A DNA stretch of 42,816 bases from a virus, in IMG/VR virus record IMGVR_UViG_3300031920_000251, positions 1 through 42,816 of that record. The stretch is one strand, 5' to 3'. This document shows positions 1 to 42,816 of the stretch, piece by piece; positions within the stretch are counted from its first letter, which is position 1; each line of letters opens with the position of its first letter. Below the pieces are notes generated by a model, which was not told the origin of the DNA, made no database searches, and saw only the letters and a list, made by a program, of their open reading frames with translations. The translations under genes and the position numbers were made by a program.

Positions 1-187
1 TTGTTGGTATAATTGCACCTCTCTAACCTCAATGCCTTCTGGTTTTAATCTCCCAACTGGTATAACAACAGTCGGAACTTATTTTCTAGCATATTGTTGG
101 TATAGTTGCACCTCCTTAACCTCAATGCCCTCTGGCTTTAATTTACCGAGTGGGATAACAACAGTAGGTGATTATTTTCTATATCTT
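1..187 (+). repeat. 93-nt tandem repeat units (continuation of the array at 42439..42816)
   Basis: TGTTGG repeat-unit starts at 2 and 95, with a degenerate unit (TGCTGG) from 188. The period of 93 nt was counted directly. Confidence 0.85.
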
Positions 188-391
188 TGCTGGAATGATT
201 GCACATTATTAGACGATGACGGCTATACAGAAAACATTACATTTGAATTTACTGCTACTGATGTATTCGCAGGAACTTGTCCATTATTACCAGATACAGT
301 AACAGGAACAAAAGAAACACCTGTAAATGTAGCAGTTAATAGATATGTAGAGCCAGTATCAGCAACAGGTAACTTCTTTCAATTATTTTAA
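2..391 (+). CDS. C-terminal part of a BspA-like leucine-rich-repeat (LRR) protein; the 5' part of the same gene is 42103..42816 (gene spans the circular junction)
   Basis: The frame is open from base 2. The translation continues the 31-aa repeat CW.(N/S)CTSLTSMPSGFNLP(T/S)GITTVG.YFL.Y seen at the window end, then a unique tail ending at TAA 389..391. The ORF track entry 32..391 is an internal Met of this frame. Confidence 0.7.
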   Translation, partial: CWYNCTSLTSMPSGFNLPTGITTVGTYFLAYCWYSCTSLTSMPSGFNLPSGITTVGDYFLYLCWNDCTLLDDDGYTENITFEFTATDVFAGTCPLLPDTVTGTKETPVNVAVNRYVEPVSATGNFFQLF

Positions 392-417
392 TAATTTAAT
401 TTTTAATATATAACTTT

Positions 418-609
418 ATGGAAACACAATTAAAAAAAAGGATTAAAAGTTTTGCGTGGCGTGGCGGAGCGATAGCCGTTGTCGCATTATTAGGATTTAT
501 TGCTGAAAATATAGGAGATTTTAATCTGCCTGTGTATGTGATAACTATTGTCGGATTAGTTTGTGGAGAAATTACAAAGTATTTGAATATGGATATTTAT
601 AAAGACTAA
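418..609 (+). CDS. small two-TM membrane protein, holin candidate
   Basis: 63 aa with two hydrophobic segments (GGAIAVVALLGFIA and VYVITIVGLVCG) and a charged C-terminus. It lies in the late block a few genes upstream of the endolysin-like gene. Confidence 0.45.
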   Translation: METQLKKRIKSFAWRGGAIAVVALLGFIAENIGDFNLPVYVITIVGLVCGEITKYLNMDIYKD

Positions 610-612
610 AAT

Positions 613-846
613 ATGAGCGAACAAAATACAAATTTAATAATTGATATGATTAAAGGATTAAAAGATGACAACAAAACTGAACATTTTGAAATAAAAAAAC
701 GGCTTGATACTACGAATGGAAATATTGCAAGGATCAAAACAAGACAATTATATCTGCGTGGCGTATTGATTGGTGCTGGAATTATTTTGTTTGTTTTGGG
801 TTTAATGCCTGAAAGATTATTTCAAATAGTTAGAATGGCTTTTTAA
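613..846 (+). CDS. small membrane protein with a C-terminal TM segment (lysis-associated candidate)
   Basis: 77 aa with a polar N-terminal half and a hydrophobic segment GVLIGAGIILFVLGL. It starts 4 nt after the previous stop. Confidence 0.4.
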   Translation: MSEQNTNLIIDMIKGLKDDNKTEHFEIKKRLDTTNGNIARIKTRQLYLRGVLIGAGIILFVLGLMPERLFQIVRMAF

Positions 847-1033
847 ATATCCTTGAAGATATGTAAACAGGTTGACCGAGTAATCTTAGCTTGCAAAGTC
901 GTAAAATTGCGGGTGAAATCTTGACCGTTTGGACGAGATACTAACCTACCGCTAAGCCAGACGGCATAGTAGCAACGCTCATATTCAATTCAAGAGAGAT
1001 TATTCAAGTCCAGATGACAAAGAAGGAACTCAA

Positions 1034-1267
1034 ATGTTCCAAAAAATTGTTTTTTATAAAATGAATAAAAATGGAAGTTTTGAGAATGGAACTACTATAG
1101 AAGAAATGTTAAGAGTATCAATTGAAAGACTAACTGATTTGAATGAAAAATTTGGATGTAGAGAAAATTCATTAGCAATAGTAAAAATGCAGGAGGCATT
1201 AAGGTTGTTGAACAAACGCACAAAAGATAGAAAAGAAAGAGGAGTTGAAGGAAAACATAAAGTATAG
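1034..1267 (+). CDS. conserved small phage protein of unknown function
   Basis: 77 aa. The motif CRENSLAIVKMQEALRLLNKRTKDRKERGVEG resembles a widespread small phage protein family (REN.LAI.K.EEA..WL..R...R..RGVEG) whose name I cannot recall with certainty. Confidence 0.55.
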   Translation: MFQKIVFYKMNKNGSFENGTTIEEMLRVSIERLTDLNEKFGCRENSLAIVKMQEALRLLNKRTKDRKERGVEGKHKV

Positions 1268-1342
1268 TTATTACACCAGACTGCTAAAAAAGTGGTTTGG
1301 TGTAAAAACTAAAATAAACACAAACAAAAAGGAGAAACAATT

Positions 1343-1531
1343 ATGATGAATTTCATTAAATGTCCATGTTGCAATACACCTTTATCTCTAAACGGTGATG
1401 AAAAACTGGTAACCTGCTCAATCTGCGGGTCAAGAATTAACGCTGATATAGCAAAATACATTTTTGCTATTAGTAGCAAACCAGAACCTCATCATCACTG
1501 CCAACAAAATTGGCTACCTGGGCTTTCATAA
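1343..1531 (+). CDS. zinc-ribbon protein
   Basis: 62 aa with CPCC...CSIC cysteine pairs. It is preceded by AAGGAGA, one of the few Shine-Dalgarno-like sites in the window. Confidence 0.5.
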   Translation: MMNFIKCPCCNTPLSLNGDEKLVTCSICGSRINADIAKYIFAISSKPEPHHHCQQNWLPGLS

Positions 1532-1541
1532 TAGTCCAAAC

Positions 1542-1571
1542 AAAAAAAACGGGGGGTTAAAAAATACCCCC
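1542..1571 (-). terminator. GC hairpin whose U-tail exists only in the minus orientation
   Basis: A8 run 1542..1549, then stem GGGGGT 1552..1557 pairing with ACCCCC 1566..1571 around an 8-nt loop. On the minus strand this reads as a stem followed by T8. Confidence 0.3.
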
Positions 1572-1598
1572 TAAACATTAAAAATTAGTTTTATATAT

Positions 1599-1775
1599 AT
1601 GAGTAGAACAAATAAAGATTGCCCAATAGAATACGGTGGAAAATATAATAAGACACACATAAACAAAAACATTAAACTTGCAAGCAAGAATAAACGAAAA
1701 AAATATAAGAACTCAGAATTTCCTGACGGTTCTTATATAAATAAAATATTGGCTAATCGTCGTGATTGGGATTAA
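1599..1775 (+). CDS. small basic hypothetical protein (58 aa; below the ORF-track cutoff)
   Basis: Hand translation gives MSRTNKDCPIEYGGKYNKTHINKNIKLASKNKRKKYKNSEFPDGSYINKILANRRDWD. It fills an otherwise empty gap in the same orientation. Confidence 0.3.
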   Translation: MSRTNKDCPIEYGGKYNKTHINKNIKLASKNKRKKYKNSEFPDGSYINKILANRRDWD

Positions 1776-1797
1776 TTTAATTTAAACAAATAATTTT

Positions 1798-2208
1798 ATG
1801 TCAAAAGTTTACCTCGGCGGAACTTGCAATAATAGCAAGTGGAGAGAAGATTTAATTAAAATGTTAAAGATTGATTATTTTAATCCTGTTGTTCCTGATT
1901 GGACGGCTGAATGTATGGAAGAAGAAATAAAGCAACGAGGATTATGTGATTATTGTCTTTATGTTATTACTCCGAATATGACAGGAGTTTATTCAATAGC
2001 AGAAGTTATTGATGATAGTAATAAAAGACCAGAGAAAACAATATTTTGTGTTTTAAAAAAAGATAGTAAGGAATATGACGAAGAAGCAACTAAAGGTTTT
2101 AGCGAAGAACAAATAAGGAGTTTAGGAAATGTTGGTAAAATAGTTAAAAAAAATGGTGGTATATTTTTTATGAGCTTAGAGGATGTTGCTAATTATTTAA
2201 ACAAATAA
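1798..2208 (+). CDS. nucleoside 2-deoxyribosyltransferase-like protein
   Basis: VYLGGTCNNSKWREDLI ... FNPVVPDW ... CDYCLYVITPNMTGVYSIAEVIDDSNKRPEKTIF matches my memory of the Nuc_deoxyri_tr2-type family seen in phages. Confidence 0.55.
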   Translation: MSKVYLGGTCNNSKWREDLIKMLKIDYFNPVVPDWTAECMEEEIKQRGLCDYCLYVITPNMTGVYSIAEVIDDSNKRPEKTIFCVLKKDSKEYDEEATKGFSEEQIRSLGNVGKIVKKNGGIFFMSLEDVANYLNK

Positions 2209-2212
2209 TTTT

Positions 2213-3181
2213 ATGGAAAATAAAAATTATGGTTTCATAATTGAAGAGCCGAAAAAAGAAGATTATATTTTAGGTTCAAAACAATTACCTAAAATAGTTT
2301 TACAGCCAGACGGACAATGGGGAGATTGTTTACCTGTTTTTGAAGCACAAAGAAAAAAGATTGAGACTATGGCTTGCGTTTCTTTTTCGGCATTAAATTG
2401 TTTAGAAACTTTACATTATAAATTATTAGGAATTGCATATAATAGAAGTGATAGATTTACTGCAAAGATGTCAGGAACAAATCCATACAAAGGGAACTCA
2501 ATGCGTAATGTAGCAGAGAGCGTGAGAAAACACGGAACGGTTGAAGAGAAATTATGGGACTATGAATATATTGAAAATTTATCAACATATTATAAAACAA
2601 TACCAGACAGTATAATCCAAAAAGGCAAAGATTGGCTAAAAGAATATAATGTTGGTTACGAGTGGATTTATGACAGCGGATTGTCAATAGCACAAAAACA
2701 AGATAGGTTGATAGAGGCGTTGCAATATTCACCTATTCAAGTTGCAGTATATGCTTATGGAAAACAGAAAGGCGGAATATATATTGAAGAGGGAAGAAAT
2801 GCAAATCATGCAGTAGTTATTTATGGATATAAGAAAGGTGAATACTGGAAAATATTTGATTCTTATAAAAATGAATTTAAGAAATTTGCGTGGAACTATA
2901 ATTTTAAATATGCGATGAGATTTAATTTAACTAAAATAAATAAACCTATGTTTAAGCTTGTAAAATTAGAAAATAGTTCAGCGGTGTATTTTGTAGACGC
3001 AGACAATAACAAACACTTATTTAAGAACAAAGGAGCCTTTGTTTCTTACATGGGAAATAATGCTTGGGATTTAATTGAGACTGTTTCGGAAAATCAATTA
3101 TTTATGTATAAGGACGGAGTAGATTTTGATATAAGAAAAATACAACTATTTGATTTTATAACTAATATATTTAAAAAATAA
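2213..3181 (+). CDS. papain-like cysteine peptidase, endolysin candidate, with a C-terminal putative wall-binding domain
   Basis: Candidate Cys nucleophile in MACVSFSALNCLE. His/Asx region NANHAVVIYGYKKGEYWKIFDSY (compare papain HAV..VGY...W.I.NSW). The C-terminal ~85 aa (AVYFVDADNNKHLFKNKGAFVSYMG..W) look like a separate domain. Confidence 0.55.
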   Translation: MENKNYGFIIEEPKKEDYILGSKQLPKIVLQPDGQWGDCLPVFEAQRKKIETMACVSFSALNCLETLHYKLLGIAYNRSDRFTAKMSGTNPYKGNSMRNVAESVRKHGTVEEKLWDYEYIENLSTYYKTIPDSIIQKGKDWLKEYNVGYEWIYDSGLSIAQKQDRLIEALQYSPIQVAVYAYGKQKGGIYIEEGRNANHAVVIYGYKKGEYWKIFDSYKNEFKKFAWNYNFKYAMRFNLTKINKPMFKLVKLENSSAVYFVDADNNKHLFKNKGAFVSYMGNNAWDLIETVSENQLFMYKDGVDFDIRKIQLFDFITNIFKK

Positions 3182-3185
3182 TTTT

Positions 3186-5171
3186 ATGTTCAAAAAAATT
3201 CTATTCCTATGTTATGCGATTACAGTATTCTGTTTCACGATGACAGGACACATCGTTAACGCAGAAAATTACGCGACGGCAATTAACTTAGACACAGGAC
3301 ATCGCAAAGTAGTTGAGATTGGAAGTGCTGACGCTTTTGCTGGCAACTATGTTTTAGAGGTAGCAAGCGGTTATTCACTCACAGAGCAAGAAGAGGGAAT
3401 GCTCGGCTATTCAGTAGCCTCAGGGTATAAAACAGTCTTATCAGCGTCAATGACAGCGACACAGACAACAGTCCCAGTCTCATCATTGGCATTGCCAGAC
3501 GACCACACGCTTGTAATGGCAGACTTAGGAGATAAAGTATTTTTAACATTACAGCCGTCATCTTCCAATAAAAAAGAGATTGTAATGTGTACAGGAATTT
3601 CAGGCAGTAATTGGACTGGTTGCACCCGTGGACTTGCTTTTTATGGCACTTCAACAGCATCAGTCGCAGACAACAGAGAAAAGCACTCATCAGGCTCAAT
3701 CGTGATTATGTCAAATGTTCATTATGCTTATGATGAGTTAATGGATAAAGACACAGACGAAACAATAGCAGGAGATAAAACATTTTCAGGCACTCTTGAT
3801 TTTACGACTACTGGAACGATTGATTTTGCAAGCGTAATTCCAACAATGCCAACGACTGCCCCGACAACAGACGACCAAGTAGCAAGCAAGAGTTATGTTG
3901 ACGGCGTAGCGATAGCAGCCGCATCAACTTCAACAGAAGCAACCGCAGGAATTGGAGAATTATCAACCGCAACCGAACAAGCCAACAATACTTTTGACGC
4001 CAGCAACCCAACATTTTTATCAACAAAATATTCATCAGATAATACTACTGGGTATGTTTTAATGGAAGAGCAAACGGCAAGTTCAACAGACCAAATTGCA
4101 ACTTCAACGATACATCTTGCTCAAACTTTTAAAACAGATACAGCAACAACAAGAATTACAAGATTAAGTTTAGATTTGAAAAAAACATTAGCACCGACTG
4201 GCACTACAACTATATCGCTTTTCTCAACCTCAAACGATAATCCAGATACAAGTTTAGGAGTTATGGGAACAATAAGTTCATCAACAATGACAACTTCTTA
4301 TATTACTTATAGCGTTGATGACTTAAATATAAATGTTAGTCCGAATAAAACTTATGCAATAGTTTTATCAACAACAGGAACAGACGCAACTAATTATATT
4401 AACTGGCGATATAAAGATACGAATGTTTATTCAGACGGAAGTTATTTTATAAGTGAAGATAGTGGTTCAACTTTTACTGCGTCAACGACATTAGATTTTG
4501 TTTTTAAAGTTTATGGGAACGAGCCGTCAACCAGCAATATGGTTATAGTTTCAGATGATGACGGAAAATTAGACCATAGTTGGATAGATACAAGTGATAA
4601 CTTTACCTTTACAGGTGAAAACACTTTTTCAGGTGAAAACACTTTTTCAGCAACAACGACAATGGCAACAACGACGATTACTGATTTGATTGTTAGTGGG
4701 ACTAATGTTGATGGAGTTATTGATGGTAGTAACGCTGATAGTTTACATACTCATTCCTTAGGTGGTCTTGGATTAGTCGCACAAGGTCAAGGTTCAATAG
4801 CAAAAGGTCAAGTTATAACACAAGATACAACTCACGGATTAGGAGGAACTCCTTCGCTTATTATAATAACCGCTTTTGCAAGAATTGATGACGATGCTGC
4901 ATCTGGTGATGGAAGCAGTTATGGGACAGCGACAAGCATAGGGGTTGGAACAGCAAGTATTAGGGCAGACGCAGGAGGAGGAAGTGAAATTTGCTCTGGG
5001 CAAGATACCTCTCATATTATTTCAATAAACGATGCTGTTTATGATAATGCTTGTAATGCAATCGCTACGGCGACTATTTCAGCAAGGTCTTCAACTATAT
5101 TTACTCTTAATTGGGATGTAAATGCGAATGTAGGAAGCACAAGACATTACCAATGGATAGCGTTTAGATAA
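3186..5171 (+). CDS. tail-fibre-like protein with an N-terminal Sec-type signal sequence
   Basis: 661 aa, T/S/G-rich. Fibre-type motifs DDQVASKSYVDG and IDGSNADSLHTHS (HxH). The N-terminus MFKKILFLCYAITVFCFTMTGHIVNA looks like a signal peptide. It shares a TFSATTTMATTT module with 41056..42075. Confidence 0.55.
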   Translation: MFKKILFLCYAITVFCFTMTGHIVNAENYATAINLDTGHRKVVEIGSADAFAGNYVLEVASGYSLTEQEEGMLGYSVASGYKTVLSASMTATQTTVPVSSLALPDDHTLVMADLGDKVFLTLQPSSSNKKEIVMCTGISGSNWTGCTRGLAFYGTSTASVADNREKHSSGSIVIMSNVHYAYDELMDKDTDETIAGDKTFSGTLDFTTTGTIDFASVIPTMPTTAPTTDDQVASKSYVDGVAIAAASTSTEATAGIGELSTATEQANNTFDASNPTFLSTKYSSDNTTGYVLMEEQTASSTDQIATSTIHLAQTFKTDTATTRITRLSLDLKKTLAPTGTTTISLFSTSNDNPDTSLGVMGTISSSTMTTSYITYSVDDLNINVSPNKTYAIVLSTTGTDATNYINWRYKDTNVYSDGSYFISEDSGSTFTASTTLDFVFKVYGNEPSTSNMVIVSDDDGKLDHSWIDTSDNFTFTGENTFSGENTFSATTTMATTTITDLIVSGTNVDGVIDGSNADSLHTHSLGGLGLVAQGQGSIAKGQVITQDTTHGLGGTPSLIIITAFARIDDDAASGDGSSYGTATSIGVGTASIRADAGGGSEICSGQDTSHIISINDAVYDNACNAIATATISARSSTIFTLNWDVNANVGSTRHYQWIAFR

Positions 5172-5233
5172 TATTTAAGCGAGGTTATCAAACCGATAGC
5201 CTTGCCGATAATATAATTTAAAAAATTAAAATT

Positions 5234-6403
5234 ATGCAAAAAACATTATTATCCACAATATTGTCAAGAATGGACAGAACCCAAACTCTTAATACCATAG
5301 AAACTCAGTTTAAAGTCCGCGACATTGACGAAGCAATAAGAACACTCCGAAGAGATATGAAATTGCCATGGGCATTAAAAAAAGGAACGCTTAAAGTGTT
5401 CCAAGATGTTTTAGAATATCCGATAGCAGACGATCACGACCAACTTGCTTATTTAGACAGTTCAAAAGACAAATCATATTTAGAAAAAATGCAAGGAGTT
5501 TTTACTTCCTTTAAAGAATTTTATGAAAACCCAGATGGCCGAGATGACATTGCTGATATTTGGGACAGCGGAGATAGATTTTTAGGAGTTCGTTATTCAG
5601 GAATAAGAACAGGAAGCCAAGAAGTAGAAAGCGGAGAAACAAGCGATAATTACACAGCAAGTGCAGACGCTGTTTCTGTTGAAGACGAAACTGTTTTATA
5701 TAAAAAAGGTAATGGCTCAATAAAAGTGAATGTAACGGAAAGCACAGATATAGCGACTGTTGAATGCGATTTTACAAATATCAATGACAGCGAATATAAA
5801 GAAAAATACTTTTTTGTTTGGGTATATTTAAAAAGTATTCCGACATCCATTGATTTAAAATTTGGCAATGATAGTTCAAATTATTTAACAGAAAACTTAA
5901 CCACACAATTTAGCGGACAATCTTTTAAAGCAGAGGCGTGGAATTTGCTTGCAATAAATTTAGACGAAGCAACAGAAGTCGGCACAATAACACCTTCAAC
6001 TTTTAGTAAATATTTTATAACAATAAACGGCGTTTCAACAGGAGCGTATTATATTGACCGCTCATATTTAAGAGGGTGGGAATTATTAGATTATTGGTAT
6101 TATTCAAGATATAGCGTAATGCTTACTGGCTCATCTGTTGCAGACCAAGAATACTTTTTTAATAGCAGTGAAGTATATTCAACAGACAGCGAACTTGTCG
6201 GAGATAGTGAATGGATAGATGTAATTATGTATGAAGCAATGCTAACTGGAATTGACGAAAAAGAGAACGAAGCACTTGCTCAAAAAATTAGAGCGAAAAA
6301 AGCCGAAGCGTGGCAGAAGTTGGGTGGAAGATACCCAGATTTAACTCCTTTAATAACTACTACAAGGTGGGTTTTCTCAGACGACCCATTAAGTTTAATT
6401 TAA
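5234..6403 (+). CDS. virion-module hypothetical protein
   Basis: 389-aa ORF in the late operon, tightly packed with its neighbours. No motif recognised. Confidence 0.5.
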   Translation: MQKTLLSTILSRMDRTQTLNTIETQFKVRDIDEAIRTLRRDMKLPWALKKGTLKVFQDVLEYPIADDHDQLAYLDSSKDKSYLEKMQGVFTSFKEFYENPDGRDDIADIWDSGDRFLGVRYSGIRTGSQEVESGETSDNYTASADAVSVEDETVLYKKGNGSIKVNVTESTDIATVECDFTNINDSEYKEKYFFVWVYLKSIPTSIDLKFGNDSSNYLTENLTTQFSGQSFKAEAWNLLAINLDEATEVGTITPSTFSKYFITINGVSTGAYYIDRSYLRGWELLDYWYYSRYSVMLTGSSVADQEYFFNSSEVYSTDSELVGDSEWIDVIMYEAMLTGIDEKENEALAQKIRAKKAEAWQKLGGRYPDLTPLITTTRWVFSDDPLSLI

Positions 6404-6404
6404 T

Positions 6405-8375
6405 ATGGAATTAACATTAAAACAATTTATTGTATATTTTATATTTATTCTTATGTTAGGAACAGGAATATCATTTTTAATAATGAAAATTCCTGTTCAA
6501 CCTGACGGCGTTGTGGGAGAAGATATTTTAGGCGGTGAAGACGAAATGCTAGGAGCAAGTTATCCAAACGCTCAATGGATGATAATAAATAAATTTGACG
6601 GTTATCAGACTAAATTTGACCCTGCTAAAATTAGTAATGGAGCAAACCCGCAAGGGCAAAATACAACAATAAACGAGGGCGACAGAATTTCAATTAGGAA
6701 TCAAGGCTTTGAATTATTTCCAGAAGACGCTACACAAGCGACAAGCACAACACCCATTAAAACTTTACATACTTTCAGGAAGAGAGACGGAAGCAATGTT
6801 ATGATGAGAACTTACGGAACAGTTATTGAATATTTAGAGGAAGATAACGACACTTGGGAAACCTTAAAAACAGGACTAACTACTGGCAAAAAATTCGGAT
6901 TTGCCGATTATAATATAAATACAGACTTACACTCATATACTTATTTTGGCAATGGCTATGATAATGCTATGCGTTGGAGCGGAGACCATACAATAATAAA
7001 CGGAGCGGTAGGAATAGGAACGACAACAATAACGGTAGATGATACAGACGGCTTTTTATCAAGTGGAAGTATTATTTATTGTGATACTGAAATCGCTTAT
7101 TCGGCAGTTTCAGCAACAACATTCACAGTCGCAACAACTACTGTCGCTTGTGCTGATAATAGAGGAGTAGCACAAATAGTCACGGAATATTCCGCTCACC
7201 CAGAGGGTAATATTTATTTAACCGCTAATAACAGATTATTTATTGGTGGAATTACAGATGTTGACCAAGCAGTTTATTTTAGTGAATACGGAGATGCCAC
7301 TAATTTTGTTGGTGCTAATTTAGTTTTAGATAGCACAGATACAAGCCCCGGTATTTTCAATTTAGGAGAGGGTGGCGGAGCAGTTAAAGGAATGTTGTTA
7401 GATGAAAATTCAATCTATATTTTTAAGAAAAGCATAATTTATAAAGCAACTTTGAATGATACGACTTACACGCTTGACCCATTAAAACCGTTTGATGGAA
7501 AAAGCCAGACTATTGGCGGAGTTCATAATCAGTCAGTTTTTAGCGGAGGCAATGGAATATTTTTTATAACTCCTGATAATCAGATAATGTATTTAACAAG
7601 AGTAGAGGGCGTTGATTATCCGCAAGTAGTTCCTATAAGCGATATAATTAAATTGACTTTAACAGACGCAGATTTTAGCTCATCCGCTGGAATAGTTTTT
7701 AAAGATAAAGCGTATTTTTCTTTTAAAACATTAAATACAGACACTTATAATAATACAGTTTTTGTATATAATATTAAAAATCAATTTTGGGATAGTCCGA
7801 TAGTCGGTTGGAATGTTAGCGACTTTACTATTTATGATGATGACACAAGCGAAGAATTGTATTTTGCGGACGCTAATTCTAACAATGTATATAAAGTTAT
7901 TGATATTCCGAGAGATAACGAAAACGATGTAAAGGCAAGTTGGAGAAGCAAGCAGTTTGATTTTGGCAGTCCTCATCTTTTAAAGCAGATTGTTGGCGTT
8001 TATGTTGAAGGCTATATTTCACCGAACACAGAATTAAATATAAGTTTGTTAGCCGATGAAAATGGCTATACGCAAGTAGCCAGCACAGACTTTTTAGGAA
8101 CTGAAACAGATTATCTTTTTGATGCGGAAGATTATAATCTATTTGGATTGTCTGCCTTTGGGACTAAAAGATTTGGCGCTCAAACAGAAACATCATTAAA
8201 GAAAAAGTTTAGAGTATATCTTAATAAAGGATTAAGAATTGAACCGATTTATAACGCACAGATTGAATTTCTTTCAGACGGAGAAAATATGCAATGGGAG
8301 GTTAGCAGTATTGGTATTCAGTATAGGATATTTTCTCAACCTATTAAAAGCGGATTGATAAGAAAATTTAATTAA
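6405..8375 (+). CDS. large virion-module protein with an N-terminal hydrophobic segment
   Basis: 656-aa ORF starting 2 nt after the previous stop. N-terminus FIVYFIFILMLGTGISFLIMKI. No catalytic motif recognised. Confidence 0.5.
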   Translation: MELTLKQFIVYFIFILMLGTGISFLIMKIPVQPDGVVGEDILGGEDEMLGASYPNAQWMIINKFDGYQTKFDPAKISNGANPQGQNTTINEGDRISIRNQGFELFPEDATQATSTTPIKTLHTFRKRDGSNVMMRTYGTVIEYLEEDNDTWETLKTGLTTGKKFGFADYNINTDLHSYTYFGNGYDNAMRWSGDHTIINGAVGIGTTTITVDDTDGFLSSGSIIYCDTEIAYSAVSATTFTVATTTVACADNRGVAQIVTEYSAHPEGNIYLTANNRLFIGGITDVDQAVYFSEYGDATNFVGANLVLDSTDTSPGIFNLGEGGGAVKGMLLDENSIYIFKKSIIYKATLNDTTYTLDPLKPFDGKSQTIGGVHNQSVFSGGNGIFFITPDNQIMYLTRVEGVDYPQVVPISDIIKLTLTDADFSSSAGIVFKDKAYFSFKTLNTDTYNNTVFVYNIKNQFWDSPIVGWNVSDFTIYDDDTSEELYFADANSNNVYKVIDIPRDNENDVKASWRSKQFDFGSPHLLKQIVGVYVEGYISPNTELNISLLADENGYTQVASTDFLGTETDYLFDAEDYNLFGLSAFGTKRFGAQTETSLKKKFRVYLNKGLRIEPIYNAQIEFLSDGENMQWEVSSIGIQYRIFSQPIKSGLIRKFN

Positions 8376-8392
8376 ATATAAATTATAAAAAT

Positions 8393-11218
8393 ATGGCAAT
8401 AAACCAAACAGAAATAAACCCAAAAGAACCAACAAGATATTATAAGCCTGATGGCGATTCAGTTGTCTTGCAAGCAGGACAGCATTTTTTAGGCGAGGGC
8501 TGGACAACCGAAAATCCTTTGAATGCTCCTGCTCCTACTCCGCCGTCTCCTGCTGATACTGCTATAAATAATGAAACTGATAATATTATGGGCAGTTCAA
8601 CAGGACCAAGAGCGGAGGCAGACGAAACAAAAAAAAAATTAGAGGGTATGGCAAATGGAGATGGGCTTGAAGATGATGATACTTATGAAGATTTTTACGA
8701 AACAGATGAGATAAATAATTTAACAACTGAAACAGATTTGGCTTTTGATAATATGAAAAACTTATTAGATAGCGAGAGTGATTTAACAGACGAAGATTTA
8801 AAGGAGATGGAAGAAGCAGCGGATAGAGCGGGAAGTGCTTATGACCCTTTGATAAAAGAAGCACAAGAAGCAAAAAGATTAGGAATGCCAAAAGCGATTA
8901 TAAGAGCAGGAGAGCGAGGCGGATTTATGTCAACACAATTCGCAGGTGCTGCCGCCTTACGAACAACAGAGGGTGAAACTTTTACAGGAGAGGGCGGACA
9001 ACTCAATCAAATAAAATCTCAATATGATGACGCTATTTTTAAAATTAAGGCTGCGAAATTAGAAGCGGAACGAGCGGCGAAAGCGGCGGCTAAAAGAGCG
9101 TTATTAACTGGAAAAAAAGAAGACACGGAGAGAGCTGTTTTGCTTTATGATATTGCAAAACAAAAACAAGCGGAAGCATTGGCAATGGTTGATAAGAAAA
9201 TACAGTTTAATGATATGGTGACGGAAAGAGATAGGCAGGAAAAAATATTTACACAGATGCAAATAGACTGGGGAATTTCAGCCGACAATGAAGAATTTGC
9301 AAAAGAGCAAAGAGAATATTTAACTACTAAATTATGGGAAGATAGGCAGATAAATTTAAGTAAAACTTATAGAGGAATTACAGAAGAAGAGGCTGGAAAT
9401 TATTCAGAAGATCAAGTGTTAAAAGTTAAAAATCCTATTCCTATTGTTGGCGAGGACGGCAAAACGACTTACGAAGAAACTTATTGGTTAAGGGCTCTTG
9501 GAAGTTCTGATGATGTCGCACTGATACAAGAGATGAAAAAAACTTATCACGATGTTAAAATTGATGAGTTTTCTGATACTTATGATGAGGCGTGGAATAG
9601 AATTGTGAACGAAAGCAAGATTTATTTAGATGAGCAGAAATTGACAGAAAAAGATTATCAATTTATAAAAGCCACTGGCGACCAAGCAGGCGGAGTTTTT
9701 GACCCTGCAACTGGAGAATTTACACCTACTGATATTCCGTCAGAAAGTGTTGACCTGATAACAGGAGAACCGAGGAAAGAAGCAATATTAGCACAAATTA
9801 GCAATGGATTATTAACAAAAGGAGATGCGACAGATATTAGAGATGAGTTTGCTGATGACCCTGATTTTTTAGCAAAAGTAACTAAGGCGTTTAGCGACCC
9901 AAAAAATAAAGCAGTCAGTGAAACGCAAGCGGGTAAGTATAATGCACCTGCTAATATTACAAGAAGACAATTAGATGAGATTATTCAAACAAGACAAGAT
10001 AATGGTTTTGGAAATAAAACTTTTCAAGGAGTAGGAAAAAAAGAATATCAAAATATAGTAGACTGGCTTGAAATGGAAAAAGATATAAATTCTATGAGAG
10101 CATTGAAAGAGGGCGGCGATTTTATAAAAACATTAAGTCAAGATGAAAAACAAAGAATATTTGATGATTTTAAAGATGACTTAGGGGTTGATAGTGTTGA
10201 AGAATTAGACAATATTGGAAAAGCGAATACTGGTCCAGTAGCAAGTAGGGCATTAAAAGCGAAAGAACTTTTTGGTGCTGGAAGTGAAAGACTTATTGCG
10301 ATAGATATTATTTCTGGAAAATATAAAACTGCTTTTATGAAAGAAATTTCAGGAGTTGCAATTTCAGAACCAGAAGCGATAAGACTTGGTAGTTTAGTTC
10401 CGAATATAGCATTACAAGATAAAAGATTTAAAAAATCATCAAGTGATGCACAAGATTCATTAAATACTAATTTATTAACTGCCGCTAATAGTTTTGGTTT
10501 TAATACAATAGATGAAATGAGAGAAGCAACAAGGAAAACAAGGGCAGGAGAATACTTTGATTTAGATAATCAAGTTTTAGAAAAAGCGATGAAAAAAGTT
10601 TCAAACGATAAAGTTAAGACAGACATTACAAACTATAAACAATCAATTCAAAGTGCAATAGATAGTGAATACACCAGTGCAGAGATTATTGATTATCTTA
10701 AAAATGACCCGAGTGTGAATGAAATGATAAATTCAGCAAAACAATATAATTATAATGATGATGAGATAATAGAATATTTACAAAATGAAAGTGGAAATTT
10801 TAGTATGGTTGGTGGCGACACAAATGAAGCCTCAAAGATTAGAGAAGCCATAGGACAATATGAGAGCGGTGGAAATTATCAAATTCGTGGCAAGGAAATT
10901 CCAAGTGGACAATATAAAGGTGAAAGAGCAATGGGAAAATATCAGATAATGCCGGGAAATTTACCGTCTTGGTCAAAACAAGCATTAGGAAGAATTGTTA
11001 GCGAAAAAGAATTTTTAAATAATCCAGATATTCAAGATAAAATAGCAGAATATAAAATGGCAAAAATATACGAACAATATGGAACAGTTGAAGATGTTGC
11101 AAGTATTTGGTTTTCTGGTCAGCCAATGGCAAAAGCAGGCAATAAAAAAGATGTATTAGGAACAAGTGTGCCAACTTATATTAAGAATATTCAATCAATT
11201 TATAATAAATTAGGATAA
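8393..11218 (+). CDS. large internal-virion/ejection-type protein with a C-terminal lytic-transglycosylase-like domain
   Basis: 941 aa. The C-terminal motif IGQYESGGNYQIRG...AMGKYQIMPGNLPSW is typical of lysozyme-like/SLT folds (catalytic Glu in ES, GxYQ). The long charged, coiled middle region resembles ejection or tape-measure-like proteins. Confidence 0.6.
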   Translation: MAINQTEINPKEPTRYYKPDGDSVVLQAGQHFLGEGWTTENPLNAPAPTPPSPADTAINNETDNIMGSSTGPRAEADETKKKLEGMANGDGLEDDDTYEDFYETDEINNLTTETDLAFDNMKNLLDSESDLTDEDLKEMEEAADRAGSAYDPLIKEAQEAKRLGMPKAIIRAGERGGFMSTQFAGAAALRTTEGETFTGEGGQLNQIKSQYDDAIFKIKAAKLEAERAAKAAAKRALLTGKKEDTERAVLLYDIAKQKQAEALAMVDKKIQFNDMVTERDRQEKIFTQMQIDWGISADNEEFAKEQREYLTTKLWEDRQINLSKTYRGITEEEAGNYSEDQVLKVKNPIPIVGEDGKTTYEETYWLRALGSSDDVALIQEMKKTYHDVKIDEFSDTYDEAWNRIVNESKIYLDEQKLTEKDYQFIKATGDQAGGVFDPATGEFTPTDIPSESVDLITGEPRKEAILAQISNGLLTKGDATDIRDEFADDPDFLAKVTKAFSDPKNKAVSETQAGKYNAPANITRRQLDEIIQTRQDNGFGNKTFQGVGKKEYQNIVDWLEMEKDINSMRALKEGGDFIKTLSQDEKQRIFDDFKDDLGVDSVEELDNIGKANTGPVASRALKAKELFGAGSERLIAIDIISGKYKTAFMKEISGVAISEPEAIRLGSLVPNIALQDKRFKKSSSDAQDSLNTNLLTAANSFGFNTIDEMREATRKTRAGEYFDLDNQVLEKAMKKVSNDKVKTDITNYKQSIQSAIDSEYTSAEIIDYLKNDPSVNEMINSAKQYNYNDDEIIEYLQNESGNFSMVGGDTNEASKIREAIGQYESGGNYQIRGKEIPSGQYKGERAMGKYQIMPGNLPSWSKQALGRIVSEKEFLNNPDIQDKIAEYKMAKIYEQYGTVEDVASIWFSGQPMAKAGNKKDVLGTSVPTYIKNIQSIYNKLG

Positions 11219-11232
11219 TTTAAGATAACTTT

Positions 11233-13026
11233 ATGGAAAGACCAACATTAGAAGAGATTTTTTCAGGTAAAAAAACTCCTGTAAAACCTCAACCAACAAA
11301 AACATTAGAAAGACCTTCATTAGATAGTATTTTTAATCGTTCAAATATACAGACTGAACAAATACCTTTAAAAACACAACAAAGACCAACATTACAAAGT
11401 ATTTTTTCTGGAATTAAAAAAGAACCTATTATAGAAAAAGAGAAAAAAGGTTTAATTTCACCAGAAACAAAAGAGGAATTTAAGCGAGTTTTTAAAGAAG
11501 CAGGCAGTGAATTATCTTTTAAGCAAGCGGGACAAACAGGAATAGAATTAGCAGGCAGGGGCGTAATGGCAGTCTGGGAAGCAGGGTTTAACCTCTTCGG
11601 TAAAGGAATTAAAAAAATTACTCCTGATGTTATTGAAGATAAAGTCTCTGAAATTATGTCAAAAGCAGGGAGTGCAGTTGCAGAAAGCAAACCAGAAGAT
11701 CAAATCGGAGTTAAAGAAAGTTTGAAATTAATGTTTGGATTATTTTCAAAAGTAAATGAAGAATGGCAAGAAGCAGAAAAACATTATCCTGATTTAATTC
11801 ATACTTTAGAGGGAGCAGGGGGCATTGCTTCTGTTTTGCCTGTTGAAAAAGCAACGATGATCGGAGCAAAAGGAGCAATAAAGGCAGGGAAAGTTGGCAA
11901 AGAAATAGCAGGAGAAGTGATTGAAAAAGGAGTAAAAACTGGGATTGATATAACTAAAAAAGGAGTAAGCACTGGAATAACAGGAGCAAAAGAAATAACT
12001 GAATTTGGAGTTTCACAGGCAACAGGTCTTAATAGAAGTGCTTTAAAACAAATAATAGAAAGTCCTGAAGCATTTACAAAAGAAGCAATAAAAAATGTAG
12101 ACACAGCAAGAGAAACGCTTGCAAAAAATATAAAAACTAAAATAGATAATAGATTAAAAGCATTATCGGAAACAGGAGAAGGGTATCAAGTTTTAAGAGA
12201 AAGTAACCAGTTTGTTAATATTCCAGAGGATGCTGGAAAAAAAGTATTAGAAAAATATAAACTTAATTTAGATGAAAAAGGAAAAATATTGCAAACAGTT
12301 GAAAGCATACCATTAAGTCCAACTGATAAAAAAGCATTACAAGATTTTATAAATGTATATAATAAAAATGAATTATCTGCTAATGCTTTTTTGAATGCCC
12401 GTCAATCATTGTCAAGTATGGCTAAATATGAAACTGGAAAAACAAGTGCTTCTATTACAATGTCAAGAGAATTAAGAAAATTTTATGATGAATTAGGGAA
12501 GAAACAAATTAAAGGATTAAAAGAGCTTGACGCTGAATTTAGCAAAGAGATAAAGATTTTAAATCAAATTAAAAAAGATTATATAAATCCTAAAACTGGA
12601 GATTTCAAAGATAATGCAATTAGTAAAATTGCTAATTTAACAGGCAAAGGGAAAGAGCAAGTTTTGGAAAGATTAAAGGGTATTGATCCTAATATTGAGA
12701 AAAAAGTAAATATACTTAAAGCATTAGAAAATATAAAAGATGCCTCTGGAATACAAGTAGGAACTTATGTAAAAAGTGGTTTAGCTGGATTTGGATTTGC
12801 AACAGCTAATATTCCGCTTGTGATTGGTTCAATTATTTCAAATCCCACCATTGCCGTTCCATTGATAAGAAAATACGCTTCATTTATGAAAAAAAAGGCT
12901 GATTTTATAAATAAGATTATTGATAAACTTAATAAAGGAAAAAATGTTGTAGGAGAAGAAAAAATCTTTTTAGAAAAAATGTTAAACGATAAAACAATAA
13001 AAGAAACAGATATTTTAAAAAAATAG
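11233..13026 (+). CDS. large virion-module protein (Gly/Lys/Ala-rich, internal-protein or tape-measure-like)
   Basis: 597 aa and the last gene of the late block. The N-terminus has three copies of an RP(T/S)L..IF(S/N) motif. The central segment is glycine-rich and amphipathic. Confidence 0.45.
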   Translation: MERPTLEEIFSGKKTPVKPQPTKTLERPSLDSIFNRSNIQTEQIPLKTQQRPTLQSIFSGIKKEPIIEKEKKGLISPETKEEFKRVFKEAGSELSFKQAGQTGIELAGRGVMAVWEAGFNLFGKGIKKITPDVIEDKVSEIMSKAGSAVAESKPEDQIGVKESLKLMFGLFSKVNEEWQEAEKHYPDLIHTLEGAGGIASVLPVEKATMIGAKGAIKAGKVGKEIAGEVIEKGVKTGIDITKKGVSTGITGAKEITEFGVSQATGLNRSALKQIIESPEAFTKEAIKNVDTARETLAKNIKTKIDNRLKALSETGEGYQVLRESNQFVNIPEDAGKKVLEKYKLNLDEKGKILQTVESIPLSPTDKKALQDFINVYNKNELSANAFLNARQSLSSMAKYETGKTSASITMSRELRKFYDELGKKQIKGLKELDAEFSKEIKILNQIKKDYINPKTGDFKDNAISKIANLTGKGKEQVLERLKGIDPNIEKKVNILKALENIKDASGIQVGTYVKSGLAGFGFATANIPLVIGSIISNPTIAVPLIRKYASFMKKKADFINKIIDKLNKGKNVVGEEKIFLEKMLNDKTIKETDILKK

Positions 13027-13034
13027 AACATATA

Positions 13035-13083
13035 AAAAACTACTCTTATATTTTGAGTAGTTTTTTATTTTGAGTAGTTTTTT
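13035..13083. terminator. bidirectional intrinsic terminator at the convergence of the late (+) and early (-) blocks
   Basis: AAAAACTACTC 13035..13045 pairs perfectly with GAGTAGTTTTT 13055..13065 around a 9-nt loop. A-run and T-run flanks make it work on both strands. The right arm unit ATTTTGAGTAGTTTTTT is tandemly duplicated (13050..13066 and 13067..13083). Confidence 0.75.
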
Positions 13084-13091
13084 ATTTTTAT

Positions 13092-13208
13092 TTAATCTTC
13101 GGGATAACTTGCAGGACAGATTAAAAATATAATTAAAGCATAAAAAAGAATACAAGGCATTATTATAATCAATGCTGTAAATACTAAAATGTTGATTATT
13201 ATTTTCAT
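13092..13208 (-). CDS. 38-aa hydrophobic peptide (possible small membrane protein)
   Basis: Hand translation gives MKIIINILVFTALIIIMPCILFYALIIFLICPASYPED. It is the last ORF before the terminator on the minus strand. Confidence 0.3.
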   Translation of the reverse strand: MKIIINILVFTALIIIMPCILFYALIIFLICPASYPED

Positions 13209-13214
13209 ATTATT

Positions 13215-13625
13215 TTATTTATTTAGCGATCTTTCAACAGACCAATTATAATTGTTTATTCTACTTAATAATGTTCCTCTATTTATATTTAATTCATCAG
13301 CCCATTGAGCCATTGTTTGAGTTTTATTTTTATAAGTAATGAAATGATTACGACGAGTATTATTTGCTTGAATTTTTATTGTGCTAAATTGACAATTCTT
13401 TTTACAATAATTTCCATTATTATTAATTCTATCTATACTTGTATCTTTTCCATATTTTCCAAAATGAATTAAATAACTTTCATACATATCATTCTTAAAT
13501 TCCTCAAAATTTTTCCACTCACATTTTATTCCTCTACCTCCATATCTATTGTAATTATCTCGGTTTTCATTATCACATCTTTCTTTAATACCACAAAAAA
13601 TCCTATAAAATCTTGTGTTGGTCAT
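13215..13625 (-). CDS. free-standing homing-endonuclease-like DNA-binding protein
   Basis: YRIFCGIKERCDN..NYNRYGGRGIKCEW, then SIDRINNNGNYCKKNC, then a C-terminal HTH-like MAQWADELNINRGTLLSRI. This pattern recurs in phage genes usually annotated as HNH-type or homing endonucleases. The assignment is from memory. Confidence 0.4.
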   Translation of the reverse strand: MTNTRFYRIFCGIKERCDNENRDNYNRYGGRGIKCEWKNFEEFKNDMYESYLIHFGKYGKDTSIDRINNNGNYCKKNCQFSTIKIQANNTRRNHFITYKNKTQTMAQWADELNINRGTLLSRINNYNWSVERSLNK

Positions 13626-13708
13626 TTTATGTAAACATCCACAACTTTTTGTAGTTCCTCTTTTTAAACAACTATATAAAACTTTTTTTTTGTTTCATAA
13701 GTTCATTT

Positions 13709-14107
13709 TTATTTATAAATTTTTCCTAATTCGTAAGATGTTCCAATTTCGGAGCATCTTTTTTCTGTTAATGATCTTCTTGTGCTTGTTTTCTTTTCTA
13801 TCAGAAAATCTGCGATGTCTATCATGTAAAAAGTTTTCTGTCCTCGCCGGTAAAACATTATTACGACAAAAGCGTCTGCACAATTCAACATAAAGCAGTC
13901 AAATGGCTTTTGCCTTCTATCTTCGTCTGAAATTTTATAAATAAACTTTTTATTTTTAACTTGCCATAAAGCATTTATCTGATGTTCTTTAACAGCGGAA
14001 AAAGGAATAGACTTTTTTTTTGTAAGTTTTAATTCAAACGCTCCTGAACCAAAATTACTATATTTTAACCAGCGGTTAAACCTGGTTTGAAAATCTTTTT
14101 CACGCAT
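13709..14107 (-). CDS. PD-(D/E)XK-fold nuclease, RecU-like Holliday-junction resolvase candidate
   Basis: GAFELKLTKKKSIPFSAVKEHQINAL (E-x-K followed by HQ, as in RecU) and KPFDCFML. Confidence 0.45.
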   Translation of the reverse strand: MREKDFQTRFNRWLKYSNFGSGAFELKLTKKKSIPFSAVKEHQINALWQVKNKKFIYKISDEDRRQKPFDCFMLNCADAFVVIMFYRRGQKTFYMIDIADFLIEKKTSTRRSLTEKRCSEIGTSYELGKIYK

Positions 14108-14110
14108 ATA

Positions 14111-14269
14111 TTAAAATTTAAAAAAATCTTTTAAAAAATTCCAACTATATTTAATTTCTTTTTTATCTGCCCAATCAGTAAGAAAGAATAAAATAAATAA
14201 AATGACTGGCATTATTAAAATAATAAAAGGAAGTAATATTATTTTTTTGATTAAGTTTAATTTATTCAT
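14111..14269 (-). CDS. 52-aa membrane peptide
   Basis: Hand translation gives MNKLNLIKKIILLPFIILIMPVILFILFFLTDWADKKEIKYSWNFLKDFFKF. It fits exactly between the rtcB stop and the next start. Confidence 0.35.
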   Translation of the reverse strand: MNKLNLIKKIILLPFIILIMPVILFILFFLTDWADKKEIKYSWNFLKDFFKF

Positions 14270-14276
14270 AACATTA

Positions 14277-15497
14277 CTAACCTTTTATTACACACAAAGG
14301 TTTTAATTTAACTAATCTTTTAACTAAGTCTTTTTGATTTTCCATTACATCTTCAATATCTTTATAACAACTTGTCGCTTCATCCAAATCGTTCTTGTGT
14401 CTTATTCCGTGAATTATGTTTTGGTCACCTAATATCTTAATTTCTTTTTCTAAGTCTAAAGTTTTTTCTGCTTGCTTTCTTCCTAACAATCTACCAGCAC
14501 CGTGAGAGCAACTTTCAAAACTTTCTGGATTTCCTAACCCCTCCACGATATAGCTTGAAGTTCCTTGACTGCCTGGAATAATACCAATTTGTCCTTTCTT
14601 TGCCTGTGTTGCTCCTTTTCTATGAACCCATACATTTTTTCCGAAATGATTTTCTTGAGTGGCGTAGTTATGGGCTATGTTTATAAATTTGTTTGTTTCA
14701 TTCAAAACTAACGAAGGTATATATTTTTCTACAGCGTGCAAAATTCTACTCATCATCAATTTTCTATTTGCCAAAGCAAACTCAACACAATAATTCATTT
14801 CTCTGATATATAATTGTCCTTCTTCACTATCAACTGGCAAAAATGCCAATTCCCATTCTTTTGGAACTTCACTATAATATTTAGCGTTTAATTCAACTGA
14901 TAATTTATTATAGTGATTTGCAACTTTTAGTCCTAAGTTTCTTGAACCTGAATGTATCATTATCCAAATATGTCCGTCATCTCCTTTTTGAATTTCTATG
15001 AAATGATTTCCTCCTCCGAGAGTTCCGAGAGATTTTAAAGCGTTGTTATATTCTTCCTTTACAATAGAATAATAAAATTCATCAGAATCATCACATGATA
15101 CAAACTGCATTTTGCGTGGCATTAAATTATCATCTTGTTTTTCTTGATGTTTATTGAATCCGACTGGAATAACTTTTCTAATTTCACTCATTATTTTTTT
15201 AAGAGTAGCAGTATCAATTTCTGTTAAAGAAGTTTTGACGGCACACATCCCACACCCGATGTCAACTCCGACAGCGTTAGGAATTATTACATCTTTTGTT
15301 GCCATTACTGCACCAATAGGCATTCCGTAGCCGAGATGGCAATCTGGCATTATTGCTATATGTTTATGCAAAAATGGAAGTTTTGCTAGATTATCTATCT
15401 GCTCCATTGCATTTTCTTCTATGCCAGGACACCAACTATAAACTGGATTTTTAAATTGTTTAAAATTTTCCATAAAATTATTTTTTAATTTATTCAT
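14277..15497 (-). CDS. rtcB: RtcB-family RNA 3'-phosphate ligase
   Basis: Full set of RtcB signatures: MPDCHLGYGMPIG, VGVDIGCGM, GGGNHFIEIQ, IHSGSRNLG, HRKGAT, IPGSQGTSSY, SCSHGAGR. Confidence 0.93.
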   Translation of the reverse strand: MNKLKNNFMENFKQFKNPVYSWCPGIEENAMEQIDNLAKLPFLHKHIAIMPDCHLGYGMPIGAVMATKDVIIPNAVGVDIGCGMCAVKTSLTEIDTATLKKIMSEIRKVIPVGFNKHQEKQDDNLMPRKMQFVSCDDSDEFYYSIVKEEYNNALKSLGTLGGGNHFIEIQKGDDGHIWIMIHSGSRNLGLKVANHYNKLSVELNAKYYSEVPKEWELAFLPVDSEEGQLYIREMNYCVEFALANRKLMMSRILHAVEKYIPSLVLNETNKFINIAHNYATQENHFGKNVWVHRKGATQAKKGQIGIIPGSQGTSSYIVEGLGNPESFESCSHGAGRLLGRKQAEKTLDLEKEIKILGDQNIIHGIRHKNDLDEATSCYKDIEDVMENQKDLVKRLVKLKPLCVIKG

Positions 15498-16681
15498 AAA
15501 TTTTTATGTGTTTTAGCGTAAATTTCTAAATAAAAATTACTCTTCTTGTTTACAACATTATCATATACTGCAAAATCAATGCTATCTTTATCGTTTAATA
15601 AATAAAGATATACATTTTTTGTTGGTCTGTTAATTCTCAAGAAGCGCCCCTGACTTTGTTTTAAATCTACAAAACTAAAAGATAAACTGTAATAAACTAT
15701 AAAATTTATTGTTGGTAATTCATAACCTGCCGAACATTGTATCATAATTAAAGCGATTGCGTCATCTTCTTTTTCTATCTGCTTTACAACTTCATCACGA
15801 TTTTCAACATCTCCGCTAATTACAAATACTTTTCTATTTTTTATATTTTTTTTAACTAATTCAATTTCTAATTTGTGCTTAAAGAATATTGCTATTTTTT
15901 TATGCTCTTTTATTATTTCTAATAATCTTGATAATTTTTCACTTTTATAGAATTGATTTTTAGAGTAGCCGTCAGATTTTAAAGTTCCATTCTCAATTTG
16001 TAATATTTTACTATATTTAACTATCGGCAGAAATTCGCTTTTCTTTACTTCTAATATCGCTCGTTTTTGCTCTGGAGTTAAATTAAAGTATTCAGTCTGG
16101 AATATTTGTTCTGGGACATCTACGCAGTCGCTTAATTTTACTGTGCTACCTATATTATTGCAAATTCTCGCAACCTCTTTTCCTAAATTTGGCTTTTGAA
16201 CTGAAATTGTTCTATTGCCCATTTTGACTTTATTAAAATACTTTTTATTATATTCATACCAATTAGGATTTTTACCTAACAATCTTTCTAATGCGTATAA
16301 ATTCCACATTGACGATAAATAGGGCGTTGCAGTTAGTCCATAAATAAATTTCGGCTGATGTTTTACAAAATATTTATAAGTATTTTTATGTAATTGGCTT
16401 TTGTATCCTGTAAAATTATGTGCTTCATCAATTACAATGCAATCATATTTTGGCAATTTATTCCAGTCTCTGCGAAATTCCTCTTTTGTCATTACAAGAT
16501 GATTTGTCTGTTCTTGCCATTGTTGTTTTATGCTTTTAGGACATATAATCAAACAATTTTCTGATTTTAATTTTACTAATTCAAGTATAGCATAAGTCTT
16601 TCCAGATCCGCACTCCCAGAATAAGCATATTCTATTAGGAGATTGTTTTATGAGCTCTTGTTGATGTTTATATAATTCCAT
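15494..16681 (-). CDS. SNF2/DEAD-like superfamily 2 helicase
   Basis: Walker A ECGSGKT, motif II VIDEAHNF, motif III LTATP, motif VI QSQGRFLR. Its stop overlaps the rtcB start by 4 nt. Confidence 0.85.
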   Translation of the reverse strand: MELYKHQQELIKQSPNRICLFWECGSGKTYAILELVKLKSENCLIICPKSIKQQWQEQTNHLVMTKEEFRRDWNKLPKYDCIVIDEAHNFTGYKSQLHKNTYKYFVKHQPKFIYGLTATPYLSSMWNLYALERLLGKNPNWYEYNKKYFNKVKMGNRTISVQKPNLGKEVARICNNIGSTVKLSDCVDVPEQIFQTEYFNLTPEQKRAILEVKKSEFLPIVKYSKILQIENGTLKSDGYSKNQFYKSEKLSRLLEIIKEHKKIAIFFKHKLEIELVKKNIKNRKVFVISGDVENRDEVVKQIEKEDDAIALIMIQCSAGYELPTINFIVYYSLSFSFVDLKQSQGRFLRINRPTKNVYLYLLNDKDSIDFAVYDNVVNKKSNFYLEIYAKTHKNL

Positions 16682-16773
16682 ATTAGTTTTAAATTATAAA
16701 TCCATTCATAAAAGATAGCTTCCTTCTAGCGTTTTATTCCGCAACTACTGAAAATAATAATTAAAATAATTAT

Positions 16774-17040
16774 TTATTTTTCTTTGTATTTTGACTCTGT
16801 TTCTCCGCAATGTTCACATTCATAATAAACAAAATCATCGTCCTCATCCTTTTTAACAAAATTATGTCCTGGACAGTTGCACCTGGAGAATAAAATCCTG
16901 TAAACACCAGTACTGGAAGTATTGCCCCAAACTCCACCATTAATTTTTACAAATTCACTGTCTTTTTGATTTATGAAGTTTTTTAATTTTTCAATTTTTT
17001 TTAATTCTTCAATTTTTTTTAATTCTTCAATTTTTATCAT
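16774..17040 (-). CDS. small zinc-ribbon protein with an IEELKK repeat at the N-terminus
   Basis: 88 aa with CNCPGH...CEHCG. An 18-nt tandem repeat at about 16991..17035 encodes IEELKKIEELKKIEKLK. Confidence 0.5.
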   Translation of the reverse strand: MIKIEELKKIEELKKIEKLKNFINQKDSEFVKINGGVWGNTSSTGVYRILFSRCNCPGHNFVKKDEDDDFVYYECEHCGETESKYKEK

Positions 17041-17074
17041 AAGTTTTTTATTTTATTAAATTAATTTATTTTAC

Positions 17075-17845
17075 TTAAAAACTAATTTCTTCTATTTCTC
17101 CGATAGGAATACTATCGTTCCAGCCCACATTTTTAATATTAAAATCTTTTTCGTCTCCTATTTCTTGAATAGCATTTAAAATTGTTTCTTTTTCATTTTC
17201 TATTCTTTCGGCATCCAAGGTAAAAGTTTGGCAGTTGAATATACCGTCAGTGTCTTTTTCTACAACGAAATGCTTACATTCAATATTAGTAATTTCATAA
17301 CAATACTCAACGAGGAGGCTATACATTGCTAATTGGCGATAATATCCATATTTAAGGCAATGATAATGATAAGCGACAGGCTCTATTGTTGTAGAAGTTT
17401 TCAAATCAACAATTATAGCGTTGTCTCCGTCTATTTTTAGAAAATCAGGGATGCCGCAAATTCCTTTCCAAATTCCAAGTCCGTCTATATTTTTCTTTAA
17501 AATTATCTGTCGTCTATAATCTTTTAGGTCTTGAAATGCTTGTTGCTTTTCAACTATTTCGCACATATTTTGAATTGCTTCATATTCTTTCATCGGTAAT
17601 TCAATATAATCTTCTGGCGGATTTTTGAGATTTCTGCGAGAAACAGCAATGTAATTCTTATCAAAAACATTTTTACCGCTTGTTAGCCAACAATCAACTG
17701 CCTTGCCTATTCTTAAAGGTTGTGTTTCAACTTGTTTTATCTCTCCTAAAATATGCTTTCTTTGAAAAAAGTTTTTATCTTTTAGCCAATCACTAATTTT
17801 AGAATTTGAAATATGTTTATTGTCTATGCTAAAATAATTATTCAT
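17075..17845 (-). CDS. PD-(D/E)XK (RecB/Cas4-like) exonuclease
   Basis: GIPDFLKIDGDNAIIVDLKTS (D...D-x-K) and YYRQLAMY (QxxxY) motifs. Confidence 0.7.
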   Translation of the reverse strand: MNNYFSIDNKHISNSKISDWLKDKNFFQRKHILGEIKQVETQPLRIGKAVDCWLTSGKNVFDKNYIAVSRRNLKNPPEDYIELPMKEYEAIQNMCEIVEKQQAFQDLKDYRRQIILKKNIDGLGIWKGICGIPDFLKIDGDNAIIVDLKTSTTIEPVAYHYHCLKYGYYRQLAMYSLLVEYCYEITNIECKHFVVEKDTDGIFNCQTFTLDAERIENEKETILNAIQEIGDEKDFNIKNVGWNDSIPIGEIEEISF

Positions 17846-17851
17846 ATTTTA

Positions 17852-18670
17852 TTATCTTATTGATTTTTCTTTAAAAATTTTAATGCCTGCTATTTTTTTA
17901 ACTCCACTTTTTATTGCTTCATTTATTTTTTTACTGTCAGATGAGCAAAAACCTCTTGGAACTAAATCTTCATCAATAATTTCATATTTAGTCAAAGTTC
18001 GCATTCCTTTAACTTTATTTGCCTCTTCTTCTTTATCTCTTTTTTCCTGTTGTTTTGCTTCTAACGCTTTTCTTTTTGCTTCTTTTTTATCTTCCTCAAT
18101 CTGTTTTCTTTCTTCATCCAACTCTCTCTTTTTTCTTGCAATTTCAAGTTTATCTGCTTCAATTTTTGCCTGTGCATTTATTCTGTCTGCTTCGATCTGT
18201 GCTTCTTTTCTTTTGTTTTCATTTTTTTCTTCATCAATTTTAGCCTGTGCTTTTTCTTGTCCTATTCTTATTTTCTCAAGTCTTGCTTCTTCTTTCTCTC
18301 TTTTTTCATCTTCAATTCGTTTCCTTTCAAGCCTATCTTCATCTTCTTTTAATCTTATTTTTTCAAGCCTTTTTCTTTCTTTTTCTGCTTTTTCAAATCG
18401 TATTTTTTCTTGCTCTTGATTATATTTTAATATTTTTTCTTTTACTAATAATTTTGCTTCTTCTGTTGAGACTGAAACTTTTTTTGCAAGTTTATTTATT
18501 TGATTGACAAAATCTCTATGCGGAGTAATCAATTCTTTTCTTCCTTCTTCTATTTCTTTTAAATTTTCTTGGCATAATTTAAAAATCGCACTTGATTTTT
18601 GCAAATCTTCTGAATTTTTAATTACTAATTCAGATGCACTTGTTTTAATTTCTAACCCTTTTTTTTTCAA
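17852..18670 (-). CDS. Lys/Glu-rich coiled-coil protein next to the exonuclease; the annotated TTG start is doubtful (see findings)
   Basis: 272-aa ORF with globular ends around a long KE-rich coil. An ATG at 18701 with the conserved leader is out of frame by one base across an A9 run. Confidence 0.55.
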   Translation of the reverse strand: MKKKGLEIKTSASELVIKNSEDLQKSSAIFKLCQENLKEIEEGRKELITPHRDFVNQINKLAKKVSVSTEEAKLLVKEKILKYNQEQEKIRFEKAEKERKRLEKIRLKEDEDRLERKRIEDEKREKEEARLEKIRIGQEKAQAKIDEEKNENKRKEAQIEADRINAQAKIEADKLEIARKKRELDEERKQIEEDKKEAKRKALEAKQQEKRDKEEEANKVKGMRTLTKYEIIDEDLVPRGFCSSDSKKINEAIKSGVKKIAGIKIFKEKSIR

Positions 18671-18723
18671 AGGGATTTAATTTCATAATTTGTTTTTCCA
18701 TAAATTTTTTTGGTTAAATTAAA

Positions 18724-18954
18724 TTATTGATTTTTATTTTTAACTAAATTATTAAGTTTTTTAATCTCAATTTCAAATAAAGAGTCCACGGTATCGCTTA
18801 CTTTTTTATAAAATTTTTTTACATCTTTTTTTTCTTCTTCTGTATCTGGAATAGCGATAATTCCTAAATTAAATTTACGAAATTTATCTTTGCCTAACAT
18901 ACCTTCAACGCAAATTGTGCGTGATTTTATGCAAGGAATTTCTTTTATTTTCAT
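18724..18954 (-). CDS. hypothetical protein
   Basis: 76-aa ORF in the early operon, preceded by the TAACCAAAAAAA leader motif. Confidence 0.5.
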   Translation of the reverse strand: MKIKEIPCIKSRTICVEGMLGKDKFRKFNLGIIAIPDTEEEKKDVKKFYKKVSDTVDSLFEIEIKKLNNLVKNKNQ

Positions 18955-19005
18955 AGGTTTTTTTGGTTAAACAGCGAATGGTCGGATCCGCTGATATTAT
19001 TTAAT

Positions 19006-19455
19006 TTATTGAAAAGACGGGTCTTCTTCTACATTAACTAATTCATTTTGGCTTTCCTTTAAAAACTCTTCATCCATTCCACCTATTTTAATTTCAACAG
19101 TTTTTGCAACATTTCCTTGTTCCATTTTAAAATCGCTGATGTATCTCATTAATACTTTTTGCCCGATTTTAACATTTCTCATCTGTTTATCAATCATAGA
19201 TTTGCCACCTACTTGATAAATGTCTCCTTTTTCTAATACTGTTGCTTTCTCTTGTGGAATTTTATTAACGATTGCATTAAATTCTCCGTCTATTACTTTA
19301 ATTTCATAAATTCTTTGCATTCCACCTTTGATGTTATCTTTTTTATCATATGAACCAATTAAAGTTCCTTTGATAACATTACCAATTTTACCCCAATTCA
19401 TCCAATTTGACGGTGCTTTTTCGAAACCGTCATCAAAATTTTTGTTTGTAGTCAT
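19006..19455 (-). CDS. hypothetical protein; possible ssDNA-binding protein
   Basis: 149 aa, beta-rich. The acidic C-terminal tail VNVEEDPSFQ is reminiscent of SSB tails (DDDIPF). It lies in the recombination/replication module. Confidence 0.3.
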   Translation of the reverse strand: MTTNKNFDDGFEKAPSNWMNWGKIGNVIKGTLIGSYDKKDNIKGGMQRIYEIKVIDGEFNAIVNKIPQEKATVLEKGDIYQVGGKSMIDKQMRNVKIGQKVLMRYISDFKMEQGNVAKTVEIKIGGMDEEFLKESQNELVNVEEDPSFQ

Positions 19456-19580
19456 AAGTTTTTTAGTTTAAATTTTAAATTATATATAATAATTTTATCA
19501 TGCCGACCTCATAATAAATTATTCTTTATTACTTCGGTGCATTAAACATTTTGCACCAGCTTTATGACAATAAGAGCAAG

Positions 19581-20264
19581 TTAAATATCCATCCCATCCA
19601 TAAAAATCTCCCCATCCCATCCATCATCATGACAGGTTATTTTATAAAATTCATCTTTTTTATAAAAATATTTTTGTAATCCATCTAAAAATTTATTATA
19701 TTCTGGATATTCGCTGTCAAGTATTTCTCCTTCTTTATCGCATTTAAAAGTTGTAATAGTATATTCTGTTAAGCAACAGCGATAACTTGCTTCAATATCA
19801 TCAGAACCATCTATCTCTAATTTTTCTACATTATTTTCCCAGTTCATAAATTCATATCCTTGTTTTTTTTCAAAATCTTTCATCACTTCTAAATATCTTT
19901 TTATAAATTCTTTATGATTTTTCTTCGTCAATTGTTTCTTTAATGTGAAGTTTATCTGTATATAAACTTCCTTGCTATATTTTGTTTTGTTCTTTTTCAT
20001 AAATTTTTTAGTTTTAAGATGATAATCATTAAAAATATGAGTTCCAAAATACTTGAAATCAACATAAACTTCAACTGTGTCTTTTCCTTTTACTTTATAT
20101 TTGCTTCCAAAACTAGAAATAACTCCGACTTTTCCTATCATTGTTGGCTGCCCGACTTCATTATTCCCATTTATTACTTTTACTTTATCTTGTATCTTCA
20201 CAATAAATCTCATTATTGTTTTTATCGTATTCAGTTTTTCTCCAATAACCACCGCTGTTCCCAT
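19581..20264 (-). CDS. hypothetical protein whose 5' end is disrupted by a 94-nt duplication
   Basis: The long ORF is clear. Its first ~24 codons read a copy of the 63-nt repeat unit in the wrong frame. Internal Met at 20141 (MIGKVGV...). Confidence 0.5.
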   Translation of the reverse strand: MGTAVVIGEKLNTIKTIMRFIVKIQDKVKVINGNNEVGQPTMIGKVGVISSFGSKYKVKGKDTVEVYVDFKYFGTHIFNDYHLKTKKFMKKNKTKYSKEVYIQINFTLKKQLTKKNHKEFIKRYLEVMKDFEKKQGYEFMNWENNVEKLEIDGSDDIEASYRCCLTEYTITTFKCDKEGEILDSEYPEYNKFLDGLQKYFYKKDEFYKITCHDDGWDGEIFMDGMDI

Positions 20265-20437
20265 TTATTACTTTTACTTTATCTTGTTTTGTCATAATTA
20301 TTATATTAATATTATTTATTTTCCCAATCAACATTACTTTTACATTTTAATTGTTTCATAAATTTTTTATCCTCTGCGTTCTGTTCGTTTCAATATTAGA
20401 AATTCTTTAATTTTAGATTTAGCACTACCTCACAAGG

Positions 20438-21061
20438 TTATAAATATTTTTTATATAATCCTTTAGAATAACAAGTCCACGGATACCACCCACTATGATT
20501 ATAAATTATATGAGCCATTAAAATATTAATAGTAGGATCTTGTAATTTTTCTGTTGTTAAGTTATAAAACTTCATTCTTTGAGGTAATTCTCTTATTTGA
20601 AATAATCCTGTTGATTGATATTTAGTATTTGTATCTCCTATCGCTTTATGGTTTAATTTACTTTCACATTTAGCAATCGCAATCGCTAGTTTATAATTTT
20701 TAGGAAAAGTGTTTTTAATCAACTCTTCTACTTTTGCTCTTTCTTTAACCGTTGGCATTAGAGCAGGGAGTGCCTGCTCTGCCAAGGGTTGCACGATAGA
20801 GGCAGTCGGAACCAACTCGTCGTAGTCAACCATTTCGCCATATATTTTCTTAGATTGATATTCAGTTATAGCGTCAATGCTAGAAGCGTTAGCAATCATA
20901 ATATTATGTTTGATTTTTATGATCGCATGATAACTAGCGATTAACAATCCTATAATGACTAAGGTTGATGCAGTGAATTTTTTAAGTTTTAGTATTTTGT
21001 TTTTATTTTTGTGAAATCGCTTCAACGAAACGGAAATCTTTATTTTTTGCAGTTTAGTCAT
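20438..21061 (-). CDS. membrane-anchored transglycosylase-like (Rpf/SLT-type) cell-wall hydrolase
   Basis: N-terminal TM segment ASTLVIIGLLIASYHAII. The C-terminal motif AIAKCESKLNHKAIGDTNTKYQSTGLFQI matches the CES...GLFQI lysozyme-like signature. Confidence 0.6.
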   Translation of the reverse strand: MTKLQKIKISVSLKRFHKNKNKILKLKKFTASTLVIIGLLIASYHAIIKIKHNIMIANASSIDAITEYQSKKIYGEMVDYDELVPTASIVQPLAEQALPALMPTVKERAKVEELIKNTFPKNYKLAIAIAKCESKLNHKAIGDTNTKYQSTGLFQIRELPQRMKFYNLTTEKLQDPTINILMAHIIYNHSGWYPWTCYSKGLYKKYL

Positions 21062-21303
21062 TTTTTTTGTAATAATTCTCTATGTAATTTAATATGACAC
21101 TTTTTACATAACCAAATTATTTGAAAAGGTTTATTATAATCTGGATGATGTTTCTCAATGTTTTTATTAGAATTACACAAGGAACATTTTGTTTGTTTTT
21201 TTATATTATTATATTTTATTAAATTATTTATTTTATTTCTTACATTTCTTTTTTTTCTATTTATTTTATTCGAATAATATTTTTTATTTGTATAATAATT
21301 TTT
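21058..21303 (-). pseudogene. HNH-motif open frame with no start codon, in frame with and directly after the TAA of the repeat-protein gene
   Basis: Hand translation gives KNYYTNKKYYSNKINRKKRNVRNKINNLIKYNNIKKQTKCSLCNSNKNIEKHHPDYNKPFQIIWLCKKCHIKLHRELLQKK. It has a CxxC...HH...CxxCH...H pattern. Its TGA overlaps the ATG of 20438..21061 (ATGA). Confidence 0.45.
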
Positions 21304-21828
21304 TTATTTTTCATAAATTTTATTATTTAAATAATATTTATTATTTTTAAATTCTAAAACATTTTTTCCTTCTGTTTTTTCCCAATAACCATCGCTATCT
21401 TCATAATAAATCTCATTATTATTTTTATCGTATTTAGTTTTTCTCCAATAACCATCGCTGTTTTCACAATAAATCTCATTATTATTTTTATCGTATTTAG
21501 TTTTTCTCCAATAACCATCGCTGTTTTCACAATAAATCTCATTATTGTTTTTATCGTATTCAGTTTTTCTCCAATAACCACTGCTATCTTCACAATAAAT
21601 CTCATTATTATTTTTATCGTATTCAGTTTTTTCCCAATAACCACTGCTGTTTTCACAATAAATCTCATTATTATTTTTATCGTATTTAGTTTTTCTCCAA
21701 TAACCATCGCTGTTTTCACAATAAATCTCATTATTATTTTTATCGTATTTAGTAATTGGATATTTTTTCTCTTCTTTCTCTTTTAAATTTTCTTTATTCA
21801 TTGTTTCTTTAATTGTTTTGTTTTTCAT
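21304..21828 (-). CDS. tandem 21-aa repeat protein (YD/Rhs-like or MORN/YwqK-like beta-hairpin repeats)
   Basis: Six near-identical units (K/E)YDKNNNEIYCENSDGYWRKT. Start chosen at ATG 21828 (MKNKTIKE) because the 21834..22016 ORF ends just upstream and the longer Arg-rich extension overlaps it. Confidence 0.6.
   Translation of the reverse strand: MKNKTIKETMNKENLKEKEEKKYPITKYDKNNNEIYCENSDGYWRKTKYDKNNNEIYCENSSGYWEKTEYDKNNNEIYCEDSSGYWRKTEYDKNNNEIYCENSDGYWRKTKYDKNNNEIYCENSDGYWRKTKYDKNNNEIYYEDSDGYWEKTEGKNVLEFKNNKYYLNNKIYEK
21382..21759 (-). repeat. six tandem 63-nt units
   Basis: CCAATAACC recurs at 21382, 21445, 21508, 21571, 21634 and 21697, an exact 63-nt period. Confidence 0.9.
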
Positions 21829-21833
21829 AAATT

Positions 21834-22016
21834 TTATATTAAATTTTCTTCTAAATAAATATCTTTGTCTCTTTCGGCTCTTTCTGCGAACATTTTGTCT
21901 TCTTCTCTTTCTTCTTCTCTTTCTTCTTTTCTCTTGCCGAAAAGTAATAATTCTGTCCAAGATTGTCCAGTGAGTTCCTCTCTAGTTTTAAATTTTACTG
22001 GGTGTTTAATTTTCAT
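21834..22016 (-). CDS. hypothetical charged protein
   Basis: 60-aa ORF in operon orientation. Confidence 0.4.
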   Translation of the reverse strand: MKIKHPVKFKTREELTGQSWTELLLFGKRKEEREEEREEDKMFAERAERDKDIYLEENLI

Positions 22017-22020
22017 AAAT

Positions 22021-22170
22021 TTATTTTCTTAACTCTTTTAATTCTTTATTCATTCTATCTGTATAACCTTCACAATAAAATAGTTGAAATTTTATTTTGA
22101 GCGTTTCGTTATTCGTTGGGTTATACTCATCTTTAGTTTTTTGGTAAAATTCTTCAAATTGTTCTTTCAT
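22021..22170 (-). CDS. hypothetical protein (start moved to ATG 22170)
   Basis: MKEQFEEFYQK... is preceded by the TAACCAAAAAAATT leader. The GTG-extended form in the track runs into the GC-rich spacer. Confidence 0.45.
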   Translation of the reverse strand: MKEQFEEFYQKTKDEYNPTNNETLKIKFQLFYCEGYTDRMNKELKELRK

Positions 22171-22460
22171 AATTTTTTTGGTTAGTTTAAGTTGGCTAGT
22201 GAGAAGAGGGGGATGCGGCACAGTAAGTTTTTATCTTTTCTGTGTCTCTACCGCTTGAAAACGGACTTCCACAAACACCTCTCATTAACCAACTTATATC
22301 CTCCGTGAGGGTTTGCTAATAATGTTTATAACATTTATTGAGCAAACCCGTTGGGGGATTATTTGAATTATCCTTTGTCGTCGCTTTTCGATACCTATAA
22401 TGGATTTACTCTGCGAGTTTTAAAGATTATTTTTTGTCTAATGCTCAATTATATCTATTA

Positions 22461-22661
22461 CTATTTAATTTTATCAAAAATATTAGCGATTTTTTTCCAA
22501 ACCTCTTCGTCCATTTTTAAATCATTTTCGTGATGATGTAATTTTACAAATGACACTCCGCTTAATTTTTCAAGTTGTCTTAATGTTAATCCTGCTTTTT
22601 TACGAAGTCGTTTCAAGTCAACTTTTTTAACTGATACTATTTTTGTTCTGATTATTTCCAT
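22461..22661 (-). CDS. XRE/Cro-type helix-turn-helix regulator
   Basis: LKRLRKKAGLTLRQLEKLSGVSFVKL is a typical HTH_3 pattern in a 66-aa protein. Confidence 0.65.
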   Translation of the reverse strand: MEIIRTKIVSVKKVDLKRLRKKAGLTLRQLEKLSGVSFVKLHHHENDLKMDEEVWKKIANIFDKIK

Positions 22662-22728
22662 AGTTTTATTTTTTTATTAAATTTAATATTATTATAACAT
22701 ATATTTATAATAAGTCAAGCCCCTGTCC

Positions 22729-23310
22729 CTATTCGCTTTCCTCGCACTCCTGAATTACTAACTTTCTGAATCTTTCTAATTTTTGCATTCTATTGGTTAA
22801 TTCTATCGGCTTTATTGGGGAAGCAATTAAACAATCTTTATTGCAACCGTTGCAACGATATTTTATTCCGTCTGAATATTTTTTTAAGTATTTAGGATTT
22901 TTTTTTATAAATTCTATAAAATATTTTTTTTCTCTTCTTTTTTTTTGAAAAACTAAACAAGATTTTTTATACCAATAATCTTTTTTTAAAATTTCGTGAT
23001 ATCTTTTGTTATTTAATTTTCTTCTGTTTTCAATAAATTCGGGATTGTCTTTATTTTTATCTAAATATTTTTTTACTGTTTCGCGATGTGCTTTTTTAAA
23101 CCATTCAAAATTTTTATTTTTATCAAAAAATCTTTTTTGTGCGTTTTTTACATTTTCTTTTCTTATTGGATTTTTTAATCTTTCTTTGTCGTGGCACCTA
23201 AAACACAGACCGTTGCCTTTATGTTTATTTCTTCCTTCCTTGCTTCGTGTTCCGCAATTTTTGCAACGACTGGCTACCCACGACCATTTATTTTTTGAAA
23301 GTATAGGCAT
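22729..23310 (-). CDS. basic zinc-ribbon protein of unknown function
   Basis: CKNCG...GLCFRCH at the N-terminus and CNGCNKDC near the C-terminus. Very Lys/Arg-rich. Confidence 0.45.
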   Translation of the reverse strand: MPILSKNKWSWVASRCKNCGTRSKEGRNKHKGNGLCFRCHDKERLKNPIRKENVKNAQKRFFDKNKNFEWFKKAHRETVKKYLDKNKDNPEFIENRRKLNNKRYHEILKKDYWYKKSCLVFQKKRREKKYFIEFIKKNPKYLKKYSDGIKYRCNGCNKDCLIASPIKPIELTNRMQKLERFRKLVIQECEESE

Positions 23311-23316
23311 ATAAAT

Positions 23317-24057
23317 TTACATTTTGTCAAGGATTTTACAGGCACTCACAAAATCAATTTTTTCGATAGCCATCAATAAATCAATTACTGATTTTCCAGC
23401 CCCGCAACCGAAGCAATGAAAAGTATTAGTGTTTTCATATATAACACAAGATGGTGTAGCCTCTTCGTGGATAGGACACAGTATCTTGTTATTGATTATT
23501 TCAATATTATAGTTTTCCAATACTTGTTTTATTTCTACAGATTTTATTCTTTCAATATCAAAACTTTGATCGTCTTCCTGACGCCGGGAAGGCGATGATT
23601 TGAGCCAGTGGATTTGTTTTTGTAGTTTGTAATATTCAGTTTTTAATTTTTCTATATCTTCTTTTTCAATTTCTAAAAACCAGAGCGGAGTTTTAGGATT
23701 TTTTTGATGCTTATAAAATAATTCTAAACTATAACAAATTTGTTCGTCTTTTTCTTTTAGTTTATTTTTTAAGTTTTTTATTTGTGCTTTGTTTGCGTCT
23801 TCTTCTGATACTCCGTAAATTTCCTGCAACTCAGCACTGTTTACTTTTATTGATTTTTTATGTGCTTGCTCTAACTGTTTATAATATTTGTTGGTTTCCG
23901 ATATTGAACTTATTTCTAATTCTTCTATTTCATCAATGTCTGTTATTTTTGGATATTTTTTTCTAATAAAAAGAATAGTTTCTTTCATTTTTTTCCAATA
24001 TGGCGTGTTGCGTGAGAATGCTTTTGTTATGAAAGTTGTGCGTTGTAATCCGTTCAT
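23317..24057 (-). CDS. protein with a C-terminal DnaG-type CHC2 zinc finger and no recognisable TOPRIM domain
   Basis: CPIHEEATPSCVIYENTNTFHCFGCGAGKSVIDLLM is the zf-CHC2 pattern. The first ~190 aa are coiled and charged with no motif recognised. Confidence 0.6.
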   Translation of the reverse strand: MNGLQRTTFITKAFSRNTPYWKKMKETILFIRKKYPKITDIDEIEELEISSISETNKYYKQLEQAHKKSIKVNSAELQEIYGVSEEDANKAQIKNLKNKLKEKDEQICYSLELFYKHQKNPKTPLWFLEIEKEDIEKLKTEYYKLQKQIHWLKSSPSRRQEDDQSFDIERIKSVEIKQVLENYNIEIINNKILCPIHEEATPSCVIYENTNTFHCFGCGAGKSVIDLLMAIEKIDFVSACKILDKM

Positions 24058-24061
24058 AAAA

Positions 24062-24343
24062 TTAGTTATAATTTCCTTTTATTTTATAATATTTTGATTT
24101 TAATTCGTCTTGTTTTTTTATAATTTGTTTTGTTTCTTTTTCACTTTTACTTCTAGCGATAGCATCAAAAAGTTTACATATTTCATTATCCAAATCATTT
24201 AATTTTTTATATTTATCTTCAAATATAATCCAATTTTCACTATCCCATTGATATATTTTATTATCATCTCCTAACCCATAGATTTTAATAAATTTTTTTC
24301 CTGTTGCACTTGTAATTTGAGTAATTTTTACATTATTGTTCAT
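24062..24343 (-). CDS. hypothetical protein
   Basis: 93-aa ORF in the operon. Confidence 0.45.
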   Translation of the reverse strand: MNNNVKITQITSATGKKFIKIYGLGDDNKIYQWDSENWIIFEDKYKKLNDLDNEICKLFDAIARSKSEKETKQIIKKQDELKSKYYKIKGNYN

Positions 24344-24362
24344 AAATTTATATATTAGTTAA

Positions 24363-25871
24363 TTAAAATAAACTTTCGTCGCCGTTTATCTCTACTAAAG
24401 AGTGGCAACTAACTTGTTTGTTGCTGTTTTTATTAGTGTTGAAATTGCAATCTCTATATAATCTTTTAGATTCGCTTCTAAATATAGTAGCAATCTTCGT
24501 TCCTATTGTGCTTTCCGAAACTTTAGGCAAATGACCTAATTGCACTCTTTCTTGATGCCAATTATTATGTTTTCTTTTAATTTCTATTACAGAAATCCAT
24601 TTATCTTCCGGTAAATCGTCCTGAAATCTATAATTTTCTACTAAAAATTCATAAAGAGTGCTTGTATTTTTTTTGTATTTTTCTATTGCTTCTTTAAAAT
24701 TTTTAGTATAAATAAATTCATAATTTCTTTTATTAAATTCTTTTAATCCCCATATACCAAAATTAAGCACATCCGACATTTCATTTTTCATAATTTTTTT
24801 TTCCATCGTTTTGTCTGCTAAATAATGATTTTTCACTGCTGGATTTTTTATTTTATCAAGTTCAATTTGACTGTCAAAAATATTCTTAAAATCAATTATT
24901 AGTAATCTATTAACTATACCATCTGAATCATCATCAAATTTTGGTAATGAGTTTGTCGCTGCAATAATTTTAAATTTTGGCTTAAAGTCTAATGCCGCTA
25001 TATTTTTTCTTTGTAATGTAATATTATCTCTACTGGTTATTCTTTTAATTTCACCAGAAGTTAAATAACCTTTATCTTCATCGCCAATTATATTTATGCG
25101 TGAAGTTTCCAACCCTTGCCTCTCAAAACCACTTTGCATTGAAAGTTGCTTTAAACTCAATGATGTTTTTTGTTTGTCTATAAAAAATGTTTTTATTAAA
25201 TTTATTAAAAGTGTTTTTCCAGCCCTACTCGGACCATTAAGAATAAAAAATTTATTAACATTAGTGGAAGTTGAAAAAAGACAACCCATCATCATCGCTA
25301 TATTCTTAATTGTATCTATATCATCGTCAAACACAGTGAATAAATATTGTGCAAAATTTGGGCAAGAATTTAATAATGATGGCAGTTCCCATTTTTTGGG
25401 TTTTTTATATTCTATTTTTTCTATCATTGATGTTATATAAATATCTTTTGAATAGGGTTCTAATTTTAATGTATTTATATTTAATATTCCGTTTTTTATT
25501 GCGACGCAATCTTCATAATTATCTAATTCTACTGTTTTAATATTTTCTTCTAAAAACAAAGATGTGATCAATTGATTAACAAAACCAGCGTTTTTAAATT
25601 TCAATTCTAAGAAAGAATATTTTTTAAAAAATAGATAAATAATTTTTTCTTTATCTTTTTTTGTTTCTAAAAGATTATATTTAATTCCATCAAATAAATA
25701 TAATTCTTTTTTGTCTTTAATGAAAATATTTTCATTAGCAATAAATTCTGCTAATTTAATAACATTCTCTTTATTTTCTTTTATTTTAAACTCAAGACCA
25801 TTAAGAGATTTGTTTTTCTCTTTTTCTATAACTTTTTTAAATTCTGGCATAATGACAAGTTTATTATACAT
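24363..25871 (-). CDS. SF3 (D5/P4-alpha-type) replicative primase-helicase
   Basis: Walker A LNGPSRAGKT, Walker B IIGDEDKG, then ATNSLPKFDDDSDGIVNRLLIIDF, typical of the phage/plasmid primase P4-family C-terminal domain. Confidence 0.8.
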   Translation of the reverse strand: MYNKLVIMPEFKKVIEKEKNKSLNGLEFKIKENKENVIKLAEFIANENIFIKDKKELYLFDGIKYNLLETKKDKEKIIYLFFKKYSFLELKFKNAGFVNQLITSLFLEENIKTVELDNYEDCVAIKNGILNINTLKLEPYSKDIYITSMIEKIEYKKPKKWELPSLLNSCPNFAQYLFTVFDDDIDTIKNIAMMMGCLFSTSTNVNKFFILNGPSRAGKTLLINLIKTFFIDKQKTSLSLKQLSMQSGFERQGLETSRINIIGDEDKGYLTSGEIKRITSRDNITLQRKNIAALDFKPKFKIIAATNSLPKFDDDSDGIVNRLLIIDFKNIFDSQIELDKIKNPAVKNHYLADKTMEKKIMKNEMSDVLNFGIWGLKEFNKRNYEFIYTKNFKEAIEKYKKNTSTLYEFLVENYRFQDDLPEDKWISVIEIKRKHNNWHQERVQLGHLPKVSESTIGTKIATIFRSESKRLYRDCNFNTNKNSNKQVSCHSLVEINGDESLF

Positions 25872-25878
25872 AACAAAA

Positions 25879-25965
25879 AATCAGTTATCGGAAAAGGATT
25901 AGCTCTTGCTTACTACAACAAGAAACAACATTGCTGTTGATTCAATCCTTTTCCTATAACTGATT
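25879..25965. repeat. 22-bp imperfect inverted repeat enclosing two small hairpins, immediately upstream of the primase-helicase gene
   Basis: AATCAGTTATCGGAAAAGGATT 25879..25900 versus AATCCTTTTCCTATAACTGATT 25944..25965 (one mismatch). Inner stems are CTTG/CAAG and CAAC/GTTG. Confidence 0.8.
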
Positions 25966-26039
25966 GTTATGTGTAGTAAGTTGAGCATATTATTTTTTTT
26001 AATTATTTTTAATAATAGCACAAATAAATAAAATGTCAA

Positions 26040-26400
<361 letters not shown>

Positions 26401-26436
26401 TTAATTTTTTTTCTTTTTGTTGATTTTAAAGGGTTT

Positions 26437-26605
26437 TTTAAAATAGTATCAAAAGCCTCGACTTTTTTCTTACATTACTCATAATCTCGGAAATCTCTTT
26501 TTTTGTTTTTCCTGCAAATCTTTTTTTCGCGCTGATCTCGCCATTTTTCTTATTTTGGCAAGAAACGCAAATTAAAGGTTTACCGCAGATTTTACATTTT
26601 GGCAT
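26437..26605 (-). pseudogene. frameshifted small zinc-ribbon gene (or a homopolymer sequencing error)
   Basis: ATG at 26605 gives MPKCKICGK, then a stop after 18 codons. One base fewer in the A4 run (plus-strand T4 at 26578..26581) would give MPKCKICGKPLICVSCQNKKNGEISAKKRFAGKTKKEISEIMSNVRKKSRLLILF, restoring a CxxC...CxxC ribbon. Confidence 0.4.
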
Positions 26606-26640
26606 AGTTTAATTTTTATATAAAAGGAATAATTTTATTT

Positions 26641-26680
26641 TTAATTCCAGACCATTCTCCGTTAAATGGTTTGGAATTAA
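26641..26680. other. 16-bp stem hairpin / inverted repeat
   Basis: TTAATTCCAGACCATT pairs with AATGGTTTGGAATTAA around an 8-nt loop. The single non-Watson-Crick position is G:U only in a plus-strand RNA. Confidence 0.7.
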
Positions 26681-26880
26681 CAGTCTTATCGTGAAAACTT
26701 ACTTGTTTCCCGCAATATTCAAAATAAAATACTATATACAGCCATTGAGTATAGCGGTATAGGAAGTCCATCTAGACTTCAACCTTTCTTTATACCTACA
26801 AAAGTAGGAATATTGCACCTCTGATAGAATATCAGAGATGCTAATTGCTACCTTTATTTAATTTAATTTTTTTCTTAAGT

Positions 26881-27147
26881 TTAAGACAGGAGCGGACAAT
26901 TTGGCAAAAATGTAAATTTTTTAATTTCTAATTCTTGTCTGAATTGACTTAGTATATCTTTCATTTCTTTTCTTGTTGATATTGGAGTATAATGGCTTGA
27001 GTTAAGCAATACATCATCATTCTCGTCTATTGCGAAAATTGTATAAAATGTTTTACCTCCGCAATTTTCACAATTGGGATTGTCGCAACATTCATTGCTT
27101 TCAATCTCAATGCTTATTTTTTTTGAATTGATTTTTTCTTTTTTCAT
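26881..27147 (-). CDS. small zinc-ribbon protein (first gene of the early block)
   Basis: 88 aa with CCDNPNCENCGG. Confidence 0.5.
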   Translation of the reverse strand: MKKEKINSKKISIEIESNECCDNPNCENCGGKTFYTIFAIDENDDVLLNSSHYTPISTRKEMKDILSQFRQELEIKKFTFLPNCPLLS

Positions 27148-27292
27148 AAATTTGTAGTCTTATTTTTCAAATCTTAGACCGTTAGCTCTGGATAAGATGT
27201 AAAGAATAATGACTTGTTATAATTATGTCTATACTGTAACATAAACGAACGGGCTTGTCAAGCCCCTATGCCTATTGACTTTATTCATATAC

Positions 27293-27321
27293 TTGACGAA
27301 TAATAAAAAATATATTATAAT
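27293..27321 (+). promoter_or_regulatory. near-consensus sigma70-type promoter for the late/packaging block
   Basis: TTGACG (27293..27298), a 17-nt spacer, then TATAAT (27316..27321), all counted by hand. It lies about 210 nt upstream of the first plus-strand gene. Confidence 0.6.
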
Positions 27322-27462
27322 CTAAATAGATGTGAATTTTTTCATAAATTTACAGTCATTGAGGCGATTTGGTCACCACCTTTTTCGCCTCTTATCTGAC
27401 TGTTTGAGGGAATATGAATATGAATATTATATTTAATTATAAATTATTTAGTATTTAACAGC

Positions 27463-27485
27463 ACGCAGTTTTTGCGTTTTTTTTT
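27463..27485 (+). terminator. short hairpin plus T-run between the promoter and the first late gene (possible attenuator)
   Basis: ACGCA / loop GTTTT / TGCGT followed by eight T (27478..27485). The stem is only 5 bp. Confidence 0.35.
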
Positions 27486-27531
27486 ATTTAAGTATAAAAA
27501 TTTCCTAAACTAACAGGAAATAAACAGAAAT

Positions 27532-27891
27532 ATGCCAGAAGATACGCGATTTAAAAAAGGACAGTCAGGAAACCCAAGCGGACGCCCGAAAGACAGTTTT
27601 TCTTTGATAACATTGCTTAAACAAGAATTACAAAAATGTCCAGAAGGAGAAAATAAGAAGACTTACGCTAAAATAATGGTAAAAAAAATGATTGATGAAG
27701 CAATGAGAAAAGGAGACGACCAAAAATTAAAACTTATTTTCAATTATTGCGAAGGCTTACCAAAACAAACTGTAGACCATACTTCACAAGGAGAAAAAAT
27801 AGAAAACAAAACGCTTATTCAAATAAACAGTATGGATGAAAAATCTATAGACGATGAATTTCAAAAAAAATTAAATCAAAATGATGAATGA
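27532..27891 (+). CDS. small-terminase candidate (DUF5681-like N-terminus)
   Basis: FKKGQSGNPSGRPKD is the hallmark motif of a family commonly found just upstream of terL. The gene overlaps the terL start. Confidence 0.55.
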   Translation: MPEDTRFKKGQSGNPSGRPKDSFSLITLLKQELQKCPEGENKKTYAKIMVKKMIDEAMRKGDDQKLKLIFNYCEGLPKQTVDHTSQGEKIENKTLIQINSMDEKSIDDEFQKKLNQNDE

Positions 27892-29452
27892 TAAACTAAT
27901 AATTCCAACAAGCATTTTAGAAAATAAAAGATATAGATTAAATATTTTAAACAAGGCTGAGAATGATGTTGTTTTACAGGAAATAATAAAGAAAAAATGT
28001 TCATTAGATATAGAATTTGCTTGGGATTTGTTTTTTTGGACTTATGATGATCGCGAAACTAATCCGAATGTTCCTTATATTTTATACCCAAAACAAAGGG
28101 ATTTAATAACTGAATTAAATAATAATCTTATTTCATCAAGGCAAGGCGAGAAAGTTAATTTTATTCTTGATAAACCTCGTGCAGTTGGAGCGACTTATAC
28201 TGTAATGGCTTGGATTTTATACCATTGGTTGTTTTCGAAAGGATTTACGGCAAGAGTTGGCAGCAGAAAAGAGGATTATGTTGACAAGAGAGGAGAGAAA
28301 GACACATTATTTGTTAAGTTAGATTATATTTTAGATAGATTTCCGAATTGGTTGAAACCAAAATATCGTAGGGCATCTATGATGTTGGATAACGAAGAAA
28401 GCGGAAATACGGTCTCTGGCGAGAGTGCAAATCCTAATTTCGCGAGAGGAGGACGAAAATCAGTGATATTATTTGATGAGTTAGGATTTTGGGATTGGGC
28501 AGGAAGCAGTTGGGAGAGTGCAGGAGAGAGTTCAAATTACAGAATAGCGATGTCAACACCGCCCGATACAGGAAAAGATAGTTATTTTCATAAATTATTG
28601 ATAGGAGAAAAAGGGAGAATAAGAAAATTTAATTTTGACTGGCAAGATGTTCCCGGTAGAGATGATAAATGGTTTAAAGAAGCAAAAGAAACAAAATCAC
28701 CAGAAGAATTTGCGCGCGAAGTATTGAAAAGTTATGATGGAACGACAAAAGGAAAGGTTTACGCGAACGATATGAGGTTGGTGGAATTAAAAGAAATTGA
28801 ATATACAGGACGATTACCGCTTTATATTGCTTGGGATTTCGGACTTGATAGCGTTGCGATGGTATGGATACAGGCAGATTTATCAAATAAGAAATTCTAT
28901 GTTATAGATAGTTATATAAATTCAAATAAAGCGATTGATTTCTTTGTTCCTTTCGTGAATGGGACAATAAAATCTGGGATAGAAAAATACAATGAATATG
29001 AGTTGAATATGATAATGCGCCATAAATTATGGAGTAGGACAATAACACATTACGGAGACCCATCAGTTAAGCAAAGACATATTAGTTCAGGATTAAGTAC
29101 AAAAGATATTTTAGAGGATAAGCATAATATTTATGTTCAGAGTAAAGATTGGTTAGGCAGGAAATGGACTGATATTAGAGACATTACACGAACATTTTTC
29201 AGAGATTTAACTATAAATACTAAATTATGCGAAAGTTTTATTTCAGCGTTAAGGATGTCAAGATACCCAGAACGAGCAGAGAGAAGCCAAGCAACAAGCG
29301 AACCATTGAAGCCTATTCATAATTCAGATAGTCATTATCGTTCCGCATTTGAATTCTTTTGTGATAATATCTATGACGAGGAAGAAATTAAAATAATTAA
29401 AGAAGACAGAAATAATAACCAGTCCAACGAATTATTTATTGATGATGTGTAA
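27881..29452 (+). CDS. terL: terminase large subunit
   Basis: ATPase Walker A-like DKPRAVGATYT, Walker B VILFDELGFW, coupling motif MSTPP. Nuclease-domain acidic motifs IAWDFGLDSVAMVW, YGDPS and NSDSHYRSAFEF. Confidence 0.88.
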   Translation: MMNDKLIIPTSILENKRYRLNILNKAENDVVLQEIIKKKCSLDIEFAWDLFFWTYDDRETNPNVPYILYPKQRDLITELNNNLISSRQGEKVNFILDKPRAVGATYTVMAWILYHWLFSKGFTARVGSRKEDYVDKRGEKDTLFVKLDYILDRFPNWLKPKYRRASMMLDNEESGNTVSGESANPNFARGGRKSVILFDELGFWDWAGSSWESAGESSNYRIAMSTPPDTGKDSYFHKLLIGEKGRIRKFNFDWQDVPGRDDKWFKEAKETKSPEEFAREVLKSYDGTTKGKVYANDMRLVELKEIEYTGRLPLYIAWDFGLDSVAMVWIQADLSNKKFYVIDSYINSNKAIDFFVPFVNGTIKSGIEKYNEYELNMIMRHKLWSRTITHYGDPSVKQRHISSGLSTKDILEDKHNIYVQSKDWLGRKWTDIRDITRTFFRDLTINTKLCESFISALRMSRYPERAERSQATSEPLKPIHNSDSHYRSAFEFFCDNIYDEEEIKIIKEDRNNNQSNELFIDDV

Positions 29453-29460
29453 AAAATATT

Positions 29461-31365
29461 ATGGCAAAAGAAAACAAAAAAAAGAATATACTTGACGATG
29501 ATAGAAAAGAAAAAATAGCACAAATATTAAGTGCTGAAGAAATGGAATATTATGGGAGATTACTTGAAGATATTAATGACGCACAAACAGCAAGGGACGC
29601 TGTTCATCCAGAGTTCGATGATCTTGATTACTACACAGATTTTGTAAAAAATAGTAGGACTGTCAATTCTTACAGGCAGAGGAGATTAAACACAGGGGAA
29701 GTTGCTTTAAGTTTAGGGACGACTGAAAAAAAGGTTGAAAGTGTATTTAATAGCATTTTACAGTTTAATTATAAGCCGACAGTGATGGCTTACAATGAAA
29801 ATGACAGTGAAATAGCAGACTTAGGCGATGATGTTAGTGATATTGTCAAGAGAACGAATGAAATTGAAAGCGATGAAAACATAATGCAAGACGCTTTAAG
29901 AGAGTTATTAACTCAAAGATGCGTCTTCATGAAAGAATATTTTGAAAACGGAATGTGCAAGAAAAAGTTATTGAATGGCTTACAAATCTATTTAGGAGAT
30001 ATAACAATTCCATATTATAGATTCAAAGAACAGCCTTATATCATAGAATACGACAGAATGCGATATGATGTTGCAGAAAAAATCTATGGAACTAACGAAA
30101 ACTGGCAATATGTTAGCAAAGGAATTATAAAAACAGAGAATAGTTTTGATTACAGAATGCACAAAACACTTGAAGATAACGAGGTTGAGGTTATAACTTA
30201 TACGAATAGGCTCAAAAAACATCAACAAATACTCGTAAACGGCGTAATGATGAATAAGATTGACGCTAAATTGCCGTATAAGCACGATGGATACAATATT
30301 ACGATGTCAGGTGGCAAGCAGATCAACGGAAATTTTGCTTATTCAAGACCGTTAGTATCTCAAGCAAGAATATTACAAGTACTTGAAACGCAAATATTCA
30401 AGTCTTTAATCAGAAAAATGAACCAATCTATTGAACCACCGATTGGAGTTAAGACTAATAAAGTGTTTTCAAGGGATATGTGGAACCCTGGAAATATAAC
30501 ACAAAAAGTTAAAGAGGGTGATTTTACAAGACTAACAGACCATAACGGAGTAAACACTGGTGAGATAGCAATGTACCAGTTAGTTAAAGGTAGTGTAGAA
30601 GAATATATTAGCGCTGGCAATCTGCAACAAGGACTGAAAGGACAAGGCAAGATGACGGCAACGGAAACAATGATATTACAAAAAGAGGGAATGAAAATGC
30701 TTGGTAGCATATTTACTTCTTGGATTTTATTGATAAGAGAGATGACATTTTTAAGGATTTATAATATTTTTGAGAATTATAATAAGCCAGTAAAACAAAA
30801 ATATGATAAGTTTTCAGATAAAATATATAATATTCATAAGAAATTCACAGTATTTGACGCGAAACTTGATAATAATAAAATAGGTAAAAAGATAATTCAG
30901 TTCACGGATCAAAAGATAACACCAGAAGACAATCAAAAACTATACGAAGAAGAGGAACGACAAGAAAAATTAGGCAATAAAGTCAGATATAAACTAATAA
31001 ATGTTAAGCAAGTAAATCAAATACGAACTAATTTCTTTGTAGCAGTTGAGCCGAAAGAGCGAGAGGGTAGCGAATTAAGGAAAGTAATGTTTGAAAATCA
31101 ACTTAATCAAGCGGCAGGAATAATGAATTTAACAGGAAGGAAATTGAATAGTGACCAGATTATTGAGAATTATGAGCGAAATTGGCGAGTTAAAGATATA
31201 TTTATGCCACAAGAGAAGCAACAGCAAGGCGGAGGAGACGACGCTAATAAACTTAATTCAATGATTAAAGATTTAGATGGTGGTGGTGGTGAAATACAAA
31301 AAGCAGGAATGCAAGCAAGCGGAAAACCGCAAAAACCATCAATAAATACTTTGGCTAACGCTTAA
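29461..31365 (+). CDS. portal protein candidate
   Basis: 634 aa, immediately downstream of terL, with the usual size and position for a portal. No motif-level proof. Confidence 0.6.
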   Translation: MAKENKKKNILDDDRKEKIAQILSAEEMEYYGRLLEDINDAQTARDAVHPEFDDLDYYTDFVKNSRTVNSYRQRRLNTGEVALSLGTTEKKVESVFNSILQFNYKPTVMAYNENDSEIADLGDDVSDIVKRTNEIESDENIMQDALRELLTQRCVFMKEYFENGMCKKKLLNGLQIYLGDITIPYYRFKEQPYIIEYDRMRYDVAEKIYGTNENWQYVSKGIIKTENSFDYRMHKTLEDNEVEVITYTNRLKKHQQILVNGVMMNKIDAKLPYKHDGYNITMSGGKQINGNFAYSRPLVSQARILQVLETQIFKSLIRKMNQSIEPPIGVKTNKVFSRDMWNPGNITQKVKEGDFTRLTDHNGVNTGEIAMYQLVKGSVEEYISAGNLQQGLKGQGKMTATETMILQKEGMKMLGSIFTSWILLIREMTFLRIYNIFENYNKPVKQKYDKFSDKIYNIHKKFTVFDAKLDNNKIGKKIIQFTDQKITPEDNQKLYEEEERQEKLGNKVRYKLINVKQVNQIRTNFFVAVEPKEREGSELRKVMFENQLNQAAGIMNLTGRKLNSDQIIENYERNWRVKDIFMPQEKQQQGGGDDANKLNSMIKDLDGGGGEIQKAGMQASGKPQKPSINTLANA

Positions 31366-31369
31366 AATT

Positions 31370-31780
31370 ATGTTTAAAAAAATTAAAGAATATTTTAATA
31401 ATGAAAAACTGATAGAAGAATTAGAAAAACAGATAGTAATATTAAAAGAAAATGCTGATAATCCTGAAAAAGTTGTCGCGAATGTAATGAAAAGAGGTTT
31501 GAAAGTAGTAAATACTGATGATTTTTCAGATGAGGCTAAAAAAGAATATTACAGAGGAGCAACAGAAATCTTAAGGAATAACACATTTTTAAACGAAGTA
31601 AGAGCGATAATCGATGACCAGATAAATTTTATTGTAGGAGAGAGCGATAATCACGGGCAGACAAGAGATGCAAGATTTACGATATTAGCGTTTGATTTAT
31701 TAGAAAAAAGATTAAGAAGTGTAGTTAATCCAACAAAGACAGAAGAGGTGCAAGAAGAAGTTTACATTCAAGATGAATAA
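31370..31780 (+). CDS. head-module hypothetical protein
   Basis: 136-aa ORF between the portal and scaffold-like genes. Confidence 0.45.
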   Translation: MFKKIKEYFNNEKLIEELEKQIVILKENADNPEKVVANVMKRGLKVVNTDDFSDEAKKEYYRGATEILRNNTFLNEVRAIIDDQINFIVGESDNHGQTRDARFTILAFDLLEKRLRSVVNPTKTEEVQEEVYIQDE

Positions 31781-31879
31781 TAATATATTATAAAAGGTCG
31801 GAGGTGGTTTTTAATTTACCCCATCAGCCACGCGTGGGCTTGCAAATCACGCAGTAGGGGATAGAAAACAAAAAACAAT

Positions 31880-32506
31880 ATGGAAAGAATATTATTTGAT
31901 GAAGACGGAAACGAAGTAAAAGTTCCTGATGAGAAAACAATCAATGACTTTAAAGCAGGACACGACAAGAATATTGAGCGAAGAGAGACAGAGAAAGAAT
32001 TGAAAAATGAATTAAAAGAATTTAAAAGTGATGACAAGTCAAAGAATTTTAGGATAATGAGAAAACAGAACGAAAGTCTAAAAGTGAAATTAGCGGAAAA
32101 AGGAGAAGTAATTTCAGATGACGGAAAGATTGAAAAGAAAGCAGAAAACTTAACAGAAGAAAGAATTGCTGAAATTGCCGGTAATGCAACTAAAAAAATG
32201 CTTTTAGAAAATCGTGTTAGTTCTGAATTATCAAGAATCGAAGATAAGGACCAGCGAGCGGTTGTAAAGAAGTATTTTGAAAAATTATCAGCAGGAGAGG
32301 AATTATCCAACGAAGTTATTGAAAGTAATTTTGAAAAAGCAATGACTTTGGCAGATGTTTCAGTGAAATCTTCAAATTCAATTTCAGGGCTTCCTCCAAG
32401 ATTTGAAAGTAGTGATAAGAAAAAAGATTTTACAGATACAGACGAAGGCAAAAAACATTTAGAAGATATTACACCAAAACATATTTTGGATAAAAAAAAG
32501 GCTTAA
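31880..32506 (+). CDS. scaffolding-protein candidate
   Basis: 208 aa, highly charged and helical (K/E-rich), positioned between the portal and capsid genes. The antisense ORF 31816..32451 is a low-complexity shadow. Confidence 0.45.
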   Translation: MERILFDEDGNEVKVPDEKTINDFKAGHDKNIERRETEKELKNELKEFKSDDKSKNFRIMRKQNESLKVKLAEKGEVISDDGKIEKKAENLTEERIAEIAGNATKKMLLENRVSSELSRIEDKDQRAVVKKYFEKLSAGEELSNEVIESNFEKAMTLADVSVKSSNSISGLPPRFESSDKKKDFTDTDEGKKHLEDITPKHILDKKKA

Positions 32507-32528
32507 TTTATTTTAATTTTAATTAAAT

Positions 32529-33068
32529 ATGGAAAATAAAAAAGAGAATGAAGAAAAAAAAGTTTCTATTCCAGAAAGTATGTTTGAATCTCTCAGAAAA
32601 GAATTAGCGGAATTGAAGAAAAAGGTTGAAAATAAAGATGATGATATAATGGATATTGATGTTGATGATAATAATACTGTTAATTTACGGAAATATGAGA
32701 ACAAGATAGTTATAGGATACAATAAAGAACGCGGAACTTGGCAGGAATATGATAGAGAAAGACGAGAGGATAGATTGATGATAGAACTTATTTTTCTTGG
32801 GAAAGATGATAAGTCAATAAAAAAATCAGTTGACTATATAAACTTTTTAAATGATTCGTCGGTTATTAAGGTTGAATTGGAAAAAATAAAATCGCAAAAA
32901 GTTGTAGAAGAAAAAGGATTTATAAGAATAAAGGAAGTTGTTGATTATAAGACAGTAAGAACAAAAAATAGAATTATGCAAAAAGTTATTTCAAGAAACG
33001 ACATTGCAGTCGTTAAAATGCCAAATGGCAATATTATGGAGATAGACATTGATTTTGTTAATTTATAA
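32529..33068 (+). CDS. head-module hypothetical protein
   Basis: 179-aa ORF in the operon. Confidence 0.45.
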   Translation: MENKKENEEKKVSIPESMFESLRKELAELKKKVENKDDDIMDIDVDDNNTVNLRKYENKIVIGYNKERGTWQEYDRERREDRLMIELIFLGKDDKSIKKSVDYINFLNDSSVIKVELEKIKSQKVVEEKGFIRIKEVVDYKTVRTKNRIMQKVISRNDIAVVKMPNGNIMEIDIDFVNL

Positions 33069-33079
33069 TAAATAATTTT

Positions 33080-33439
33080 ATGACAGAAGTAAAAAAAGAA
33101 AATTCAATCGCAAAAGAGCAATCAGATTTAGCGAAAAAGTTGCTTCAAATAATTGTAAATTCTGATATTAGATTAGGCGATAGAATTTTAGAAGAAGAGC
33201 CAGAAAAATATAAAAAGACTGTTTTAGGAATGATAGACTTGCTTTATAAGAATAATATTTTAGAAATTGAATTAGATTTATATTTTCAGTTGATGAGACA
33301 AGCAATCGGTATAGCGCAAAATGCAACAGCTGGTTCAGTCAAAATGTCAAAAGATATCGCTTTAACCAACTATTGGGGGAAGCATCCAAGCGATATAACA
33401 TTTCAAGACATTGACGCTAAAATGAAAAAAGATAAGTAG
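33080..33439 (+). CDS. head-module hypothetical protein
   Basis: 119-aa ORF followed by a 9-bp hairpin, TAGGGCTAA 33447..33455 pairing with TTAGCCCTA 33461..33469. Confidence 0.45.
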   Translation: MTEVKKENSIAKEQSDLAKKLLQIIVNSDIRLGDRILEEEPEKYKKTVLGMIDLLYKNNILEIELDLYFQLMRQAIGIAQNATAGSVKMSKDIALTNYWGKHPSDITFQDIDAKMKKDK

Positions 33440-33605
33440 AGGACAGTAGGGCTAAGCTTATTAGCCCTATAATCCTATAGTTATCAAGGTTAAGATAACA
33501 TTCCGCTTTATAGATTATAAAGTGAGTAATTTTCTTACGAGGAAGACACCTCGCTTAAAAACGAAAAGAAATGAACACTGTTTTTATTTATTTAATCTAA
33601 AAAAT

Positions 33606-34031
33606 ATGTTTAAAAGAGAAGGCAAAGATTTTAACTTACTTCCATTGACTAATGTTATTACAACTTTGTATTATGATGGTGGTTTGGTTTATCCTAATGG
33701 TTCAGGAGGTTTCATTCCAGCGGACGCAACATCAGGTAATCATATTGGAATTTGTCAGGAGACTATCGCTGCAACAGATGATAAATATACAACTGCTGGA
33801 GAGATTATGGTTGATGTTATTAAACCAGGAGAACTTATAAGAGCTACTGATATTACAGGAACTTTAACGGCGGCAATGGAAGGAACTTTCCTTGATTTGT
33901 CAGACAGTTTAGTTGTTAATGCGGCGGCGTCAAGTAAGTCGGTTTTATTTCTTGTTAAATTCATTTCTGCGACAGAAGGAATTTTTATGCTTAATGCTAC
34001 TGCTGGCGTAGTAAATGTTGCAACAACATAA
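33606..34031 (+). CDS. possible head-decoration protein (DUF2190-like); start moved to ATG 33606
   Basis: 141 aa, small, Gly/Ala/Thr-rich and beta-type, directly upstream of the capsid gene. The GTG-extended form in the track is unlikely. Confidence 0.35.
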   Translation: MFKREGKDFNLLPLTNVITTLYYDGGLVYPNGSGGFIPADATSGNHIGICQETIAATDDKYTTAGEIMVDVIKPGELIRATDITGTLTAAMEGTFLDLSDSLVVNAAASSKSVLFLVKFISATEGIFMLNATAGVVNVATT

Positions 34032-34071
34032 CATCTATTTAATTTAATTTAATTTTTAACCATTATTAAAT

Positions 34072-34483
34072 ATGGAAATGAGACTTATTAGCTCACTAAA
34101 ATTTCCTGAATTGACTGATTTGATAACTAAAAGTTTTGTTGATTGTCAGGATTTTGAGGAAAAAACAGTAGAGCAATTACTAATACGACATTCTATTCCC
34201 AATGGAACTGGAACATCACGAAGATTTGACGAATACGATACTGAAAGTTATGCAAAGAATATGGACGAAGGAGAAGACGCACATAAAGCAAGTGTAGGAC
34301 ACGGATATTATAAGACAATGTATCTCTCACGCAGAGGGATTGAAATTGATATTACAAAAGTAATGAGAATGACAGGAAAAGACGCAGAAGTAAAATCAAA
34401 AATTACTTCTTTAAATTATTATTGCCCTGAAAGAAAAGAATTAGATTTAACTCATTCATTCTTTACATTCGCGACCAGTACCT
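34072..34483 (+). CDS. major capsid protein, exon 1
   Basis: The ORF reads ...LDLTHSFFTFATST. Exon end placed at T34483 by U:G-terminated P1 pairing with the internal guide GGGTACT at 34548..34554. The remaining 20 codons of the tracked ORF are intron read-through. Confidence 0.65.
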
Positions 34484-35447
34484 TAGCAAAAATAATACTT
34501 GAAATAAAGACTTGTTTTTTTAAGCCACAATTTCAAGCGGTATAATGGGGTACTTTAAATCTCTTCTGATATACGGCGAACGCTGAGATGCCAACGCCTA
34601 GCAAGGTTAATTACCGGCTACAGAGACTGAGCGAAGAGACACTATTGAAAATAGTGATGCAACAGTCCGAACTTATGGGAAATGAACCATAAGAGTTAGG
34701 CAGAAATGACCTAACTATGAACATTGAAAATTATTAAATAATTCTAAGAGTTCCTTTCTATTAGATATTATAAGATTGCTAAATAATAATTTTTTGGCGA
34801 AATCTCTTATCAACATTTCATATTTTATATGATCTGATGATGATTTAAAAAGTTTAAGATTATTTATATCATTGTTTAATTTATTTCCGTCCATATGATG
34901 TATTTCTTCTCCTTTATTCAAAAATCTTTTAAGATGTTTTTCCATAATTATTATATGTTCTTTTACATAAGGTCTTTTATTTTTTAGTCTGTGTATTCTT
35001 GGATGATTTGGACAATAAATACTTTTATATCCATTAGATAAAAAAGAATTTCCTTCAAAACTATGATGAAATTTTCCAGACATTCTTTCATTTCTGCTTC
35101 TTATTTTAATATTAAATCTTTTTAACCATTTTAATATTATAGATGTTGATACATTACATTTTTTTGCAATCATTGTAGTAGTTTTATTAGAATATTCTTT
35201 TTCCATCCATTTTTTATCCATATATGGTTTTTTATCTAAAAATGTATAATCAGTTGACGATTTTATTTTTATTTTATTTTTTTTTAAATGATTTAAAATT
35301 GTAGTTTTGTTCACATTACATTCAGAAGCAATAGATAAAGAACTTTTATTTAATATATTATATTGGTGACTTAACCATTTAATATTATTATATTTTTTCA
35401 TAAATTTGTTTATTTAATAATTATACAATTCTTCATATAACAATATG
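34484..35447 (+). mobile_element. group I intron (about 964 nt) in the major capsid gene
   Basis: P1 AGTACCT/GGGTACT. P10 CATATACC (35448..35455) pairs with GGTATAATG (34539..34547), contiguous with the P1 guide. P3 34561..66/34634..39, P6 hairpin 34599..34620, P7 GACTG 34625..29/CAGTC 34663..67, P8 CACTAT/ATAGTG, P9 34672..78/34687..93. Terminal G at 35447. The exon frames join exactly. Confidence 0.7.
34715..35401 (-). CDS. HNH homing endonuclease, encoded antisense within the intron
   Basis: EEIHHMDGNKLNNDINNLKLFKSSSDHIKYE is an HNH motif. Two N-terminal HTH-like repeats (KWLSHQY...TTILNHLKK and KKWMEKEY...TSIILKWLKR). Confidence 0.8.
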   Translation of the reverse strand: MKKYNNIKWLSHQYNILNKSSLSIASECNVNKTTILNHLKKNKIKIKSSTDYTFLDKKPYMDKKWMEKEYSNKTTTMIAKKCNVSTSIILKWLKRFNIKIRSRNERMSGKFHHSFEGNSFLSNGYKSIYCPNHPRIHRLKNKRPYVKEHIIIMEKHLKRFLNKGEEIHHMDGNKLNNDINNLKLFKSSSDHIKYEMLIRDFAKKLLFSNLIISNRKELLELFNNFQCS

Positions 35448-36025
35448 CATATACCGATCAAGACGGTAAAACTATTGATGTAACTGGAGGAGACAGTTTA
35501 GCTCCTGCATATTCAGCACATACTTTAAAGCATTCAGCGTCTACTTGGAGAAACAGAATTTCTGGAGACCCTGTTTTCTCAACTGGTGGGTTGGAACTTG
35601 CTGAAACATTAGCAAACACTAATATTCTTAATAACTTCGGACACACAAGAAGCATTAACTTTAATGTTATCTTTTCAGGAAAAGACGCAAATACTTGCAG
35701 ACTTATCAGAAAGGCTATTTTCAGTGAAGGAGATGTTGATGAAGTTAATCCAAGTATTAAGAATACTTATACAGGGTTCCGACATGTTATATTGCCAAAT
35801 TTAGCGACCGATGCTAATGGAGCCTATGACAGCACAAAACGAAGATGGTGGGGAATTCTGGCAACGGAAAAATGGCAAGCACATTTTGGAGTATGGGAAG
35901 AAAACAATATGAATACTCCTCATATTGATCCTCATAATGATAACTATGTTTATGGTTCAAGAATGAGTTATGGAAGATGTTTAACTTCCGCTCGTGGAGC
36001 GATCTATTCTTGCCCAACTTCATAA
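35448..36025 (+). CDS. major capsid protein, exon 2
   Basis: The frame is open from 35441. Joining T34483 to CA35448 gives ...FATST-S-YTDQDGKTIDVTGG... and a 329-aa product (412 + 578 nt = 330 codons). The TTG start at 35591 in the track is internal. Confidence 0.65.
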
Positions 36026-36039
36026 ACGAACTAAAACAG

Positions 36040-36062
36040 GAGGCAGGTGAAATTCCTGCCTC
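36040..36062 (+). terminator. hairpin after the capsid gene
   Basis: GAGGCAGG 36040..36047 pairs with CCTGCCTC 36055..36062 around a 7-nt loop. The downstream sequence is moderately T-rich. Confidence 0.55.
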
Positions 36063-36149
36063 TGAAAAAGTTTATTTATTTAATTTAACAGTCTAAAAAT
36101 TATTCATAATAATTTTAGGATGGTTGGTGGGACTGTTATATAAAAGTCT

Positions 36150-36878
36150 ATGTTAAATATCAATTCAGGTTATGGAGCGATGCAGATGGCAGGTGTTCCA
36201 TTTACGAGTGGTAAAATATTTATGGTTGCGGATACAACAGATCCGAACTATGATGTTTTAACGCAATTATTCAAAGTTGATAATGAGGGAGTTGTAAGAT
36301 TACATTTAACTTTTACACTTGCATTAGCAGAATGTGAAGTAGGAAAAGGAGATGTGATTGTTGTTTCTCCAACATTTGCGACTGCATTAACAGCAACAGA
36401 ATTATTAGCCGCTGAAACAAAAGGAGTTAGAATTGTTCAATCAAACGCTGATAAAAACGGAATAGTTTCTGTTTATAAGCCAGACACTGCGATTGCCGCA
36501 GCAAGCGACAAAAATTTATTTACAGTGACAGGTTTAGTGGAGATTGTTCAGATTATAGGAAAAGTTGGAACTGTTATTCAAACACAGGCAAACAATACTT
36601 TGCTTAAAATCAACCCAACAGACGGGGCAGATGTTGATTTATGTTCTGTGTTAGATATTTCAGCCGCAGCCGCTAAGTCTTTTATGTCTATAACAGGAAC
36701 ACTTGCAAACGCTTTGATAAATACTCCGTCAGGAGCAGTTGCTTCACAGGCGAGTTCAATTATAGTCAATGCAGGAGTTATTGAGTTAGAAACTGCCGCA
36801 GACAATACAGGGACTATCAAGTGGTTATGTAGGTATAGACCTATTGAAGCTGGAGCGCGTATTTTTGTAAAAGCTTAA
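36150..36878 (+). CDS. virion-module hypothetical protein
   Basis: 242-aa ORF, Ala/Thr/Val-rich, directly after the capsid gene. Confidence 0.45.
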   Translation: MLNINSGYGAMQMAGVPFTSGKIFMVADTTDPNYDVLTQLFKVDNEGVVRLHLTFTLALAECEVGKGDVIVVSPTFATALTATELLAAETKGVRIVQSNADKNGIVSVYKPDTAIAAASDKNLFTVTGLVEIVQIIGKVGTVIQTQANNTLLKINPTDGADVDLCSVLDISAAAAKSFMSITGTLANALINTPSGAVASQASSIIVNAGVIELETAADNTGTIKWLCRYRPIEAGARIFVKA

Positions 36879-36899
36879 TTTAATTTAATTTAATTGTTT

Positions 36900-37244
36900 A
36901 TGGCTAACAAAGAAAAAGACAATAAAAAAGAAGAAGAGAAAAAGCCTGTTGAGCAAGTTGTTAAAGTTGTAATTGAAAATCCAAAAAGTAAAAAAGACGA
37001 AAAAGCAGAAGAAAAGAAAATTGAAAATAAGAAAAAAGTTGAAGATAACAAAGTAAAAGAAGAAAAAAAGAAAGAAGCGATTGAGAAAAGCGGATATGAA
37101 AATAAGAAACTTGGAAACGATAAGATTTTAACCGTTAATGAAAAAAAACTTAACGGCAGAGACTATAAGGAGATTAAAACTTATAGCGGACTTACATTTT
37201 TATTGTCAAAAGAGGACTTAGATAAGCAGATTATTGTTGAATAG
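36900..37244 (+). CDS. Lys/Glu-rich hypothetical protein (start moved to ATG 36900)
   Basis: MANKEKDNKKEEEKK...; the tracked start is a TTG two codons upstream. Confidence 0.45.
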   Translation: MANKEKDNKKEEEKKPVEQVVKVVIENPKSKKDEKAEEKKIENKKKVEDNKVKEEKKKEAIEKSGYENKKLGNDKILTVNEKKLNGRDYKEIKTYSGLTFLLSKEDLDKQIIVE

Positions 37245-37306
37245 TCGCTTATTACACCGCTTTTTAATTAAGGCGGTAAATAATAAATTATTTAACTAAA
37301 AATTAT

Positions 37307-37945
37307 ATGCGAAGTTATCAAGACCCAATAGCACTTTTTTTAAGCACAAAATTATTACAAGCAGCGTTCACTGCGGCGGCAACAGATATTGTAACCTGCA
37401 CGGCTCACGGTTTCGTTACTGGCGATAAAATAAGAGTAACGACATCTGGTGGCATTGATTTACCCGCTGGATTAGCAACAGGAACAGATTATTACATCGT
37501 AAAGATTGACGCTGATACATTTTATTTAAGTTCAACATTAAGCGATAGTCCAACGCATAGAGTTGATATTACAGACGCTGGAACTGGAACGCATACACTA
37601 CATTTGAAAAGCAAAAAGGTGTTAGTTGAAGATTTCAGACATTTAGGATTGTCTTTGCATACTGCCAACTCTGCAAACTTTACAGTTAAAATTCAGATGT
37701 CAAGACAAGAAGATGTAGATTTTGAAGCGGCCGCTTCTGCTACTAACCGTTGGTCTTATGTTCAAAATATAAACAATGAAGACGGTAAATCAGTTGACGG
37801 AGACACAGGAATAACACAATTAAATGCTGGAACAGACGAGAATAAAGAATTTTCAATAAATCTTGACGGCGTTATATTGATTTGTGCAGATATTACTTCC
37901 TGGACGGCAGGCTCGCTCGATCTTCGTGTGACACCTTTCAATTAA
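37307..37945 (+). CDS. virion-module hypothetical protein
   Basis: 212-aa ORF containing AHGFVTGDKIRVTTSGGIDLPAGLATGTDYYIVKIDADTFYL, a beta-domain pattern common in phage structural proteins. Confidence 0.45.
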   Translation: MRSYQDPIALFLSTKLLQAAFTAAATDIVTCTAHGFVTGDKIRVTTSGGIDLPAGLATGTDYYIVKIDADTFYLSSTLSDSPTHRVDITDAGTGTHTLHLKSKKVLVEDFRHLGLSLHTANSANFTVKIQMSRQEDVDFEAAASATNRWSYVQNINNEDGKSVDGDTGITQLNAGTDENKEFSINLDGVILICADITSWTAGSLDLRVTPFN

Positions 37946-37964
37946 ATTACTAACCATTAAAATT

Positions 37965-39863
37965 ATGCGAACAAAATTATTATTTATCGGGCTATTTTTA
38001 GCAATATTATTATCTGGTTGCAATAATCCAGTTATTCAGAATGAAGATAATAATTTGAGAGCAAGAACAGGCGTTGATGTTTGGGACGACAGAGAGGGAG
38101 ACGCTTATCTTGACGGAAATGCAACGACAACAGGAAATTCTTATATTGGTGGTGCGTTAGATGTCGCTGGGGACACAACGCTGACTAACTTAGATGTCTC
38201 TGGTGCCTTTACTCTTACTGGCACAGCTGGAGCAGGTGGGATTGATATGAACAGCGAAATAATATCAAATATAGGAAATGCTGGGACTGATTTTGTCGCA
38301 GGTGGCGGCTTTAATTTGGATGGCGACTTAAATTTGACTGGCACATCAACGAACCACTTACTTTTGCCACTAAACAATGACCCAGCAACTCCTACCTTGG
38401 CATTTGGTGACGGTGACACTGGGTTTTATGAGGCGAGTGCTGATGTGATTGGTATTGCTATTGGGGGTATTTCCGATTGGTTTATTCACTCTAATGCTTT
38501 TCAATCTAATTTAGCGGGAGGACCTTCTTTAAACTCTATTACAGCTACTGCCATTTTACCTGCTTTTAGCCCAAATAAAACTGACATAGACACAGGTATA
38601 GGATACGCAGCAACCGACCAACTTTCCCTAATAGCCGGCGGAGTCGAAGGCCACAGAATCACAGAAGCAGCAGGGGCAATTACTCACGAATTAGTAGGTG
38701 AAGTTCAAGGAGCAACATTCTCAAACCAAATGACAAACCTTGCCAGCTCTCAAATCTTAGGTTTAACAACAGACCCACGGTTTTTGAATATGCTTAATGA
38801 GAGTCCTTTGAGTGATATGATTACGAATGGGGATTTTTCAGATGCGACTTATACCGATACATCTGTTCACGCATTGGTTGGGTGGGTGCAGGGAGGCACG
38901 CACGATGCAACGAATAAATTTACTATTGTTGCAGGTGAATGCCGGATGATTTCCGATGGAACCTTATCGTATATCAATCAAGTGGTACTGACAATTGGAC
39001 AAAAATATATAATTACCGTGAATGTGACAGATATTACCGCTGGTTCTGCATATTGTTCAGTAGGTGGCACCGACTATCTTCTATCACTGGGTATTAATAG
39101 ATTTGTGGTGACAGCGAGCACTAATGGAATATTGTTTAAAAGGGTAGGCGGTGTAGCTGACATAACCTTTGACGATGTAGTAATAACCCCAGTATACGAA
39201 GACATCTCAATGAAAGGACACGATGGACAGTATATGGGAACTTGGGCATCAGGCGACCGCATTAACAAAGGTTCAGGCTGGGCATTAGACCCTAACGGAA
39301 CGGATGCTTATATTGACCTGGGTGATTCTGATGATTTCAGTTTCGGTGATGGAACAAATGATAGTCCGTTTACTGTGTTTGGGTTGATTGAGGTTGTTGA
39401 TACTGGAGGTTTCCAAGGAATAGTAATGAAGTTTGATATAACAACGGGTAGTGAAAATCGTGAATTCGCTGTAAATATGGACGGTACTGAAAAGTTAAAA
39501 CTATTGCTATATGATGAAAGTGCAAATGCGTATGAGAGTGAAGTTGTAGATGCTAGTTTATCAGCAGGAATGCATTCAATTGTAACAGCTTATGACGGAA
39601 GAGGCGGTGTAAACGCAGCAGATGGTATCACGATTTATATAGATGGAAAAGAAGTTGCAAGTACACGGATAGCAAGTGGTACTTATGTGGCAATGGAAAA
39701 TCTTACAACACCTCTTATGATTGGGGCAAGTATAGGAACAGGTGGTGTTTCAGAAGCATTTATGCAAGGCGACATCGGACACGTCGGAATAGACGCAGTT
39801 GAATGGAGTGCAGCAGACGCTTGGAAACATTATCTAAACACCAAGGGGCTTAATAATTTATAA
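37965..39863 (+). CDS. fibre-like protein with a lipoprotein signal peptide and a C-terminal LamG/concanavalin-A-like domain
   Basis: MRTKLLFIGLFLAILLSGC has the lipobox LSGC. The C-terminus GWALDPNGTDAYIDLGDSDDFSFGDGTNDSPFTVFG...REFAVNMDG...ITIYIDGKEVAS matches the Laminin_G_3-type pattern. Confidence 0.6.
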   Translation: MRTKLLFIGLFLAILLSGCNNPVIQNEDNNLRARTGVDVWDDREGDAYLDGNATTTGNSYIGGALDVAGDTTLTNLDVSGAFTLTGTAGAGGIDMNSEIISNIGNAGTDFVAGGGFNLDGDLNLTGTSTNHLLLPLNNDPATPTLAFGDGDTGFYEASADVIGIAIGGISDWFIHSNAFQSNLAGGPSLNSITATAILPAFSPNKTDIDTGIGYAATDQLSLIAGGVEGHRITEAAGAITHELVGEVQGATFSNQMTNLASSQILGLTTDPRFLNMLNESPLSDMITNGDFSDATYTDTSVHALVGWVQGGTHDATNKFTIVAGECRMISDGTLSYINQVVLTIGQKYIITVNVTDITAGSAYCSVGGTDYLLSLGINRFVVTASTNGILFKRVGGVADITFDDVVITPVYEDISMKGHDGQYMGTWASGDRINKGSGWALDPNGTDAYIDLGDSDDFSFGDGTNDSPFTVFGLIEVVDTGGFQGIVMKFDITTGSENREFAVNMDGTEKLKLLLYDESANAYESEVVDASLSAGMHSIVTAYDGRGGVNAADGITIYIDGKEVASTRIASGTYVAMENLTTPLMIGASIGTGGVSEAFMQGDIGHVGIDAVEWSAADAWKHYLNTKGLNNL

Positions 39864-39909
39864 TTTAACAAAAAAATTGCAGACATTGCAAAAAATAATT
39901 AAAAACATT

Positions 39910-40227
39910 ATGGATACTAAAAAAACAATAGCAGGCACTGGCATAGCAATACTTCTAGCAACAGCAGGAATGACTGGAGAATTTTATGTTAACAAAGATG
40001 AAAAATTACTTGATAAGGATTATACTACTTACGAATATCATCAGATAAGAGAACAGATAGGAGAAAAAGGAAGTCAAGATAATTTGAATTATAAAGAACT
40101 TGAACTTTTCGTAGCCGTCCTAAATAAAGAAAAAGAAAAATGCGGAGGCAAACTCCATAAAGTAAATAGTAATGAAGACATCCGAAATTTAGTTAAAAAC
40201 TTTGACAAAAACGGATGCCCTCAATAA
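39910..40227 (+). CDS. small protein with an N-terminal membrane anchor (start moved to ATG 39910)
   Basis: MDTKKTIAGTGIAILLATAGMTG followed by a polar domain. Confidence 0.4.
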   Translation: MDTKKTIAGTGIAILLATAGMTGEFYVNKDEKLLDKDYTTYEYHQIREQIGEKGSQDNLNYKELELFVAVLNKEKEKCGGKLHKVNSNEDIRNLVKNFDKNGCPQ

Positions 40228-40247
40228 TAATAATTTAATTAAAATAT

Positions 40248-41087
40248 ATGAACATAAAAGAAGCAAAAAAAAAGTTATCAAATATTGTTAACTCAACTAA
40301 CCAATCCTGCTTGATATTAGAAAACTTACAAAAAGAAGTTTTACAAAAACAAGATTTTATAAAAACTCTTCTTTCTGATATTAAAAATTTTCAGGAAAAA
40401 CTTGATTTAGGAAAAGTTAATAAAGAAAAAATAGAAGAAGAAGCAAAAAAAATAAAAGTCGTTATTGTTAAAAGCAACAAAGAATTAAACGAATTATCAG
40501 AAAAAATAAAAGTTAGTAAAGAAGAAAATGAGAAATTATATAAAGATAGAGAAAATAAAACAAACGAAGTCTTAAAAAATATAAGAGAAAAGACAGACGA
40601 ATTTGAGCAGACGAAAGAAAATTATCTAAAAGAATTTTTAAAGTTTGATGTTAAAAAAGGATTTATAAAATCCGACAATAAAACTTTAAGAGAAGAAAAT
40701 GAAATATTAGGAAAAGATAACGAAAGATTAAAAGCAGAGATTAACATTTCAGATAGAAAAATTGCTTTTGATATTAAAGAAATGGCTAAAAATAAAGAAG
40801 CGATTGAAAAAGCAAAAGAATTAAGAAAATCATTAGAATTAGATATTATTGAATTAAAAGTAGGAATAGATAATAAAGATAAAGAATTAGAAGATATAGA
40901 AAAAGAGATTAAAGAATCAGACAAAACGAAAGATAAGAAGAAAGTTGAACTTGATAAATTCACAAGCAAAATATTTAAGATAGGAGAGAAAGAGACTTAT
41001 TTAAGAGAAAAAGAAATTTATATAATTAAACAGTGTAAAAAATTTGGTATTGAGTATGAAGAATTTTCAACACAAAATAATAGTTAG
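40248..41087 (+). CDS. coiled-coil Lys/Glu-rich protein
   Basis: 279 aa with a heptad-like charged sequence. The antisense ORF 40622..40969 is a shadow. Confidence 0.5.
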   Translation: MNIKEAKKKLSNIVNSTNQSCLILENLQKEVLQKQDFIKTLLSDIKNFQEKLDLGKVNKEKIEEEAKKIKVVIVKSNKELNELSEKIKVSKEENEKLYKDRENKTNEVLKNIREKTDEFEQTKENYLKEFLKFDVKKGFIKSDNKTLREENEILGKDNERLKAEINISDRKIAFDIKEMAKNKEAIEKAKELRKSLELDIIELKVGIDNKDKELEDIEKEIKESDKTKDKKKVELDKFTSKIFKIGEKETYLREKEIYIIKQCKKFGIEYEEFSTQNNS

Positions 41088-42075
41088 TCTATTTATTGCA
41101 TTACTTTTTTTAACTGGTTGTGATTTACAACCACCAGTTGAAGATGATATTGATTTGGCAGGTAGAACTGCAGGCTCGTGGAAAAATGTAAATAGTCAAT
41201 TAAGAACTAATAATGATATTCCTGTTAGAATTGACAATGATTTGCTTTTTTATGATGAAATAAAGCCAGACGGAGCAACTTGTTCAGACGGGCAGATACT
41301 TAAAAAGACTGGTGCTGATAATTGGGATTGTGCGGCTGATACGAATACAACATATACAGCGAGTGGAACACTACTTGACGAGACAAGTGAAGTATTTTCA
41401 ATAAACAATGGAACATTGACCGACACTAAATATTGTATATATACGACAGGTGTAGGAATTGTTTGTAATTCAGATGGAGGTGCAGGTGTTTCTACTGGTG
41501 ACAGTCCAACTTGGACAGGAGAGCATACTTTCTCCGCAACGACAACAATGGCGACAACGACAATGACGGCTTTAACTATCACAGGGACAGGAACTTCTAC
41601 TGTTATTACAGGTAATGTTCAAATAGACGGAAATCTTGATGTTACTGGAGATGTCGGCGGGACTGGAATGGTTGCATTAATAACAACAATGATAGCCGCG
41701 GCTTTAGTTACCTTTGCAAGTGCGGTAGTTACTTTGACAAATAAAAGAGTTACAATGAGAGTAACCACAGAGGCAAGTTCGGCAACACCAACAATAAATA
41801 CAGATAATTCAGATATACATTCAATCACGGCATTAGCGACAGCGATCACTTCAATGACTACTAATTTATCAGGAACGCCAACTAACGGGCAAAAACTTAT
41901 TATAAGGATATTAGATAATGCAACTGGCAGAGCAATTACTTGGGGAGCGAGTTTTGAAGACAATGGAGTGGCTCTTCCAAACACAACAACAGCGAGCAAA
42001 CTATTATCAATAGGATTTATTTATGACACTGTTTCCTCAAAATGGGGATGTGTAGCAAGTGTTTCAGAAACATAG
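41056..42075 (+). CDS. fibre-like lipoprotein (start moved to ATG 41056)
   Basis: MKNFQHKIIVSLFIALLFLTGC has the lipobox LTGC. T/G/A-rich. Shares TFSATTTMATTT(I/M)T with the 3186..5171 product. Confidence 0.55.
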   Translation: MKNFQHKIIVSLFIALLFLTGCDLQPPVEDDIDLAGRTAGSWKNVNSQLRTNNDIPVRIDNDLLFYDEIKPDGATCSDGQILKKTGADNWDCAADTNTTYTASGTLLDETSEVFSINNGTLTDTKYCIYTTGVGIVCNSDGGAGVSTGDSPTWTGEHTFSATTTMATTTMTALTITGTGTSTVITGNVQIDGNLDVTGDVGGTGMVALITTMIAAALVTFASAVVTLTNKRVTMRVTTEASSATPTINTDNSDIHSITALATAITSMTTNLSGTPTNGQKLIIRILDNATGRAITWGASFEDNGVALPNTTTASKLLSIGFIYDTVSSKWGCVASVSET

Positions 42076-42102
42076 ATATATGAAACATAATAACAAAAAA
42101 CT

Positions 42103-42816
42103 ATGGATTACGATTTCATAACAACTTGTAATTGGACTTCTACTGGAACTTTTACTTTAAGAGCATATCGTGGAAGTGGAACTGATGTAGTTACTACACA
42201 TTACGCTTCTATATTCTATAGAAAAGTTGGAGATGCAGAGTGGACTGCACTTAATGCCAGCGGACAACTTGTAATTGACGAGATTGGAGAATGGGAGATA
42301 GCGAATGATTGGAATAAATCTGGTAATGATTGTTTAACTCATTCTTATTATGGAATTACTGCAATAAATAGTTGCACAGATGTCTATTTTGACGAAGTTT
42401 CTCTTGGAACAACAGTAGGTGATAATTTTCTATCTTATTGTTGGTATAATTGCACCTCTCTAACCTCAATGCCTTCTGGTTTTAATCTCCCAACTGGTAT
42501 AACAACAGTCGGAACTTATTTTCTAGCATATTGTTGGCGTAGTTGCACATCTCTAACCTCAATGCCTTCTGGTTTCAATCTACCAAGCGGTATAACAACA
42601 GTCGGAACTTATTTTCTAGCATATTGTTGGCGTAGTTGCACATCCCTAACCTCAATGCCTTCTGGTTTTAACTTACCGAGCGGAATAACCACAGTTGGAA
42701 ATAGTTTTCTTAATGCTTGTTGGTATAATTGCACCTCTCTAACCTCAATGCCTTCTGGTTTTAATCTCCCAACTGGTATAACAACAGTCGGAACTTATTT
42801 TCTAGCATATTGTTGG
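42103..42816 (+). CDS. BspA-like LRR protein, N-terminal part (continues at base 2 / 101 of the window)
   Basis: ATG at 42103. No stop through the window end (238 codons translated by hand). A unique ~110-aa N-terminal domain is followed by 31-aa repeats. It is absent from the ORF track because it has no in-window stop. Confidence 0.7.
   Translation, partial: MDYDFITTCNWTSTGTFTLRAYRGSGTDVVTTHYASIFYRKVGDAEWTALNASGQLVIDEIGEWEIANDWNKSGNDCLTHSYYGITAINSCTDVYFDEVSLGTTVGDNFLSYCWYNCTSLTSMPSGFNLPTGITTVGTYFLAYCWRSCTSLTSMPSGFNLPSGITTVGTYFLAYCWRSCTSLTSMPSGFNLPSGITTVGNSFLNACWYNCTSLTSMPSGFNLPTGITTVGTYFLAYCW
42439..42816 (+). repeat. 93-nt tandem repeat array (four units here, continued at the window start)
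   Basis: TGTTGG at 42439, 42532, 42625 and 42718. The units are nearly identical at the nucleotide level. Confidence 0.9.
42717..42816. repeat. 100-nt terminal overlap with bases 1..100 (circular-contig closure or terminal redundancy)
   Basis: Exact identity checked base by base. 42438..42537 is also an identical copy, so the overlap lies inside the repeat array. Confidence 0.9.

What the first reader, a model, noticed from the sequence alone, without database searches (positions are those of the whole stretch)
21058..21828. Tandem 21-aa repeat protein followed in frame, after a single TAA, by a start-less HNH-motif ORF that is ATGA-coupled to a membrane-anchored transglycosylase
Gene 21304..21828 encodes six near-identical YDKNNNEIYCENSDGYWRKT units (63-nt period). 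These resemble YD/Rhs or MORN/YwqK-type repeats, both associated with polymorphic toxin/immunity systems. Directly after its TAA (21306..21304) the same frame stays open for 81 more codons with no ATG, GTG or usable TTG. That stretch continues the N/K/Y-rich composition, then gives a clean CxxC...HH...CxxCH...H HNH nuclease motif. Its TGA stop overlaps the ATG of the TM-anchored CES...GLFQI transglycosylase gene. A repeat domain followed by a C-terminal HNH is the classic Rhs-type toxin architecture. This may therefore be a readthrough-dependent or recently inactivated toxin-like fusion inside a phage early operon, or an HNH gene with a non-canonical start.
Basis: partly seen in the sequence, partly recalled or inferred. 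Interest (0 to 1): 0.7.

Follow-up and report, generated by a model that had tools for sequence, protein, structure and literature searches.

The report
Truncated HNH remnant behind YD-repeat gene
In a complete 42.7-kb phage genome, a small stand-alone protein built of six YD-type repeats ends at its normal stop. It is followed, in frame only by chance, by the start-less back half of an HNH nuclease gene, which is ordinary gene decay and not a read-through Rhs-like toxin.

Summary
The sequence features are all real. A 63-nt x 6.0 tandem array lies in a 174-aa gene. Its TAA is followed by 81 open codons with an intact HNH motif and no usable start. The HNH TGA overlaps the ATG of a membrane-anchored SLT transglycosylase gene.

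The Rhs-toxin/read-through interpretation is not supported.
- The repeats are YD-type by profile and by fold. However, the protein belongs to a large, mostly phage-borne family of small stand-alone proteins.
- Its two closest relatives share the same C-terminal tail and stop a few codons further on. None of 134 repeat ORFs in viral contigs carries an HNH.
- The HNH ORF matches a phage endonuclease family (PHROG 2340, E=2e-19). About 70 relatives are independent genes with their own start. The closest (146 aa, 69% identity) has about 70 more N-terminal residues.
- DNA alignments place the junction between repeat-gene and HNH-gene sequence in an A/T-only tract (about 21287-21314).
- Relatives of the transglycosylase have no HNH upstream.

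Most likely this is a recent 5'-truncated HNH remnant. A minority possibility remains. An ATG at 21314 lies 1 nt out of frame, just upstream of an A7 run, and slippage there could give an 85-aa nuclease.

The parts
21304..21828 (-). Stand-alone gene for a 174-aa YD-type repeat protein: N-terminal helix, six 21-aa beta-hairpin repeats, and the conserved tail EGKNVLEFKNNKYYLNNKIYEK
   Evidence: ORF and translation. At least 796 homologues, typically about 125 aa. The closest, P0001 and P0002, share the N-terminus and the tail and stop a few codons further on. AlphaFold pLDDT is 90.6 with 16 beta strands. Foldseek top hits are Rhs/YD shells.
21376..21753 (-). 63-nt x 6.0 tandem array (93% matches) that encodes the YD units. 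It is longer and more uniform than in relatives (x4.0 at 84%, x3.0 at 82%).
   Evidence: Tandem Repeats Finder; the repeat finder families D1 and D2.
21304..21306 (-). TAA stop of the repeat gene. It lies in frame with the HNH remnant that follows.
   Evidence: Relatives stop 3 codons further on in a tail that aligns at the DNA level. The Logan contig has the same sequence.
21287..21314 (-). A/T-only junction zone. It contains an ATG (21314-21312), 1 nt out of frame with the HNH, and an A7 run (21299-21305). Homology to the 3' end of the repeat gene ends here and homology to the HNH gene begins here.
   Evidence: DNA alignments to L003/L004 and to L005. The start-context score of ATG 21314 is 13.6, the 99.6th percentile of all ATGs in the window.
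21261..21314 (-). 17-codon ORF MKNKKIIIQIKNIIRIK* that opens at ATG 21314. One extra A in the A7 run, or a -1 slip there, would join it to the HNH frame and give an 85-aa product.
   Evidence: Translation; reading of the sequence; the 85-aa product matches PHROG 2340 over residues 7-81.
21058..21303 (-). 5'-truncated HNH endonuclease remnant: 81 codons plus TGA, catalytic core and zinc ligands intact, no start codon
   Evidence: PHROG 2340 E=2.2e-19, aligned to profile positions 90-163 of 171. 18,751 homologues. The best, P0121 (146 aa, 69% identity), aligns query residues 2-75 to its residues 72-143. dN/dS is 0.29 against L005. Invariant residues are kept.
20438..21061 (-). Membrane-anchored SLT-type lytic transglycosylase gene. 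Its ATG overlaps the TGA of the HNH remnant (ATGA).
   Evidence: Pfam SLT_3 at 38.3 bits (cut-off 27) and SLT at 27.3 bits (cut-off 21.3). Hydrophobic segment at residues 30-48. Relatives P0272 and P0273 have no HNH upstream.

Best explanation
Three separate things lie side by side on the minus strand of the replication/early module of a complete, circular 42.7-kb phage genome.

1. A stand-alone 174-aa protein. It has a short helix followed by six nearly identical 21-aa YD-type beta-hairpin repeats that form one open beta sheet. It belongs to a large, uncharacterised, mostly phage-borne family, and its array has recently expanded (6 units against 3-4 in its closest relatives). Its TAA lies at the family's normal C-terminal end. 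It is not a nonsense mutation inside a longer gene.

2. The 3' part of a phage HNH endonuclease gene. This gene lost its own start and about 65-70 N-terminal codons (inferred). The loss came from a deletion or illegitimate recombination in an A/T-only tract, which joined the gene to the end of the repeat gene. That it is in frame with the repeat gene is coincidence (a 1-in-3 chance). The event is recent, because the 81 codons and all catalytic residues are still intact. The remnant is most probably not translated, or only in traces (inferred).

3. An SLT transglycosylase gene, which starts at its own ATG. The ATGA overlap is a by-product of the HNH gene sitting immediately upstream. It is not a conserved coupling.
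For: Repeat gene is complete and stands alone:
- P0001 (L003) and P0002 (L004) share the N-terminus and the tail ..LEFKDGKYFLNEKLMKKLIN*. Each is followed 10 nt later by an unrelated small gene.
- The DNA alignment runs through the tail as far as ATGAAAAA.
- 0 of 134 repeat ORFs in 74 viral loci carry or precede an HNH motif.

HNH is truncated:
- It matches only positions 90-163 of the 171-position PHROG 2340 profile.
- The best homologue, P0121, is an independent 146-aa gene with its own ATG after a 128-nt spacer.
- In about 70 uncut metagenomic loci every homologue has a start within a few codons of the upstream stop. The first Cys lies typically 80-130 residues from that start. In the window there are 39 start-less codons before the first Cys.
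- No significant remnant of the missing N-terminus exists elsewhere in the window.

HNH is a variable insert:
- The transglycosylase relatives L087 (63% identity, syntenic downstream) and L088 (55%) carry other genes upstream.

The sequence is real:
- The Logan contig is identical.
- Most of the 89 homopolymer runs of 7 or more bases lie inside intact ORFs.

No recoding signals:
- No suppressor tRNA.
- The standard code fits.
- There is no RNA structure downstream of the A7 run (minimum free energy -1.3 kcal/mol, z=0.77).

This neighbourhood is scarred by illegitimate recombination:
- A solo repeat unit with a 30-nt duplication disrupts another gene 1.2 kb away. L163 holds an uninterrupted homologue of that gene.
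Against: - The remnant is in very good condition. It has 81 open codons (7 of 200,000 shuffles), all invariant residues and dN/dS of 0.29 against its closest relative. Either the truncation is very recent or the ORF is still under selection.
- An ATG with a top-percentile start context lies 1 nt out of frame just upstream of an A7 run. One more A would give an 85-aa ORF, within the size range of the shortest family members (72-98 aa).
- The junction lies in low-complexity A/T sequence, so its position is known only to about 25 nt.
- No relative carrying the same junction was found.
- No read-level or expression data were available.
Confidence: 0.7

Rival explanations
1. The HNH ORF is still expressed as an 85-aa minimal nuclease. 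Ribosomes start at ATG 21314, a codon inherited from the tail of the repeat gene. They reach the HNH frame either by a -1 slip of tRNA-Lys or polymerase slippage on the A7 run, or the A7/A8 tract acts as a heritable on/off switch. Translation would then end at the TGA that overlaps the transglycosylase ATG, which would couple the two genes.
For: - ATG 21314 scores 13.6 on the window's own start-context matrix, against 7.3 +/- 5.2 for training genes, and ranks at the 99.6th percentile.
- The shifted product MKNKKNYYTNKKYY... aligns with P0121 from NYY onward.
- Family members of 72-98 aa exist.
- The ORF and the catalytic residues are intact.
- Lysine A-runs are known slippery sequences (established knowledge).
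Against: - The ATG is homologous to an internal Met codon of the repeat-protein tail in L003/L004, so its presence needs no HNH-related explanation.
- The whole region is A/T-rich, which inflates start-context scores.
- There is no canonical X XXY YYZ heptamer in the ATG frame and no downstream structure.
- A7 is short for efficient transcriptional slippage.
- No relative conserves this arrangement.
Confidence: 0.13
2. The A7 run is a sequencing or assembly indel error. The true genome has an intact 85-aa HNH gene that starts at ATG 21314.
For: One extra A restores a complete ORF with a good start.
Against: - An independently built Logan contig from the same environment has the same A7.
- Most of the 89 long homopolymers in the contig lie inside intact ORFs, including an A10 in a 941-aa ORF. 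There is no general homopolymer problem.
- The two assemblies may share reads, so this argument is not fully independent.
Confidence: 0.06
3. First reader's hypothesis. The repeat gene and the HNH ORF form one Rhs-like toxin, made either by read-through of the TAA or as a fusion that a nonsense mutation split only recently.
For: - The two ORFs are in the same frame and separated by a single TAA.
- The repeats are YD-type.
- HNH domains do occur as Rhs toxin tips (established knowledge).
Against: - The TAA lies at the family's normal C-terminal end.
- No fusion occurs among 134 viral repeat ORFs.
- The HNH belongs to a phage family of independent genes and is missing its N-terminal half.
- There is no Rhs core motif (DPxG), no shell-sized repeat region and no trafficking domain.
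- There is no suppressor tRNA, and UAA is the least leaky stop codon (established knowledge).
Confidence: 0.02
4. After terminating at the TAA, ribosomes re-initiate on a non-canonical codon in the HNH frame (for example ATA) and produce a shorter HNH.
For: - There is no intergenic gap.
- The sequence is an unstructured A-rich RNA.
- ATA codons are visible in frame in the sequence.
Against: - There is no ATG, GTG or usable TTG in frame.
- ATA starts are very rare (established knowledge).
- There is no comparative support.
Confidence: 0.04

Closest known systems
Rhs / YD-repeat proteins (T6SS Rhs effectors such as RhsA, Tse15 and RhsP; Tc-toxin BC components; teneurins)
   Same: - Repeat period of 21 aa with a YD-x-x-(N/G)-N-x-I signature.
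- The family profile hits only Rhs proteins among PDB sequences.
- The predicted beta-hairpin sheet superposes on segments of Rhs shells (Foldseek E=1.4e-8, query-normalised TM-score 0.54-0.64).
   Different: - Only six repeats (174 aa), which form an open sheet and not a closed cocoon of about 1000 aa.
- No Rhs core or autoprotease motif, no N-terminal plug or trafficking domain, and no encapsulated toxin.
- Below the Pfam and TIGRFAM YD-repeat thresholds.
- Mostly phage-borne, small, and often present in several copies per phage.
Phage HNH endonucleases of PHROG 2340 (tblastn also matches ORFs annotated 'endonuclease' or 'hypothetical protein' in phage K-like Staphylococcus phages)
   Same: - Same CxxC...HH...CxxCH...H core with all invariant residues.
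- 69% identity to the metagenomic homologue P0121.
- Predicted helix, zinc knuckle, beta-hairpin and helix topology.
   Different: - Lacks a start codon and the basic, Tyr-rich N-terminal region of about 65-110 aa found in its closest relatives.
- Pfam HNH models do not reach threshold (HNH_5 E=0.075).
- Foldseek matches to HNH nucleases are not significant.
Degenerating free-standing homing-endonuclease genes in phage genomes (the invasion, decay and loss cycle)
   Same: - Sporadic presence: absent upstream of the transglycosylase in L087 and L088.
- High nucleotide identity (82%) to a copy in an unrelated sample.
- Truncation with an otherwise intact core.
   Different: - Homing activity, a target site and mobility were not shown.
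- The missing part is the 5' end and not the catalytic domain.
Programmed -1 frameshift or slippage sites on A-runs (dnaX A AAA AAG, IS elements)
   Same: A run of seven A within Lys codons lies between an upstream ATG frame and the -1 frame that encodes the enzyme.
   Different: - No canonical heptamer in the zero frame.
- No stimulatory hairpin or pseudoknot.
- No conservation in relatives.

Membership tests
Rhs / YD-repeat polymorphic toxin | YD-type beta-hairpin repeats | tested here: met
   The family profile A6 hits Tse15, RhsP, Tse5 and RhsA (E=6e-4 to 3.4e-3). Foldseek top 34 hits are Rhs, Tc-BC and teneurin shells. The window protein itself has no Pfam RHS_repeat hit at E<=1. Relatives with NGN-type units reach only sub-threshold scores.
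Rhs / YD-repeat polymorphic toxin | Closed shell built from many repeats (about 700-1000 aa) | tested here: not met
   Six units in a 174-aa protein. The model is a single open sheet of 16 strands.
Rhs / YD-repeat polymorphic toxin | Rhs core with the C-terminal autoprotease motif (PxxxxDPxGL / DPxG...DPxG) before the toxin | tested here: not met
   No DPxG motif anywhere in the stop-joined 256-aa translation.
Rhs / YD-repeat polymorphic toxin | Toxin domain encoded in the same ORF, C-terminal to the repeats | tested here: not met
   A TAA at the family's normal C-terminal end separates the two. 0 of 134 repeat ORFs in viral loci include an HNH motif.
Rhs / YD-repeat polymorphic toxin | N-terminal secretion or trafficking domain, and a cognate immunity gene downstream | tested here: not met
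   No Pfam domain at the N-terminus. The downstream gene is an SLT transglycosylase.
MORN_2 / YwqK repeat proteins | Match to Pfam MORN_2 (PF07661) | tested here: not met
   No hit at E<=1 for the repeat protein or for the joined translation.
HNH (beta-beta-alpha-metal) endonuclease, phage family PHROG 2340 | Sequence match to the family | tested here: met
   PHROG 2340 E=2.2e-19. 18,751 homologues at E<=0.001 and 279 at E<=1e-10.
HNH (beta-beta-alpha-metal) endonuclease, phage family PHROG 2340 | Zinc-binding Cys pairs and the catalytic His/Asp residues | tested here: met
   All columns invariant across 13 family members (C44, C47, H56, H57, D59, Y60, P63, W68, C70, H74) are present in the window sequence.
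HNH (beta-beta-alpha-metal) endonuclease, phage family PHROG 2340 | Complete gene with its own start codon | tested here: not met
   There is no ATG or GTG in frame, and the only TTG lies inside the CxxC. All uncut homologues have a start.
HNH (beta-beta-alpha-metal) endonuclease, phage family PHROG 2340 | Beta-beta-alpha-metal fold | tested here: inconclusive
   The AlphaFold model (pLDDT 83.5) has the order helix, beta-hairpin, helix. Foldseek's best hits are HNH nucleases (T5 SciA, Cap5) but with E>=1.
Programmed -1 ribosomal frameshift site | Slippery heptamer X XXY YYZ in the zero frame | tested here: inconclusive
   The ATG frame reads AAU AAA AAA AUU. A single tRNA-Lys slip on the A7 run is possible, but no canonical heptamer is present (reading of the sequence).
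Programmed -1 ribosomal frameshift site | Downstream stimulatory RNA structure | tested here: not met
   Minimum free energy -1.29 kcal/mol, z=0.77, and 149 of 200 shuffles fold at least as well.
Programmed -1 ribosomal frameshift site | Conservation of the two-frame arrangement in relatives | not testable with these tools
   No relative with the same junction was found in the phage records, IMG/VR, metagenome contigs or protein collections.
SLT lytic transglycosylase (the downstream gene) | Pfam SLT/SLT_3 above the gathering score, with the catalytic Glu in the ES motif | tested here: met
   SLT_3 at 38.3 bits (cut-off 27) and SLT at 27.3 bits (cut-off 21.3). The CES and GLFQI motifs are read directly in the translation.

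The most novel reading that the evidence does not exclude
The A7 tract at the junction is a working recoding or phase-variable switch. A start codon inherited from the tail of the upstream YD-repeat gene, plus a -1 slip (or A7/A8 length variation in the phage population), would produce small or switchable amounts of an 85-aa minimal HNH nuclease. Its translation would be coupled by ATGA to the transglycosylase. A separate question is whether the 63-nt YD unit spreads within the genome by template switching. A solo copy with a 30-nt duplication sits in another gene 1.2 kb away.
Probability: 0.1. Interest if true: 0.5.

Novelty: new member of a known kind. Interest (0 to 1): 0.25.

Why it matters
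As first proposed, a stop-codon read-through Rhs-like nuclease toxin in a phage would have been remarkable. The evidence says it is not that. What remains has modest value in three respects.
- It is a clean example of how an in-frame 'fusion' can arise by chance. Microhomology-mediated deletion clipped a mobile nuclease gene and left it behind another gene.
- It points to a large, uncharacterised, mostly phage-borne family of miniature YD-repeat proteins. Their function is unknown, and they are often present in several copies per phage and sometimes fused to DUF7666.
- It warns annotators not to join ORFs across stops on motif resemblance alone.

Tried and rejected
Searches that found nothing useful:
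- Megablast of 4.4 kb against the phage records: no match.
- IMG/VR scans with the transglycosylase (no relative) and with the HNH (one distant locus).
- Word-index protein search with the 81-aa HNH: nothing.
- Exact look-ups of the repeat protein and of the 227-aa ORF: not on record.
- Literature on DUF7666: none.

Hypotheses tested and rejected:
- Alternative genetic codes (TGA, TAG or TAA read as sense). Real genes end mostly in TAA and the standard code gives long ORFs.
- Suppressor tRNA, or a group I intron or other RNA family. None found.
- An ancestral HNH N-terminus hidden in the tail of the repeat gene. With composition filters off, tblastn extends the P0121 alignment across the TAA. 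The N-terminal 72 residues alone give nothing significant there (E=0.08-1). The tail also aligns at the DNA level to repeat-gene relatives that have no HNH.
- ATG 21314 as the counterpart of P0121's Arg codon. The L003/L004 alignment shows instead that it derives from the Met codon of the repeat-gene tail.
- Conserved HNH-to-transglycosylase synteny. L005 and L008 have an N-terminally hydrophobic protein after the HNH, but it shows no detectable similarity to the window's SLT protein and no Pfam hit.

Inconclusive:
- The PDB sequence search and Foldseek for the HNH gave no significant hit.
Full report
**Setting**

The window is a whole contig. Its transglycosylase protein is on record from a contig of exactly 42,816 nt, and the first and last 100 nt are identical, so the assembly is circular and the genome is 42,716 bp.

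It is a phage genome. The large terminase subunit is at 27881-29452. The minus-strand block around the finding carries replication and repair genes: a D5-type primase/helicase, a DnaG-type CHC2 zinc finger protein, a PD-(D/E)XK nuclease, an SNF2-type helicase and RtcB.

G+C content is 31%. The standard genetic code fits, with TAA the commonest stop. There are no tRNA genes and no Rfam matches.

A Logan contig from run SRR1971621 is 100% identical over 1212 nt across the critical region. That run is a Haakon Mosby mud volcano metagenome according to PMC9012536.

**Checking the observation**

- The repeat gene runs from ATG 21828 to TAA 21304 (174 aa).
- Tandem Repeats Finder gives a 63-nt period, 6.0 copies and 93% matches at 21376-21753. 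The six 21-aa units differ at only a few positions.
- After the TAA the same frame stays open for 81 codons to TGA 21058. Only 7 of 200,000 shuffles do that, and the other two frames carry 7 and 16 stops.
- No ATG or GTG lies in that frame. The only TTG (21180) is inside the first CxxC.
- The TGA overlaps ATG 21061 of a 207-aa protein. That protein has one N-terminal hydrophobic segment and SLT_3/SLT domains.

**The repeat protein**

Pfam gives no RHS_repeat or MORN_2 hit for the window protein. The family search nevertheless found at least 796 homologues, typically about 125 aa, some with an N-terminal DUF7666 domain.

A profile of 52 members hits only Rhs proteins among PDB sequences: Tse15, RhsP, Tse5 and RhsA, with E=6e-4 to 3e-3. 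The AlphaFold model (pLDDT 90.6) is one helix followed by a 16-strand sheet of hairpins. Its top 34 Foldseek hits are Rhs, Tc-BC and teneurin YD shells, with E down to 1.4e-8.

However, six units cannot close a shell, and there is no DPxG core motif.

The family is common in viral contigs. A scan found 264 matching stretches in IMG/VR, of which the best 74 loci were kept. Several phages carry several copies, and the median ORF is 147 aa. It is rare in cellular genomes, with 8 loci in scattered phyla.

**Is the TAA a break in a longer gene?**

No. The two closest relatives are P0001 (135 aa, L003) and P0002 (114 aa, L004). They share the N-terminus (..KQYPI.KYDKNNNEIY) and the C-terminal tail. 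Their tail reads DGENTLEFKDGKYFLNEKLMKKLIN*, against EGKNVLEFKNNKYYLNNKIYEK* in the window.

Each relative is followed 10 nt later by an unrelated small gene. The DNA alignment runs through the tail as far as ATGAAAAA.

None of the 134 repeat ORFs in the viral loci contains an HNH motif or has one just downstream.

The relatives have 4.0 and 3.0 units at 84% and 82% identity. The window's 6.0 units at 93% therefore look like a recent expansion.

**The HNH ORF**

It matches PHROG 2340 'endonuclease' at E=2.2e-19, but only profile positions 90-163 of 171. Pfam HNH_5 is sub-threshold.

An exhaustive search found 18,751 homologues. The best, P0121, is 146 aa and 69% identical, and it aligns from its residue 72 onward. 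In its contig (L005) it is an independent gene with its own ATG after a 128-nt spacer.

Over 60 codons the two copies are 82% identical at the nucleotide level, with dN/dS of 0.29.

In about 70 uncut metagenomic loci every homologue has a start codon within a few codons of the upstream stop. The first Cys lies usually 80-130 residues from that start, and in a minority 25-65 residues. The window has 39 start-less codons before the first Cys.

All residues that are invariant in the family are present. The AlphaFold model has the expected helix, hairpin, helix order, though Foldseek gives nothing significant.

No significant trace of the missing N-terminal part exists elsewhere in the window.

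**The junction**

Homology to the 3' end of the repeat gene (L003/L004) is strong up to ATGAAAAA, about 21314-21307. Homology to the HNH gene (L005) is strong from AATTATTAT / ATAAAAAATATT onward, about 21300-21287. Between these points lies an A/T-only tract that contains the TAA and an A7 run (21299-21305).

I therefore infer a deletion or illegitimate recombination at A-rich microhomology. It removed the HNH start and about 65-70 codons, and it left the remainder in frame with the repeat gene by chance.

Two relatives of the transglycosylase (63% and 55% identity) have other genes upstream and no HNH. One of them is syntenic downstream. The HNH is therefore a variable insert and not part of a conserved operon.

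**Could the remnant still be expressed?**

An ATG at 21314-21312 lies 1 nt out of frame with the HNH. Its start context scores 13.6 on a matrix trained on 38 genes of this genome, which is the 99.6th percentile of all ATGs in the window. It opens a 17-codon ORF.

One extra A in the A7 run, or a -1 slip there, would give MKNKKNYYTNKKYY..., an 85-aa protein. That is within the range of the shortest family members, 72-98 aa.

Four points argue against this:
- The ATG corresponds to an internal Met codon of the repeat-protein tail in L003/L004.
- The region's A/T richness inflates context scores.
- There is no canonical slippery heptamer and no downstream RNA structure.
- No relative has the same arrangement.

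A sequencing error is unlikely. The Logan contig agrees, and most of the 89 long homopolymers lie inside intact ORFs. I could not inspect reads.

**A second scar nearby**

A seventh, solo repeat unit (64 nt, 20194-20257) is flanked by a perfect 30-nt duplication (20164-20193 and 20258-20287). Together they form a 94-nt insertion in a small gene that starts at ATG 20295, and they shift its frame.

A viral contig (L163) encodes the uninterrupted homologue at 78% identity. The left junction is confirmed by the Logan contig. The right junction is not independently confirmed.

Microhomologies (GAA and AAGATA) at the two switch points suggest template switching from the array 1.2 kb upstream. This supports the view that this neighbourhood has undergone recent illegitimate recombination.

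**Verdict**

The Rhs-toxin/read-through interpretation is not supported, although the YD nature of the repeats is.

The best explanation, at confidence 0.7, is a stand-alone YD mini-protein gene followed by a recently 5'-truncated HNH remnant. Residual expression through the A7 tract is a minority alternative at about 0.13.

Noticed in passing
window 20164-20295 (minus strand): A solo 64-nt copy of the YD repeat unit (20194-20257) is flanked by a perfect 30-nt direct duplication. This 94-nt insertion shifts the frame of a small gene (MTKQDKVKVINGN|NEVGQPT...). An uninterrupted homologue exists in L163 at 1983-2207 (78% identity). Microhomologies at both switch points suggest template switching from the array 1.2 kb upstream. 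The right junction is not independently confirmed and could reflect a population variant or an assembly path.
   Followed up: partly
window 1-100 and 42717-42816: The first and last 100 nt are identical, so the contig is a circularly closed assembly of a 42,716-bp phage genome.
   Followed up: partly
window 14277-15497 (minus strand): The phage encodes an RtcB RNA ligase (Pfam E=1.7e-114). It lies next to an SNF2-type helicase and close to a PD-(D/E)XK nuclease. It may serve tRNA or RNA repair against host anticodon nucleases.
   Followed up: no
window, all gene starts (for example 21828, 22016, 19455): Gene starts share an A/T-rich context (AAAATTT ATG AAA) and have no Shine-Dalgarno motif. 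This suggests a host that does not rely on Shine-Dalgarno pairing. The host was not identified.
   Followed up: partly
window 25872-26880: About 1 kb has no ORF of 70 aa or more and several T-runs of 7-8 bases. It lies just past the 5' end of the minus-strand primase/helicase gene, about 650 nt before the plus-strand genes that lead to the terminase. It may be a regulatory or origin region.
   Followed up: no
window 22729-23310 (minus strand): A 193-aa protein rich in Lys/Arg has several CxxC pairs and many homopolymer runs in its gene. It matches no family. Its basic, Tyr-rich stretches loosely resemble the N-terminal regions of the HNH family.
   Followed up: no
loci L089-L162 (IMG/VR): YD mini-repeat genes often occur in several copies per phage contig (for example three loci each in 3300032245_001763, 3300022821_000013 and 3300021247_000425). 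They range from 70 to 998 aa, with up to 24 repeat motifs. Some metagenomic members carry an N-terminal DUF7666 domain.
   Followed up: partly
L163 1266-1736 and L004 3-218: Other, unrelated HNH-type endonuclease genes sit near the homologous small genes in related contigs. This fits frequent turnover of nuclease genes in these early regions.
   Followed up: no
window 21898-21932 (minus strand, in the 60-aa ORF 21834-22016): A 12-nt x 2.9 repeat encodes a run of Glu/Arg (EEREEEREE) in the small gene just upstream of the repeat gene.
   Followed up: no

Follow-up and report, generated by a model that had tools for sequence, protein, structure and literature searches.

Classical phage group I introns, such as those of T4 td and nrdD, SPO1 (I-HmuI) and Pf-WMP3 (I-PfoP3I), encode their homing endonucleases on the sense strand (PMC2988022, PMC3428280). 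Antisense homing-endonuclease genes have been described in nuclear rDNA introns, namely Dir.S956-2 of Didymium iridis and Dsq.L2066 of D. squamulosum, the latter with its endonuclease gene in P9.2 (PMC9548176). In mycobacteriophage LittleE, the major capsid gene (gene 13) contains a group I intron with an endonuclease gene, gp14, on the bottom strand, and both RT-PCR and N-terminal sequencing of the protein demonstrated that this intron splices (Pope et al. 2013, PMC3706429). Here we describe a similar locus in the window, by which we mean the whole 42,816-nt stretch of viral DNA analysed here. From sequence comparisons we conclude that its major capsid gene is very probably split by a mobile, compact phage group I intron carrying an antisense HNH gene, and we infer that this intron is removed by splicing.

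An interrupted capsid gene

The first-pass annotation had read two plus-strand ORFs, separated by about 964 nt, as the halves of one protein, and had proposed that joining 34483 to 35448 restores a single 329-aa frame. Both readings stood. The upstream plus-strand ORF runs from 34072 to 34545 (157 aa), while the plus-strand frame ending at 36025 is open only from 35441, is closed on its 5′ side by a TAA at 35438-40, and has TTG 35591 as its first start codon. The proposed join yields 990 nt, or 329 codons, reading ...FATST-S-YTDQDG... as claimed. Exon 1 (34072..34483, plus strand) comprises codons 1-137 and the first base of codon 138, ending in U34483; exon 2 (35448..36025, plus strand) extends from the last two bases of codon 138 to the stop codon, and the intervening sequence (34484..35447, plus strand) is exactly 964 nt long. 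With a slash marking the splice site, the predicted junction reads ...ACTTCTACT/TCTTATACA... in nucleotides (also written ...GCGACCAGTACCT/CATATACCGATC...) and ...FATSTSYTDQDG... in the capsid protein.

In protein alignments, exon 1 matches residues 1-137 and exon 2 matches residues 138-329 of intact homologues. The joined 329-aa protein aligns with more than 100 uninterrupted homologues of 329-345 aa without a single indel, including across the junction. Additionally, the intron-less relatives whose existence would bear on this reading were found: two alleles, L001 (88% nucleotide identity) and L002 (77%), both lack exactly 34484..35447, which fixes the limits of the insertion, and their DNA homology to the window breaks off at the exon-1 end, 34483. 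The continuous alignment of homologues and the same boundaries in two intron-less alleles together support the reading that the two ORFs are parts of a single gene. Only one frame restores the protein, and it places a U at the end of exon 1 and a G at the end of the intron, in agreement with both group I rules. Comparison with L001 gave an exon dN/dS of 0.06, indicating strong purifying selection.

Continuity across the junction was thus borne out, but the expected match of the joined protein to capsid families was not: searches of Pfam and PHROGs with the joined protein gave no match. PF25209 (Phage_capsid_4) was weakly matched in some homologues, and a profile of the capsid alignment found a single match among PDB sequences, a capsid chain at E 0.6. 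A tblastn search with the capsid protein against 50,697 GenBank phage records was also without a match, leaving no annotated relative on hand. Since Pfam, PHROGs and the PDB-sequence profile did not settle the identity of the protein, a fold comparison was needed. We made an AF2 structure model of the homologue P0002, which is 82% identical to the joined protein (pLDDT 86). In a Foldseek search of the PDB, this model matched 1ohg at E 3e-11, and its top 50 matches were all virus-type capsid (major head) structures, coming from phages, SaPI1, a tailed virus of archaea and a gene transfer agent. Upstream of the interrupted gene lie TerL (27881-29452) and a portal-like gene (29461-31365). The HK97 fold predicted for the homologue and the location after terminase and portal genes support the earlier assignment of the interrupted gene, which would encode an HK97-fold major capsid protein.

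The predicted ribozyme

The last 7 nt of exon 1, AGUACCU (34477..34483, plus strand), pair with GGGUACU at 34548-34554 to form P1, which ends in a U34483.G34548 wobble at the splice site. The partner is the 3′ part of an internal guide sequence (34539..34554, plus strand), in which the P1 guide (34548-54) is preceded by the P10 guide GGUAUAAUG (34539-47). The latter pairs with CAUAUACC of the 3′ exon (35448-55) to give a P10 of 8 bp with one bulged A. The P1 loop contains a hairpin (34498..34537, plus strand; CUUGAAAU at 34498-34505 with AUUUCAAG at 34530-34537) that is present in the MFE fold. The ribozyme core (34551..34716, plus strand) runs from J1/3 to P9.1 and comprises, all on the plus strand, P3 (34560-66/34633-39), P4 (34575-78/34595-98), P5 (34582-83/34590-91), P6 (34599-602/34617-20), P6a (34605-07/34613-15), P7 (34625-29/34663-67), P8 (34640-45/34651-56), P9 (34672-78/34687-93) and P9.1 (34695-700/34710-15). 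With a P5 of only 2-3 bp and neither P2 nor P7.1/7.2 present, catalytic competence of the predicted ribozyme without a protein cofactor is not guaranteed.

Much of this structure had been named in the first-pass annotation, and we recover it: P1 with its terminal U:G pair, the P10 guide 5′ of the P1 guide, and P3, P6, P7, P8, P9 and P9.1, whose positions coincide with an independently built covariance model. The proposed intron end at G35447 is the omega-G and agrees with the intron-less alleles. The core is also richer in GC than its surroundings, as had been noted, at 0.39-0.45 over 34500-34699 versus 0.14-0.26 in the HNH region.

The covariance model, R1, was built from 19 related viral introns with the window excluded. 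It matched 34551..34716 over its full length with 144.8 bits (E 5e-32), the sole match in the 42.8-kb window and inside the range of 139-176 bits scored by the training members. When aligned to R1, the window has non-canonical positions at 2 of 38 pairs, and no model helix is disrupted. Among the 19 relatives, 95.5% of cells are paired compared with 33-41% in slid controls, and double changes compensate 33 of 43 pairs. P7 hardly varies, showing a single change from A-U to G-C, and the minimal P5 is the norm for the family and covaries. This compact subfamily is abundant: the 84 viral contigs analysed contain 141 copies, often within capsid genes.

A divergent second allele, L126, is about 65% identical; its intron occupies the same site, shares the layout and also ends in G. 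Its P1, UCUACCU/GGGUAGA, differs from that of the window by two compensatory double changes, and P1 is recovered in the MFE folds of both alleles. The P1-loop hairpin (CAGAAUAU/AUAUUCUG) stands at the same place with a compensated stem, and further compensatory changes are found in P3, P4, P6, P8 and P9.1. P10 is strong in the window and only 3 bp in L126. Taken together, the match to a family model free of the window, the covariation within the family and the compensatory changes in P1 support the earlier proposal that the insert is a group I ribozyme.

The Rfam model suggested as a check on the intron did not detect it. When the whole window was run through cmscan with the gathering score as threshold, no Intron_gpI (RF00028) match appeared, and RF00028 found nothing on 34400-35520 at E<=10. 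The same model likewise misses all compact relatives tested. Larger relatives reach 28-42 bits, under the 50-bit cut-off, and matches below the gathering score include the Brochothrix A9 RNR intron, Alicyclobacillus KKP_3916 and LittleE, the last a weak 30.7 bits. Because the compact relatives fail too and the family model assigns the window 144.8 bits, the miss is not counted against the intron; we judge it to be a false negative that reflects a sensitivity gap of the Rfam model for the compact subfamily, although a standard test did fail.

The antisense endonuclease gene

On the minus strand, where the first-pass annotation had placed it, a 228-aa HNH homing-endonuclease gene (34715..35401) runs opposite to the capsid gene, and the last base of P9.1 falls within its stop codon. 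The ORF matches PF13392 (HNH_3) in Pfam at E 6e-8 over residues 149-188, with the motif EEIHHMDGNKLNNDINNL...H, and the HNH endonuclease family phrog_7545 in PHROGs at E 4e-23. The protein has two HTH-like repeats at about residues 19-46 and 66-105; no solved structure was detectable by sequence. L126 carries the same antisense gene, likewise intact at 228 aa, and a dN/dS of about 0.17 between these 66% identical orthologues supports purifying selection on the HNH gene. An intact HNH ORF, together with intron-plus and intron-minus alleles at one site, points to a mobile (homing) intron. The intron-less site of L001, ...TTCGCGACTTCTACTTCTTATACAGATC..., differs from the junction at 6 of 16 nt against a background of 7.8%, which is only an indirect hint that the HNH protein may cleave the intron-less target near the insertion site.

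As the first-pass annotation had argued, an antisense HNH gene would reasonably need its own promoter. Scanning the surroundings of the gene for sigma-70 promoters gave 19 sites where 15.6 were expected, which is not above background. A TATAAT box can be seen by eye on the minus strand 18 nt upstream of the HNH ATG. L126 has TGTAAT at another spacing, so the box lacks conservation and we do not propose it as the HNH promoter. At the other end of the gene, a terminator-like hairpin formed by the P9.1 complement is scored directly after the HNH stop codon; the T-run that follows is weak here and missing in LittleE.

The sequences flanking the HNH gene, 34714-34742 and 35410-35424, are identical in L126. 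They contain the arms of a candidate P9.2-like stem, in which 34729..34741 (plus strand, 5′ arm) is the 13-nt perfect complement of 35410..35422 (plus strand, 3′ arm; on the minus strand, 9-21 nt upstream of the HNH start codon). Shuffling the two flanks gives a P of about 0.005 for complementarity of this kind, neither arm differs in L126, and the stem appears in the MFE fold of an ORF-deleted construct. The stem is all A/T, invariant and without covariation, and it overlaps both the coding sequence and the 5′ region of the HNH gene, so that its conservation may have other causes; we propose only tentatively that it acts at long range to loop out the HNH gene. A 10-nt complement of the P9.1 loop also occurs inside the HNH ORF (34700-09/35088-97). 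We treat it as chance, as it is unmatched in L126, whose loop and ORF differ.

Proposed mechanism and alternative explanations

In the mechanism that we favour, a mobile group I intron of the compact phage-borne subfamily interrupts the capsid gene within codon 138. The primary late transcript would fold into a ribozyme in which the end of exon 1 and the guide at 34548-54 form P1 and P3-P9.1 form the core, with the HNH region looped out 3′ of P9.1 and possibly closed by the 13-bp A/T stem. Two guanosine-initiated transesterifications would cut after U34483 and after G35447, and excision would leave an mRNA encoding a single HK97-fold capsid protein of 329 aa. The HNH_3/HTH endonuclease would be made from its own minus-strand transcript and would presumably nick or cut capsid alleles that lack the intron, near ...ACTTCTACT/TCTTATACA..., whereupon recombinational repair would copy the intron and the endonuclease gene into the cut allele (homing). 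Along with splicing, we infer the promoter and timing of the HNH gene, the site of cleavage and what the P9.2-like stem does.

Insertion of mobile endonuclease genes is known to split phage genes, and a free-standing HNH cassette could have broken the capsid gene into halves that are translated separately and assemble, with the ribozyme inactive or irrelevant. Gene callers do annotate the capsid halves of L126 as separate genes, and L126 has an in-frame ATG 11 nt into exon 2. However, the exon-2 frame of the window is without a start codon until TTG 35591, so that a separate product would lack 48 residues, many of them at invariant positions. Such a history also leaves unexplained a full-length ribozyme core scoring as high as the training members, and a pairing of P1 with the exon that is kept by compensatory changes between alleles and would be purposeless without splicing; moreover, the same layout splices in LittleE (PMC3706429). 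We therefore regard separately translated halves as extremely improbable. Intein, bypassing and split-protein readings were rejected because of the stop codons in the intervening frame and the absence of a start codon in exon 2. To our knowledge, all known bypassing distances are far below 964 nt. A decaying element, with inefficient splicing or a dead HNH gene, would imply a crippled phage or a pseudogenised capsid gene. The minimal P5, the lack of an Rfam match and the uncultivated source could be read in this way, but we consider it very unlikely: a short P5 that covaries is normal for the family, the 2 non-canonical positions among 38 pairs disrupt no model helix, and the bit score equals that of relatives. 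In addition, the HNH gene is intact at 228 aa in two alleles that are 66% identical (dN/dS 0.17), and the exons have a dN/dS of 0.06 versus L001.

The antisense orientation could itself be a functional design, in which the minus-strand HNH transcript is timed or terminated by features of the intron, with the P9.1 complement as its 3′ hairpin, or pairs with the capsid pre-mRNA and so modulates splicing or capsid output. Within the ribozyme family, at least four lineages, with three endonuclease types, have antisense endonuclease genes that adjoin P9.1 or overlap it, and both the terminator-like hairpin formed by the P9.1 complement right after the HNH stop codon and the identity of the two HNH flanks in L126 fit such a design. 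Yet sense endonuclease genes at the same P9.1 spot are more numerous and belong to many families, suggesting that orientation is unconstrained; only a weak T-run follows the hairpin, and LittleE has none; and HNH coding sequence and the needs of the ribozyme can account for the conserved flanks. We consider a functional design unlikely. Distinctly unlikely is a recurrent adaptation in which convergent transcription of the endonuclease gene into the ribozyme would let the P9.1 complement provide the 3′ end of the HNH mRNA, the timing of the endonuclease would be uncoupled from the late transcription of the capsid gene, and a duplex with the capsid pre-mRNA could tune splicing or capsid output. 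If this were true, the independent capture of three endonuclease families in the antisense position would reflect selection and not chance.

A capsid gene interrupted by a mobile group I intron, our preferred reading, is a fresh example of a known layout already demonstrated in LittleE and involves no new mechanism. The first-pass annotation had singled out the antisense HNH gene as the unusual point; its orientation is real but has a precedent in the LittleE capsid intron (PMC3706429). The example would extend this layout to a second phage lineage, low in GC and unrelated to mycobacteriophages, with a splicing-dependent capsid gene hosting a convergent endonuclease gene. Expression of the capsid gene, the most highly expressed late gene, would depend on splicing. 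Standard annotation would call the gene two orphan ORFs and a 'free-standing' HNH gene, as it does in L126, and a standard Rfam scan is silent, which illustrates a blind spot of RF00028 for an abundant compact phage group I subfamily. The site just 3′ of P9.1 is a recurrent landing spot for endonuclease genes in either orientation.

Comparison with known introns

The classical phage introns are self-splicing and, like the intron predicted here, carry a homing-endonuclease gene that loops out from a peripheral element; they commonly encode HNH nicking enzymes, and in T4 nrdD (sunY) the ORF likewise lies 3′ of the core. They differ in their sense-strand endonuclease genes, in their host genes, which function in nucleotide metabolism or replication, and in their larger IA2 ribozymes, which Rfam recognises (PMC2988022, PMC3428280). 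The Didymium rDNA introns share the antisense endonuclease gene in the P9 peripheral region, and there a promoter of its own on the opposite strand drives the endonuclease gene, and the intron still self-splices. In contrast to the intron described here, they are eukaryotic group IE introns in rRNA genes, and their endonucleases are of the His-Cys box type, with spliceosomal introns and polyadenylated. The separation of nucleolus and nucleoplasm also limits antisense interference in Didymium, whereas a phage has no such separation (PMC9548176).

The compact IMG/VR introns found in this analysis (e.g. L035/L036/L012, L088, L023 and L039) have a core layout and motifs identical to those described here. 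These motifs include J1/3 UUAAA, UGAU..AC, the P5 mini-hairpin CGCUGAAAUGCC, GAGAGACU[AG]AG, AUGC.A[UC]AGUCCGAAC and the P9.1 loop GGCAGAAAUGACC. P2 is absent from L035/L036/L012 as it is here, and the introns of L035/L036 and L088 likewise lie within genes for major head proteins. However, most of these introns have no endonuclease gene or a sense-oriented one (L035 has a sense LAGLIDADG gene after P9.1 and L088 an HNH ORF in the P1 loop), and they occupy other capsid families and insertion sites.

The arrangement of the whole locus resembles that of LittleE. Its gp14 is LAGLIDADG_3-like, whereas the endonuclease here is HNH_3 with HTH repeats; its P5 is extended and P7.1/7.2-like inserts are present, making for a larger ribozyme; and its capsid protein belongs to an unrelated family, is interrupted at another site and is encoded in a high-GC genome, compared with about 30% GC here. 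Nevertheless, in both phages an HK97-type major capsid gene is interrupted, the exon ends in U and the intron in G, the opposite-strand endonuclease gene lies directly 3′ of P9.1 and runs back towards the core, the P9.1 loop is GGCAGAAAUGACC, and the intron is polymorphic for presence or absence among relatives. R1 scores the LittleE intron at 53.5 bits (E 1e-9), which places it, as a distant member, in the ribozyme family described here.

The split capsid gene

The first-pass annotation described two plus-strand reading frames as the halves of one capsid-sized protein, and the sequence agrees with that layout. The upstream ORF runs from 34072 to a stop at 34543-45, and the downstream frame is open from 35441, after a TAA at 35438-40, to its end at 36025, with no ATG, GTG or TTG upstream of 35591. 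Joining 34483 to 35448 yields 990 nt, or 329 codons, reading ...FFTFATST-S-YTDQDG.... A protein search identified 251 relatives of the joined protein, a metagenome capsid family; nearly all of the best 120 of these are uninterrupted, at 329-345 aa and 97-100% query coverage. The junction falls inside a well-conserved block, TFATSTSYTDMDG, with 0 gaps in a 20-sequence alignment. Close intron-less alleles are present on two contigs, L001 (88% nt identity) and L002 (77%). Homology to them ends at 34475/34472 and restarts at 35450 (BLAST and alignment), such that intron-less ...GCGACTTCTACTTCTTATACAGATCAAGAC... corresponds to ...GCGACCAGTACCT[964 nt]CATATACCGATCAAGAC... in the window. The gap-free junction in intact relatives and these two alleles bear out the reading of the two ORFs as one gene. 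At the protein level the junction could move one base either way; 34483|35448 is the only position with a U ending the exon and a G ending the intron, the two group I rules.

Neither Pfam nor PHROGs gave a match for the joined protein, and a few homologues weakly match PF25209 (Phage_capsid_4). A structure model was made for P0002, an intron-less homologue of equal length and 82% identity, from a 59-sequence alignment (mean pLDDT 86, pTM 0.81). In a Foldseek search of the PDB all 50 matches listed were capsid structures, with HK97 first (1ohg, E 3e-11). Upstream of the gene lie the large terminase (27881-29452) and a portal-like protein (29461-31365). Judged from the model and this gene order, the earlier assignment of the split gene as encoding the major capsid protein holds. 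Given more than 250 metagenome relatives, the lack of a PHROG match and no relative of the capsid family among 50,697 GenBank phage records (tblastn), the window comes from an uncultivated phage lineage.

A compact group I ribozyme

A search with the Rfam group I model RF00028 (Intron_gpI), as initially proposed, was negative: at the gathering score the window has no Rfam 15 match of any kind, and relaxing the cut-off to E<=10 for 34400-35520 brought up no Intron_gpI match. We set this result aside as a refutation of the intron, since relatives matched below the cut-off and a family model was positive. By blastn, the core has short matches in unannotated DNA of Brochothrix phage A9, between ribonucleotide reductase gene fragments, and of Alicyclobacillus phage KKP_3916. 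RF00028 scores these stretches at 28.4 bits (A9) and 41.7 bits, E 5e-8 (KKP_3916), the gathering score being 50 bits. The segment common to all three is P7'-P9-P9.1, and a search with the pattern GTCCGAAC-N10-30-GGCAGAAATG returned >120 viral contigs. The window and many of these share the order J1/3 UUAAA, P3, UGAUUGAC, P4, a P5 mini-hairpin of 2-3 bp (CGCUGAAAUGCC), AAC, P4', P6/P6a, GAGAGACU(A/G)AG, P3', P8, AUGCGA(U/C)AGUCCGAAC, P9 and P9.1. This compact subfamily is without P2 and P7.1/7.2 and has a conserved P9.1 loop, GGCAGAAAUGACC. RF00028 found none of the members searched (window 34551-34716; L012, L018, L031, L032, L035, L036, L088), even at E<=1-10.

Nineteen non-redundant compact relatives, with the window left out, were aligned and the structure written by hand. 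Standard pairs occupy 95.5% of cells vs 33-41% with partners slid 1-3 columns, both-sided changes occur in 33 of the 43 pairs, and 0 of 500 shuffles reached the observed values. The covariance model built from this alignment, R1, contains 38 pairs and omits P7 because it is a pseudoknot. It gives a single match in the window, 34551..34716 (+), at full model length (144.8 bits, E 5e-32), a score inside the 139-176 bits of the training sequences. The helices named from the window alone recur in the alignment, with P4 (GGCG/CGCC), P5 and P6a in addition, and the core is indeed the more GC-rich part (0.39-0.45 over 34500-34699 vs 0.14-0.26 across the HNH region).

A truncated homologue, P0111, led to a second, divergent intron-containing allele, L126, with the window's layout of a 157-aa ORF, a minus-strand 228-aa HNH_3 gene and a 193-aa ORF. 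Identity to the window is ~65% in the exons, ~70% in the core and 71.5% (nt) or 66% (protein) in the HNH gene. The 997-nt intron interrupts the same codon, again preceded by U and ending in G. The P1 strands AGUACCU/GGGUACU of the window are replaced in L126 by UCUACCU/GGGUAGA, two compensatory double substitutions that uphold the proposed exon-guide pairing. The P1 loop, 64 nt long, holds an inner hairpin whose stem is compensated as well (CUUGAAAU/AUUUCAAG vs CAGAAUAU/AUAUUCUG), and the MFE fold of each allele's isolated 5' region yields P1 capped by this hairpin. Compensating differences are found likewise in P3, P4, P6, P8 and P9.1. The predicted P10 pairs 34539-47 with 35448-55 in the window, a strong helix of 8 bp and a single bulged A; L126 has only 3 bp of it, so P10 is not conserved. 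Shortly before the 3' splice site, both alleles have an identical TTCATATAACAA (window 35432-35443, L126 2962-2973) despite an adjoining 31-nt indel; within it lies CATATAAC, which nearly copies CATATACC at the start of the 3' exon.

Around the junction, 6 of 16 nt (window 34476-34491 / 35448-35455) differ from L001 3404-3420 against a background of 7.8%, including a serine codon switch from TCT to AGT. ACC precedes the splice-site U in both intron-containing alleles and ACT in both intron-less alleles. The excess divergence from L001 fits exon adaptation to P1 pairing, co-conversion or target-site divergence.

The antisense HNH gene

The 228-aa product of the gene at 34715..35401 (-) has a Pfam HNH_3 match at residues 149-188 (E 6e-8), two helix-turn-helix-like repeats and a match to PHROG 7545 'HNH endonuclease' (4e-23), in line with its initial annotation. 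The ORF is intact in both the window and L126 with a Nei-Gojobori dN/dS of 0.17, which indicates that selection acts on it as a real gene. The HNH stop codon (34715-17) takes in the final base of P9.1. A promoter scan at the gene gave none callable. On the minus strand, the P9.1 complement (window 34694-34716) scores as a terminator-like hairpin, 8 pairs and then a weak T-run, immediately behind the HNH stop, where the HNH mRNA could end; the equivalent position in mycobacteriophage LittleE has no T-run.

A perfect 13-nt inverted repeat (34729-41 / 35410-22) brackets the gene. Shuffling the two flanks (67 nt each) gave an inverted match that long in ~0.5% of cases; ~1,500 segment pairs drawn at random inside the ORF gave none. 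L126 has the two arms unchanged, and the 13-bp stem appears in the MFE fold of an ORF-deleted construct. The repeat may act as a P9.2-like stem returning the 3' splice site to the core, a tentative reading because the sequence consists of A/T alone, does not covary and shares positions with the C-terminal codons and 5' leader of the HNH gene.

Were the capsid now made as two separate polypeptides, exon 2 would need its own start, and the window has no start codon close to the junction; this reading is unlikely, as the ribozyme core is also intact and compensatory changes maintain P1. Decay of the element is similarly unlikely, since the model scores speak against it together with the dN/dS of the HNH gene and that of the capsid gene (0.06, window vs L001). 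That the antisense arrangement serves regulation has a low probability, and nothing in the analysis requires it. On sequence grounds, we read the element as a real, well-formed and probably mobile group I intron that interrupts a major capsid gene and carries a homing-endonuclease gene of the HNH type in antisense.

Related introns and precedents

R1 gave 141 matches in 84 fetched viral loci. In the loci whose ribozymes most resemble the window's, the interrupted genes code for major head proteins of unrelated capsid families, phrog_1357 (E 1e-54; L035 3482-4216 (-) and L036 4425-5126 (+)) and phrog_267 (L088 14-715 and 1423-1683 (-)), so this lineage seems to target capsid genes repeatedly. 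L088 has a sense HNH-like ORF inside its P1 loop. In some contigs R1 matches are clustered at 4-7 per 2-3 kb (L044 2532-4481; L029 6015-8612; L100 5693-7863; L085 4413-6404; L113 3383-5697), and the genes there seem to carry a group I intron at intervals of a few hundred bases. A practical by-product is a compact subfamily abundant in viral contigs, often in capsid genes, and invisible to RF00028.

Among the R1 matches, antisense endonuclease genes abut P9.1 in at least four lineages: the window with L126 (HNH_3), L006/L106 (HNH_3, 159 aa, 32% identical to the window's), LittleE (LAGLIDADG_3) and L104 (HNH_repeat type, 380 aa). They are outnumbered at this spot by sense genes of many families (Endonuclease_7, GIY-YIG/NUMOD3, LAGLIDADG_1, HNH, HNH_3, HNH_repeat). 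The L106 intron apparently has two endonuclease genes, a sense LAGLIDADG-motif ORF that runs into the core (8768-9214 (+)) and an antisense HNH_3 ORF after P9.1 (9285-9791 (-)). Two unrelated antisense ORFs, LittleE (L125) gp14, which is LAGLIDADG_3-like, and the L104 HNH_repeat protein, share the C-terminus ...GQVISA* (L125 1805-1826; L104 1335-1355). The stop codon and final codons of each are complementary to the conserved P9.1 hairpin, and both ORFs thus run into the ribozyme core.

The first-pass annotation singled out the antisense orientation as unusual; it is not without precedent. The LittleE capsid intron, whose splicing was shown by RT-PCR and N-terminal sequencing (Pope et al., PMC3706429), resembles the window's in its ...AUAGUC...P9...GUCAGGCAGAAAUGACCUGAC P9.1 motif, scores 53.5 bits with R1 (E 1e-9) and 30.7 bits with RF00028, and has a gp14 gene whose antisense run starts inside P9.1. 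Nuclear rDNA group I introns also carry antisense endonuclease genes, in P9.2, with expression shown (PMC9548176). An antisense endonuclease gene in a group I intron is therefore already precedented, and the intron described here is a further example of a known element type.
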